NCBI GenBank assembly: GCA_048772705.1
Contig: JBLWGC010000230.1
Coordinates: forward strand, 62,001 to 126,000
DNA from: Leidyana gryllorum EB-2025a
Lineage: Eukaryota > Protista > Apicomplexa
Reading direction: 5' to 3'
Length of the DNA stretch: 64,000 nucleotides
Both the position numbers and the translations under genes were made by a program. Shown here piece after piece: positions 1-64,000 of the stretch. Position 1 is the stretch's first letter. The number at the start of each line of letters is the position of its first letter. The notes beneath the pieces were generated by a model. The model saw only the letters and a program-made list of their open reading frames with translations, was not told the DNA's origin and ran no database searches.

Positions 1-589
1 ACTGCCTTTGAATGGACCGAAATACTTTACTAAGGTTACTGAGATCTCGCGCTGTTGCACGAGACGCATTGAGCATTACGCGATGCTGTTTCGGATCCGT
101 TGACTCTTGAGCAGCCGTACTCAGCTGCCTGATTGAAGCTTCTTGCTCCCTAATACTGGCTGTGATCACGTTGGCCATGGCTGCCAGCGGCTGCGCCTCA
201 ATGTTGGAATCGAACAAACTCATCATTTGTCTCCTCAATGCTCGTTGGTAGTTCTGCACTGTTAGCCATACGTGTATTACCAACGAGACACACGCGCACA
301 AACCACGCAATCACTCACACTGTTCTTTCAGTCGCTCGGTCCCACATGTGATCGTGTCCAGGTGATACATCCATTCCTGCGGCTGAACTGACGTCAGTGG
401 CACAGATTCTTCCTGTGTGTCTCGAGCAGAAGTACTGCTGACGGGTCCCATCTCGATATCAGTCTGGTGTAGTAGCTGCTGCCTCAAGGGGGCGCGGGCA
501 GCGACACCGAATCGTTCCTGACGACGGCAGTAGTCATCCCTCAAGTGTTTGAAAGCCACAGTTCGATTGCGGGTAGGCAGGACACCCAT
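1..589 (-). CDS. STX16: Syntaxin-16/Tlg2-like Qa-SNARE, N-terminal part (runs off window start; one intron ~262-318)
   Basis: N-terminus TRNRTVAFKHLRD resembles the STX16/SYP4 N-peptide (TRNRTxxFxxxR). Spliced exon 2 gives a Habc-like helix NASRATARDLSNLSKVFRSIQRQ. Confidence 0.7.
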
Positions 590-741
590 TGCGTGGTTTT
601 GAGTGGGGTGGTTGGGGTTTAAAGGAGACGGTGTATCAAGGGTTTTATTTCATTGGATCATTATTGAATTGTGAATTCAGTACAAAGCTCATTCATTGAC
701 CATCTACTTCTGTTAGCTAGTTAGAACCGAAGTCTTTTGCA

Positions 742-2160
742 ATGACTGGTCGAGGATTCCGATGTGGTAATGGCGAGATGGGCCGCAATGCCTCAGTGAT
801 CCTGCCAGCGGAACACAGACGAGTCGAAGCCCCTACAAGTTGCGACAAAGTATCGCAACGCCGGCCAGCAAATATTCCTGCTCGGAGGCGCAGACCTGCG
901 CCGGGCGGTTCATTGACGCTCTCCAGCCCCACGGCATTGTTGAGCAGCGCGCCTGAATGGCAAGCTCAGTTCTACAAGACCAAGTTATGCCCCTTCTATG
1001 TTCGAGACATTCCGGATGCGCTGACAGCGCAGCAAGCAGCGGCTCAGTTCGGTCACAATGTTGGCAGTGCTAGTGGCGTTTGCATGAACAGGGACAATTG
1101 TCGATTTGCCCATTCCTTCGAAGAGCTGCGTCCCCTGCCTGACCTGCGCAAGACGAAGCTCTGCAGCTCATACACAAAGAAGACCCCCTGCAAGAACCCC
1201 AAGTGTCCTTTCGCTCACTCACCCAACGAGCTTCGGACATCTTCGTCGGTATTCTACAAGGTCACCCTCTGCAATTTTTACAAGAACGGACGGTGTTGGA
1301 ATGGATCCAATTGTCGCTTCGCTCACGGCAACGAGGAGCTTCGCAGTGCGGATCAGGCTCCATCCGACGAGGACGACGAGCTCGTCTCTACCACCACCAC
1401 CTCCACCCGAACCAAGAAAGCCCGTCGGCCCTGCGCTCGAGACAAATCTGACGGTTTGCTCCCAACGCCGGCTGAATCCACTCGCATTCCATATGAAAAG
1501 CCGTTGCACAAAGTTCGCACTGCGGCCTCCACCACATCGAATTCTGCTACCACTACTCCCCCTGGGACAGCTCCCCAAACCCAAGTACCCCCATCCAACT
1601 ATTCCGACACGGAAACCCTGATATCGCTTGTAACGCAGAAACTACTCGAACCTCAGCTGCCTGCGGACACTACCTTTGACGCTCCGACCGAATCGATCCC
1701 ACCTGGCTTCTCCGAAGCTCCATTGACTCCCTCTTCATTGAATGTTGATGCTGAGACCCTAATGTCATTCATATTGGCCGCTACAAACAATCCCGCGGAG
1801 AAAGAAGCTTACGTACCGCCGAACACTGGCCTTTATCCATCGCAGAGTCACTATCAGACAACTGCGCGCCCAACATCCGAACCCCCCCAATCATTGTATG
1901 AACCGGCTGAGGACGCCCTGTACCCAAGTACATTTGCACCGCACACGGCACATAACATTCACATGCCCGAGATGGTGGTGCCTGCCCCGCCTCCTCCTCC
2001 CGAAACTTTCCCCGTTATCAATGGACCGGCTTGCTCATTCGTACCTGATGGACCGGAGGGCGCAGATTACGATGATAATGCCGAAGATCCCGCTGTACAG
2101 CTACTCATCATGACTCTTCTGCAGGGTTTGAGCATTGATGAGCCACAACCCTTTGTTTGA
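742..2160 (+). CDS. Tandem CCCH zinc-finger RNA-binding protein
   Basis: Three (Y/R)K(T/V)xLC...C-x4/5-C-x3-H fingers (CRFAH, CPFAH, CRFAH) followed by a Pro/Thr-rich tail. Start codon uncertain. Confidence 0.9.
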   Translation: MTGRGFRCGNGEMGRNASVILPAEHRRVEAPTSCDKVSQRRPANIPARRRRPAPGGSLTLSSPTALLSSAPEWQAQFYKTKLCPFYVRDIPDALTAQQAAAQFGHNVGSASGVCMNRDNCRFAHSFEELRPLPDLRKTKLCSSYTKKTPCKNPKCPFAHSPNELRTSSSVFYKVTLCNFYKNGRCWNGSNCRFAHGNEELRSADQAPSDEDDELVSTTTTSTRTKKARRPCARDKSDGLLPTPAESTRIPYEKPLHKVRTAASTTSNSATTTPPGTAPQTQVPPSNYSDTETLISLVTQKLLEPQLPADTTFDAPTESIPPGFSEAPLTPSSLNVDAETLMSFILAATNNPAEKEAYVPPNTGLYPSQSHYQTTARPTSEPPQSLYEPAEDALYPSTFAPHTAHNIHMPEMVVPAPPPPPETFPVINGPACSFVPDGPEGADYDDNAEDPAVQLLIMTLLQGLSIDEPQPFV

Positions 2161-2895
2161 CAATGATTTAGGTGCAAGTTGCGTACCCATTTGCATTGTG
2201 CCTTGAGTAGGTTAGACAAGCGCGAGCGCGCGTTAAAAAGAATTCGTCCAGTCTAAAACCAAATCAGACTGTCGAATAGGCGCTGAGCTATGTCATACCA
2301 CTCAGAATCGTAGAGATACAGAGAGACGGCCGGCCGACAAACAGACCGAATTCAGTAGCAACAAATTACTGCCAGTACTTCTATTCGAGGTGTACACAAT
2401 GAACTTCACCATCACCACTCTATTTGAGTCCCTTTTCCTTCTAATGGCTAGATACTACCTTGGCTCCAATGTGACTAATACAGATCTATCGGTCTGTTGT
2501 GCTGGCATTGTGATTACCCACGTGGCAGCTTTCGTTGGCCACGCAACTGACTCCTACCAGTCCCTGTTACCAATGGCGTCCAAGACCGAAGACCCATATT
2601 CTTCCACTCTGTTCCCTGAGTGGCAGCCCGCCAATTGATACCTCAATTCGACTATGTGGTGTAATTTGAGTTGAATGCGAATGATTGACCTCCCTTCAAT
2701 GAAGATCCAATACTGCTGCTCACTGCCCCTTTGGAGCAACTGCAGAACTCCTCCGACACTTTCTATGGCATCGGAAGATTCTGCCACTTGGAGTCATGTC
2801 AATGAGGATCGAATAGATAAAGATCAACACATGTGCTAGCTAGACTATTGCGTTAAACAAGCTAAATCAGCAGCCTTTTGCTTTTCCAGGGCTCA

Positions 2896-3810
2896 TCAAA
2901 ACTCGGCTTCCAGATGTAAAATCTGAGGTCGGCGCACCAATCTGATCAGCACTCCATCCCCAGTACGCACAACATCCTCTGCCGTGTCTCCAAGATCGGT
3001 GTGTTCCTCTTCTTGCTCTACCGTCAAGGGCGAATTCCACGCTTGAATTCGTCCCACCATAGACGTCAGGACGTCGTTTAGCGACTCAGTCGCAGGGTTC
3101 AGGGTGTGGACGAAGTCGTGTGGTTGCTTCAAGCTGTCCACATTGAACGCTTTCCATTCTCTGACACCCGGGTGTGTGCCGTCGATCAGCAAGGTCAAAA
3201 TATAGATTCTGTGGGCCGTTGCGATTTGATGGATCATTCGAGGTTCCAAAGGCGCATATTGTCCACAGAATTCGCTTATCCTATGAAACAACTTTTCAAA
3301 GGTGCGCGGTTGTTTGGAGTGTGGCAGGTCCGACACGGCAGGTAGATGTGAAGTTAGCAGCACAAGGATTCTTGTATAGAATTCGTCATTATTTGAGTTA
3401 CCAAAGTCGAGGATACTATCGTAAAGCGCGTTGGATGCGAATGTTGGATCGCTACCAACCAGTTCCGTCAAGTGTAGCATGTGCTCAGCCAAAGTTGAGC
3501 GATTATTGTTCTCAGACACAGAACCCTCGCAGACCATTCGACTTTCAACACAAGCGCCGTCGGTTCCGCCCTCCGCTGGGAAGCTCTGAAGGGTGACTTT
3601 CTTGACATCCAACCCTTCCAGAGGTAGCTCAGTCTGATCCACAAACTGACCCTTCAAGTAGTCAACGACATCTTTAGATCTTTCTGCCAGCAGTACCAGA
3701 TCGATCGGGGCATGCTGAGCCCCCGCGAAGTCTGAAGATGGGGCTCTGGCCCAGTATGGCAGTTGTGCATGGGCAAAGCTCAAAAGTGAGAAAATGAAGA
3801 TGGCCACCAT
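2896..3810 (-). CDS. Secreted protein with degenerate vWA/integrin-beta I-like domain
   Basis: Signal peptide MVAIFIFSLLSFAHA. PIDLVLLAERS, NALYDSILD and TRILVLLTSH resemble vWA beta1, alpha and beta4 segments. Confidence 0.5.
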   Translation of the reverse strand: MVAIFIFSLLSFAHAQLPYWARAPSSDFAGAQHAPIDLVLLAERSKDVVDYLKGQFVDQTELPLEGLDVKKVTLQSFPAEGGTDGACVESRMVCEGSVSENNNRSTLAEHMLHLTELVGSDPTFASNALYDSILDFGNSNNDEFYTRILVLLTSHLPAVSDLPHSKQPRTFEKLFHRISEFCGQYAPLEPRMIHQIATAHRIYILTLLIDGTHPGVREWKAFNVDSLKQPHDFVHTLNPATESLNDVLTSMVGRIQAWNSPLTVEQEEEHTDLGDTAEDVVRTGDGVLIRLVRRPQILHLEAEF

Positions 3811-3988
3811 GCCAAAAATGATTGAATGTAGTGATCTGCCCATCCAATACAAGTTGGTGCCTCTACAATTTGTCGCTACGGTACCCCACATTGATGACAC
3901 CCACAAAGGTCGACGGAATCTGTCTATTACTGGCAAGCTGAGTCCCAGTAATGCCAACGCATGTCCCGCACAACAAGCCAAAGCGAAT

Positions 3989-5872
3989 ATGGAAGATCCA
4001 TATGGCCACTTCAACGTAGCTAACGACTATCTGTCGAGCTCGAATCTCACAACTTCAGCTGATAGCGAGGACACCGGGAGTCCTCTCCGCCACGCAATCG
4101 CGCTACGCCAAAACCACACACGCCTCCTATCAAACTTGCAACGCGAATGGGATGCAAGTGGAAGAAGAGGTAAGACATCACTGTTTCGTCTCTATGGATG
4201 CGGTCATCGTCCAGATTTGACTCTGTACACTTGGATTGAGCTCGATCGCCGCCTGCGCGAGGCTGAAGGTGAGACTCAACAGACACACTTTCTTTTAAAG
4301 GGCTAGCACGAATTGACAGGTCTCGGAGGCTGGTCAGGCCCCCCTGCGCTACGAGCGGCAGAAGCTTGGCACCGGATCGGTTGGTACCTGATGACTCTGT
4401 TATTCAAAAAGTCGGGAAAAGAAGCTGAAGAAGGCGGGGTCTTTCAACCGGCCAGTTACCCCTTGCTCCTGACTACTTTAGAGAAGCTGTATAGCTGCTA
4501 CCCTCAGATGACCTGTTTCTTAATGCCCATTCCGGTGCCTTTGGCACCGGAGAGGGTATCCACCTCGTCCAACGACTCTGCGATTAAGTCTTTTGCTTCC
4601 CGCGGCCCTCTCGCGTGGCTTCATCGGATTACACTACCACTGAATCCCGACTTGAAGACGTGTGTGTTGTGTTCTCATGGTACTGTACGGTGTCTCAAAG
4701 ACGATTCTGTTAAATTGCTGTTCACCAAGCACCTGGGTGTTCTGAGTCGACACATCGATCTGTTTGCCAGGGCCAAGGAAACTCCTCCATACGGCGGTGA
4801 TCTCTACACCCGATTTGTCGCTCACTTTGTGCTGCCATGGGTCTCAGAACGAGACATATCCAGTCTTTTCATTGGGAACGGTAGTGAGAAATACCAAGGC
4901 GTAGCGGAGGAGACACTGCACGCGATTTATGGTCTTTTGGAGGACTCGATTCGATACCTTAACCTATGGGCGGTCTTCTCGCCTTATCGCTCGGGATTGG
5001 CAGTGGACTATCCCTCTCTGCTGACCACGGTTCCGGTGACGTTGACAAACGCGCAAAGTGTGGACGGTTTGTTACCGCACCTGAGCGAGTTGGACGGGGT
5101 TCCCGCAGTGGACACCGCTGTTTGGATGTTGCTGCACTATGCCGTACTGATATGTTTCACTGCCTTCCGTCGCGGTTACGACATCAGTGCGAGGACAAAG
5201 TCCTATTTGGATTTGAAAGCGTATGCTTATGCTGACCCGCGTCAAGTGGCAGCCGTGCACAATCAAATTTGCAACTGGGCTACACGTCAACTGCTTTGTA
5301 CGCGCGTATTGCAGGCTCTCAGCGAGACGAACGGCACGACAGTAGACTCGGCAGCGTCGTTTCTGTGGACTTTCGGTCCGTCGGCCGAGGTGCGAGGGTC
5401 GTTGCGAGACGACAGATTATTGTACCAGAAAGGAAAGTATCGTTTCTGTACGCATCCTGTACATCGTCAGAAACGAGACATGGGCAGTCCCATCTACCGC
5501 GTACAGCCAGCATTAGCTCACAGCTTGTTTTCGAGTTCACGTTTCAATCGCGATCTGTGTGGTCGAATGCTGTGGGTACCTCAAAATGAGGTAAAGGACT
5601 GGCGTCAGACTCTCTTGTTCGCTTGGACTGACCGGGTTTTGAAGTTGGCAGAGTTGCATCAGGTGGTGGACTCATCAGCCGTGAATGAGTGCGTCACTGA
5701 TTTGGTCATGAGGGCCCAGCAGGTTATCACTGACCGAATCCAGTGGTTCGAAGGTACATATTCGCGAGAGTGCCAGAAACTGGTCCGAGGGATGCAGCCA
5801 GGAGCGTCGGCGCCGACTGGAATGCTACTTTTCGAACCAGCAGTGATAGCTATTATGGGATTGACAGTGTAG
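3989..5872 (+). CDS. Hypothetical protein (spliced; intron ~4269-4319)
   Basis: Long ORF 4313-5872 joined to an upstream exon by a GTGAGA..TTGACAG intron. No recognisable domain. Confidence 0.6.
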
Positions 5873-5890
5873 ATAGCTAGTTTTTGTGGT

Positions 5891-8800
5891 ATGGCCTCAA
5901 AACTGCCCCCTCCCCTCCCACACTCGTGGCTGGTACACCGAATCCCTTGTGCTGTGCTCACAGAGAGGATATGTACATACCTAGACTTGATCGCCATTTC
6001 TCGTCTATCTTCCACCTGCCGCGACTTACGACTTCTGGTGAGGACAGGGGCTATCGAAACGCTCCGCAATTTGGCTCCTCCATCTCCACCTCCCAAGTAT
6101 CTGCCTCTACTTGCTGATGACCTGTTGGCCGATTGCCTCTTGCACAGGCAAGGACTGCCTAGCGCTCTACGCCACCGCTTCCTGGCGCGTGCGATCCGAC
6201 TGGCTACGAATTTCAGTATATCTGTTGCCAAGGAACTCCGGGTGCGGTCGACGGTCGAGTTGCCGCCAGATTCCCGCATCCGCTTCGTGGTCCCCTTCAA
6301 AGCACCCGAAGAGGCTCCGAACTTTAGCGGTCTGTGCACCTTTGCCGAGCGAATCCGAGAAGCGCTGATAGAGAATCCCCCCTCCAGCGTTGTCGGTCGC
6401 AATGAACGGTTCCTGGCCTTCCTGCTGGAAGACAGCAGCTCGGCGGAGAGCGAAGGAGAGGAACATGCCTCCGTTCCCTCGAGTGGTGACTCTGTGCCGA
6501 CTCGCGGCAAAGGGGCCCGCAAGGGTTCCATTGCTTCGGCTTATGGCCTCGACGTCCCTGCAATCCGACGCTTACGTCAGGATCGTCTGGAGGAGCTAGC
6601 GGACTCTCCAGAGCCGTGCCCCAGACGTCAGAAATGCTCCAAACGCGATTTGGCCGAGTGGGCAAGAATGTTTGAATTGTCAAGCCGTTTATGCGGCAAT
6701 CATCTCGGTCTCACTGATAATGCCGAAAATCCACCCCCCTCACACCACATACCCTTAGCGGATGCTATATTCGACTATTTGCGTGACTCTGAAAAGATCT
6801 GGATGGAAGATTCACTCGAAGACGAGATCCAAAGAGACATCAACCGAACCCTCCCTCAACACTTCTTGTAAGCATTAGATTGTCAACCAGGGATCGGTTC
6901 TCTTATCGGAAACACATCCAGATTTCGAGCCGGAGCCGAGACGGAGCTGAAAAAAGCGCTCTTTCATGTTTTACGAGCTGTGGGTGAGTCTTGATACCTC
7001 CGCGAGAGTATTTGTGGTTACAATAATGTCTGTCTCTCGATAGCTATCCTCGAGCCGGGGATGGGGTATTGCCAAGGCATGAATTTCATTGCTGGTGTTC
7101 TATTAATAGAAACTCTGTGTCCAGCGACAGCCTTCTGGGGTTTGCTCGCTATGATCCGACAGCAGAACTTCAGTGGTCTATTCTGCCCTGGGGTTCCTGC
7201 GCTCCGGGTGAAATTGATGCAGTTTCGACGCCTCAGTGCCGATTTGTTGCCAACGGCATTCAAGTCATTGAATCGATTGTCTCTCAGTACAGATCTGGTT
7301 GGACATCAATGTTTTGTCACTGCCTTCGCCTATTTCTTGCATCCCACCGTCCTCATCCGTTTCTGGGATCTATTTTTCCGGACTGGTTGGAAAGTCATGA
7401 TGACATTAGCCATCGTAGTCCTGAAGCTGTTAGAACCGAGTTTATCCGAATGTGAAGATGCGGAAGCCGCCCTGAAGCTGATGCAGGTAGGCAGTGAATG
7501 GAAATAAGAGCTATCGCGACCCTCAGACGTTCCGAATGGACATGTCGAAAATCAGTCTGGACTCCACTAAGGGTGCAGAGCTCTTCGACCGTTTGAAACG
7601 ATGTTATGCGGAGTACAGTCCTTACGTTACTTCTGCTAAATTACAACATCATGCGTTGGAGCAGTTCATATCCACCCTCCGCGTAGGTGATATTCGAAAT
7701 GTTTGTGATTCTCCACGCAGCTAGCGATACACAACATGCAATTGCCTGTGATCTCCTCGAGTGATCGACCGCGAGTGGATCGAGAGAAAGACAGGCCGCC
7801 GCCACCGGAACAGAGTGACGTTGCGTCCAGACCAACTGACTCTATGGCAACTGTAACGGAACCCGTGCGCAATGTGGTGGAGCAGCAATCAGATCGGGTT
7901 CAGCCGCCTTTCATTTTGGTTCCACGATTCCCCATGAAGCCGAGTCGTCGTGCTCTTCGGGAAGAAGACATCAATGCAATAATCATCAATTATGTGACAC
8001 CCAAGACGTCAACTTGTTTCGAGCTGTTGCCGTCCGAGAGTTCCACTCTCGCCCCACCGAGTATCGAAGAAGCGGCAACAACACCCGTGGCTACCACAAC
8101 CGCCGCCTCAACTGGTGATGACCCTGTCCCAGCGGCACAGCCCAACGGTGCCTCAGGTGGCCTCGGAGTGAGCTGGAGCCTACTTGCCTCCAGCCAGACG
8201 CCCGCTGATCATCATAAATTGAGTCTGGTCCGGGGACGTGGAACTCTACCTTTGAATGGCTTCTATGTACTCATTGACGTGCGTATGTATATGTCAGAGA
8301 GCCACCGTATTAGTGAGCGAGATCCCATAACGGAGTATCTCTATCCTCAACAAGCTGTTAAAGTACCTGAGTCTGATTTAATCTCTTTGTGTCAAACAGG
8401 CGCGGTCTCACACCTGGCAGCCTTCTTAGAACGAGATGATCTCCGCCTAAGAATACGGCAACCTGATCCAATGCCCAAAGAGATCACTCCAGAAGAGGAA
8501 ACAGCCTGGAAATGTCGCAAAGGCGCCTCCAGTTTGCTAAATTGGATTCGCATCCACAACCAACAAGTCGAAGGAGAAGAACATCGTAGAGCCGTCGGGC
8601 GCGGAGGCTTTGTGATCGCCCCCCTCCGAGCAGTGATCCAAACAAAGATCAATTTCGATATGCAGGAAATGCAAGTAGGGCTACTTGGGTCAATCAGAGG
8701 TTTCTCTACATTCCCTCTCTTTGCAGCTCGGACAGGACCGCGAGATATTTGAGGACAAAATAATGAGCATTGGACGTCATTTGACCAACAAGATGAAAGA

Positions 8801-9870
8801 ATTGGAGAGGTGGACCCAAAAGCGCGATGCAATGGCCTCAACACTCTCACGTCTCGAAAAGGAAAAGAAAGCCCTGGTACGACGCTTCTACATACACACC
8901 TTCCCTCACGCTGTTCAACCCGCCCCGCACACTACTTCCCTTTCGCAGATGAGGGAGCTGCATGGAACAGTAGTCTCTCCTCTCGAGTTAACACGTGCAA
9001 CTGTAAGCAATGGCGAAAGCGACTCTCTGTGGTCCAGGATGGTGAATGGACTATGGGGCTGGTCCTCAGCGCGTGGAGAATCAGCTTCTCGAGGGGGTGG
9101 AGATGGGTCAATGACCACCGCTGCACATGCAGGTCCGAAATCCCCCCCTGTTGTGAGTACCCCCAGCCCTGAAGTTGAGGTGGGTGGCGAGGTCAGCGGC
9201 GAGGAACGAGCTGAAGAGGCACCGCCTCCCTTGGATTCCAAGCCGCGTACAAGCAGCTCTGTTGGGTCGAGTAAATCGGTGAAGTTCTTGCTGGAGAATG
9301 ACAGCCCTGATGCCTGTATTCTGACTCCAGGCGAGGTCATCACGCCGCCGGCCGTTCCATCGAGAACCGATAGTCAGCCGCCACAACGGAAAAGGTCAAG
9401 TGCATCGCAGCCTGATAAATCGAGGACTATTGCGCGTGTTGAGAAACGTCTGAGAAATGTCGAGCGAACTTATGCGGCTCAACGCAACCGCTTGAATGAG
9501 ATGACATCGTAGGTGAAACGCTGATTTTCTCTAGAAAAGGTGCCATCATAGCCGTTTGATGCTTTTGGAGGATGCAATCAGAGAAGCAAAGGAGATCAAA
9601 GAGACTCTGCTCATGTCCTACCATGAGCTGGCGACTCGACAAGAGCGGGAGGAGATCGCCATGGTTGAAGAAACTTTGAGGACATCCTGCGACTGGGCTA
9701 ATGAGTCCTTGCCGTTTGCCCTCTTGAGAATTGCGGGGGCTTTGAATGAAGAGTTCTTGAGTACGCACCTCCTGATGGAAATCCCAGATCTGTATTCTGA
9801 GCTCATATCGCTTCCCCTCTTCTGGCCACAGTTCAAACAGCTTTTTCTGCAATGCCCCCGTGGCGGATGA
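5891..9870 (+). CDS. TBC (Rab-GAP) domain protein with N-terminal F-box-like motif, multi-exon
   Basis: EIQRDINRT (IxxDxxRT R-finger), GYCQGMNFIAGVLL (YxQ Q-finger), LIRFWDLFF. N-terminal IPCAVLTERICTYLDLIAISRLSSTCRDLR. The 3' exons are joined tentatively. Confidence 0.8.
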
Positions 9871-9890
9871 CCGCCATAAGTATTGGCCGC

Positions 9891-11076
9891 TCAGTGCGGA
9901 GTGGTGCGTGGCACGAACGGAGTAGCAAAGGGGGATAGCCGAAACTTTGGGCGGGCCTCCATGCACCGGTCTATCCAGTCCATCTTCCTGCCAGTTATCT
10001 CTGACATCGTCTTGACCCACAGTGCTTCCTGGTCAGGATCTCCAACCAGCCAGTCACGAATGACATTCACGAAGCGGTAGAACAATAGCCGTGGGCCACG
10101 ACCTTCGTACCAGTTAGCAGTCTCACTGACATTGTGCGTCCGCAACACCGCTTCTGCGAAGATCAGCGTGGCACCCCACAAGCTCAGGGTGCGAACCAAG
10201 CCTGGGTACCCGGCCATTAATGCCACAACGTCGGCTAAGCCCGAGCTAAGTGTGTTAGAGGGTGTATCAGCCAACCTGCACCACCACAATATGCTTTGGC
10301 CTCATTGGCAAGAGTGCTTACGCCCACAATATAGAATCTATCTCTTTCCTAATCGCTAAGCATCTATCAGGATCGTCCTTGACGTCGCTGCCGCTCTCCT
10401 GAATGTCCTGCAGAGCCTCTGTCAAGGCAGGGAAATCATTGATTTGGATTCCGGCCAAGAGGCATCGGAAGCTGATCAAGGGAAGCAGAGGGCTCGCACA
10501 GTACGGCGGAGGGCACATTCGCCGGGCAACCTCACGCCATGGTTCCTCCTGCACTCCCAAGGGGCCTTTGAGAGGTGATCGAAACGTTTGCAGATATGTC
10601 CCACGGGAGACACCCGGTAAAGGATGCGGATCTTTGCATGCCAGCAAGCGGTCATCCGACTGAAGATGAGGATCGTACATGACAGACATGCGGCTTGACT
10701 CTTGGCGGCACCATCCAATGAGCTCCCCTTCACTACTACTATCCATTGGACCATTTGGACTGGGCATGGCCGAGTCATTTTGAAACTCAGATTGTAGTAA
10801 ATCAGTGTACAACAATTCCTTGCTGCCTGTGCGCCGAGATTCCTGCAAGGAGGATCGCACCAACTCCTCAACTGATGCTTCAGGAGGTGACCGCAGGGAC
10901 GGCATCAAATCAGCAGGAGGTGTGGTGTTCGCCTTCGAGAGGGACAGTAGAAACCCTATCGAGTAACGATAGCGAGCAGGCCGCTTCAGCACTTTGGTTG
11001 AAGAACTCTGTCGGGCTGACTGCGCTGGGGAGGACCGCAAAGGACCCTTCGAAAATCGGTATCGGCTGTCGAACAT
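9891..11076 (-). CDS. Putative translation regulator: eIF4E-binding motif + helical core + C-terminal PAM2 (two exons)
   Basis: RYRYSIGFLLSL fits YxxxxLPhi. C-terminal FRLSPFATPFVP fits PAM2. A GTAAGC..GTGCAG intron (~10276-10321) joins the two ORFs in frame. Confidence 0.55.
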
Positions 11077-11248
11077 GTGTACTTACTTTCACGAGTGAAG
11101 GGAGGAGCCACACTGCCCCACATATGGCCGCGAGAGCCAGTGCAAGTATTGATTCCCACATCATCGAGTGATGCATGTCTAACAGTGTCATGCACCTCAG
11201 TGTCGAGATAGAGCTTCATTGGCCATCATGTACTTTGACGCCATTGCA

Positions 11249-13203
11249 TTATTTTCGATCCGTGTCACTGAAAAGAGTAGTTGTTAACCAGAGGATTGGC
11301 TTACTGAACTCATTTTGAGTCTCATCCGCCAACCATTTACGGAGTTGGGGATTTCTTGCCAATGCAGCCTTATATTTACCCTCGCTTCTCGATTTCCCAT
11401 CTTCACTACCACGCGGCTTAGATTGATCTCGCCCTTTGCCATTGAATAGCCATCCAGCGAGCGAAGAGTTTGGAAGGCTGTGTGGTCCGTGTATCCTATT
11501 TTGCTGAGCGGCTGGAGAAGACACAGGACTTCCGTCGCTCAGCAGTCGGCCGAGCGGGTCCTCTCGACGAGTAGTCGCTTTGAGTACCCGAGTCTCGAGC
11601 CGGGTGTGCAACTTGTCTATGTGAGCTGTAACGCTCATAAGCGCCTGTTTCTGTGGGTCTTGGTATCTCCAATAAGCCCGACAGTATATGAACAACGCCC
11701 CGGCAATGCACAACCAACGAATTTTCCTGTACTTGGCTTGTAGGGTGACTCATTCTTTCCTTCTTACGTGATCAGCGCCTTGGCGAGCGCTCTATCGTCT
11801 TCGAAAACCACAAAGAATCCAGCAATGGTGTCAGCAGAGCGCAGCTGCATCTCGTACGTATAATCACACATACTCGACTCTTGCACCCATCGGAACCATT
11901 TCCAATCCTGAGCCGCTCCGTACCCCGCACATGCGCAAATGGAGCGGACAAAGAGCCCCAGTACCCAGCGGAAAAGCGGCCAGCCCCCGTTGCCGATTGA
12001 CACGAGCCATGGGGCTGATCTCAATACACCAAACTCCACCAGGGCCATCCCAGTCCAAACTGGAGTGTCATTCAATGTGATACCAGCCGATGAATAATGA
12101 GGAGTTCGAGGGTGGGGAGGTACGGTGCACAGAGAGCTTACGGAAGTATAGTTCCACACGGGCTCCCGCCGTTTTGGGACTGGTGGTCATATAGTGGGAG
12201 AGGAAGATGAGGAACCCATAGAGTAGACACGTTTGAAGATCAAAGAGTTGGCCTATTCGAAGAGTTTGAGGTGGGATGCTGCAAACATACTTCGGATGAA
12301 TTGATGGAATTGAGTGATGCGATGGAAAGCATCGAATAGATCACTGAAGACTTGGCGTACTTGCGCGTGTTCGCGAGTGACCTCGTCTTGTATATCATCA
12401 AATGCATCTTGCAGGGCCTTGTGGCCGCCTTCAATGGTCGCTTGGATCCGGAGAGTGTCGGTTAGTAGTAGTTGTTGATGGTGGAGTGCGACTTGTTGAC
12501 CGTAAATCAGCTCTTCGTGCTGGTCATGAGCCTGATCACTACATGGAGGGTGGTCGGCAGAGTATCTTTTTTTCTGCTCACAGCTGGGCGACAACTTGGC
12601 TAGCAGTTGAGGACAAGTCGCTCATCTGTGCTCAAAGTCTGATACATTGGATCAGCAGCGGGTTCGTACCAGGTGCTCGGCGCGTTGTTGCCAGAGCGCG
12701 GCGTGAATGTGGAAACAGACCGCTTCTGGTGTCGGCACGAACATTATTAAGAGTGGCGTGCGGATCGGGTATTTACCGAGATGGTTATAGAGTTCCATGT
12801 ACAGCTGGAAGGTGAAATCATTGAGCGTAGTTATGCAATGAGCTATGCTTTGTTCAGTATAGTCAGGTCCATTTTTGAAATCGCAATCATTGGCAATTGA
12901 GGTATGGCGACCTCGGGATGCTTCGTGGCAATAGGCCATGCTGACAGCCATCATCTACAGACAGTGGTTCACGGCGAAGAAGTCTAGACGACTTGCCTTC
13001 TTATCTGGATCGTCAAATGTCGCACAGGGGTCACTGGGGTTGGGGGGATGCTGCAGCAGAGGGGAGTCATGGTGGCGTTTGCGCAAGATATCGAACGCAG
13101 ATTCCCAGCAATGGCCTGTGATTGCCGTTGGAAGGTTGCGGGGAGGGGTGGCAATGGAGTTAGCAGTCGCTGAGCCCAGAAGAAGAGGTCTTAGAAGCCT
13201 CAT
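11249..13203 (-). CDS. GEX1: GEX1/KAR5/Brambleberry nuclear-fusion protein, multi-exon
   Basis: N-terminal signal. Cys-rich domain CWESAF..C..KKMMAVSMAYCHEASRGR..C..HCITTLNDFTFQLYMELYNHLEAVCFHIHAALWQQRAEHLV, then coiled coil and C-terminal TM segments. Confidence 0.8.
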
Positions 13204-13255
13204 CTGGAATTTTAGTGTGATGAAATTGTGAGTGCTGCCTCTCCTCTTCCAAAGT

Positions 13256-14949
13256 ATGGCCTACTATTCCCCAGTCCATGGGGTTCCTCGAACTCCGCCG
13301 GCTACACCTCCGTACACACCTGCTAGAAATGTTACACCACTGAAACGAGCAAGCGAAGCTGTTTATCCCACTCTGGGCGCAAGCCCCCCACAATACGCCT
13401 CCCACAACCTGCGAGCTGTCACGCCCCCTCCCCCTGTGCCATGGACCCCGCGTCATGTGGCTGAAGACGTATCACGCGCAATGGACCTCGCCGCCAACAA
13501 TAGGCGAGCGTACAGCTACTCAACCGGCACTGCGTCTCAACCGCATACAGCCAGGACTGGCCGCGAAGTTGAGCCTCTGCCGCCGTCTGTGGTCAGATCA
13601 GTTACTCCGCCCCCAAGCCAAGCGTCTGTGGATGAAGGGTGGGTTACAGTATCCACCCTGAACATGTCGCCCTTTATGATTCTCCGGATCAAAGCATTGA
13701 TCGAGCTTGCGGCGATTCAATCCTATCCTAGAAACGAGCAGGTACCTGTCCCGCCCCTATCATTGTTCATCTGTGAGCAGCTGCAAGTGCAAGTATCGGA
13801 GGTTCGAGCTCCGAAAACCTGTTTAACTCGGGGCAAGTCCCGAGAAATGGTGGAGCTTGAGGCGCTGACCTTGGCAGAGGATGAAGACGCTCGTTGCGTC
13901 GCCCTTCTCAACGCATTACTGGGACAGTCTCGTCAGGTGAAAAGACGAGCTTTCGGAGATGTTTTGCGAGAAGTTAACGACAAGTTCGAACGCGAGAGGA
14001 TAGCTATCTTACAACAACAAGTGGATGAGGATATGAAGTCCGGACTCCGTAAATCAAAATTGACTTTCAGCCCAGTGAGTCACCCCCGAAGGCTGTCTGA
14101 TCCTGCACGACGCAATCTGCGCACTGCACTCTGGTTGCTGCTGCACTCTGTTTGCTGCCGCTGATGACTGTCTTGACACACATTGTTCGCAGGGAGCATC
14201 TCTGATCTGTTTTGATAGCAGCGAGAAACCACGGAAGATCCGAGACAATCACGCGAAGCATTTCCACGAGTTTATAGCCCAGCAACAGCAAAGCCTGCAA
14301 GTGATGTCGACACCGTCACCTCCACCTGTGCGGCCTCCAACACCGAGTACCGCGACACCGTCACCGTCGATTCTGAAGGGAAGGTCTATATCAGAATCGC
14401 CCCCAGAAAGCATGACCGTAGGTCCTCGGTGAGTGTACGGAAGCGTCCTTTCACTGTGTTTGTTCCTGAGCCGCGCTCCTTCGACTTCCCAAGGTACACT
14501 GACTGCTTGTTAACTATGAGGTGATTGGACGAAAGCGCAGGAAGAGGGAGCGCGGATGGGAGACGTCACTGCTTCTCAATTTCTCATGCCCCTCTCCTTG
14601 GCGCCGCTTCCGCAGGCTGCCGCCTTTTGGATTGCCCGTTTATGTCCCTAACCATGCAGAGATTCGTTCAGTAGCGTGAGATCGCTATATGATGGGACTC
14701 CTCAACAGCAGCACCAGTTACAACAATCGCCCATGGCCTCGCCCACTTATTACACAACTGCGCTGGCGCCGCCGCTCGCGTACCATTACGCAAGCGCGGC
14801 CTCCACTCCAACATCGTCCACTTCGACGACCACAACTGGCACACTGTGAGTGCGCACTACTCCCTTCCCATCTGTTGGCAGCGGTCTCTATTAGACTGGC
14901 CGCTATTGATGCCTGGCTGGGACGAGTACCTTCGTCGAGGTATTGGCTG
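13256..14949 (+). CDS. Hypothetical Pro/Ser/Thr-rich protein (many S/TP sites), multi-exon; 3' end uncertain
   Basis: ORF 13232-14164 plus downstream exons with GTGAGT donors. Confidence 0.45.
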
Positions 14950-15042
14950 ATGGTTTCAACCCAATGTTTTACCCCCCCGCAACACTCCTTTTGTGCTTCG
15001 CCAGGCGGTGCTAAAAAAAATTATTGCAAGTTATCACCGCAT

Positions 15043-17029
15043 ATGGCCTTCCCCTCTATCATTTTTAGCCATGCGGAGGCAAGATGGCCTGGCGAGATTA
15101 CCACATTCCGGGATCTTCACCGCCGCTTTGGTGCTGGGGACCAATACTCCGTAAGTAAAATCGTTCCATCCGCGATTGGGGGCTCACCAGGCCGCCTATG
15201 CCCAATGTGGGTGGCGTCCCTGTCGTCAATCTTTCTTGTTTGTTCGTTCACATATGATGGCCTCTTCTTAATTGCAGAGTCTGAGGACCATTGACAAAGT
15301 TGGGTATGTGAGTCAATGCGAGTTCTCGCGTTTCGACCACCAAGGCAATTTGTCACTTTCTGGGACGCACGATCACGATCAGACGCTATTAGTATGCGCA
15401 GGTTCACGCGTGAAATTCTTTGATGTAACAGGCTCGGGAAGCCCAGCTGACACATCCGCTGATACTTTCCCAGTGGTGGCAGAGTTAACGGATTTCACGA
15501 ATTTTGTCCATTGCTGCCGCTTTCGCTCAGGTGAGGAGAGATACCACCATGTCACTCCCTAATCAATCACATCTGTGCCGCAGATGGAAAGCTGCTTGTC
15601 GCTGGCGACGGAGACGGATGTGTGAAACTCATCCAAGCAGCTTCTAAGCGTAGTCTCCGTGTATATAAGGACTTCCACGAGAGACAGAAGGTCCGGGGAG
15701 TCGACTTCTCCAAACATCGCACCCTTGCTGTATCTGCTGGTGACGACCTCAAAGCGAACGTATTCGAGATAAGCACTGACACCCCCATTGCTACTGTCTC
15801 CAACATCCACTCCGATAGTATCACTCTTCTCAATTGCTCTCCCGTTCATCCGGACAATTTTATGACGGGATCGATCGATGGGACCGTAAAAGTGTGGGAT
15901 ATCCGAGAATTGGGTCATTGCGTTTTGAGCCTCGATCATCAAGAATTAGGTGGTGCGAAAGGTGTTACAAGTGCAAAGTACTCACTGGACGGCACCCTGC
16001 TGGTCTGCGCGGCGGGAAACACGATATGTTTGTGGGATACCAGGTCACCCTCCCGGCCTTTGCGCAGTTGGACTCAGCATATGGGCGCAGTGACCAGTTT
16101 GAGCGTCCTTCGTTCAGAGAATGAGCTTTCTCTTCTAACGGGGAGTACAGATCAGACGATAAAAGTTACTGATCTGTCGACAACCGAGAGCGATGATTAT
16201 GTGATCCGAAGCTCTCTCGCAGCCGAAGAGCCATTAACTGCAGTGGCTATGGATTCGCATAATCGTTACGTCGTCGCGGGAACCGAATCAGGGAACCTTC
16301 TTATGTGGAGAAATGGGACGCGGCTGTCGAAAACGGCTGATATGGAAGATGATGAAGCTTTCGTGGCAAAGCACAAGAAGGCTCAGGCACTCATCGGCCA
16401 TGCAGGAACAGCGCGGTTCTTCCAGAGAGGACGACAAGTCAAACCAAAAGCAGGTGATGAGGTCATAGAGGTGAGTGCATTTGGATTTTGCCCGCCTATA
16501 TGTAGAGGTGTTTCTCTCAATTAGGTGACAAGGGGGGGAGAGAGTCGACACTATCTACCAGGTCGCATAGAGAAGATGATGCGTCAGTTCGAGTACCAGA
16601 AAGCGCTAACCGAGGTGGTGAGATTAGGCAGCATAGAAGCCTTCCATGCGGTGATTGAGGAGCTCCTAGCACGTGGGGCATTGGACATTGCAGTACGGGG
16701 AAAGGATTTGGAGGAGTCGAAGAAGTTCTTGAGATTCTTCGCTAAACATTTGCTGAATATCAAGCCGCATTTGGCACAGTCTCTGTACCTCTGTGTTCAG
16801 AAATTCTTAGGTGGGTATCGGGTCAGCACACAGATAGATTTATTGACATCCCTTCTTCCCATCAGAGCACAATGGGGAGTGGTTGGGTGAAAACGGAGAC
16901 GAGTCCGTCGTGGTAGCCGTCCAGCGGACCCGCCAAGCCTTGCAGGTGGAGCTCAGTCGTCACGGCCCGTTCCTCGAAATAGAATCACTCCTTACCTCAC
17001 TTCTTTACGGCACAACTCCAGCGCAGTAA
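15043..17029 (+). CDS. UTP15: WD40 U3 snoRNA-associated protein UTP15
   Basis: CRFRS|DGKLLVAGD, TGSIDGTVKVWDIR, FFQRGRQ, and a UTP15-C-like region MRQFEYQKAL..VIEELLARGALDIAVRGKD. Confidence 0.85.
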
Positions 17030-17140
17030 TTGATCGATTGCAGTGCAACGTGCCTCCAATATATATTCATACACCGTCGCAATGCTGTTCTTACATTAGA
17101 ATGGGTAATTACTTATCCCTATGTTGACCAAAAAAACAAC

Positions 17141-18094
17141 ATGTTCTCTGCCCCAAGTAGACCATTGACTTTGACCGCCGAAGAGGAGAACCACATTCTC
17201 CACAGCGCCAAACGCTTGGATCCGTTCTCTGTTTCTCGGGTGCGAGAGGTGACGGAGGAGATCGAGCCCGATCCAGGCGGCTATGAAACAGGAGGGGGGT
17301 ATGAGACAACGAGTTCTTTCGCCAGTTCAGCCAGCACCCGGCGTCATCGTAAGAAAAGACGACGATTAGGACCTCAAACGGAAGCTTTTCTGGCGAATCC
17401 GTCGGACAAGCGTATCAAGTACGTGGGGCGCCGTCTCCGAAAGGCCCGATCGAAAGACGTTTTCCTGAAAGTCTACGACATCACCGAAGGACGAGCTGCC
17501 CAATGGCTCAAACCACTGCTCGGGTCGCAGATCGACGGAATTTGGCACACTGGTTTGGTATGCTTCAAGAAGGAGCACTTTTATTGTGAGTGCGGACAGT
17601 GTATGATGCGACTGACGAAACGATTATTTCAGGTGACGGTATCCAGAGTATGGTCTCGGATGTCGTCGAAGTCAAATTCACTATGACTCTGAAGGATGTC
17701 ATTTACTTGGGACGGACGCGCTTATCCCGGAAAGAGTTTAAAAGGTGCGTGACTGAAGATCGAGTGGCGACATTCTTTCCTCTGCAGGTATATTGCAACA
17801 CATCAAGAGGCGTTTTCACCCGAGAAGTACGACCTCATCAACTGGAATTGTAACCATTTTACTGTCAATGCCGTTCAAGCTCTCTTCCCCACACCCCATG
17901 AAACTTTCCGAGCCCACCGGAAGGGAGCTTCGTTCCCACGCGTTCCCGACTATGTAGTGAACCAACCCGATGAATTTATGTCTACGGTCCGAGGTCGGCT
18001 ACTGGTGTGGATGACGAAGAATGTGCTCGAAAAGGTCGATAACTTCCTCAACAAGCATTTCGCTCAGGGACTCGATGACATCATAGACCGGTGA
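17141..18094 (+). CDS. PPPDE/DeSI family peptidase (deSUMOylase/deubiquitinase)
   Basis: VFLKVYDIT, GIWHTGLV (catalytic His), and spliced YDLINWNCNHFT (catalytic Cys). Confidence 0.9.
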
Positions 18095-18225
18095 GATCTC
18101 TAATTTTGACGTCTCCATCCCACTTGTGCTCTCAGCTGGTTCAAACGTCGTTAGCCCGTTTGTTGTATTAATGATCACATCGGTGGAGTCACACGTGACT
18201 ATGGCGTGGAGGACTGAGTGACTTA

Positions 18226-18254
18226 TCACTCACTCACTCACTCACTAACTCACT
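18226..18254. repeat. (TCAC)n microsatellite
   Basis: tcactcactcactcactcactaactcact in an unusually long intergenic region. Confidence 0.85.
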
Positions 18255-18551
18255 GTCTCACGGCGGTGCTTCCGGAAAGTGCTGTGTGTGAAGTGTTCAC
18301 ATCGGATAACGCAACATTTCGACCGCTCGCGAGAGAAAGAGAGACGCGCCTGCTGCTGCTATCTCGCCACCCTCGGACTGGGAAGAGCAGATCTTGAGGT
18401 ACGGGGCGCGGGCTTTGCAGCAGTAGCAAGATTCTCGGGAGCTAGACTCTGATTCTCTCTTCTTAGACTCTCAAATTCATACTTTTTGGTTCCAATCTGT
18501 TTTGTTGTTCAACTAACGTGCGTCCGGCGGCTAGTTTCTCCCTCGATCTGA

Positions 18552-18926
18552 ATGCAAGATACACGACACGACCACTTGGGCACACAGGGGCAGCCCGAGA
18601 CCACTTCAATTCAATTCTTCCAGCGGCATGACCTCATAAGCGACGAGGGGGCGTCGTCCGCCTCAGACAGCGGAGTCAGTGCCGCCGCCATGGCCTACAA
18701 CGTGGGAAAAGAGTCAATTAGGGGCGCCCATAACAAGAGGGGATCCCTGCGACCACTGGTGGTGATGACAAAACGGTTCCCACCAACAAGTATCCCAATA
18801 GAAACTGTTGATCGGTTCGGCCATCCTTATTCAATGAGTCAAGTGGCGGCTGAGAGCCCGGACAGCCCCCAAAAGTGGTGTTGCTGTTGTATATCTATGT
18901 TTCGAAGCTCCCGCGTGCGACAGTGA
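18552..18926 (+). CDS. Small orphan protein with FQRxDLISDEGASS motif and C-terminal KWCCCC
   Basis: ATG ORF of 124 aa. The motif is shared with the next ORF with synonymous divergence. Confidence 0.6.
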   Translation: MQDTRHDHLGTQGQPETTSIQFFQRHDLISDEGASSASDSGVSAAAMAYNVGKESIRGAHNKRGSLRPLVVMTKRFPPTSIPIETVDRFGHPYSMSQVAAESPDSPQKWCCCCISMFRSSRVRQ

Positions 18927-19116
18927 CCGCTGGACGAGCAACGAGTAATTCGCAGCGCCCCTCCACCAAATTTGCGTCCCAATAGTGCCAAGAGGATTTC
19001 TCAGATAGGATGAAGAAATGGGAGGCCCGACCGTCCTTTAGTTGTTGGGCGGCCCACCAACCCCTTGAAGGGGAAAACCATATCAGCGTTTTGCAGCACT
19101 TTTCGACAGATCGCAG

Positions 19117-19929
19117 ATGATCACCACAACCCTTACAAATGCTGCCAACGACAAAGAACATGAAGCTGAGAAAAGCTCAGACGCTCCCTGCGCAAGCCGA
19201 GTGAATCCTGTGGTTCAGCATTTCCAGCGGAACGACTTGATAAGTGATGAAGGCGCCTCCTCTGAGAGCGACGACAATGATGGACCCAACCCCTTCATGG
19301 AGGTCGCTGCAGCACAATTACCGTCTCCGACCAGCGCGTTTGGAGGAGGAGGAGGAGTCAAGTCTCCTGTGATGTATGGTGCTTCCACCACACCGGCTGC
19401 TCTGTCGAGTTTGCGGTCTCAATTCAATCTGGGACCGCCTCTAACTGTTCCCAGTGCCGCCACGTCTCCGATGGAGGCCATGGTGCAGCAATGGCGCGGC
19501 GTCTCCAGCCTGAACGGCCCGCGCGCCGGATGGCAGTCGCCGTCGCAGAGCCCGTCTCCGAGCAGTGCGTCTCCGATGCAGATATCGATGATTCCCTACA
19601 ATCAAACAAGCTATGGGCGCATCAATTCTATGTCTGCTCAAGCAAGTTCGGTAGACTTTTCGCGAACAGGGCGCAACCATCATTCTATACTGGCACCGTC
19701 TCCACTGGTCAAACATTCTTTGGGCTTAGGAGAAATTACCCCTGACACATGGAGATGCTCAGGAACCACAAAGGCTGCCTCCAATGCGACACACTCTCCC
19801 ATGCGGGTCGACCACGACAGCCACATAGTCGGGCGGACCTATAATCGAGTATACTCGATGCCCGCCGCAAACCGCTCAGAGCCCTTGTGGTCCTCAAGTC
19901 GGAGTGCGGCCATCCACTATTATGCCTGA
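19117..19929 (+). CDS. Ser/Pro-rich orphan protein with FQRxDLISDEGASS motif
   Basis: ATG ORF of 270 aa carrying the shared motif. Confidence 0.65.
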   Translation: MITTTLTNAANDKEHEAEKSSDAPCASRVNPVVQHFQRNDLISDEGASSESDDNDGPNPFMEVAAAQLPSPTSAFGGGGGVKSPVMYGASTTPAALSSLRSQFNLGPPLTVPSAATSPMEAMVQQWRGVSSLNGPRAGWQSPSQSPSPSSASPMQISMIPYNQTSYGRINSMSAQASSVDFSRTGRNHHSILAPSPLVKHSLGLGEITPDTWRCSGTTKAASNATHSPMRVDHDSHIVGRTYNRVYSMPAANRSEPLWSSSRSAAIHYYA

Positions 19930-19978
19930 TGCTTGGGGGTGGGCGAGAGACCGCCAGCCAGCGCTCCCACGGCCGTAT

Positions 19979-20693
19979 TCAGTGTTTTCGGTTGTTCACA
20001 CCCCCGCGCGTTCGAGTGCTTTTCCCACTCTTGACTGATATTTTACTTCTCCTGCTGCCCTTCGAAGTGGCGGATCGGGTTTCGTGCAAGTTCCGATACT
20101 CCGCCATCTTGGCATCAAAATCGCTCGCCAAGGTTCTGAGCCTCGCCATAGCAAATCCCAGCGGGTCTGCCAGATAAGTTGCGTCTTCTAAAAGTGACAA
20201 CAATTCGTCCACCCCTCTGAGTTCGTCAATCTCAGTCTCCTTTCGTGTCAAGTTTGTCTTGTGGAGCTCTGATCGTAGTTGTCGGTACCGCTGCTCCTCT
20301 GTGAAATGGTAAAAGTTGAAATCAAAGATTCCCGACCAACTTTCAGCTCACCTTTCAATGCATCGAGCTTTTGGCTTTCTGCATTCAAAGCATCACTAAT
20401 AGCGCTCAGGTCGGCAAGAGCCTTGCCATGCTGCTTTATGTCGTCTGCGGCTTTCCCGCGCTTCTCTATCAGGTCTATCAAGGCTGCTTTCGCCTCCCGC
20501 CGCTCCTTAGCCTGCAGCCTTTTTCTCTTGGATCGGGCATACTGAGGCAAATCTCCTGAATCCTGACTTTTGGACTCTGAGGCCAAAGTCTGAGGGTTAG
20601 ACGTGAACTGTCGTCGTGATTGTCAACGGAACTCACTGGGAAAGGAGTCGACCTCGAGGCCACAGTTCGACTCGCCTTGCGAACTTTCGGCAT
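19979..20693 (-). CDS. SLX9/FAM207A-like ribosome biogenesis factor (three exons)
   Basis: Spliced MPKVRKASR..SKRKRLQAKERR..ALADLSAISDAL..LLEDATYLADPLGFAMARL resembles SLX9 (DLxxLxxAL; FxxNPLxAI). Confidence 0.5.
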
Positions 20694-20712
20694 TCCCAAA
20701 AAAAAAGTTACG
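20694..20712. promoter_or_regulatory. Putative minimal bidirectional promoter/initiator with A9 tract
   Basis: 19 nt between divergent ATGs: tcccaaaaaaaaagttacg. Confidence 0.45.
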
Positions 20713-22868
20713 ATGGGTGAGTGCTCATCTGGAGAGCTGATCGGGTTGCTGGGGGCGGAGAATGCACATTTGCGCGAGGAGGTACACCGATGCTATCATA
20801 CACACAGAGATCTAGGAGAACATCAAGCTCTCGAGGAGGAGAACGTGGAACTCCGAGAGCAGTTGGCACAGGCACGACAGGAACTTGATCGTCAGAACCA
20901 TCTTCAGTCCCATCACAACTCCCAGGCTATACTAAGGGGTAAGAGAAATTATGTCCACTACCACACCGGACCTCCTTCAGGCAGCACTGGAGCTTCGACA
21001 CGCCTTTCAAGAAGGACTTCAACAGTGGAAGAGCACAGAAACCAATGAGATCGTGGCCGAGACAGCTTTGGCAGTGCAGCATCAAGCCCGCGATGAAGTC
21101 TTGAGGCTCACGGCAGCTGTTGACGATCTCGAATTGGAACGCAAGAAGTCCCGCAAGATTATCGATGCATTGAAGGTGTCCTTGACGGAGAAAGAGGAAC
21201 AGATAATGGACTTGGAGAGGGAGGCTGCCGACCTCAGTGCTCAACGAAATGCTCTGGAAAGAGTGAACCGCGAACAGGTGCCTGACGCCCGCGTAGTGTT
21301 GGCCACTGCCGAGATCGTCGCTCTCAAAGAGGATAAAAAAGTGCTGTTGAGTCGATTCGCGGCCCTCGAGGAGTTGGGGGCGACCAAAGATAAAGAGATC
21401 ACCAACTTGCGCCTACGCTTAGGACAAGCGGAGAACTCCTTTTTGGCCGAGAGGAGGCAATTAGAATCTGTGATACGGCAGATCCAATCTACAGTGAGTC
21501 CATTATGCACTGCAATCACACCCGAACTATCTCTTGTTGTTTCCCCAAAGGTCTTAGAGCTCCAGAATGAGAATCTCTCCTTGAAGGAACGGTGTCAGAA
21601 ACACCGTAAGGAGATGCTGCAACTGGAAGACGACGGCCGCACGGAGTTGGACGGCCTGAGCAAAGAGCAGCAGGCGGCAAGAGGAGTGTTGGAGCGGCGG
21701 ATAGCCGACTTGCAGTCCGAGCTGACGGAAGCTTATGGTCTCGTGGACCACCGAAGCAAAGAGGTATGTGTGGTATTTGGCCAACCTTCATATTGCAAAC
21801 TCTTGGACAGCTGGCCGAGGCACAGAAACTGCAAAGTCAAAAAGAGGCTGAGATTAAGCTTCTGAGAGAGCAAGTTGCTGATCTCGAGGCTGAACTCGAA
21901 GTATTAAATGCGGTGAGCACACTGGACAGGGATTGGGTGTTCATTTTGACACCGCTGCCGTTTCATAGGATCCAAAACTCGGGGCGCTGAAGAAGCAGAA
22001 CGCGGAACTGCACCGTCAGCTCGCCGAGAGCCATTTACAGATAGCTCGCTCCGAAGGGCTCGTTCGCGAGCTGGAAGCAACTCAAGAAGAGAATGCGGAA
22101 TTACGAAGTCTGCTGACTGATGAGGCCGCGAGACGGCGCGCCAAGCATCATCACCACGAGACTTATCACCGCTGCACACGAGAGCCACGCGAATGTCTCG
22201 ACGACCGCGACTATCTGCAGGATACCAGCGGCACGGGTCTCCGGGAACCCATTGTGGTACCGCCACCACCCACTGCAGTTCCCTCTCAGCCTTCTCAAAC
22301 TCTGGGGCCCGGGTACTCGCCTGTGGTTTCTTTACTTTGTGCCGTCTACGGTGCCGCGATGGGCGTCTCCCAGGCCAACACGCCCATTGTGACGGTCCCT
22401 TTCAAAGGGTCAACCCATAGCGGCTTACTCGCTTTGGAAGCTCAAGGAGAGGTGGACTCGACGCAAGAGCGCTTCCGCTGTTACGGTCACCCTCTGCACT
22501 TGCGGATCCTCAATGGTACCCTCTTCGGTAAGGTGATTGCCGATATGTGAAATTAATGGTGTGGCTTATGACCAGTTGATCCCACGAGTACGAGCCCTGC
22601 GTTGCTACCGCCGGAATGCGGGAAACGGCCGATACCCTTTGCGGCGTTTCTGCAACGGTTCGTGGCTCCCGTTCAGCCCCAAGGCAACGAAAGATTGCTC
22701 AGGAGCGCCGATGTACATGTGCGCTGGCCACATCAAATAAGCCCAGTAGGAGGTCAGAGCACTGCCGGGATGGTTATCCGGTCAGAAGGGCACACGTCCC
22801 CGTCAGGACAGCGGCCCGTGGCTCATAGTAGATCAGTGTTGCGTTCGACTCCTTTGTTACCTCATTAG
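20713..22868 (+). CDS. Coiled-coil protein, multi-exon
   Basis: Heptad-rich E/L/Q/K exons at 20713-22120, then a Pro-rich tail. 3' end uncertain. Confidence 0.6.
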
Positions 22869-22927
22869 TAGGTTATGCTTCCATGTAATCTGGCCCGGCA
22901 ACTGTGAAATCGACAAACACAAACAGA

Positions 22928-25900
22928 ATGGGCTTCAGTTCATCTTCACTGGATCTGGACTTGCGTGCTTTGCACGTTGATTTAGCCCTGAAGGGCTTAG
23001 GCGAATGTTCATACAGCAAGTCGTCCATATTACCGTGCGAAGAGGAGTTGGCGGACAGTGAGAATTTCTCCCCCACGCTGTAAGACTGCAAACCGGATGG
23101 AAGTCGCTATAAGGTGTCCCGACAGATGCAAGGTTGTTCAGACCGCCAAGACGCGATATTGGGAAACACCTCAGTCACTCAACTCGTTTGCCGACGAGCT
23201 ATGGGCTTTTGCCTCCGAACAGTGGGCTGGTTCAGATCGAGAGAGCGGCCATAAGCGCTTATTGTGTAAGACTGGGCCTCGCGCCCGAACGAGGTATTCA
23301 TGAGACACCTTCAGGCAAGCAGGCGGCTGTGAATTTGAAGAGCATTGCATTGGAACGCGAGAAAACAGCCACCCAGACGATCGAAAACGCATCGTTAGCG
23401 AGTTATAAGGCAGCCTTGTTCGATGGTGAGGAGTATTCGAGCATTTCTAACTCACAACGTTACCACTTGCAGAAGCTTTGAGCGGTGGTCACGTCGGCCT
23501 GGCAGCCAAAGTGGTTGAAGGTGTCCTGCGAGCATTCCACAAAGAGTCCGATACTCTGCGCAAATCGCCAGCCAACAAGTCTCTAGACGGGCTCCTTATC
23601 CGAGTTGCTTTCCTGTTGCGTCTGCTGAAACTGCGCATTTTGACGGCTAAGCCATATTCAGATATTGTGGGCAACATTGTCGCTCTGGCCGGTTGGCATC
23701 GATTGGCAGCACACATGTTTTGCCGTCTGATTCTCTTCGAGACGCAATGGGATCCGACTTCGACCCCTCTCATGAGTGGTGGGACTCCCGACAACGGAGA
23801 GTGGTGTTTGGCGATGGGTCGGATTGGAGGTCACCTCTTGAAAGCCTATCCTACAAAGGTTGGGGCAGACTGCCGAAGGATACTGTTGTCTCGCTACGCG
23901 GCTATAGCATGTTTGAGGTCAATGGAGCCGCAGGAAGTGATGTCCATTGTGCCTGCAGCCTGTCAAAGTGAGAAAGACTTCGTTTTGCCGCCGGGTGTCA
24001 TATGGTATATATAAAACACAGGTCTATCGTCAAGCGACCATATCCTCTCCATGGTGGCTTACAGCCGAGCTTTGATTCTCGCTGACCGCCGGGAGGAGGG
24101 TCTCCGTGTGTTACAGTGAGTCAATGGGAAGCAGAATGACGACTGAATGGTCTGTTTTTCCTTCTGCAGGTCAGCGACGCGCTCACGAGCTGCTTTACAC
24201 GCGGCTGATCCCTTTTGGCGTGTTGGGGCCACTTTTGCCCAACGGAAAGAGTAAGATTTTGAGCTATCGCGCGCTTTGAGATAGGACGTTTTCAGTTCAG
24301 AGGGCGTTGTGGAGTGGATCAACACGGTGCTCGAAGGGGATTCAGTCTTTGTCAGACGGAATGAGGATCACGGGATGTTGCCTTACTCTGCAGATTTGCT
24401 TCGCAATGCTGCGAGTAAAGATTTCGTCAGTCCTGATCCACAGCAATCTTGGGACGAGAGACCGTTCGAAGTCGTGAGACTGTGGCAGTCACGGCAGCTG
24501 ATATTGGAGACCGCTTCATTCGACTGGTCCGATGCAGTCACCTGGACCTCAGAGATGTTGAAGATTGCCAATGCGTTTGGGCGAAACCCACTGCTCTCGA
24601 GACGAGCTTTTGAGATTGCTCTACAGTTATCGTTGTGCGATCTCGAAGGAGACCCTCGCTCGTATATGCAGCCGTGGAAAGCCACAGAAGCCGACCCTCC
24701 GTCCTCGCTTCGAGTCGGAGCTTTCACTCAGCAGCAGTGGGTGTCTTACCAGCTGTGGCGTAAGTCTGTGATGGGTCTGGTGCTGACTGCGGTGCGCGGC
24801 TGCAAGTATTCCTGCGCTCTGACTATATTCATGCGCCACTTCCCTTACCTCATCGACCGGGATGATCTCCTCATTGGTTATATCGTAGCTCACTTTCTCA
24901 AAGCTGACCGCGAGATGATACAGATATGGGGTCATTATGCCAATCAGGAGCTCTATGGGCGTATAAGACAGTCCCAACTACGTGAGTCCCCCACCACCAA
25001 CTAACATCAGACTACTTGCGCAGTCCGTGTAGCAGCAAAGCTCCACGAAACGAACCCCGAAGTATGTCCGGATTACATAACAGCCCTTCCCACCCTCGTG
25101 GAACGTATGAGAGGGGGATTCCGGAAGCCGGGCGAACTCTCGGATTGCTTGGTGGTCATTCAGGCCGTCTGCGAGCAACTGGGAATGGACCGAAGGTGAG
25201 TTGGAGCAACACTTTTGAACCCTTATGAAACGATTGATGCAGCCCTCTAACAGTGGAAGCGCCTGGCGCCCTCACTGAGATACTCGCCGGTTACGTCACT
25301 CTGGCTAAGAATACGCTGATGGGTGTGGACAGGCTGCAGAGTCTAAGGAATATTCAGCCTGGAATGGAAGCCTTAAGATGGCTCCGGGACTTTGCGTACA
25401 ATATGGCTCTGACCGCAGGCATATTGAGACGCCCTCTACCTGCAGAATGCCGCATATGGGACGTATGCCTCATGGCCAACGCAGCTGTCACTCTGGCTGA
25501 TGTGTTCCGCACACTCAATCGTGGTAGAGGGGGACGCACCTATGCCAACAGTCTCTTCGTTTCTGCCTGCTGCTGGCTGGAAAATGGTCGAAAGGTGCTT
25601 CAGACTCTTGGGCCCGAACTCCCACCCAACCCCGCTGACGTGGGAGTGCACAGTTTCGCACATGCCATCCACAATGTACAGGTTCTCGAAACCGAGGTGC
25701 CAGCCATCCATCGGGACAGCCGTACCTTCCCGCTCTTAGTGCTCCTGAAGATGGAGTGCCGCATTCGATTGCTACGCATGGAGCAAGTTTTTGGACGCGA
25801 TGTGATAGTCAAAGCCTTAGGTTCTCTACAATCCAGCCTGTTCGACCTCCTAGCCTACATCGCCGAGCTGACAAAGGCTACCAATCTCCCAGTCTCAGTA

Positions 25901-26528
25901 TGGGAGTGCATCTCACTGATGTGCGTGCGGTTGCAAGCCGTCGAAGGTGAGACACACACACCAGTTTCTCTCATATAGTGCTGTGACAGTTGGTACAACC
26001 ATATTTGAGCACCTATTGGACATTTACCAGAAAGCCCGACACAACCTGCAGGATACCATAAGCGCTCTTCGCGAGCTGATAATGCTGAACAACTACGCGC
26101 CTCACACCGTGAAGTACTATGATAGGTTCATTCAAATCTATGATGACTACGGCAAGAACTTGCATTTGCCTCTCAACGACATTCTATGGTTATTTGCTTC
26201 TTGCTGGTGCGAGGGAGTAGAGTACACTGAGCACGAAGCTTACGATATTGCCTTGCGATATATGCACATAACTTCACGAATGTTCGTCATTGTTGAGACC
26301 GCGATGGAGGCTGACATGAACTCATCACGCCGGAAACGGAAAGGCGAACCCCGCAAGGTTCTGAACAAAACACGCCCTAAAGCTGGGACTGTTGAGGTGA
26401 CCTTTAGTGAAGAGGATACAGCTATTACTATTGGGGGCGTGCCTATCACCCCGGACACATGGTCATACCATCGGACAATGATAACCACAGTGATAAATGT
26501 CACCAAGGCTGCCCACAGAGGCGGCTGA
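22928..26528 (+). CDS. Large alpha-helical/TPR protein, ZIP4/SPO22/TEX11-like, multi-exon
   Basis: EALRWLRDFAYNMAL and LPLNDILWLFASCWCEGVEY..YDIALRYM resemble the SPO22/TEX11 motifs (WFxxxAYNLAL; ExxWLxxxxWNxGV). Whether all exons form a single gene is uncertain. Confidence 0.55.
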
Positions 26529-26590
26529 GGTAGTTTTACTAACAGTCTGTTTGGCACTGCCGCTCGACAGAGACACACTCAGTAACGCTA

Positions 26591-28035
26591 ATGAGCGACT
26601 CAACTCAGCGGAAGGCATTCGCGTTGCACAGGGCTCTCAACCCGAAAAGAAAGGGGTGCACGGAGCGGGGGTGGAAGAGTTTTTATGAGCGGACTGTTGC
26701 TGCCGCCGATGCTCAATACGGGAACCATGCGGATGGAGATCCAGTAGTCTTCTGCGCTCGCAATGATAAGCCGCCACGGCATGGCACTCCCCAACTCATT
26801 GGCTATCGGTGGCTCCCGCCGACTCTACAAGCAGAAGCCAATGTACTCGATAATTCCATATCCACTACATGGACACTCGGTAGTTGGACAGTTCGATCAG
26901 ATGATTGGACTGAGTTCCCTTCTCCCCCAAGAGGTATTGTGGTGCATATACACGGGCTGGGAGACCATGCGCGATGCGAGTTGCTCCACCTAGGATACAA
27001 CGAGGCCGGAGAGCCTTGTGCAGGTACGCCGTAGGCTGCAAGGCTCCGTCCAACTAACTTCCTCCTCACTCATCGCAGACATGGATGATTCGTATCTGTC
27101 AGCCCTATTGAACGCCGGATTCGTGGTTTATTCCATGGATCTTCAAGGGCATGGACTGAGCCAAGGATGGCGCGGCAGTCGCAATAATGTCCCCAGCCTT
27201 GCTGCAGTGGAGGAAGACGTCCTGAAGGTACGGCTCAATTTAAGCTCGAGCATGGCAAAGACTGCTTTCTTTCATCTCAGTGGATCGTTAATTGGAGTCT
27301 GATCGACAACTGGGATCGCGATGGTCGGCGGCTACCAGTATTCCTCAGTGGGCTCAGTATGGGCGGTTACTTGGCTTTGCAGGTGGCTGCCCACTGGCCT
27401 CTAGCTTGGGATGCTGAAGCAGTGGTTTTGTTGGCGCCGGTGTGTGCCATTGGATCAGTACAAGATGAAAAGCTCTACTTTCAAATCTTAAAGTGGGTCG
27501 GCGGGTTTATAGCCACGGCATTCCCTTTCCTGCCGGTAGCGAGGGTGGTAAGTGATTTTGATGGAGTATCAGACTCGTGCATTGATGGACACAGCCTACC
27601 AACCCGCGATTTCGGGAACTTCGTGATCGGTTGCATTTGGATCCATTGATGATGGGCCCCTGCGTGCAAGCCCGAATGTTGTGGTCGCTGTACACAGCCA
27701 CGCGAGGAGGGCCCAAGATCTGGGACAAACCTCTTCGGACGAAGGAAATAATTGCCTTCCAATCAGTAGATGACTCGCTATGCGACCCGACTGTTACACA
27801 GTGTGTGCTGGAGAAGCTCGAAAGTGCGCATGGTAGGCCGTTTAATGGCTATGCAACTTGTCTTGATTATATATATGTAGGTATTAAGGTCAAATGGTGT
27901 CCTCTGGGCAAAGACGACAGTTGGCATTTCCTACTGCAAGAGCCATGTGCTGCTAAGCTAGTGTGTGACATATCTGACTATTTGAAGGCGTTGGCTGACG
28001 AAAACAAATCTGTATGGCACAGTACACGGCAGTGA
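26591..28035 (+). CDS. Alpha/beta hydrolase, lysophospholipase/monoacylglycerol lipase family
   Basis: GIVVHIHGLGDH, VYSMDLQGHGLSQG, nucleophile elbow GLSMGG, DDSLCD, WHFLLQE. Confidence 0.9.
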
Positions 28036-28269
28036 TTCACGTGGCCTATGAGCTAATGTGATTACTGTTCTGATATATGGTCGGCCCTACTAGCTGCCTA
28101 CAAAACTCAAATAAAGAGTCGTTATCCAAATAAACTTCCGTTTATGAGCCCGAAACTGAAGTCGTGACGGAGTGGCAACTTCACATTTTTTGTCCTGTGA
28201 CATTGCCCGAAATAAGCAGTTAAGTTTTTTTCGTTGAGCCTTGCGCTTGCGACAGTTATTGAAGTCGAG

Positions 28270-29733
28270 ATGACCCAAGGTGTTGTTTCAATGTCCGCCC
28301 GGCAGGTTGCCCCCAGGAAGAACACTTCCAAGACCCTCTTCATGGTCTCCGCGGCTAGCAGCCTCGCGAACATCATGCCTGACGAAGGCCAAATCGCGGT
28401 CACTCCGGAACACGGCAAGCGCATCAGCCCCAAGGCCCAGGTTGGTGAGAACTTCTTCGCCACTCTCAGCAAGAGGGAGAGGAAGAAGGTCCGCACTGCC
28501 CGCGCCTTCCTCAAGTCCGTCCGAGCTCCCGAGGCCCGTGAGGTCCGCCGTACGGTGAACTTCGCCACTCGCAGAATGCCTGAGTTGGTTAAGGCCTTCA
28601 ACGCACAGCTTGAGATGCTCACCACTGGCGATATGGCCGTCAAGAAGTTCTTGGTTGACAAGAAGCGCGCCACCAAAATCCATGCTGCTTTGCTTGAGGC
28701 TCGTACCAACATCGTCAAGCAGGAGCAGCCTCTGCTTACTAAGATGACCAACTTCAACTGGGCCAGCCATGCCGAGATATGGGACAAGGAACTTCAGGAT
28801 GTCATGAAGAAGAATGATACCCCCAATGCATTGACACCGGTTGCGAGCCCCTTCGCTTTCGGTCAGCCCAACCTCTTCAACAATGTTGTCACTCCCCTCA
28901 CTACTGAGGATGACGCGTGGCAGAGAGCCGTTGCCAACTTCCAGAGAGTTTTGGATGGCCCCGCCAAGCAGAACGTCGAGGCCATGGAGAGAAGCATTGC
29001 TAACCTTTCTCGTGCCGATAAGAAGAAGTTCCGCCCCGTCTCTGAGTCCGCTTTCACCAAAATGAGCTCCGAGATCATGCGTCTCGCTCGTGAAGATCAA
29101 ATCAGCAAGCGCCGATTCATGAAATGGATTAACACTTTGGTGGTCCACGAGAAGAAGGGCAAGCGTGAGATGAACCAGTTCTTCGCTAACGTTGGTACCC
29201 TCAACGCTTACTTGAAGACTCTTGACCCCACCAACCCCCACGTCATCAACGCTATGAACAAGGCGGAAGTGCACGAGCTCGTGTACAAGAACGTTCTTCA
29301 GATCATGGCCAAGGAGATGGAGACCAGACTTCAGTCTGAGAGCACTATCATCCAGGGTTTGACCAAGACCAACGTCTCTAACGCCATCGCTCGTGGGGAT
29401 GACACCTTCACCAAGCTGTTGCGCGCTGTCAACCAGGTTTCCCATCACGGTTCTTCCCAGAAGTTCCAGAACACTATCGAGCACGCTATTCTTTCCGACG
29501 CTAAGGATTTCTACCAGAACTGGAAGGACGGCAAGTACGTTGTCAAGAACCTTAAGTCCCTCATCGATGCCGAGGAAGGCCAGACCAGACCTCAACCCAT
29601 GTCTAACAAAGAGCTTGCCCAGGAATTGTTCCTCGGCGCTGCCATGTATCACGAGAAAACTTTGAAGGATGCCGAACTAGCCAAGGACAGCAATGAATCC
29701 GGCTACGAGAGCTCCTTCTCTTCACTCAATTAG
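28270..29733 (+). CDS. Intronless orphan protein (487 aa), strong high-expression codon bias
   Basis: Long ORF with AAG/GCC/TTC/AAC-dominated codons, like the ribosomal protein genes here. No recognisable domain. Confidence 0.85.
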   Translation: MTQGVVSMSARQVAPRKNTSKTLFMVSAASSLANIMPDEGQIAVTPEHGKRISPKAQVGENFFATLSKRERKKVRTARAFLKSVRAPEAREVRRTVNFATRRMPELVKAFNAQLEMLTTGDMAVKKFLVDKKRATKIHAALLEARTNIVKQEQPLLTKMTNFNWASHAEIWDKELQDVMKKNDTPNALTPVASPFAFGQPNLFNNVVTPLTTEDDAWQRAVANFQRVLDGPAKQNVEAMERSIANLSRADKKKFRPVSESAFTKMSSEIMRLAREDQISKRRFMKWINTLVVHEKKGKREMNQFFANVGTLNAYLKTLDPTNPHVINAMNKAEVHELVYKNVLQIMAKEMETRLQSESTIIQGLTKTNVSNAIARGDDTFTKLLRAVNQVSHHGSSQKFQNTIEHAILSDAKDFYQNWKDGKYVVKNLKSLIDAEEGQTRPQPMSNKELAQELFLGAAMYHEKTLKDAELAKDSNESGYESSFSSLN

Positions 29734-29855
29734 ATAGGGAAACGTGGGTAGCTAGTAGCTCCGTTTCACGAGTGCCTTAGTTGCACAGTAGCGACCTTAG
29801 TCTTTCAGTGCATGTCTTCGTTGCCTTAACATGGAAGTAACAGACTTAGCTGACA

Positions 29856-31030
29856 TTGAATAGTGAGAGGGTCGTTATCCAACAAAGCCACGTCATATTC
29901 AATGCCGCCGTCATACTCACATCAGACTGCATAAGAGTCACAGTCACACCTCACCCTCAGCAGCAGCAGCGGTCCTCATACCCGCCCGTACCCCGCTCCG
30001 AGCGGGATAAAACCGCTCTTAGCCTCGACTCTGTGTTACTGGAACTTCCAGCGAGCGTCCAGACTGCTGTCTCTCGTCATAACACTCCACAAACAGAGAG
30101 ACATTGTACAGGGAGATACAAGACTGCAGATTGGAGCATCAGTCAGTCTTAACAGCTCGACGATGGTTCTCGCATCACACAGCGGCCGCCATGGTCGCGA
30201 CGGGCAACAAACTCGAGGGGTAGCGGATGCTTTACCCACGGCTGCCGTTTCCGGGAGTTTCTGCAGCCGAGCGGACGTCCCCCCAACGACGGAGTGTAGA
30301 GGGGATGGAAGCACCGCTTTGAGTAAGTGCTTTGGCTTTGGCTTTGACTCCCTCCACCGCAGAAATGGGACTCTGAAGGGCTCACACGTGGCATTGACGA
30401 AATGTCCTCCCTTGATGGTACCGTAGAAAGACGAGGCTTCTCGCCAAGCTGGAGCTGCTCGTTTGTTCGGGTGCGTTCGCAGTACTCTATACGGTTATGG
30501 TCACTCTGGTACCTGTGTTCATTCCAATTGGCCTTTATGGAGCTTTTGTTCTCTTCCACTCGCAGCCAACTCCTACGCTGCCTTCAGCGCAGGAGACAAG
30601 TACGCCAGGGGTCAGTCAGTACGAAGGGTGGAGCGGCCGGCACATGTGTCTGGCTTTTTGCGTTCAGTACTCACGTAATGGGTGCGACCACCGAAGAGAT
30701 ACATTGAATATCCTCTCGAGGTTCCTCCAAACTATTCTTACACAAAGGGAATGCATTGCGCAACCGTCGATTTAGGAGACGGGAGGAGCTCGGTTCCACG
30801 TAGACTATGTACATGGAGGAGACATGGGCGATATTGCCTGTTTGGAGGACCTTTGAACGGTGGTGCGGGGCGTTCAATTGTTATTGGGCAGCATCTGGAT
30901 AAAGAGTGAGTGACCCTTAGAGGAAACTTATTCAAGCGAGCACACCGCCGTCTCCGTCGCATACAGAATTTGAAGGTCACACCGCGCGGTAGGGTCAATT
31001 ATAGTTGCTGCGTGGGTGACGCGTCTTAAA
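29856..31030 (+). CDS. Possible hypothetical spliced membrane protein
   Basis: Chain of short + ORFs including a hydrophobic segment (VTLVPVFIPIGLYGAFVLF) and GTCAGT/GTGAGT donors. Gene model unresolved. Confidence 0.3.
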
Positions 31031-31189
31031 TTGCGCCAGAGTTTGCATTGATGAACGAAAGAAGAGAAGATTCATTGTGAAGGCTCTAGTGAATGCGTTT
31101 GACAGAGGAGGTTGTTCGGGCCAAGTATTAGGCTAGGTACCACCACACACAAAAGAGGGTCGAACACGAGAAGGAAAGTATGACAACAC

Positions 31190-31692
31190 TCATTCCTGCT
31201 TGGCGGGGATGGGAGCCACAGTCAATTCGCATGAACCACCAGCGGCCTCGATCTTTTCTCTGGCGTGCTTAGAGAACTCGCGAGCGCGAACGATCATGGC
31301 GTGCTTCAGAGGAAGTCCAGAGCCAAGGACCTTGAGGTAACCGAGACGGGTGACATCGATCACGGGCTTCTCGCTCCCAGAGGCGTACTTGGCTTGAGCC
31401 TCAGCTCCCAACATACCCCAGAGTTGTCCGGCGTTGATAGTGGCGCAGGCAGTGCGGGCTCTCTGGAGACGGAAAGTGCGCATACCCAACTTGCCAATGT
31501 ATCCGGGGTGGTACTTCATGGTGTTGATACGGTGGTGAGCGAGGGAACCAGCGTTACCGCGACCGCCTGGATGTTTGCGGTGCTTGCCGACACGGCCGTG
31601 ACCGGCGGAAACATGTCCGCGCTTCTTCCGGTTCTTGGACAATCTGTGAGCGAATGTGTAAGGGTTGGCTGCTTTTCTTACCTAGACGGCAT
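31190..31692 (-). CDS. RPL27A: 60S ribosomal protein L27a (uL15); 38-nt intron 31644-31681
   Basis: [49 protein letters not shown]. Confidence 0.97.
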
Positions 31693-31766
31693 GATGGACC
31701 TCTCTGCACGGCTTTATTAAATTTTTTCGGCACTTGGTGAGGAGACAGCACGGCCAGCGTCCCATC

Positions 31767-33339
31767 ATGGCAAAGCGAGGTAGCCGAGACGCTGTTGGGG
31801 TCGCCAAGACGACTTTGAAGAAACGCAAGGTCGAGTCAGTGACCGCCGAGGTGTCGAGCAAAACTGACCAACCGCCCAAGGAGAAAAGTCCGGTATTTGC
31901 TCAAGACAGTCATACTGAGACCACCACTCAAGACAGTATCCTGTCATGTGATACCTTTGCATCTCTCGATATATGTGATCCCCTCAAACGGGCATTGGAG
32001 GCCATGCAGATGGTTCGAATGACTCAAATCCAGTGCTATGCTATTCCTAAACTTCTCGAAGGACGGGATTTACTCGGCTCTGCTAAGACGGGCTCGGGTA
32101 AAACCCTCGCCTTCGTAGTGCCGGCACTCGACTTGATGTACCGTGCTCGCGTCGAACCCAAGTTGGGGACTGTGGTATTGGTCCTCACCCCCACTCGCGA
32201 ACTGGCTATCCAAATCGGAGAGGTGGTTCGCGAAGTTGGCCAATTCGTCTCGCATACTTTCGGTACGATCATTGGAGGCAGCAAGAAGCGAACAGAGGCT
32301 GAGAAATTGAGCAAAGGCGTCAATCTGCTGGTCGCCACTCCCGGACGTCTCCTCGATCACATCCAGACCACCAAGGAGTTCACATACTCCAATCTGCAAA
32401 TGCTGATCATTGATGAGGCTGATCGAATGTTGGAACAGGGATTTGAGAGAGAGTTGACGGCAATCATCAAAGCTTTGCCAAAAAAGCGACAGACGGCTCT
32501 CTTCTCGGCAACGCAGAGTCCAAAGGTGGCAGATCTGATACGACTGTCAATGAAGGAACCCGTTTTGGTTGAGATCAAAGACGAACAGGCCACTGTCAAT
32601 GGACTACAACAGGGTTACATCATTTGCAGTGCGGAACAGCGCCTCGCTCTCCTCTTCAAACTTCTCAAAAAGAAGCAGCAGAAGAAAGAGAAGGTGATGG
32701 TCTTCTTCTCAAGTTGTGCCGCTGTTCAATTCTACGACGACCTCTTCAACTATCTCGACTTGAAGTGCACAAGTCTTCATGGGAAGAAGAAACAGGCCGC
32801 TCGAACCTCTGTTTACAATAACTTCTTGACTTCTGAGGTAAGAAGAAGTTTGTCTCGTCACTGTCGTTTCATCTTCTGTTTCCTCCTATCAGTCCGGTAT
32901 TCTTCTCTGTACGGGCGTCGCAGCTCGTGGTCTCGACTTCCCGAACGTCGAGTGGATTGTCCAATACGATCCCCCGGCCGAGGTCACCGAGTACATACAC
33001 CGAGTGGGAAGGACAGCCAGAGGCGATGGAGGAGTGGGCAGTGCTCTCCTCTTCCTGCTGCCCGAGGAGGTGGGTATCCTCGCTATGCTCCACCAACGGG
33101 GAGTCAAGGCTAAAGAGTACCGCGCCAATCTCAAAGACTTGCCAAAGATCTATGAATCTATCAGTCGTGTTGTGGCCAAGAATTTCCATCTCGCCCAAGG
33201 CGCCCGGGATGCGTACAAAGGTTTCATGCTGGCGTACAACTCCCACTCTCACAAGAATATATTCGATGTCAAAAAGTTGGACATCGTTCAAGTAGCCAAG
33301 TCGTTCGGTATGGCCGTGCCTCCCCGGGTGGATCTGTGA
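31767..33339 (+). CDS. HAS1: DEAD-box RNA helicase HAS1/DDX18; intron ~32838-32892
   Basis: AKTGSGKT, PTRELA, TPGRLLDH, DEAD, SAT, ARGLD, HRVGRTARG, and a HAS1-type C-terminus SHSHKNIFDV..VAKSFG..PPRVDL. Confidence 0.93.
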
Positions 33340-33470
33340 TGAGAGAGAGATGATCGGCTCTTTTTGGTTATTTGATCACCGATGATGACTGTCTGAGACC
33401 GCGCGTTCTTCGGCCGTTGCCTCATTGACTAAGGAAAAGTACTCACATCGCCTGATGGCTGTATTGAATC

Positions 33471-34267
33471 TCAGTGCAATATCAACATCAGACCGAAAGC
33501 TGACGCTATGCTGAGTGTCGTCGCGGCGATACTCTTCTTCTGGCTTTTCTCGTGGCTCCTAATAACACTCAAACTCTCTCGAATGTGTAAAATCGCCAAG
33601 TGGGCTGTCATGCCACACAGCAATTCATGAGAATGCTCAAAATGGATGTTGGGAACTGACAATTTCATCGAAGTGAGTCGTCTCACTGGTGTCTCAGTAC
33701 ACTCACGAATTACAGGAAGCAGCACTGGAGACGCACTGAGGGTGTTCAACAGGGACGCACTAAGTTTCCCGAAACCAGCCGACCGCATGATCGTAGCTTC
33801 AGTCACCTCTTGGGGTATCTCATGAAGAATGGTCGACAAAGCTAGCGCTGGTGTCAACTTGCTACTGGCTTTCGCTACTGAAAACATCAGACCATCCGAG
33901 ACTGCCGGCGAGGTCAGTAGCGAGCAACTAGGACGAACTGCTTACGATTGTGCAGGCCATCACCGATCAAATTCATGATACTCAAACTATGGAGACGGGA
34001 CGTGTTGGCGGCCTTTTCGTCATCGTGCGACGGCGTCAAGGCGTGCAGAACGCGCCTGATCAGTTCCGATAGTAGGCAACCGACCAAGAGGACAGGGCTG
34101 GTAAGAGTATGTAAACCGCCTTCATACACTTCATGAATGGTCTCGAAGGCCAGTAAGGTCGCCGCGAACGCCAAGATCGGAGCCGTATGGTGCGGTTGGA
34201 ATTCGATCGGTAGCCAGGGCGAAAAAGCCGCGACGAGTACACATACGAGGCCGGTGAGCAGAATCAT
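33471..34267 (-). CDS. ZIP (SLC39) family metal transporter
   Basis: TM4 NLIGDGLHN|LSDG and TM5 LHEIPQEV, with multiple TM helices. Confidence 0.8.
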
Positions 34268-34294
34268 TCGCACCGTCAAACTTTTTTTTGATAG

Positions 34295-35673
34295 ATGGCT
34301 CCGTGGTGGTTGGTGGCGCTCGCTGCACAGATGATCCAAGTCGCCAGCTGGGGATTGGGCGGCGAAGCACCGGCGCGAGCCTTGAAGGAGTCGCGTACCG
34401 GCATTTTAGCCAACTCGTTACCGTGGCCGGTGTTGCCAGTTGAAAGATTTGGACTCGCGCTGTTGTTTCAGGTGGGAAACGTACGCGAAAGGGCTGCTGC
34501 TAAGATATGTATGGATAGGTATATAGAGCGACTGTCTCTCCGACGATCTGGCAACGCTGGTTCGATGACGCTTTCCAATGGATACACGACAATGATTTAG
34601 AAGATCCGTCCGTGCCCCGAGAGAATTCGACCATCCTGCGTGGCTACGTCCATCACTCATTTTACCTCGACCCAGAGTCTTGCCGGCAGAGCCTTCCGCC
34701 GGCACTCAAACATCATTTAGTGCCCGAACCCGCAGTATGCTGGTGGGGTCCTACCAACCCGTGCACTCGTCGGTGAGTGAGAGACGTCGTCTACCGCCTT
34801 CATCCTCAGAACGCCGCAGACTTTTCGAATATGCCCTGGAAGATTTCCCAGAAATGGGCTATGGGTTCACTATAAGTCACAATTCAATTCCTCTGAAGCC
34901 TTTCTCGCATATATATCAAGCCCTGCGGGCCGACCGCCGAGCCCGTTTGAGGATCACCCATCTGTCGTTCTCCAAGTCTCGTCTGCCCAAAGCTTCCTTC
35001 TGGCGAGGCCTTCCACGGTGAGTCAGCGGTGGGCGGAGATTCTATTCTGATTTTGATCTTCAGCGAAATGATGGAAATAGCTGTCGAACACGAAGATTTG
35101 TGGTGCCCTGGAAAATGGGCCGCCGATCCTTCGCTGGGAGAAGTTGCAGCTCCTGACGAGTGGCAGATGTTCAAGGCGTTCCATCACGTTCTCGGGGAGA
35201 ACTTCTTGGATTGGGTCAATGATGGCGGCAGATACTCGCGGGGACGCATGAAGATGGTTTGGGTGATGGACTGCTGGGGTCGACAGTTATGCCCGGGGAT
35301 ACAGACAGATGGACATCACGCACCTTTGACCATCCGCAAGATCCCCAGTCAACTGCTGGATCGCTGGTTAGAGGATAGCGATTTATGGTTCCTGCGGAAG
35401 ATGAAGGAGAACGCTGTAGTGACAAGTGAAGGGGGACTTGAAGTACCGGCTTATGACTACCTGTCACACCAGCTCTTCACTTCGCACCAAACATATGTTT
35501 CGAACCTGACCATTCCTGAGGAGGAAGCTCGCGACATACAGAAGCACCAGCCCCATTTTTGGCAACGGAACGAACCCTGGATTGAAAAGATCATTAGACA
35601 GTCACCCCCGGGCATCCTGCCGGAAGCTGGAGTACGGAAAGCTTTTCGTGACGCACAGAAGAGGAAGAAGTAG
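34295..35673 (+). CDS. Branch/core-2 I-branching (GT14-like, DUF266) glycosyltransferase, copy 1
   Basis: Signal peptide, ALLFQ, CWWG, RLFEYAL..FTISHNSIPLKPF, KASFW, APDEW, WFLRK. Confidence 0.7.
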
Positions 35674-35715
35674 TCTCCTCATCAACGTTTATTGAAATAG
35701 GGAATTTTGCGTAGA

Positions 35716-37073
35716 ATGTGGGGAGCTATATGGTTACTCCTTACGCTCGTGGACGGCCATACACCACTCCACACGGAACAAACGAAGGCGCCAACCGACC
35801 CAAAAATCATCGAGGAAAGTCGTCAAGTTACGTTATCAAATGGTCTCCCATGGCCCAGTCTAGAAAGTGATCCCAGGGCCTTCGCCCTCTGCTTTCAGAC
35901 CAACGCCGGGCTGCTGAATCCCACCATTTGGCAAAGATGGCTAGAGGAAGCTTATGACTGGATTCACAAGTCGGGGTTGGAAGAAGAATCCGTAAAGCCC
36001 GAACAATCCAAGATCCTCCGCACATTCGTCCATCACTCTGCTATTCTGAGAGGAGACGCTGTGCGAGACGTCCTTCCGCCATTAATGAAGGGAGGAGTCG
36101 TTCCAAATCCAAGTCCTTGCAGATGGGGACCCACGAACGGATGTACTCATCGGTAAATAGTAGATTCCCAAGTGCCCTCCCCTCATCTTTGTATACTGCA
36201 GGCTACTGGAATACGCGTTTGAGACCTGTGAAGAGTGCGGATACTTCTTCATGGTATCAGACAATTCTATGCCTCTGTTGCGATTCCAAGATATGTATGA
36301 AGCCTTTTTGGCTGACAAGCGAATGCGAGTTAGACTCACCTTCCCGGTTTACATGTGGGCATATGGGACTTTTGTATCTAAGGCGAGCCTTTGGAAAGGA
36401 ATGCCTCGTAATATAGTTGCGGTACTGGTGGAGAACAAAGAGGAGTGGGTACCAGGTATATGGCTGGCCAGCGACTTCCACGCACATACTCTGGCGGCCC
36501 CTGATGAATGGCAGATCTTCCTGCCTTTGGTACGACGATTCGGAGAGTCCCTCTTCGATATGATCACTGACGGAAGTTCATTCAGTTCGGATCCGAAGTT
36601 TGACCGCACAGTGTGGATCAAGGACTGCTGGTCGTTTGAACAATGTCCGCATAGCGAATGGAGCGGCGATCACTTTCCTGTCACCATCAAGTCATTCGAT
36701 CAGGGATTCTTAGACGAAATGTTCGCTGATCCGCACCTATGGTTCTTCCGCAAATGCACCGATGAAAGCACGGTAAGTGACGGACGTGTCAAAGAGTGTG
36801 TTGCAATGTGTGTCTCCTGCTGTTCAGGTTAAAACGAAGGACGGCAAGCTCGAGAAGTTGTACGACTATATGACTACGAACCTATTGAAGTTTGATTCTC
36901 ACACAGTATTGAATACTACATCCCTCAAGACGCCCGACTACCGTCAACACGAGGATTGGCCCAGTTTTGTTCAGGACGCGATCGACTATAAGCCGCCCCT
37001 CCCGTATTTAGTTGCTGATCTGGAAGGGCTCAAGAAAGCGTTTGTTGACGACAAGAATGACAGGCAGTACTAA
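35716..37073 (+). CDS. Branch/core-2 I-branching (GT14-like, DUF266) glycosyltransferase, copy 2
   Basis: Signal peptide, FALCFQ..IWQRW, FVHH, CRWG, RLLEYAF..FMVSDNSMPLLRF, KASLW, APDEW, WFFRK. Confidence 0.7.
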
Positions 37074-37086
37074 AAACGCTCGCTTT

Positions 37087-37557
37087 TCAGAGAGCACCCA
37101 TTCCCTGAATGTGCTTAGTAAGATAATCGTAGGCAGCGGATTTGGCACCATATTTGACGATGGCGGCGGAGGACGCACCGACGATCTTACGAGCCTGGCC
37201 TTCACGGTCTATCTTGCAGAGACCAGCCCAGCGGCCGAGGTCTTTGGAATCGGGGACCTTGATCACGGGGATCTTGTGGGACTTGGCCAAAAGAGTAATA
37301 GCCTGAGCGATGGCTTGCTCCTCGACGTTCTCAGCGAGGAAAACGACGTGGGCCATCTCGGCCTCGATGGCCTTCACAACTTGGTTGAGACCGCATTTGA
37401 CGCCGTTCTCGACCAAAGCTTCCTTCATCACGCGGGCGATGGCCTCGTCAATGCTGTGGACTGCCTCCTCCATGATGTCAGCGGTAAGGGGAGCAGCATC
37501 GGCCATCTGGCCAGTGCCAGTGGGGAGAGCGGGGTCTTGCTGGAGGGCAGCGTCCAT
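37087..37557 (-). CDS. RPS12: 40S ribosomal protein S12 (eS12)
   Basis: L7Ae fold with LGRWAGLCKIDREGQARKIVGAS. Confidence 0.95.
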   Translation of the reverse strand: MDAALQQDPALPTGTGQMADAAPLTADIMEEAVHSIDEAIARVMKEALVENGVKCGLNQVVKAIEAEMAHVVFLAENVEEQAIAQAITLLAKSHKIPVIKVPDSKDLGRWAGLCKIDREGQARKIVGASSAAIVKYGAKSAAYDYLTKHIQGMGAL

Positions 37558-37687
37558 TTTCTGTCACACGCTCTGGTCTTCGCTAAGACGGCAAGCCGTA
37601 CGCTCTGGTCTTCACGTAGAAAGAAAAGGGCACTCAAAAAAAACACTATCAAATTTCTTGTGAAGACCATCCATTTTGTCTCCGCAC

Positions 37688-38185
37688 TTATTCTTGTTGG
37701 AACACCTGCCGAAGTTGTAGGTAAATGCTTCTGATCAACCTCATGGTTAACCTCGCGAGTGCCACGACGATAATTAGCAACGCGATCTCCCATATGATGT
37801 GAATAACAAACGCATAGGCACGGTCGAACCAGGTGAACCCGTTCGTGGGTGCAGCGACAGTCTCCTCCGACCCGGTTTGCGGGACCCCCACCGGCTTGTG
37901 GACTATCCTATTCATCAGCGCATTCTCGTGTCCCAACAGAATACCTTCAGTTCGTCCCAGAAGATATGCTTTTTGGACCACGTGCGAGCAGCAGCTTACG
38001 CCACATCCCATAGATTGCGGCACGATGCTGTTTTCAGTTTCCTTGTACACCAGCTCTTCAACTACAGGAGGCGGTTCCGGTGTGGTGAGGGGTGGAACTA
38101 TGCTTTCGCACAGTGTGACACATAGTCGTCTCAGTTTTGAACCGAAATGTAGCTTATTGCTGGGTTTCTGTAACACAGCCCTCAT
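37688..38185 (-). CDS. Hypothetical protein with C-terminal TM helix
   Basis: 165-aa ATG ORF containing IWEIALLIIVVALARL. Confidence 0.55.
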   Translation of the reverse strand: MRAVLQKPSNKLHFGSKLRRLCVTLCESIVPPLTTPEPPPVVEELVYKETENSIVPQSMGCGVSCCSHVVQKAYLLGRTEGILLGHENALMNRIVHKPVGVPQTGSEETVAAPTNGFTWFDRAYAFVIHIIWEIALLIIVVALARLTMRLIRSIYLQLRQVFQQE

Positions 38186-38204
38186 CACTTTTTCTTTTTT
38201 TACT

Positions 38205-41200
38205 CTACAAATTGATGACTGTGCCCTCTCTGCTGATGTTCTCGTCCCTCCCCAACTAGCCCCACGTAGATACTCCGCAAGTCCACAAGTGGTACTGGAG
38301 CGAGTTTAGCGATGGTATCCGCAGCCTGCAAGCGGAATGGAGAATGTCAGCAGCCTTGTCGTCGTCACCTGATGACAAGGGGTGTCGACATTAGAGTGCT
38401 CCTCAACCCAACTCTGCACTTTCAGGTCGTCAGGATGGGCCGCTCTCAGCAGCACACACATTTCTTTAATGGGTTCCAGGCTTTGAATGCGGCTTTTCAG
38501 TAGTCCAACGAGGCCACTGATCACACAATTGAATCGTTGAGACGACCACTCCAGACGTAAAGACCTTCGCTTGCAATCGTCACAGATTCGTCGCAGTCCC
38601 ATCAACACTTTGTTCGGATTTACGCAGAGTGTGCAAACAACTCGGAACCGATATAGGTTCCTGAGTGCCTCATAGGCAGCCTCAATACACATTTGACACG
38701 CCTCGGTCAAACTCGGTTTCCACGAGCACTTGACGCATGGGGTCAACTGCCGATCGATTATGCCAAGGAGCAGGCCAACTCTGTAAGTTACCTGGAGAGC
38801 GTCGCTCAACGAGCGCAGTTGGTAACATTTCATGCACGGGCTCCATAAATCTTGGCTGTCAATCTCACTCTTGACATCGACCTGCCCCGTCATCCAAGCC
38901 TTGATGTGCTCCAAGCCACAGATTGCTTGACCATCGCCCGCAAACACACCCTCCTCACCCAAGTCACCCCTGACTTCCCCGACGTCAGCATCCTTCATGC
39001 CTGCGTAACGTTGACACACGATGCTGTTGACATAGAACGAGGGCGCACCTAATGACTGTGCCAATCGGCCTTTGGTTATACCGGGAACGTATTGACAGAG
39101 ACGGAGAACAGGCGGTAATATCTGTACCTTGAGGTACCAAGCAATGTCTGGTTCCTTGCGTCTCGTCCGTGCCTCTCTCAGATCCCAAGCGCGATCGCCC
39201 AGACTCGTCCCTTTGGCGTCTGGCCTCGCATCCGTGCAGATCACATAGCTGATCTCCAGCCCCGGGTGGACCTGAGCTCCTTTTCCCTGCATCGCAGCGG
39301 CGACTGCGACATGTGGGAACTGATTTGGGGTGGCATAGGCCGAGGGCAGCTTGTTTAAGCACTTTGTAATGGCATATTCGCTCAGAGGTGCCCTGCAGTG
39401 GAGACTGTGGGAGCGAGCATCAGTCGACTTCTCTCACTGTTTTTGGTGAATGACTTCAGCCTTTCTCTCGAGAACTTCACAGATAGCAGCTGCGGGATCG
39501 TCGTCCTGTTTGGCGTGAAAGATTACATCGATGATGGTGTGGCCAATATCCTTGGTGATCTTGCACCAGTCACGACGGACAATATCAACACCTTTGATCT
39601 CTTTAACGAATCTCTTTTGGGCGATATCAGCGACCTTCAAAGCTGCGTATTTCTTCTTCCGAAGCAACAATAACTTCTTGAAGATCGCCTCAACCTCCAA
39701 CTCCAGGCGTGTGTGGTGTTTGTTCACTTCTTGGACAATTTTCTGGGCTTTCTGCTCAGTGAAAGTGATGAGTGGGTTCTAACCGCCTTCATCTCACCTC
39801 CAAAGCATCATAATAACTCCGCGCGTCGTCGTCTCGGATCCCACTATCAACCATCAAGGAATCGGTGTCACCGTACACAACACGGCATCCCATTTGCTTT
39901 TCGACGCGGTCTTTGGTCATCTACGGGCATTGACGGTGGCTGGCATACTCAGTTCGAGGTTCGCTCACCATGAGAATGTGCCGTCCCCAGGCTGTGGTGG
40001 TGGCTGCGATGTGTGGGGCATAGAAACGAAACGCCTGGAATCCAAGAGAGCCGTATATGGAGTTGGCGATAAGTTTGATTGCCTTTTGGCGGACCTCCAA
40101 TGCACCTATGTTCTCACCGCCAAGTCTAATCTGAGCTTTCACAGCCCGGCGACGCTGAAAGATTCAGAATATCCCTTTGCCTCATCCTTCCTTGGAATAG
40201 GGTTACCTGGACCAGACTGGCCAAGAGGTTGGGTAGCAGAGCGCGCTGATCGTCAGCCCCTTTGTAGCGTTTGGCGTCAATGTCACTGTTGCCACTCCCG
40301 ACAACAGTTGCATCGTGGCAGGTGGTGAAACACAAGTTGAATTCTTGGATAATGGACGGATACAGCGACGCAAAATCGAGGTAAAGAATGAATGTGTCAT
40401 ACAGTCCCGAGATAGGTTCGAGCACCAGACCACCCTCGTAGCCTGCCCCAGTGAAGAGTTGTTCCTCGTCTTTCTCTTCCTCGTCGTCTGCCGCTCGCGG
40501 GCTCGCAGCCTTTTTCTTGGAAGTCTGCTTCTGATCGCCAAACGGGCGTCCTCTGTTGGGCTCTGGCGGAAGCAGTTTATTCTGGCGGAACACATGGAGA
40601 AGGAGATATTCATTACGTTCTGCCCTCTGACAAAATAGTGAACGGTTCCACAGAGATCCGGCCACTTGAGACAACTCCAATGTGAGTTGCAGTATCTGCA
40701 AGTCGAGCATCAACTGCAGAGATAATCTCCCTTCCTCCAGCAGCAGACTATGGAATACCACCGGGAACGGATGGACCCCGGCAATCTCCGAGAGAGGCTG
40801 CAAACTTGGACGCAGTGCCACCTCTTTATTCTGGGAGCTCAGACTGTCATAGAGTTGCTGATCAGATGGCAGCAGTTGCGAATACTTCTCTCCCTCACGC
40901 ATCACTTCGGACACAAGGGATTTGAGTGTGTAATCAGTCTACATGGCATTGCTGCTGCAAGTCGGTGCCAAGCTTTACCTTAGACCCCAAAACCTCGGGT
41001 GCTTGCTTGTACAAGTCGCAGATGAGTCGGCCGTTGAAGAGCTGTCGCCCCAATTCGTAGGGATTCTGCTCCACGGGAGACACGTGTGCGTTCGAAACAC
41101 ACCCGACTGCTTACTGATCGAATCCAGTTGGAGGGCATGACACCCAGCGTGCGCCGCAGTCTGCTGAGCTTCGCCCAGTTACGACACCCAGAAGCACTGA

Positions 41201-43515
41201 CGTGGCTAACTAACGACCCGAAGCCAATGCCGTAGAGGTCGTGGCCGACTATGACGTCCGGATCCAGTACGCTAACCTGATGGCACATATAGTCCATCAC
41301 GTCGCAGAGATTATGGCGGCAAAACTTGAAGGCGGACTGGGCCGCCTTGAGGGTTTCCGGGGGACATTCCATCTTGTTGGAGACGAAAAGAGTTGTAGCG
41401 CTCTCTGCCCTCTCCTTCAAGTTGAACTTCGAACCGCTCTGGACATTCCAGTGACGCAGGGCCACCATACTGACCGCGAGACACATCAAGACGCCCTTCT
41501 CTTTGAAGGCTTTAATTGATATACTCAGAGCAGTCAAAGGTGGCACGGCAGGCAACTTGGCAGGTGGTTGCTCAACCCAAGCGAGCATTTTATATGAGGG
41601 CACTCGTAGGCACAGAGCAGTGTTCACAGGTGACTCGGCCGATGGAACGATATTAGCCCCGCGCAACAAGATCCATCCTGGGCCCATAATGCGCCGTTTT
41701 ATCTGCGAGGTGGCCGAAGCACGAGATACATCAGTGCCAACACGGAATTCCTACCATGAGGGCTTCTTGAAGTGATCGGTTGGCCCCGAAAACATGAGTG
41801 ACGCCCTCGACCTTGAAGACACTCTCGTGTGGAAGTCGAACAGACCCAGGAATGGTCATCTGTTGAGCTGCCGAGTCAATTCTGCGTCAGAGGGTGGCAG
41901 TTACCTTGACTAAAAGTTGGGTGACGTTGGGGTCAATGCCGTCACTTGCACAGAATGGCAATTTGCGTTTGCACAATGTCACTCGCAGGGTGGTGGTCGG
42001 CAGCCTCTGTAGTACTCCTTGGATGTGAGGTGCGAGTTCTGTGAGAATTTGACGGCATTCTGCCTGTATGTACAATTCTCAGCCTTTTTGAGAGTTGAAG
42101 TGAACTTACAGAGTTTGAGATATCTTGAGGCTGCTTGCGCAACCTCAGATAGACATTTCGCGGTATGTCAGGTACTACGAGCCCACAACTGTAACTGACA
42201 GACAGATTTTGGGGTTGAACAACCTGGGAGTCTGGCGTGTGCAATCTCGAGTGTGTCAAGGCACTCTTACTTTCCCGAAGAGGTAAACTTGGCCAAAGCC
42301 GGGTCCGTTTGGAACTTCGTAGATGTCAACAAAGTAAAAGGGGATACAGGGGATGTCGTTGATGTCGAGCTGGAAGGGCTCTAATCCTTCCCCAGGTGCA
42401 GTTGCCACGATCTCAACTTTCGGTTTCGATTCGTCCATTTCCAATATCGAGTCCAAGAAAGCTTTGGCTATCGGCGCGGTGTCGTCGTCATGCGTTGGAG
42501 GAAGCGGCCTTCCTTCGGTGGAGGCGGTGGGTTCCTCGGCAATGTCATCACTTTTGTCATCAGTCGCGTCAGGCTTGGGGGCATGGGGCTCACATTGCCC
42601 CCCTACAGTCGCCGGGTCGGGCACCTTCTCTTGAGGTTGGAAGAAAGAAGGGTTGTCTTCTTCTCCCATGTAGAGGGGTTGAGCGATATCGCAGCCAACT
42701 CCTTCCTGTGTGGAAACCATGTTTAGGGTTTCCCCTACGGGTTGGGGGGGTTCAAACGCTGGGGGTTGGTGAGTCTGTTTGGGGGGCATCGCAGCATTGT
42801 CGTCTTTTGATTTGTCAACATTGGCCTCTTTGGGTTTGGTATTCCTTCCGAGGAATGAATAGTGGGCCTTCAATGATTTATAGTCCAGCTTGGGTCTCAA
42901 GCAGGCTTTCGCTTTGCTTTCAGCCTCAAGATCTTGATCCATATCCGCCAATAGATCATCTTCAGCCAGATCGATAGCCGCCTTTGGCGCGAGCATATTC
43001 TTGAGGACGGCTTGCCGACGTCCATCAGTTTTCAAGTCGCTCCCCGACTCTCGTTCTCGTCTGCGTTTGGCCGCCACTGCAGTTCGGGCGTGTTATGTTT
43101 GGACGGCGGCTGCGCGAAGAGACGAGCTTACCCTCATTGAACAAGTCGACGTCCTCTCGTTGGCGTTTCCTACGTCCCTGATTGTGGAGATCGGGGTTGG
43201 AGTCCTCGATGTCATACTTGAGACAGCTCTCCTCGTAGGACTGATAGTTGCCGACCTCTCCAACGTCGTCCTCATCTTCGACATAGTCACCACCATCATC
43301 GTCTACTATGAAGCCTTTGGAAGTTCGTTGTTCCTTCAACTTGTTATACTCATTCTCGTCAACTTCTTGAATCAAGTCTTCGTCATCCTGAGCCAGTCAG
43401 TCTTCAGTCAGAGGAGGTTTACACTACACTGTGTCACCTGCACAATATCTAAAGCGCTAATGGCGCCCTCTCGGACTTTCTTGAGTCCAGCAAGGGCTGC
43501 CTTGTAGTCTTTCAT
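38205..43515 (-). CDS. POLA1: DNA polymerase alpha catalytic subunit, multi-exon
   Basis: [13 protein letters not shown]-terminus, [73 protein letters not shown], and a C-terminal Cys cluster. Confidence 0.96.
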
Positions 43516-43565
43516 CTAATGTTCGATTGAAATATAAGGAAGAATATCAAAAATGACCAAGTTAT

Positions 43566-44895
43566 CTAGCTAGCGAGGTCCAAAACCCTGCTCTCCGGCA
43601 CAACGCCGCCGCTAGGCACATCCATACCGCCTAATTGCGCTGTCGGGGATTCCTGGAATCCTTGAGGCTGTCTGCCCAAATGAGCATTCCGGGGATCGTT
43701 CAGATCTGTGGGCTGAGCGGAGGATCCCTTGGCCCTGCCACTGGAGGTTCGGCTGCCCAACCCCCGAGGTCCGCCCTGCTGCTCCACATCGAGCAGAGGC
43801 TGGTCAGTCCCATGGACACCTGCTGTGTTTTGAGGTCCGCTGCTGGAGGCCTTCTCGCCCTCAAGCGAACTCTCCAGCGCGTCCATGGAGTTGACGGCTC
43901 GGCCGGCGAAAACCATAAGGAAGGAGGTGAGGCCTAAGGAAGAAACTCTGTCGAAGATGAGGAACCCGAAGCCAAACACACAGAACATGGCAATCAACTC
44001 GATAGCCCTCCAGGGAGGCTGGCCGCCCAACTTGATGAGTCTGTTGGCCACAATGTTCTTGACGAAGGGCAGCACCGCTGCGGTGGCCAAGCAGCCCCAC
44101 ATCAGCCAGGTGTATCCCTTGGACAGATCATCGGGCATGTAAGTGAGGAAACGACGCTCGCGAGTGAAGGCAATGATGAAAGGCAGCACAATGACCCCGA
44201 TGAGCGTCTGGTGGTTGTGGAGAGAGTTGCCCAAACCACGCACAGTGTGCATGGCACGTTCCAGGAAGCACCCACGGTAGGTAGCAGAAGCCAAGGCGTA
44301 GAGAATAGCAACAGGAACGGCATTAGCCCCCAGACTGAGGTTGTCGAAACAGGCCACAAAGAAGCCGATGAACATCAGCACGATGGCAATCCACCTAATG
44401 GGTCGATAAATCTGACCGCATCCAATGAATCTCGCAACATGATGACCGCATACAGCAAGGGCCACTGCGACGGGGAAAATCGCAACAGAGGGCAACTTGG
44501 CCAGGAGAATGTTGCCAAAGGTAATCATAGCCAAAAAGGCGGCGGTGGGGAAAGCAAGATCTCCCAACTGTAGCAGGCATTGACGAGGAGCGGGGGGGTG
44601 GTTAACAACTCACCTGTTTCCATTCAATCTTCACAGGTACGAAATAAGCCAAACGAGGGTACTCCTTTCCACATTCTCCCAATACGCGGGCGTATAAAAG
44701 ACCAATGGCAAACTGGAACCATGTGACAGTGATGGGGAAAGGGATAACAACGGCCATAAGATAGTGCAAAACCAGTATGTTTCCAACACTCAGAAGCCCG
44801 AAGAGCAACTCGAGAGTGACCAGCGTAGGATCCTTGAGGAACTTACGCCGGTCTGCCGGATCAATACGTACTCTCGGACAACGAATATGCGACAT
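43566..44895 (-). CDS. GAP40: Glideosome-associated protein 40 (polytopic IMC protein); one intron
   Basis: VTWFQ..LGECGKEYPRLAYF, HHVARFIGCG, GNSLHNHQ, WGCLATAAVLPFVKNIVANRL..GQPPWR match apicomplexan GAP40 as recalled. Confidence 0.85.
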
Positions 44896-44963
44896 CCTGA
44901 ATGCACGTCGAGGGGGAGCACACTCTAGTGCATGTGTTCGCGCTTGCACCCTTTCAAATAACG

Positions 44964-45278
44964 ATGAACATGAAATCGCTGTTCCAAACTAAGTCACCCT
45001 TGCAGAATGCCCTTGACCGGCTTCCCTACTACATCCGCCCCCGCCGTCAATGCAACCTCCGGAATGCCATGCATTGCAGATGGACTCAATTTGTTCTAGG
45101 ACTTCTCATTGCTATCTTCATTGGATTGATGATATTGGCTGTCATCCGCCGCTACGCCGTGCCCATGCGCCGGTGCTATAGACAAGCGAAGGCCCGAGCG
45201 GCTGCATCCTTCGAACGGGCATCAAGTGATGAGTCATCTGAGCCCCGTCCCCGCGGCGGCCGCAAGAAGCGCAACTAG
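44964..45278 (+). CDS. Small single-pass membrane protein
   Basis: TM segment FVLGLLIAIFIGLMILAVI followed by a basic tail. Confidence 0.55.
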   Translation: MNMKSLFQTKSPLQNALDRLPYYIRPRRQCNLRNAMHCRWTQFVLGLLIAIFIGLMILAVIRRYAVPMRRCYRQAKARAAASFERASSDESSEPRPRGGRKKRN

Positions 45279-45356
45279 GCACACTCACACGGAAATGTGC
45301 CCACATAATAATGTCAATCAATGCACAATGCTCGCGAACTCTTCCAATATGAACAA

Positions 45357-46554
45357 CTAAGTAATCTCTCGTCGGGTTGATTTCCAGTCCACGGCACTCG
45401 TTACGAGCCATAAACCGTCAACTGGCTCGCTGTCCTCTGTAACCTGCCACCAAATTACCGATCCAGTAAACACAGGGAGCGGCCGGGCACAACTGCCGAC
45501 AAAGCATGCCTCACCTGCTGAATTTGGCTGGCACCTTGCTCCTCATCGTTTACGTGCTCCAATTGCTCAGCGAGTTCCTCCAAGGTGAAGGGCCCAATGG
45601 GGGTGTCCTGAGGGGTACGCCGGAATAGCCACAGCAGCTTCTGACTTGACTTGTGATTGCCAGTCGTCTTCATGTCCGTCACCATCCGCTGCAGCTGATC
45701 CCTATTCTGAGTATAAACATCTGCAATAAGAGTCGGTGTCTCCAACAAACACACGTAAGGCGTATATGCTCACTGATGCCGGTTAGCATTAGCCCATCGC
45801 ACAAATCAATAATCTCATCCATCCGACTTTGAAATGCGGGCGGTAGCCGTGAAGGTCGCCAGCCCTTCTTATTCTTCGCTCCGGGCGCAGCTCCACCCTG
45901 AGCTTCCTCTTTGATTTTTCGCATGAGATCTATGGACACATCTGGCGTCACACCCACAGAACCAGCCTTACCCGTAGGTGTTGTTCTGCTCTCTGGGAGA
46001 AGATCAACGAGCTTTTGCACCTTTTGAGGGACACTAAGATTCGCATCCCTTCGCTGCTCGAGTCTTTGCTCGAGTTTCCGATGCTCTTCAGCACGCGCCT
46101 TTAACAGCTTGTCTTTCTTAAGCTCGTTCTCGAAACGTGCTGTCCCAGTGCCCTCGTCGACTTCGTCCAGCCACCGATCCCGCGCACTGCGCCGGGCCAT
46201 CTCGGCTGCCGCGTCTTCATCGTCGCTGTATTCTTTCTCTCCCAAGTCTTCTCTGACTGTGGTGACCTTATAGCCCAAGTCTACAGGTTTGCCCTCCGAG
46301 ACTGCTCCTTCCAGATCAATCTTCTGCTTCTCATCTTCTTCGGGCTCGCTCTCATCATCAGACTCGCTCAATCGTCGTTGACGCTTCGCGCCTTTTCGTA
46401 AGGGAAATAATTCCTCGTTATCCAAGCCCAACTGGCGCTTCTTTGCCATACGACGCCCTTTTACCTTCCGCATGTCATCGTCATCGCTACCCTCTTCGCC
46501 GGAAGAGTTACCATTCTCCCCCCACTGCTGACGCGTCCGTCGACTTGCGTTCAT
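45357..46554 (-). CDS. CD2BP2: LIN1/CD2BP2 (U5-52K)-like splicing factor
   Basis: Acidic N-terminus, DRWLDEVD, IIDLCDGLMLTG..DVYTQNRDQL, and a degenerate GYF domain W..GPFTLEEL. Confidence 0.7.
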
Positions 46555-46576
46555 AAACGAATTTTGCACAACCAGT

Positions 46577-47152
46577 TCATGCTAATGATTTGAAGTGAGA
46601 GTCTAACCCTATGTCAGTGGCAAAAGGCTTGAATCGTTCCATCAGTCTATCGAATACGGCCTGTGATGGTCCTTGTCGGTAACGGACTGGTGGGCTCCAC
46701 GGGTATGTGGGAGGTTCTGCACTCAGGTCCGGAGGCACCCAATCAGCCCACTCGTCATCCATCTGGTCCTCTTCCTCTGCGGATTGGAGGGTGTCTCCTC
46801 CGTCACCATCCTCATCGGTCAGTGCGGCCTGTTGGCACACAGTGAGAATCCCCACATCCACGTAATGAAGATGCTCACTGGCCACCACAGTGTACTGCGG
46901 CCCGCTACCCGCCAAGTCCTTACCTTCGGACAGCCACTGCACGGCTTGAGTGGCCAAGTCCGTCAAACGTTCCCATGGACTCCGACTGGTCTGCTGTCCC
47001 TTGATTTTCTCACCATCAGCAGTCACTGTGTCTCCCACATCGGGCATCTGCTCTTCTTTGAGTCGAAGAAGAACCATGCGACAGTCATCGGTGACGGCGG
47101 CTGTGCCTGTCAAGGCGCACAGCACACCGGTCCACCAAGCCAACTGCTTCAT
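46577..47152 (-). CDS. Secreted orphan protein, tandem family member A
   Basis: Signal peptide. Motifs VGILTVCQ and WA..PPTYP are shared with the neighbours. Confidence 0.7.
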   Translation of the reverse strand: MKQLAWWTGVLCALTGTAAVTDDCRMVLLRLKEEQMPDVGDTVTADGEKIKGQQTSRSPWERLTDLATQAVQWLSEGKDLAGSGPQYTVVASEHLHYVDVGILTVCQQAALTDEDGDGGDTLQSAEEEDQMDDEWADWVPPDLSAEPPTYPWSPPVRYRQGPSQAVFDRLMERFKPFATDIGLDSHFKSLA

Positions 47153-47285
47153 CAGTATGGGAAAAGTGTACGATACTGTCCCACCTGTCTTTTACTCGAC
47201 CATTGTACCAGCGAGAAAACGGTGTGGTCCGCCTACCGTGGAGACATTGTGATTGCGACTAAGTTATCGTGCTGTTCAATGAAGC

Positions 47286-48938
47286 TCAATAGCCAAAAGC
47301 TTTAGAATTTGACTCGAATTCTCCGTCAGCAGCTTGTTCAGGATCATCCATTGACTTGAGGTAATCCTCAAGAAAGGCCATGAATATCGGCTGAATTGGT
47401 TTTGGGACAATCTTAGGGATATTGTAGGTCAACGGAGTGAGCTGCATGGCACCGAGGAACTCGATCGCCGGTCTATCGTACTCCTCTGGCTCGAGGATGG
47501 GGATAAAACCGACTTCGGCCCAGTCATTGACTGAGAGTTCTCCGGCTGATTTAGCCTCCGCTTCTGCTGCCGTGGTCGTATCCGTGGAGGTGGTGTCTGA
47601 ATCTGCCGGGGAGGTTGAAGTTTCAGCCTCGGTGGTGGTTTCCTCGGACTGAGTTGGAGCGGGCGTGGTGGTATGTTTGGTAGACGGCTCGTGGACTGGC
47701 TGATGTCCAACGCCTGTGTAGTTTGGACCGGGAGGTCTCCGTTGCCGGTTCGGCCGGACACCGGGCAGACGTCCACGCGGACTACCGCTTTGTTCTAAAC
47801 CGGATCGGGAGTCGACCTCGTCGGACTCGCCGTAGGGCAGTCCCCCAGGGAACTCGGCTTCGTCGCGCTGCGTTTCGTCATCACCTTCTTCGGGGCCCCA
47901 CGGGTCCGATTTTGTGTCGTGTGGGTCTTCCCTGGGTCCAGCGTGTTGTCCAAAGTCGTCCCATGTCGCTCCTCCCTGTTCCGACTGTCTTTGAGGACTG
48001 ATGTGTCCCTCCCGCAAACCTGTCTGACCGCCTCTCAAGCCATGCCGTCCTCCATGCTGATCACCTGCGCCGCCACCGACTTGGGAGTGGGGGTTTCTAA
48101 TTCTTCCTTCCCGCCTTCCCCCCATATCTCCCTGACCATCGCGTTGGAAGTGTCCGTCTTCAGGGGCATATTGTCCCCACCCGCTGCCATGGTGACCAGT
48201 CCGTTGAAGAGGGATTCTTTGATTCGCCTCCGGACCGCCCCAGGGCACTGCTGCTGATTGTGACAAAGAGTCCACGAGGCTTGCGCCCTGCATCGCCGCG
48301 GCGTCTTCCTCGGAATGGTCAGCCGCGGACGACGCTGTTGTGGTGGTTGGCGCCTCTGAAGGATGCTCGTCCGCCTGCGCCTGTTTGTCAGCAGGCTCTG
48401 CTTCGGGGGACGAGTCGGATGGGGCCTTGGCGTCCTCTGCGGACGCGGGTTGACCCCCCTTTTGGCACACATTGTAAGTTGCTAATCCTAATCTGTTCAG
48501 GAAAAACTCAGGAGTGACAGCCATGTGGTGGCGGTCGCCGACGAGGCCGCCCAAGCTTTCCCAATATTTGGACACTCGTGCGAGCTGCAGCACAGGGCGG
48601 GCGATAGGGTCGAGTCCATCGTACGCGTCGAAGAGCGGATTCGCCGACTGGCCGACGATGGCGGCTGGATCGATAATTTGCGATCGGCTAAGATAGAGAG
48701 GTCGATCCATCCCCGACAGAGACATTCCCTTAAGATCGTCTCGTGGCTTTATGAAAGACTCTATGCCAAACTGGGGTAATGCAGCCGGTTTGGGAATGGT
48801 CTTGATGACTCGTTGCAAGCCATCCTCGTTCTTGATTTCATCGGGGTCCAGGTGGCGGGTCAGGAATAACCGGTGGCAGCCGTCATCAGCGAGTACACTC
48901 GCACTAAGGGTTAGCAGTACTTGAAGTACCAGCTTCAT
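47286..48938 (-). CDS. Secreted orphan protein with mucin-like/low-complexity linker, family member B
   Basis: Signal MKLVLQVLLTLSASVLA, LGLATYNVCQ, Gly/Thr-rich linker, WA..PLTY. Confidence 0.75.
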   Translation of the reverse strand: MKLVLQVLLTLSASVLADDGCHRLFLTRHLDPDEIKNEDGLQRVIKTIPKPAALPQFGIESFIKPRDDLKGMSLSGMDRPLYLSRSQIIDPAAIVGQSANPLFDAYDGLDPIARPVLQLARVSKYWESLGGLVGDRHHMAVTPEFFLNRLGLATYNVCQKGGQPASAEDAKAPSDSSPEAEPADKQAQADEHPSEAPTTTTASSAADHSEEDAAAMQGASLVDSLSQSAAVPWGGPEANQRIPLQRTGHHGSGWGQYAPEDGHFQRDGQGDMGGRREGRIRNPHSQVGGGAGDQHGGRHGLRGGQTGLREGHISPQRQSEQGGATWDDFGQHAGPREDPHDTKSDPWGPEEGDDETQRDEAEFPGGLPYGESDEVDSRSGLEQSGSPRGRLPGVRPNRQRRPPGPNYTGVGHQPVHEPSTKHTTTPAPTQSEETTTEAETSTSPADSDTTSTDTTTAAEAEAKSAGELSVNDWAEVGFIPILEPEEYDRPAIEFLGAMQLTPLTYNIPKIVPKPIQPIFMAFLEDYLKSMDDPEQAADGEFESNSKAFGY

Positions 48939-49620
48939 CTGTGGGTAGGAAAAGAACCGGGCTTCCCACGCGCGAGAAGAAGTGGTAACGCGACATGGGG
49001 ATCTCAACGAGCTCTAACTCTGTCATCATTTCCTCCACCAGCGCTACAGCGTATGGGTGAGGGGTGGGGAATGTCTCATCCTCAGGTTCAGGATAGGTTG
49101 GTAACGGAAATTCCCGGGGGAACCACGGGTCCATGTCGGATGCCCAATACGAGTCCTCTGACTCTGAGTCTGCGAGTGGATTTTGAATCCGGTCGTCAAG
49201 GGTGTCTGTGTTATTTACACTCTCTGCAACTGGAGTGTCTGAGGGACTGGAACCACCGCGCAAACTCGGGTGACCACTGGAGTCGGCGGCGGACTCTGTG
49301 GTGTCGCCGTCGTCCTCCTGAATGAGTTTCATTGGAGATGTCCCTATGGTTTCTGCGCTACCCGCTTCTTCATTTTCTGGCTCCTCTAATCCAAGACGAG
49401 CGGGGCAAAGGTGCAGAATGCCCAGTTGCAGGTGTTCGAGATAATGATGGGGCTCCACCGTCCAGAGCTCGTCCTCGGTCGCGACCCCCCTCTGATCCGC
49501 CAGTCGGCCCATGGCCGCCACCGCAACGGAATGCATGTAACTCAATGGATCCGCCTTCTCAACTTGTAGCCCTGTAAGGGCAGAGTTCGAAACCAGTAGA
49601 GAATAGCAGAGAGGTACCAT
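48904..49620 (-). CDS. Putatively secreted orphan protein, family member C
   Basis: LQLGILHLCP, acidic linker, WA..LPTYP. Overlaps the start of member B by 35 nt. Confidence 0.65.
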   Translation of the reverse strand: MVPLCYSLLVSNSALTGLQVEKADPLSYMHSVAVAAMGRLADQRGVATEDELWTVEPHHYLEHLQLGILHLCPARLGLEEPENEEAGSAETIGTSPMKLIQEDDGDTTESAADSSGHPSLRGGSSPSDTPVAESVNNTDTLDDRIQNPLADSESEDSYWASDMDPWFPREFPLPTYPEPEDETFPTPHPYAVALVEEMMTELELVEIPMSRYHFFSRVGSPVLFLPTDEAGTSSTANP

Positions 49621-49654
49621 ACTCTATTTTTGGGGAAAAAGCAGTCTTTGAGCA

Positions 49655-50487
49655 ATGGTGTTGGACTTTGCTGAAGGATTGGAAGACTCTCTCTCCCAGA
49701 TTCTTGGAGTGCTGGTGCTGCACGAAAAGGGGGAACGATTGGCGGTCAGGTGATTTCCAACAGTGTTTTCTGGCCAAACGAGAGTTCTTAGGTATACGCC
49801 ATCGGCTGCTCGCCATGCTGCCTTTGCTACATATAAAGCGCAACGGGCGTTCGAGACAGAATTAGTGGACAAGGCCACAAAGCAGGGGGCCAAAACGGGC
49901 TCAGGTGAGGAGAAGACTGATCACTCTGTCACAACCTTGCGATCGATATATGGGCTTCAGGCGAAATCGTAATTCATAAGGACTACACGAATGTCTACAT
50001 GAGCGTGAACAATGAGCTGCACTTGATCGTCATCGGCGACCCGAATGAAAATGAGTTGGTGCTTCTTGACTTCATGACAGCTCTCTCGCGGGCGTTGGAT
50101 AGAGTCACCAGGTGAGTTGTCAGCCTCACCGTCCACCTACCCATTCATATTGCGACGACAGGCAAAGACTGCAGTACGACGTCTTGATGTGCAAGATGGA
50201 CATGGTGTTGACTGTGTTCGATGAAATGCTGGAGGGCAGGTGAGACCCTAAGTGCGGCCGGACGACAAACTACAAGTGGTGCCATAGCATGATTTGTGAA
50301 CTGGACGTTGATGCGATAGTTTCGCGAGCGGAAATGACGGATAGCGGTGGCCGGGGAAACCCGACTGTTTCAGACGCGTCAAGCGCATTCAATCAGGTGA
50401 CCAGTTGGTTGGAGTCTTTGACTCTCTAGAAAGGCACTGAGCGCGGCCAAGGACGGGCTTATGAAGGGGCTTTGGTCAGGGATGTAG
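49655..50487 (+). CDS. COPZ: Coatomer subunit zeta, multi-exon
   Basis: ILGVLVLHEKGERLA, QRAFETELVDK, VIGDPNENELVL, DMVLTVFDEMLEG.MICELD. Confidence 0.88.
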
Positions 50488-50572
50488 ACAGCAGCTGTAC
50501 ACGCACGCACACGAGCCGTCTCGTGGTGGTTTTTGCCTCACAGATTGATTTTGAAGCTGTATTTTGTGTATA

Positions 50573-53481
50573 ATGGCGGCAGATCTCTCCCCCGCTGCTC
50601 AGTCAACGAGCACTACCGATGCAAGCCCTGTGGCCTTGCTCAAACAAGAGCCGCGGGTTGCTTTGGAAGATGCAATGACGCAGTTGGAGATAGCCAGACA
50701 GCAACGAACAGAAGTCTGTTCGGAGTTGTATAAGTACCGGTTGCTGGTAGACGAGCTAAAGGAGCAGCGGGTCACCCTGCAAGGCGAATTGGCTCGTCGA
50801 CTTCATCTACATAAGGAAGACGTAGAGCGTATCCAATCGCTCCAACGGGAAATGGATCATCTGCGGGCCTCCTACTCCGATAAGCAGGCAGAGATTATCG
50901 AGGTACCTACTTCTATGGCATCCTTCTATCGTACGTACACCGTTGCAGCTCTCGACTCGGGTTCAAGAGCTGCTGGGCCGGGTGGACTCGTCCGAACAGC
51001 AAAGAGAGCTGAAGGCCGAGAACGAGTTGTTGTGGAGGAAGTTGAACGAACTCAAGAGGTAAGCCCGCTTAGTGTCTGGATCCGACACGGGCACAGGAAT
51101 GAGTCTTCGGACCCTCCTGCGGAGGCTAAAGCCCAGTTGGAGCGCTGGCGGGCTCGTTTTGTCGAAATTGAAGCGGCTGTTAGTGAGGCCTACGAGGAAA
51201 GAAGGGCTGCAATGGAGCCCACCGAGCAACCTGTGGAGAGTTGTGCGCAAATGCTACAAGCAGTGCTCGTAGCCGAAGAGTCAATGCGGAAGTCCCTCGC
51301 CTCCCAGTTGCAGTTGCTCAAGATCGAATTGCGAACCAGCAAGGATCAAGTGGAAGATCTGACCCAACAAGCTGCGCATACTCAAGCAGCCAGTATCAAA
51401 CTCGATGTCGAACTACAGAAGCAGGTTGAGCTTTCTCAGAAGGTGACGGACATGGAACTCGAACGTGAGAATTTTGCTACGCGTATCGCCCAACTAAGTG
51501 CCGAGCTCGACGACGTCAGAACACAGTACACCCAGATCAAGGTAGAAGGTTTCCGTGCCACCGAAGAGCTCGCTGCTAAGCTACAAGATGCCCTTCGTTC
51601 TTTGTCGGCCAAAGACGACATGATCGCGCTGCTCGAGGTGCAGAAACGTGAGCTGAGCAATCAGTTGAGCTCTGCACAGACCAAAGTTGGCCATTTGGAG
51701 AGCCAACTGGTCGATGCTCGAGCCGGACAGGCCGACGACGATACCGAGTTGGCAGAGGTGCGTCAATTACTACAGAGAGAAACGGCGCTCTCGGCCGAGC
51801 TAACGCGTGCCAACGCTGCCTTGAGAACTGAGCTTGAAGGGCTAAAGTCGTCTTCGCATGGAAGGTCCGAAGATTTGAGAGCTCGACTTGCAGAATTGGA
51901 GACCGAAATCGCGACTGCCCGAATGAGTGCTGACGCCCGCGTCTTAGAGGTCAACGAAAAGGTCCAGCACCTTTCGGATTTGAACGAAAGACTTCGTGAA
52001 AGTAAGGCGTTACTGGAGAGTCAATATGAGAGGACTGCTGCCGAGCTCCGTGAGCGGGTGGTCGAAGTCGAAGCCGCCAAGGATGAAGTTGAGCAGCAGC
52101 GGGAAGAGATATCGGAATTACGAAGCCATTTGGCCGCTGCTCAACAGAATCACGATGAGCAGCATCAGCCTCTACATGTTGACTTGCAAGCGAAAGTGGC
52201 TCTATTGGAAGCCCAGCGCAACGACGCTGTGAACGCCCTAGCCAATCAGGAGGGGGCTAATCACAAGCTTCGGGCTGAGTTTGTAGAGACCCGCTCCTCG
52301 CTCCAGACAGCTGTCGATGAGCTCGCTGAAGTCACTCAAACACTCGAGGATGTTAGAGCCGAATTGGAGAGTTGTCGGTCGGACCTGACCGACAAACTCG
52401 CGACCGCCACTACCGAAGTTCAGGATCTCGAAAAAGAGGCCCAACAGCTTCGTGAGGAATTGCGAACCGCGGAAGCCACTGCAGCACAAGACACTCAAAC
52501 CCTAAGAGAAGATGTTGCTTCCCTGGAAGAGGAAAAGAAGACTTTGAAGTCTCAGTTACAGAGGTAAGTGATTGACTTGAGTGCGATCCTACAACGAAAA
52601 CACACCGATCAGCGTGCAAGAAGCCCTCGATAAGGCTCAAGCCCACTCCAAACAATTGGAATCCGAGTCCGCGAAGCACCGAAACCAAGTCACGGAACTT
52701 CAAGCATCACTGGAAGAAGCTCTGAATGGACCGGGAGTAGACGCTTTGATGGTTGACAACTTCAAGACGTACTCTGAGGAGCAGCAGATTGTCAAGTTGA
52801 AGGCTGCCCTCAACAAAGCAACCGCGACAGCAAAAGAGCAGGAGTCACTGGCCGAGATTGCTCGTGAACGGGTCAAGGAGCGACAAGCTGAAGTCGAAGA
52901 ATTGAAACGTCAAGTCCAACGAGTGGAGGAAGGGTGGAAGACAGAGTATGATGGATACCTCGGAAACCTGCATCGTGTTAATACAGCCTTGGAAAAGGCC
53001 AATGAAGAGAAGACTCGACTGGAGTAAGTGGTTGAGGCAGGAAGTGATCAAAAATCTCTCCACAGAGCTGAGCTCCAGAAGACGAAGACTACCCTGGCGT
53101 CAGCTAGAACGCGATCACCGGCTGCCGAACCGACCAATGCTGAGCGTGAAAGATGGGCGCAGGAGCGCAAGACACTCGAGAAGAATCAGGAAGATCTCAA
53201 GAGAAAATTTGCCAAAGCTCAAAGAGAGTAAGTCTTTCTGATCGGAGATCTGCCATTCGTCCCAACAGTTTGGCCGAGCAAACAGCCCAATCGCGGCGCT
53301 TGGAGGCCAGCAGTCGGATGAACGCTCTGCAGGGCAAACCTGCGCTCAGGTAAGACGGCCGAAAGAGTTGTCTGAGTACTCAATTGTATCTTTGATTAGT
53401 TTGCGGACGAAAAGCTACGCTACTGCGGGAGTGATCGTGGCTCTTTGGTTGTCTTACATACTCGGTTCGTTGAGTCATTGA
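50573..53481 (+). CDS. Long coiled-coil, tail-anchored (golgin-like) protein, multi-exon
   Basis: More than 800 aa of heptads. The spliced last exon encodes TAGVIVALWLSYILGSLSH*. Confidence 0.65.
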
Positions 53482-53735
53482 ATCCACCCCGCTTCCTCGG
53501 CCTGATGGCAAAGCTTTGCAATGGAGTATTTAATTCGAGAGGACGCCATTGTCCCCTCTCTCAATTCTCTCCTCTCACGCAGACCGCTCCTTATTTTCAT
53601 ACGGCGCGTGAGAGAAGCTTTCTCCGTGTATCACTTTCCCCGATGAAGGCCAATTATATAAATATTAGGACTCCCCCACTCGACTGCTTCACTGGGGGAA
53701 AACTAGCAGTAACGGAATTCGTACCGTTGATAATG

Positions 53736-54690
53736 TTATTCCTCTTCTTCTTCTCTGGGGGTTGCTAACTCTGCCTCTCCTTCTTCCTCAAGGGCGGGCT
53801 CCTCGACATCCTCCCATTCACTACTTGGCTGTTCGGGGATCTCGATTTGAGACTGATCAGTGTTACAAAGAGGGCACAAGTTTGCACGGTGGAGCATCCG
53901 CGCGTGTAACTTCCGATTGCAATCCTACGGAGGAAATGTTAGATACCACGATTTTGCTCACCTCATGTATTGGGTGGCCGCAGACTCTCAGGATCACCAC
54001 TGGTCGAACAGAGTCAAACATTTCTTCGTGACAAACACAGCAAATGTTCATCATGGCTTGAGCTGTTTGTGAGAAGAAAGATTATCAAATCTCAGGTTCC
54101 CAGAGTAGACAATGACTTACGGATGCATTTGTGCTTCCCTTCGATTTGACGTGGATAACATGAACTGCACACCTTGCAGTGGAAATATTCCGATGCAGGC
54201 CCAACCCTGCAGATGCCACAGTCAGCGCAGTGATAAATCTGTTGAAGCGGCGCATTGATCAATTTAGGACGCGATTGTTTTCTCACTCACCTGTCGATTC
54301 TCCCGATCGTCCCACAAGTGGCAGATCGAGCAGTAGTACTGGGCGAACCTGATGAAGCATTTGCGACAGGTATCAACGGGGTCCTGAACGTATCCACAAT
54401 CTGAACATTCGATCTTCTTGATTTCGAAACGGTTCAATTTGCTGTCAAAGCATTCGTGTCTCCTTCAAACTCGAACAAACACACGAGACTCACTGTGGAT
54501 TATCCGACGTCTCATAATAAGCGTCATGACATAAGCGACATGGGAAGGTGACGTTACAGCACGGGGCGACTATCTTGCAATGACGAGGATAGTGCTCGCA
54601 GCCCGCGGCATGGGGCTCTGACGCTGGGGCCGCCGTCGGACTCGGTCGGCGTGAGCTCTTGAGACGCACAGGTCGCTCAGTTGCGAACAT
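53736..54690 (-). CDS. RCHY1: CHY zinc finger + RING E3 ligase (RCHY1/Pirh2-like)
   Basis: GCEHYPRHCKIVAPCC..CRLCHD, YHCADCGICRVG..FHCKVC, CCVCHEEMF..CGHPIH..CPLC. Confidence 0.88.
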
Positions 54691-54723
54691 ATAGCCTCCA
54701 AAAAAACTTTAAATGTCAACTCG

Positions 54724-55291
54724 ATGCAGTATGGATTGGATCAGGGGACTTTCTTCCGTCCCTTGCTGAACGTGACATGGCGAAAGGTGCTGAAGGCCCA
54801 AGTGATCCAAGATCTGAGTCAGGAAGTGTGGCTGGAAAAGTTTGCTGTGTATGAGAACCGACCTCCGTGCCGACAGGCTTTATTGGACTTGATGGATGAG
54901 TGAGTATCGAAACCGGAGGATGAAAGATTTACTTTAAAACAGTGTCGACAATGTCTGTTCCGCAGCGAATTTGACACTCAATCGTTGGGCGAGCGTGCTG
55001 GTGGCTGCGACGCCTGAAGAATGGCCAGTGTATCGATCACGTTTGGTATTGGGGCCCGAAACGGAGGGACAGCCGTGGGTACACATGGTGCGATGTCAAA
55101 AAGCCAAGACATTGTGGGCGATGGCTAAACTGTGGTGGTTGATAGGTGTGCATCCGGACATTCGTGAAGAGGACGAAAGGGCTAATGGTATGGACCCGAT
55201 GGCTCGGCTCGAGGGGTTACTACGTCAAAATGCCGACCTCCAAGAGATACAAGAAGTTGGTCGACGCTTGTTGACTGGGAACAGAGTGTGA
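54724..55291 (+). CDS. Hypothetical 174-aa protein, weak Gag capsid-NTD resemblance; intron 54900-54942
   Basis: A phase-2 GTGAGT..AAACAG intron restores the frame. Contains LLDLMDDVDNVCSAANLTLNRWASVLV. Confidence 0.55.
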
Positions 55292-55311
55292 AAACTTTTT
55301 GGTTGACTTCA

Positions 55312-56277
55312 ATGGAGGGGGAGAATGCTCACCCGCTGAGTCCTTTATCTTCAGGTAATTCGCCCAGGTCCGAAACGGACGCTGAGGAATGGAAGAATAG
55401 CCTGCGGTTGGGGAAATCCAAGGAGTGGCAACGAACACCTTACTTACACTCACGAGCTAACTCAGATCCTGACAATGTTTTCTTAGCGGCCGAGAAGGCC
55501 CTTTCCGAGGCCGGGCTGCCGGAATCGGAGTGGTGGAATGTTATTCTAAGCGAGCGGGCTGATCCCACCGCTAAAAGGAGGATGCTGGCTATCCAGGAGC
55601 AGTTGCAAGCGGAAGCCAAATCAGCCAACTTGACATACAGTACGCTACGTGATGCGTTTTTGCAACGATGGGGTGTTTTGGAACCCATAAATGCCTACGA
55701 CTGCGCGATGACTCGCCTCGAGTGCGACTCAGTCTCGGAGGCCTTGCTGACGTTCGAGCGGCTCCACAAACAATACCTCAGAGCTTGTGCTAGAGAAAAG
55801 GTCGACAGGCCGATTCCGGAAGACAGAATGGCATACATGTTCCGCGAAGCCCTGCCGGTCTTTGTCCGCGATCGGCTCACTGAGCACCTCAGGTTGATGC
55901 GCATCACCAACCCGTCGGTGTGTATGAGTTTGGTTCAATGCATTGAGGCTGCACATCTTGTTGAAGAGGAGTGCCTTCGGATGAGGGTCGATCCGCGAAA
56001 ACAGCAGCCGCAACCAGAAGATCCAGAGGAAGGGGAGGACTGGACTCCGTTGGTCGAAGAGGAGGAGGAAGAAGAGGGGGTGGTGGGAAGTGTCAAGCAG
56101 CGTAGTTCTGATACATCAACAGCGTCATCAGTGCGCAACAATAATGAGCGACGACAAGCTACCAAACGAGCTTGGTGGGAGATACAATCGGAACCTCCAC
56201 GCTGCTACCGCTGTGGAGGTACCGGACATAAAGCTTCTGTTTGCAACAGCCGCATCGTCAAGCGTCCGCACCAATAG
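55312..56277 (+). CDS. Ty3/Gypsy-type retrotransposon Gag-like protein (capsid + CCHC knuckle), no pol/LTR
   Basis: DPDNVFLAAEKALSEAGLPESEW, TYSTLRDAFLQRWG, DSVSEALLTFERL, PEDRMAYMFREALP, SLVQCIEAAHLVEE, and CYRCGGTGHKASVC (56203-56244). Confidence 0.75.
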   Translation: MEGENAHPLSPLSSGNSPRSETDAEEWKNSLRLGKSKEWQRTPYLHSRANSDPDNVFLAAEKALSEAGLPESEWWNVILSERADPTAKRRMLAIQEQLQAEAKSANLTYSTLRDAFLQRWGVLEPINAYDCAMTRLECDSVSEALLTFERLHKQYLRACAREKVDRPIPEDRMAYMFREALPVFVRDRLTEHLRLMRITNPSVCMSLVQCIEAAHLVEEECLRMRVDPRKQQPQPEDPEEGEDWTPLVEEEEEEEGVVGSVKQRSSDTSTASSVRNNNERRQATKRAWWEIQSEPPRCYRCGGTGHKASVCNSRIVKRPHQ

Positions 56278-56306
56278 TACAGTCAGTCACTTTTTTTGTG
56301 CCCACC

Positions 56307-59300
56307 ATGCCGCCCAAGGAGAATCTTGCGGACCTCCCTGCAAAGGACCGTGCGGCCTTCAAAGATGCCAACGTGAGGACTGGTTATCCCCTTTCCATAA
56401 CACTAACTCAACACAGAAAGCTTATACGGATGGCAAGTATCCCAAAGCGGCCAAGGCCTTGGACCTTTTGGTGAAGAAGCACCCAACATGCCTCGAGATC
56501 CTTTCTCTCCTCTGCCTCACTCTCCGCAACATCCCAGAACGAAAGGCGGAGGCAATGGAAGTCATCAAGACTGCCTTACGTATCAACATTCGTTCTGCCA
56601 TCGCCTGGCACGCAAAAGGATCCTACCACCGCATGGAGCAGGAGTATCAATTGGCCGTCGCCGCCTTCAAACAGGCTGTCCAGTGCGAACCACAAAACCA
56701 GCAGCTCCTCATAGACCTCGCCAGCTGTCTACTTATGACGCGCCAATACGAGCAGTTCTGCAAGACCTCCGAGACACTGTTGCAGAAATAGTAAGCCACT
56801 CTCCCACTCTGCACGCCACGCTTCTTCCTCCTGCAGTCAAATGGAAAAGAGATTCTATTTCGGTGTGGTATTCGCTCAGAGACTCGCCGGGCGGCCTGAA
56901 GAGGCGGCCGAGACACTGCTCAAGTGGTGGGAGCTTCCCTCCGAAGTGCTGGGAGAAACGACCCCGCAGATCAATACAGAACTGCGTTTGTATCTGGTGC
57001 GACTATTGGAGGAGTCAGGACAGTATGAGAGAGCCTGCAGTCATGTGACCACTGCTCTGGCGTTGGAGTCAGATTTCAAAGACCCCGTGGCAGCACAAAC
57101 GGCCATAGGACGACTCAATCTTCGACTAGGAAACTATGAAAAGGCCGCTGCAGCTTACAAGTGGGTGTTGTCTCTCCTCTCCCCTCCCACTTATCGCTCC
57201 TCTCCTCAGAGAACTCATCAAATCGCTTCCACAAAATATGGACTATTTGATCGGATACCTCATCTCTCAGCCGACACTCTCGGACCTGTTGCCGAATCCG
57301 TTCACTGAAGAGGGTGAGAAGCTGAAACCCTATTATCCCGATATCGTGACTAACTGCGGCGTCCGCAATGCTGATTGGTTGAGCTTCCCGGTCTCTGACC
57401 ACGCCACTGTGGACGAATTCGGACGAAGAATGGTCAAAGGGCGCCAGGAATCTTTTTGGTACAGAGGAGGCACATGGGAATATCTGTACAGCAATGACCT
57501 CAGTGTATCGGAGGCGCAAGAGGAGTTTGTCTTGGGGGTCGTAGAAGGTAAGAATCGCAGCCGTCTCCCCCTACCACAAGCTGTCACCCAGACTTACTCA
57601 AGTTTGTCGAAAAGACCACCTGTGACACCATCACCGCTCTGGCTCTGCCATTTTGCCGGCGGGAAGCGAGCTTCAAGCGCCAGGTTCGGTCACTTTTGAG
57701 CACTGGATTGAAGAAAGCTTCGCCAGCTGTGTTTTCCTCTATAAGATCTCTGGCAATGGCGGACAGCCAAAGAGTGGAGTGGCTCTACGAAGTTTTGGAC
57801 GAGCTCGTTGCTGAACTGGCTGAGAACAATCCCCTCGTCAAGTGGCTTGGTGCCACCATCAAAGCCGAACACGTGTGCTACGAGAAGCGAGACGGCGAGA
57901 AAGCTCTGCAAATGGTGTCGGAAGCTGTCGAAGCGATCCCCACCTTTGTCGAAATTGCCGAAGTCAAGAGCCAAATGGAAGCGTATATGGCCCGATTCGA
58001 GGATGCTGTTCAGACGTTGGATAAGGCTCGAAGTCTCGACAGAGCCGATCGCTACCTGAACGATAAGACTGTATTAGCTGTTCTAGAAACTGGCGATTAC
58101 GAGAAGGCCGAGAAGTTGGCTCGCACCTTTCAGTCCGCATCGGAGTTGAAGGACAAGGGGAGTGTTTTGGACTTACAGAATATGATGTAAGGAGAATCGC
58201 TTGGCGTTTGAAAATGATTGCTCCCTCTTCTGCAGATTCGATTACGCCTTCATTCAAGCGCACATGGCGAATGGAAACTGGCGTCAGGCAGCGGTGCGGT
58301 TGGATCGGATGTGGACACGGATCAATGATCTCCGGGTTGACTCGAACAACTTTTTCCTCTATACCCTCCGTCGGGGTGGTCTGAGAGGTTTGACTGATTA
58401 CCATTTGGTGATGTGCAAATTACCACAGCACAAGTGAGAGTTTCACTGGCTCGCTTTTGAATTCAACACTCAATTATTATAGGTACATGATGAAGGCTGG
58501 TGTCCGGTTGGTAGAGCTGCTGACAGCGCTCAAGAATCAAGCAATCAAGTTCAGGCCCGTGGGTGAAGAGGGCAAGATGCCAGAATACGCCCACCCGTAC
58601 TTGGTGGATCAGAATGAAGCGGAGTGGATGGCCAAGGCGAGAAAAATCCTCATCCAGCTAAGAGATGAAGCAAAGACCGGAAACTATCAGTCCAATGCGA
58701 GTCTGTACAGATTCTTCGTACGCGTCGGTGAGTCAGTCAGTCAGTCGACGACCAGTCTCTCTCTACATCAACCATTTCTTCGTGCGTGCAGACGAGTTGA
58801 ACGTTGAGAACGTAGGGACAGCGCTGAGGAATCTGTGGTCTTTGACGGGGGGACGCATCGGGCACCCGAAGCTGTTGCCTTTCTTGCTGCACGCCTGTCT
58901 GGTGCTTCGAGAGCAGCTCGCTGAGGTTTTAAAAGAGCTCCTCGGAGACAGAGACGTGGATGAGGTGGTGAAAGAGATGGAAGAGCAGCTGACTCTACGG
59001 GCTCAAAGTCGGTGGATAAAGGACCGCATGGCAGGTGGGAGTCGTCTTCTCTATATTTACTATTTGACCTATGGCAGTCATAAAATCGTGGGAGCTGTGT
59101 GGGAGGGAATGCTACTATGGGGGGGTGTCAGAGAAGTGGGTGAAGAAGTGTGAAACACTTCTCGATGAGTCGTGCAAGGTGCCGCTGAGCGACGCACCGA
59201 TTAGCTTGCAACGGGCGGCTCGACGGATTCGGTGGCTCGCAGTGGGTCTTCCGTCCCTCTCTCCCAACGCTAAGCAGACAGACTTCTCGCAACGTTTCTT

Positions 59301-59316
59301 ATCACATTTCGTCTAG
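56307..59316 (+). CDS. NAA15: NatA N-terminal acetyltransferase auxiliary subunit, multi-exon TPR
   Basis: LPAKDRAAFK..Y..GKYPKA, SAIAWHAKG, AIPTFVE, ARSLDRADRYLNDK, LDLQNM. Confidence 0.88.
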
Positions 59317-59322
59317 AATTGA

Positions 59323-61120
59323 TTACATCGGGGACTGATAGACAGAGGAGGCCATGAGATCGCAATATTGAGCACCGTTCTGGGCTGACGACGACTCATC
59401 AGTGGTCCTCAGGTTCTGCAATTCCTCTTTAGCACCCCGTTCAATGTCATTCTGCGCCAATAACAACAAATCCAGCCATCACATCTCACCGACTCACCAT
59501 CATGTTATTGAGGAGAGGCGAGATTTCATTGTCACTAGCTAACTTCTCCAGTACGGCAAGTAATATTTCCATGCCTGCAGCGGCCTTGACGGCGTGCTTC
59601 TTATGTAATTGAGACTTCACTCGGTTGCCACTTGGTTCCACCAACCTCGGCATCTGGTTTGCGCTTTCCGTTGCCGTCCGCGCGGTTGCGGCCCTGCGAT
59701 AATGACACACACTCTCAAAAAGATCCGACCTCAAACACACTTACGAAGAGGGTTCTGCCAACGGCATGGCCAAAAATACGGCCAAACAGTCTCGCGGGGA
59801 CCTCACGGGGTTGCCCGGTATACAGCTTACGCATTTGGACACCGCCAGCCAATCGGGGCCGTGACTCTCTATAGCGTCGAATAGAATCGAGATTTGAGAT
59901 TCGCTCCAGTTTGACACCCCGCCGCTCAAGTGCAGAGCGGGAAGTGTCACCTTGAGCAGACTCTGGTTGTACGGTGCTTCGCGAGCACATTCGCAACACC
60001 ACACTGCAGGCTTCAGCTGAGGCAAAGGCAGTGCGCCTCCGTACACAGCGGGCGATAAGACGTAGAAAGAATAGAGACAGATCCGGTCGCAGCTGGTACA
60101 AGTGGGGGTGCGAGACCAATGAGATCTCAGCTCCTCCTTTAAGCGTTGACTCTGTAACGCAGTGCCACCAACGGCTGTGGCCCCATAGCTGGGACTCGCT
60201 GGCCGCAGAGCAAAGTTGACCAGTCGGTTACGTTCAAGAAAACTGAGAACTCGGATCAGAGCGGCCAAATCTCCATCTGTTAGATCACGACAAAGTCGAC
60301 AAATGTCCAATGTGCTGCCAATCTTACCGCAATATTTTCGGCACTCGGCCAGCGTAAGTCGAGTGAGGGGGTTCAATCTGTACGCATCGATGAGAGTATT
60401 ACGCAGCGCCACATAGGCGAGATTATCTCGGTCGCCTTCCTCGACTTGGGAACAGGCTTTGAGACCCGAAAAAGACACCTTTAATTCATCAACTTCCTCC
60501 TGTGATATACCCTGCGCCTGGAAACCGGGACAGGGAGGCATTGGTGGGGGAGGCTGGCCGGCTAAGGCCTCGCGCAACCGGGCCGTCTGTGAGCCAGTGG
60601 CCACAACAGGTACTCGAACCGACGGTTGGACCATGGGCTGCATTGGCATGACAGCTTGTGGCGGTACCCGCATCCTCTCGTCGCCCATTTCGACCGGCAT
60701 GGGGGTACGCTGAACAGTGGGGGTAGCTCCCTGTCCCGAGAACTGTTGGGTAAGGTGTTTTGGCGGTCGGCCTCGTCCCTTCACGGGAGGTGTGGGGGGT
60801 AAGGATGCTTCTGCCATAGCGGTATCATCTTCTAATACGGCTTCCTGCTCAGCTTTCACGTCCTCGTGTTTGAGCGCCGAAATCACGTCCTGTTTGACCG
60901 TTTCGGCTAACGAGGAGCCCATTACAGCCTGTACGTCCTCCTCTGCTACATCCGAGATGACGTCATCGGCACTTAGAGTCGGCATCTGGTCAGCAGCAGC
61001 ATCTAGAGGGCGAATCTCAGATACTCTAACATCTTCAATATCTCCGACTTGAGCGCTAGGCCGGCATGAAAAATGCACAAAAGTAGGTATTGCTTGCCCT
61101 TCAAGTGGTACTTGGGCCAT
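59323..61120 (-). CDS. SWI3: SWI3/SMARCC-type chromatin remodelling subunit (AT-hook, SWIRM, ZZ-like, SANT)
   Basis: KGRGRPPK, YVALRNTLIDAYRLNP..LTLAECR..GDLAALIRVLSFLERNRLVNF, CxxC pairs, WSESQISILFDAIESHGPDW..CLAVFLAMP. Confidence 0.82.
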
Positions 61121-61152
61121 TTCGAGTACCTTGAGCTAAAAAAAAAACAGAA
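61121..61152. promoter_or_regulatory. Putative minimal bidirectional promoter/initiator with A10 tract
   Basis: 32 nt between the SWI3 and SOF1 ATGs. Confidence 0.5.
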
Positions 61153-62906
61153 ATGAAGGTTAAGGTCCTGGCTCGGCCACCCGACCTCTATGCTGCTACC
61201 CACCAAGGGCAACGCAAGCCACTCTTTCGGAGTCATGACAAGCGTCTCCACCCCTTCGCTCAAGAGAGAGAATATCAAAGAGCTTTGGTAGCTGTCAAGA
61301 TGGATCGCATTTTCGCCAAGCCATTAGTCAATGTTTTTCATGGCCATCGCGATACCGTCACGGCTATGGCTCGCTGCCGACAAGCAGTCTACGATATGTT
61401 CACTGGAGCGGGTGATGGAGAGATTCGTTTCTGGAACCTAAGCAAAAAAGACTGTGTCCGCAGTGTTGCCGGTGCGCATGAAGGTGCCATCGAAGGATTG
61501 GCTCTGAGCAATGATGACAAATATCTCTTCTCATGCGGCCGCGATCACAAAGTCAAGCAATGGCCGGTGCAAAAGTACTTTGATATCCTACGTACTGACG
61601 ATAGCCAGATGGAGGATGGTGGAAATCTGATCAGAGATTCCGACTACTACGTCGACTCTGCCTTGAAGACAGAGGTCACCCCAGCTGCTGTCTTCACCAC
61701 CAGCGGGCCATTGACGGGTATCGATCATCACGAGGAGGCTTCACAGTTCGGTAAGTGGATTTCGACATCGAGCTTTGGGGCATTGGTTGCATTTCAGCCT
61801 GTTGCGGAGAAAAAGTTTATATATTCGATGAGAGACGCTCCAGCCCTTTGCACGAGTTCACATGGGGATGCGAGCATTTCTACTCTGTCCGCTGGTCACA
61901 ATCGGAACCGAATCTGTGTCTGGCCACTGCCGGAGACAACTCGGTGATGTTATTCGGTGAGTTCACTAAAAGAAGGGTGACTCTTTGAGACTTTTCGCCT
62001 ACGTTCAGATATTCGCCAAGCTGAAGGATTGCAAAAAGTCACATTGGATATGAGGTCGAATGCATCCGCCTGGAACCCAATGAAACCTTTCAACTTTGTG
62101 GTTGCCAATGAGGACTCGAATTTGTATACTTTCGATATTCGCAAGTTCACCAAAGCTCTTCGAATCCATCATGGCTTTGTCAACGCAGCGTAAGCGGTAC
62201 TTTGTCCTCAATAATGATATCTGATGATGGTGTTACAGACTGGATGTGGACTTTAGTCCCACGGGTCAGGACATCTGTGCGGGTTCTCACGATCAGACTG
62301 TCCGCATATGGAAAGAAGATCAGCCACGATCACGGGAGATGTACCACAATCGCCGACAGCAAATGTAAGTGTGCCGCCAAGTTGCACTCGTCAGAAACTA
62401 TTTCTCGTCTCACAGAGTCACGAGTACTCGCTTCAGCGGGGATGGCCGCTACGTGCTGAGTGGGTCTTCGGATATGAACATACGAGTGTGGAAGTCGAAT
62501 GCATCTGAGATTTTGGGACCCGTAAGTGACAAGATTGCTTTCCAAACGTCAACAATGTCTCGCCTCACAGAAAAACCGCCGTGAAACAGCTGCTGTGCTT
62601 TACCGCGAGAAGTTAAAGGAGCGATATGCGGAACACGCGGAGATCAAACGCATAGCCAATGGCCGCAAAGTACCGAGATTCATCAAACGTCGTGCTGAGA
62701 TGCGAGTCCAAGCGACTCAGAAGGAAAGCAAGAAGGAAGCCAACAGGCGGGCCCGAAGCGATCCGAGCGCCTCCACCAAGAAATTAAAGGAATCGATGAT
62801 CCGAACAGTCGAGGTGGAAGATGCTCCAATGAAACCAGGCAAAGGGCGTCGTGGCAGTAAGAAAAAGCAGCAGGTTGGGTCTGATGCCGAGGAGGGAGCT
62901 GAGTGA
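61153..62906 (+). CDS. DCAF13: WD40 protein SOF1/DCAF13, multi-exon
   Basis: MKVKVLAR..LHPFAQEREYQRALVAVKMDRIFAKP..GHRD, and C-terminal YREKLKERYAEHAEIKRIA. Confidence 0.95.
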
Positions 62907-62931
62907 CCACTTGTGTGTGGTGTAAGCTGCT

Positions 62932-64000
62932 ATGCACCTCGGTTTGTGGACATTGATAATCTGTGTGGGGCTCTCCCATTCAACCTCGGCGCCTCTACAG
63001 CCTCCATTGAGCATTGAGAATCCGGAGAGTTCCTCCTTCAAGCTTCAATTCGACGACAAATTACCGGAGCCCCGTACCGATGGCGATCACGTTCGTCTGC
63101 TCAAGTCTGTGAGCCATAATTGCCCTCTGAATGGCCTTCGTGACGCCACGTTGGCCAGCTTCAGTCGCCAGGGGTTCCGCCATAGTGTGAACCAGGATCG
63201 AAAAGCCATCAATTGTCTCGAATGGGCCCCCGACCCCAGTCCCCTCCTTCAGATGGTACTGGCAGACGGACACGGCGAGAACGGTGGCTCATTCTCGGTG
63301 GCGGCGGTTGAACGGTTCCCCGTCGAGTTTCGAAAGTATCTCCATAAGGGCCGAGATTGGGCGACCGCTGCACGAAGCGCCTTCGCGTCCGTCCACTATG
63401 GAGTTGTTGATCTCGTCTCCAATGGGGGCAACACGATATCAACGGTCAATCTTCTCGATCATCCAGATCTACCTGGGAGTCTGAAGCTCATGGGCATCAA
63501 CTTGGGGGACAGTCGAGCATCGCTCTTCTCTATACCGCGTGATCCGACCAAGTCAGCCTTGACGGTGAACTTGACTGTGGACTTTAATGTCAAAGATGAG
63601 TTTGCATCTGCCGCTGAAGTCATGATGCGGTTTGTGCGGTATGGCTACAAGCCGATCCAACGGGTGCAAGGGCGGAGCTCGTGTACCATCGATGTGAACA
63701 ACAGCACGGCATTAGCCGAAGCAATAATTAGACGAGTGGATTTCCCCATTATCTTCGTTCCCCACTTTGTACAGTATGACTGGGATGTTCATGACTACTG
63801 TCGTTTTCTACCTCCCATCTCACAACCCTTCGTGTGCCACGAGCATCCTTCTCTGAAACCTCTATCCGATGTGCTACCAAAACCATTCCGCCGATTTGGA
63901 TACATGAGCAGGAATCACTGGGGCTTCATGATGGACTCCGACCCCTTACCACTCGTCTTGGAGGAGCCTCCTGCCGACGTAGGAGGGCCGCCAATAACGC
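62932..64000 (+). CDS. PP2C/PPM family phosphatase with signal peptide (runs off window end; not in ORF track)
   Basis: Manual translation gives MHLGLWTLIICVGLSHS.., QGFRHSVNQD, LADGHG, GGNT, NLGDSRA, LTVD. Frame stays open to 64000. Confidence 0.82.
   Translation, partial: MHLGLWTLIICVGLSHSTSAPLQPPLSIENPESSSFKLQFDDKLPEPRTDGDHVRLLKSVSHNCPLNGLRDATLASFSRQGFRHSVNQDRKAINCLEWAPDPSPLLQMVLADGHGENGGSFSVAAVERFPVEFRKYLHKGRDWATAARSAFASVHYGVVDLVSNGGNTISTVNLLDHPDLPGSLKLMGINLGDSRASLFSIPRDPTKSALTVNLTVDFNVKDEFASAAEVMMRFVRYGYKPIQRVQGRSSCTIDVNNSTALAEAIIRRVDFPIIFVPHFVQYDWDVHDYCRFLPPISQPFVCHEHPSLKPLSDVLPKPFRRFGYMSRNHWGFMMDSDPLPLVLEEPPADVGGPPIT

Follow-up and report, generated by a model that had tools for sequence, protein, structure and literature searches.

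The intact open reading frame (ORF) of 321 aa at positions 55312 to 56277 on the plus strand of the window (the whole 64-kb stretch of DNA that was analysed) appears to be a host gene descended from the gag of a Ty3/Gypsy-type element, with the rest of the element lost and this ORF kept by selection, and we put the probability of this reading at roughly 0.8; its protein may self-associate and bind RNA. Both the Gag ancestry and the co-option by the host had been proposed in the original prediction, and both are upheld here, the former by homology to proteins encoded 5' of pol together with a capsid-like fold and a CCHC knuckle, the latter by a syntenic ortholog under strong purifying selection. 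We regard the Gag ancestry, the stand-alone state of the gene and its selective constraint as demonstrated. The locus and the layout of the protein are as follows.

53863 to 54690, minus strand: RCHY1/Pirh2-like CHY-zinc-finger gene with several exons (zf-CHY E = 2.5e-8 on the exon 54490 to 54690)
54724 to 55291, plus strand: putative small upstream gene (exon 54724 to 54899, 43-nt intron, exon 54943 to 55291)
55292 to 55311, plus strand: 20-nt spacer from the stop of the upstream ORF to the gag ATG, with the A-run/T-run AAAACTTTTT; kept in the second species with a 2-nt indel
55312 to 56277, plus strand: gag-derived host gene, 321 aa plus TAG (intact, 85%-identical ortholog in the second species; pN 0.086 vs pS 0.746)
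55312 to 55461, plus strand: Ser/Pro-rich N-terminus, residues 1-50, predicted to be disordered (pLDDT 44-53 for residues 1-30 and 68-76 for residues 31-50)
55462 to 55986, plus strand: capsid-like all-helical core, residues 51-225 (N-lobe ~51-120, C-lobe ~125-225)
55987 to 56202, plus strand: acidic low-complexity linker (Glu run), then a basic helix, residues 226-297
56203 to 56244, plus strand: CX2CX4HX4C zinc knuckle (C298, C301, H306 and C311), a nucleocapsid remnant, by direct reading
56278 to 56306, plus strand: 29-nt spacer from the gag stop to the NAA15 ATG, with a T7 run; 30 nt in the second species
56307 to 56372, plus strand: exon 1 of NAA15 (NatA auxiliary subunit), by direct reading and alignment with the second species
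56373 to 56416, plus strand: NAA15 intron of 44 nt, GT..AG; later exons extend to at least ~58800

Descent of this ORF from the Gag of a Ty3/Gypsy-type element is supported by sequence homology and a modelled fold; members of its protein family adjoin the 5' end of a pol with the order PR-RT-RNaseH-IN. A phmmer search of 1.84 billion representative proteins without length limit returned only one ortholog with 86% identity and four remote relatives (E = 5e-10 to 8e-4), to which a profile search added seven more family members; no animal Gag-derived gene was among the matches of these sequence searches. At four loci (L003, L006, L008 and L010), an ORF of 1114-1189 aa lies directly 3' of the family member and carries RVT_1, RT_RNaseH, Integrase_H2C2 and rve domains in L003, L006 and L010 (plus a weak Asp_protease match in L003), while that of L008 is ~51% identical to the L003 pol across ~890 aa. 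All seven distinct contigs that extend 400 nt or more beyond gag carry pol there, and in the elements it starts 0-68 nt past gag in the -1 frame. When the profile of the host pair (the protein and its ortholog) was aligned to these pol-linked members with hhalign, residues 36-214 matched over 171 columns with 98.1% probability and E = 6.4e-14. In two of the element loci (L006 and L010, k=141 assemblies), both ends share the same 141 nt; this is as expected from a collapsed LTR pair or a circular form and does not delimit the LTR itself.

The relationship is distant, with 20-30% identity between the host protein and the sampled element Gags, and in a Gag tree the branch leading to the host pair is very long compared with those of the element Gags, without any donor lineage being picked out. 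Sightings of the parent element family are confined to a soil metagenome and a small number of sequencing runs: a metagenome scan with a closer subset of the alignment found only 4 loci in one soil metagenome, and two intact gag plus pol elements (L003 and L004) come from runs of the project in which the sister species was sequenced. In Pfam, no Gag or capsid family, including Retrotrans_gag, matched any of the 13 family members at E ≤ 10, and only weak zf-CCHC matches were obtained (sub-threshold on the host protein, with E = 0.0026 and 18.2 bits vs a cutoff of 20.8 bits). The element-borne family members thus miss the curated Gag profiles as well, and such a match is an annotation criterion rather than a biological one. 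A phmmer search of PDB sequences with the single protein gave knuckle-level noise only, and the family profile matches HIV-1 CA-SP1-NC at E = 3.5e-5.

The motifs DPDNVFLAAEKALSEAGLPESEW, TYSTLRDAFLQRW, SVSEALLTFERL, PEDRMAYMFREALP and SLVQCIEAAHLVEE, the acidic run and the CX2CX4HX4C knuckle, which had been taken as hallmarks of Gag, were all found by direct reading, and most of them coincide with columns of the family alignment that are invariant or close to it (D54, F57, Y109, L112, R113, L117, G121, P125, E143, L151, R157, Y175, F177, A180 and P182). For the proposed MHR-like motif, the sequence is present, but it does not follow the canonical Q-G-x2-E-x7-R pattern, and R150 within it is not among the conserved positions of the family. 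The family-invariant residues E143, L151 and R157 lie roughly at the place of the MHR, i.e., at the start of the CA C-lobe, with non-canonical spacing. The single knuckle of the host protein corresponds in the alignment to the second one of the element Gags, whose first knuckle sits in the region equivalent to the host linker and is absent from the host gene. This linker has pLDDT below 50 at residues 238-278 and a helix at residues 276-291 in the AF2 model, and it is kept in the sister species bar small indels. At the other end of the protein, 29 of the first 30 residues are identical between the two species, and pS of the N-terminal region (0.61) is lower than in the rest of the gene.

Structure prediction, which had been suggested as a check for a capsid fold, points the same way. 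AF2 with the family alignment gave a mean pLDDT of 71 and values of 85-93 in the core at residues 50-190; the alignment holds 13 sequences only, and single-sequence AF2 (mean pLDDT 44) was left out. Foldseek searches of this model against the PDB placed the PNMA2 capsid first (8rb3 and 8uyo, probability 0.96-0.97, TM 0.48-0.50, though the best E-value was only 0.075), followed mainly by other retroelement capsids, with Arc, Copia, BLV CA, dArc1/2 (TM 0.55), Ty3 and PEG10 as the next matches. In the viral library BFVD, endogenous retrovirus Gag came first (E = 3.1e-4) and caulimovirid coat proteins followed, so that capsid proteins dominate two independent fold libraries. Support for a two-lobed all-alpha CA fold of the modelled core is nevertheless moderate because the alignment is shallow.

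The gene stands alone, as originally described: the 64-kb window contains no pol, LTR or second gag copy, there are no flanking repeats within 12 kb of the ORF, and the nearest host ORFs are 20 nt away on the 5' side and 29 nt away on the 3' side. It is found at the same place in one second species, where the 1.5-kb contig L001 is colinear with window positions 55193 to 56619 across the tail of the upstream ORF, both spacers, NAA15 exon 1, a diverged intron and exon 2. The encoded protein, P0001, has 85-86% amino acid identity and is the only ortholog in the searched databases, so the estimate of selection is a single pairwise comparison with saturated dS (pN 0.086 vs pS 0.746; bootstrap upper bound of dN/dS ~0.06). 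At the first, second and third codon positions, gag differs by 14, 8 and 47% and NAA15 exon 2 by 16, 9 and 45%. Both synteny and dN/dS had been named as checks of co-option, and they support a domesticated gene that, by this sequence comparison, is as constrained as its housekeeping neighbour NAA15. Conservation is documented between two species only, not above the family level.

In our reconstruction, a Ty3/Gypsy-type element (gag, then PR-RT-RNaseH-IN) inserted between the small host gene and NAA15 and lost all but gag: its pol, whatever LTRs it had, and the first of its two nucleocapsid knuckles. Purifying selection has preserved the remaining ORF intact at that site in two or more species whose synonymous divergence is saturated. 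What the ORF still encodes is a capsid-like core of two all-helical lobes, followed by a flexible acidic linker and a single CCHC knuckle. In such a protein, the capsid lobes would mediate self-association and the knuckle with its basic flanks would bind RNA, and it is from these retained domains only that we infer RNA binding and the assembly of capsids. An oligomeric RNA-binding or chaperone particle, as suggested by the sequence and the model, has a chance only a little short of even, while closed capsids enclosing RNA, by analogy to Arc, PNMA2 or PEG10 and from the predicted fold, are a tentative and rather unlikely proposal. The loss of one knuckle and the gain of the acidic run could mean that the role in nucleic acid binding or assembly has changed.

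The co-opted Gag might instead serve as a restriction factor that co-assembles with and poisons related Ty3/Gypsy particles, helping to keep the compact genome free of transposons. Gag-type restriction factors acting on particles are known (Fv1, enJS56A1 and Ty1 p22), and like Fv1 and Ty1 p22 the protein described here is derived from Gag and kept by or acting for its host. Both capsid lobes and hence the surfaces needed for co-assembly with an element Gag are kept, related intact gag plus pol elements exist in the sequencing project of the sister species, and the window is element-free. However, restriction factors usually evolve fast or under positive selection, as Fv1 does, whereas this gene is under purifying selection as strong as that on NAA15, and its low identity to the sampled element Gags makes co-assembly doubtful. 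We consider restriction an improbable function.

The genes around the gag-derived ORF bear on how it is expressed. The ORF begins with the ATG at 55312 and ends with the TAG at 56275 to 56277, and a GTG start at 55288 would lengthen it. The ATG of NAA15 does lie 29 nt past this stop, at 56307, as had been claimed, and NAA15 is identified by NatA_aux_su (E = 9e-20) and TPR matches on its downstream exons. Of the proposed gene order RCHY1-gag-NAA15, this side stands, but on the other side a probable small two-exon gene on the plus strand intervenes, with the RCHY1-like gene farther out on the minus strand, divergently oriented and with only 33 nt between the two ATGs. For the small gene, whose splice model we infer, the exons were searched separately rather than as the joined protein (NAA15 and the RCHY1-like gene were likewise searched exon by exon), and neither exon had a Pfam match; its ORF has no similarity to the retroelements. 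Its tail is kept in the second species with 10/6/19 differences at codon positions 1/2/3 (32 sites each) and a conserved TGA stop. Rfam and tRNA scans of the 64-kb window gave no matches.

The gag-derived gene probably has a transcript of its own, with a very short 5' UTR, because its T-run start context is like that of the neighbouring host genes. A T-run of at least 4 at -28 to -6 precedes 11 of 39 ATGs of long ORFs, compared to 5.3% of all ATGs. As a specific motif, ACTTT-N13-ATG proved borderline (5 matches vs 1.9 expected, with 4 of 100 shuffles reaching 5) and was not retained; the T-run enrichment is the safer statement.

It is also conceivable that gag and NAA15, perhaps with the small upstream gene, share one polycistronic transcript in which the gag-to-pol coupling of the element is reused and the function of the protein is tied to N-terminal acetylation. 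This arrangement would fit three same-strand ORFs with gaps of 20 and 29 nt, a spacer after gag that is nearly invariant between the species (22 of the first 24 nt past the stop match despite saturated synonymous sites), and the position of NAA15 in the -1 frame in the window, as for pol in the elements. Yet the frame relation is not conserved given spacers of 29 vs 30 nt, a slippery heptamer is absent before the gag stop, equally short ATG-to-ATG gaps occur at divergent gene pairs (33 nt for RCHY1 and the small gene, 32 nt for SWIRM/WD40), and the T-run before each ATG fits tightly packed independent promoters. We thus regard a shared transcript as very unlikely; a Gag-NAA15 fusion by frameshifting or readthrough is ruled out by the missing slippery site and the unequal spacers.

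A solo gag left by a recent insertion and now decaying, or a non-autonomous element consisting of gag alone, further copies of which might lie outside the 64 kb of host sequence inspected, is largely refuted by an ORF that both species keep intact at the same site, has a pN of 0.086 with saturated synonymous sites, and lies without LTRs or terminal repeats at 20 and 29 nt from host genes. Just as remote is a non-Gag origin, either as an unrelated helical CCHC protein that arose by chance or convergence or as a host gene captured by elements, since the missing Pfam Gag match, the weak PDB fold E-values and the long branch of the host pair stand against an hhalign match to the gag-position proteins of seven elements (E = 6e-14, 171 columns), capsids dominating two fold libraries, and a helical core, linker and knuckle in the order of Gag.

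Gag co-option is a known phenomenon that gave rise to the Arc, PEG10, PNMA, and RTL genes in animals; what is new here is the lineage. PNMA2, the best fold match in the PDB, and other PNMA proteins are likewise encoded by stand-alone Gag-derived host genes and share the two-lobed capsid fold, but assembly is proven for PNMA2 and the fold only predicted here, and the lack of detectable sequence similarity marks an independent event. PNMA2 is not known to carry a CCHC knuckle. Arc, dArc1 and dArc2 (fold matches 6gse, 6s7y and 6taq) are also domesticated Ty3/Gypsy Gags with CA N- and C-lobes, of which dArc1 keeps a zinc knuckle. The Arc capsids of animals carry mRNA between cells, whereas the present gene is non-orthologous, known from sequence, and belongs to a unicellular, parasite-like protist. 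The sushi-ichi-derived PEG10/RTL proteins are Gag-derived with a CCHC knuckle (which binds RNA in PEG10), and the CA C-terminal domain of PEG10 is a fold match (7lga); however, PEG10 keeps a protease and a -1 frameshift, while the gene described here has neither a pol remnant nor a frameshift signal.

For the host, which is alveolate or apicomplexan-like, the idea of an apicomplexan-like genome is reasonable judging from the neighbouring helicase, whose best named matches are from coccidia, Cryptosporidium and gregarines, and which in a tree places the host on a long branch within no named genus. Ty3/Gypsy elements of the same superfamily and broad host group have been described in Apicomplexa, i.e., chromovirus-like elements of Eimeria and others in avian Plasmodium and Ascogregarina with CCHC-bearing Gag (PMC5880244). 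Those elements, whether mobile or decaying, have pol and LTRs, unlike the single gag-only gene in a conserved host context reported here. The one systematic survey of deep gag co-options found 14 Crtg genes in animals, plants and fungi and 0 of the 14 in protists, which its authors noted were under-sampled (Wang & Han 2021, PMC8321522). The gene described here shares with these an intact gag-only ORF, an ortholog across species and purifying selection, although Crtg genes are deeply conserved and this one is documented in two species only. It is therefore a candidate for the first example of Gag co-option in a lineage other than animals, plants and fungi. As a protist counterpart of Arc or PEG10, it might even be a first protist (Alveolata) Gag co-option that still builds RNA-packaging particles and moves parasite RNA from one parasite cell to another or into the cells of the host, a speculative scenario that we consider quite improbable.

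With a constrained, syntenic gag-only gene in an apicomplexan-like lineage, Gag co-option would reach a fourth major group of eukaryotes, one with compact, transposon-poor genomes in which the survival of an element gene is least to be expected. Such genes escape annotation, given that neither Pfam nor any named homolog flags the gag-derived ORF. With two lobes and one knuckle in 321 aa, the protein would be tractable for asking whether selection keeps capsid assembly after co-option.

The gag gene is a forward-strand ORF encoding 321 amino acids that lies exactly where the original prediction had placed it and carries all of the motifs quoted there. It is the middle one in a row of three same-strand ORFs, formed by a putative two-exon upstream ORF (the small gene), gag itself and the NatA auxiliary subunit gene NAA15, with spacers of 20 and 29 nt:

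54724-54899 and 54943-55291, plus strand: small gene (putative), with a 43-nt GT..AG intron, ending 20 nt before gag
55312 (ATG) to 56275-56277 (TAG), plus strand: gag ORF, 321 aa, by direct reading
56203-56244, plus strand: zinc knuckle C298-X2-C301-X4-H306-X4-C311, C-terminal in the host Gag
56307, plus strand: ATG of NAA15, 29 nt past the gag stop, as predicted

A GTG-extended reading of the gag ORF begins at 55288. Searching the spliced models of NAA15, the RCHY1-like gene and the small gene exon by exon rather than as joined proteins, we matched downstream exons of NAA15 to the NatA auxiliary-subunit family (E = 9e-20) and a minus-strand exon upstream of gag to zf-CHY (E = 2.5e-8). The small gene gave no Pfam match with either exon and no similarity to related elements was found, and its tail shows a coding-like pattern of substitutions (10/6/19 by codon position) relative to a homologous contig from a second species (L001, see below). 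The view of gag as a stand-alone gene held up: the 64-kb window contains no second gag copy and no remnant of pol or other element DNA, and no direct or inverted repeats able to be LTRs occur within 12 kb of gag. Pol and any LTRs have been lost from this locus.

The Gag ancestry of the host gene rests on three independent lines of evidence, i.e., homology, fold and nucleocapsid. We searched 1.84 billion representative proteins exhaustively with phmmer and with no length window, which kept fusions and fragments within reach. This matched the host Gag to an ortholog (P0001, 86%) and four remote proteins (E = 5e-10 to 8e-4), and a profile search added seven further family members; all of these relatives lack a name and a Pfam domain. 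On four contigs (L003, L006, L008 and L010), the Gag relative is directly followed by an ORF of 1114-1189 aa that in L003, L006 and L010 carries RVT_1, RT_RNaseH, Integrase_H2C2 and rve in Ty3/Gypsy order (with an additional weak aspartyl protease match in L003) and in L008 shares ~51% identity with the L003 pol across ~890 aa. More broadly, pol follows gag in all 7 distinct contigs that extend at least 400 nt past it. When the window protein and P0001 (the host pair) were compared as a profile with pol-linked or full-length members only, they matched over residues 36-214 with a probability of 98.1% (E = 6.4e-14).

An AF2 model of the host Gag built from the 13-sequence family alignment (mean pLDDT 71) has an all-helical core at residues 50-190 (pLDDT 85-93). 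Foldseek against 350,542 PDB chains ranked the PNMA2 capsid first (probability 0.96-0.97, TM 0.48-0.50), followed by Arc, Copia, BLV CA, dArc1, Ty3, dArc2 (TM 0.55) and the C-terminal domain of PEG10 CA; the E-values are weak (best 0.075), yet most of the top ranks are capsids. In a library of viral models, an endogenous retrovirus Gag scored best (E = 3.1e-4), ahead of coat proteins and polyproteins from caulimovirids. The family profile also matches HIV-1 CA-SP1-NC through a double knuckle (E = 3.5e-5), of which the host protein retains only the second. The predicted "MHR-like" motif is a possible MHR equivalent: it lies roughly where an MHR is expected, and E143, L151 and R157 are invariant in the family, but its spacing is non-canonical and R150 is not conserved. 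The original interpretation as Gag therefore stands on homology to gag-position proteins, a capsid-like fold and the knuckle, but not on any curated profile: Pfam holds no Gag family matching the protein, its sole hit being a sub-threshold zf-CCHC (18.2 versus a 20.8-bit cutoff), and a PDB sequence search returned only knuckle-level noise.

Contig L001, a 1469-bp sequence from a sequencing run, is colinear with window positions 55193-56619 at 75% DNA identity. It comprises the end of the upstream ORF, its TGA conserved, a spacer, the entire gag ORF with matching start and stop, a 30-nt spacer, NAA15 exon 1, a diverged 44-nt intron (~53% identity) and exon 2, and its content and divergence therefore mark it as genomic sequence from another species that shares this gene order. 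Between the two gag genes, a single pairwise comparison with this one ortholog (Nei-Gojobori) gave pN = 0.086 and pS = 0.746, and with synonymous sites saturated, the bootstrap upper bound of dN/dS is ~0.06. The two species differ by 14/8/47% at codon positions 1/2/3 of gag and by 16/9/45% at those of NAA15 exon 2, i.e., the Gag-derived protein is constrained as much as its housekeeping neighbor. Synteny, purifying selection and NAA15-like divergence together largely rule out that gag is decaying or that it is a truncated insertion of recent date. In sub-regions of gag (55312-56274 versus L001 158-1123), pS reaches 0.75-0.83, at or above its saturation value, which hints at a codon-usage shift between the two species besides their age.

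Very short intergenic distances are a property of this genome. An A/T run separates the ATGs in two divergent gene pairs, which lie 33 nt apart for RCHY1-like/small gene (54690-54724) and 32 nt apart for the SWIRM/Myb and WD40 genes (61120-61153), implying that the bidirectional promoters here are extremely compact and the 5' UTRs very short. A run of at least four T at -28 to -6 precedes 11 of 39 long-ORF ATGs (28%) versus 5.3% of all ATGs. Gag has such a run, and the simplest reading would be that it has taken on the start context typical of its surroundings and has a transcript of its own with a tiny 5' UTR. Three consecutive ATGs each have ACTTT exactly 18 nt upstream (54706-54726, 55294-55314 and 56289-56309); window-wide, this spacing has 5 matches versus 1.9 expected (4 of 100 shuffles reach 5), and the T-run/ACTTT may be an initiator-like core promoter element. 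The first 24 nt of the gag-NAA15 spacer (56278-56306; L001 1127-1156) are nearly invariant between species with saturated synonymous sites and a ~53% identical intron. The spacer has the look of non-coding DNA under constraint and may act as a promoter, a terminator or a translational signal.

The parent elements keep gag and pol in two ORFs, the latter in the -1 frame (junctions at L003 1570-1580, L010 1516-1526, L006 1388-1457 and L008 1664-1697). Two of them have the gag stop and the pol start overlapping as TGATG, suggestive of termination-reinitiation, and pol of the remaining two starts 32-68 nt after gag. Because element pol thus starts 0-68 nt past gag in the -1 frame and NAA15 is also in -1, we considered a Gag-NAA15 fusion or coupled translation; this fails, since the spacer is 29 nt in the window and 30 nt in the sister species, so that the frame relation is not conserved, and no slippery site precedes the gag stop. 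L006 (1-141/5540-5680) and L010 (1-141/5042-5182), both k=141 metagenome contigs, have identical 141-nt overlapping ends and hence circular assembly paths. A circular DNA form of the element, a tandem array or a pair of LTRs collapsed into one would each be expected to give such a path. The parent family is rare (one soil metagenome, one ENA assembly and a few runs), and two of the runs share their accession series with the sister species. A tree of Gag sequences puts the host pair on a long branch outside the element Gags, which form an unresolved cluster; this implies an unsampled donor lineage, an old co-option, or both.

The best named matches of the DDX18/HAS1 helicase in the window are from Besnoitia, Eimeria, Cyclospora, Cardiosporidium, Cryptosporidium, Porospora and Selenidium (54-62% identity), and a quick tree places it with sequencing-run contigs on a long branch beside a gregarine, a position flagged by a long-branch warning. 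As far as these data go, the lineage appears apicomplexan-like and fast-evolving and groups within no named genus. The helicase (31734-33113) clusters only with sequencing-run assemblies (contigs behind P0013, P0016 and P0017; at most 66% identity), and the protein collection seemingly holds no named, annotated close relative. In the helicase tree, a DDX18-like protein annotated in Danaus plexippus (LOC133320728) falls among alveolates rather than beside the other Lepidoptera, and is probably an apicomplexan parasite sequence inside the monarch butterfly assembly.

Both capsid lobes, the linker and the knuckle of the host Gag are conserved between the two species, as are 29 of 30 residues of its disordered N-terminus, suggesting that the lobes would still self-associate and that the knuckle and its basic flanks would still bind nucleic acid. 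We tentatively favor an oligomeric RNA-binding particle or chaperone (probability roughly 0.45), and assembly into closed RNA-containing capsids seems rather unlikely. That the protein serves as a restriction factor is more doubtful still, since purifying selection this strong and an identity of only 20-30% to the sampled elements are a poor fit to that role.

The co-option of this RNA-binding candidate is the same kind of event as those behind Arc, PNMA, PEG10 and Crtg, and independent of them since no sequence kinship to any was found. Ty3/Gypsy elements are known in Apicomplexa from Eimeria, avian Plasmodium and Ascogregarina (PMC5880244), and we found no co-opted gag from this phylum in the literature searched. 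Wang and Han, who surveyed 2,011 eukaryotes, reported 14 deep gag co-options with none in protists, whose under-sampling they gave as a caveat (PMC8321522). The host Gag thus represents a known kind of event, gag co-option, in a lineage that is new for it.
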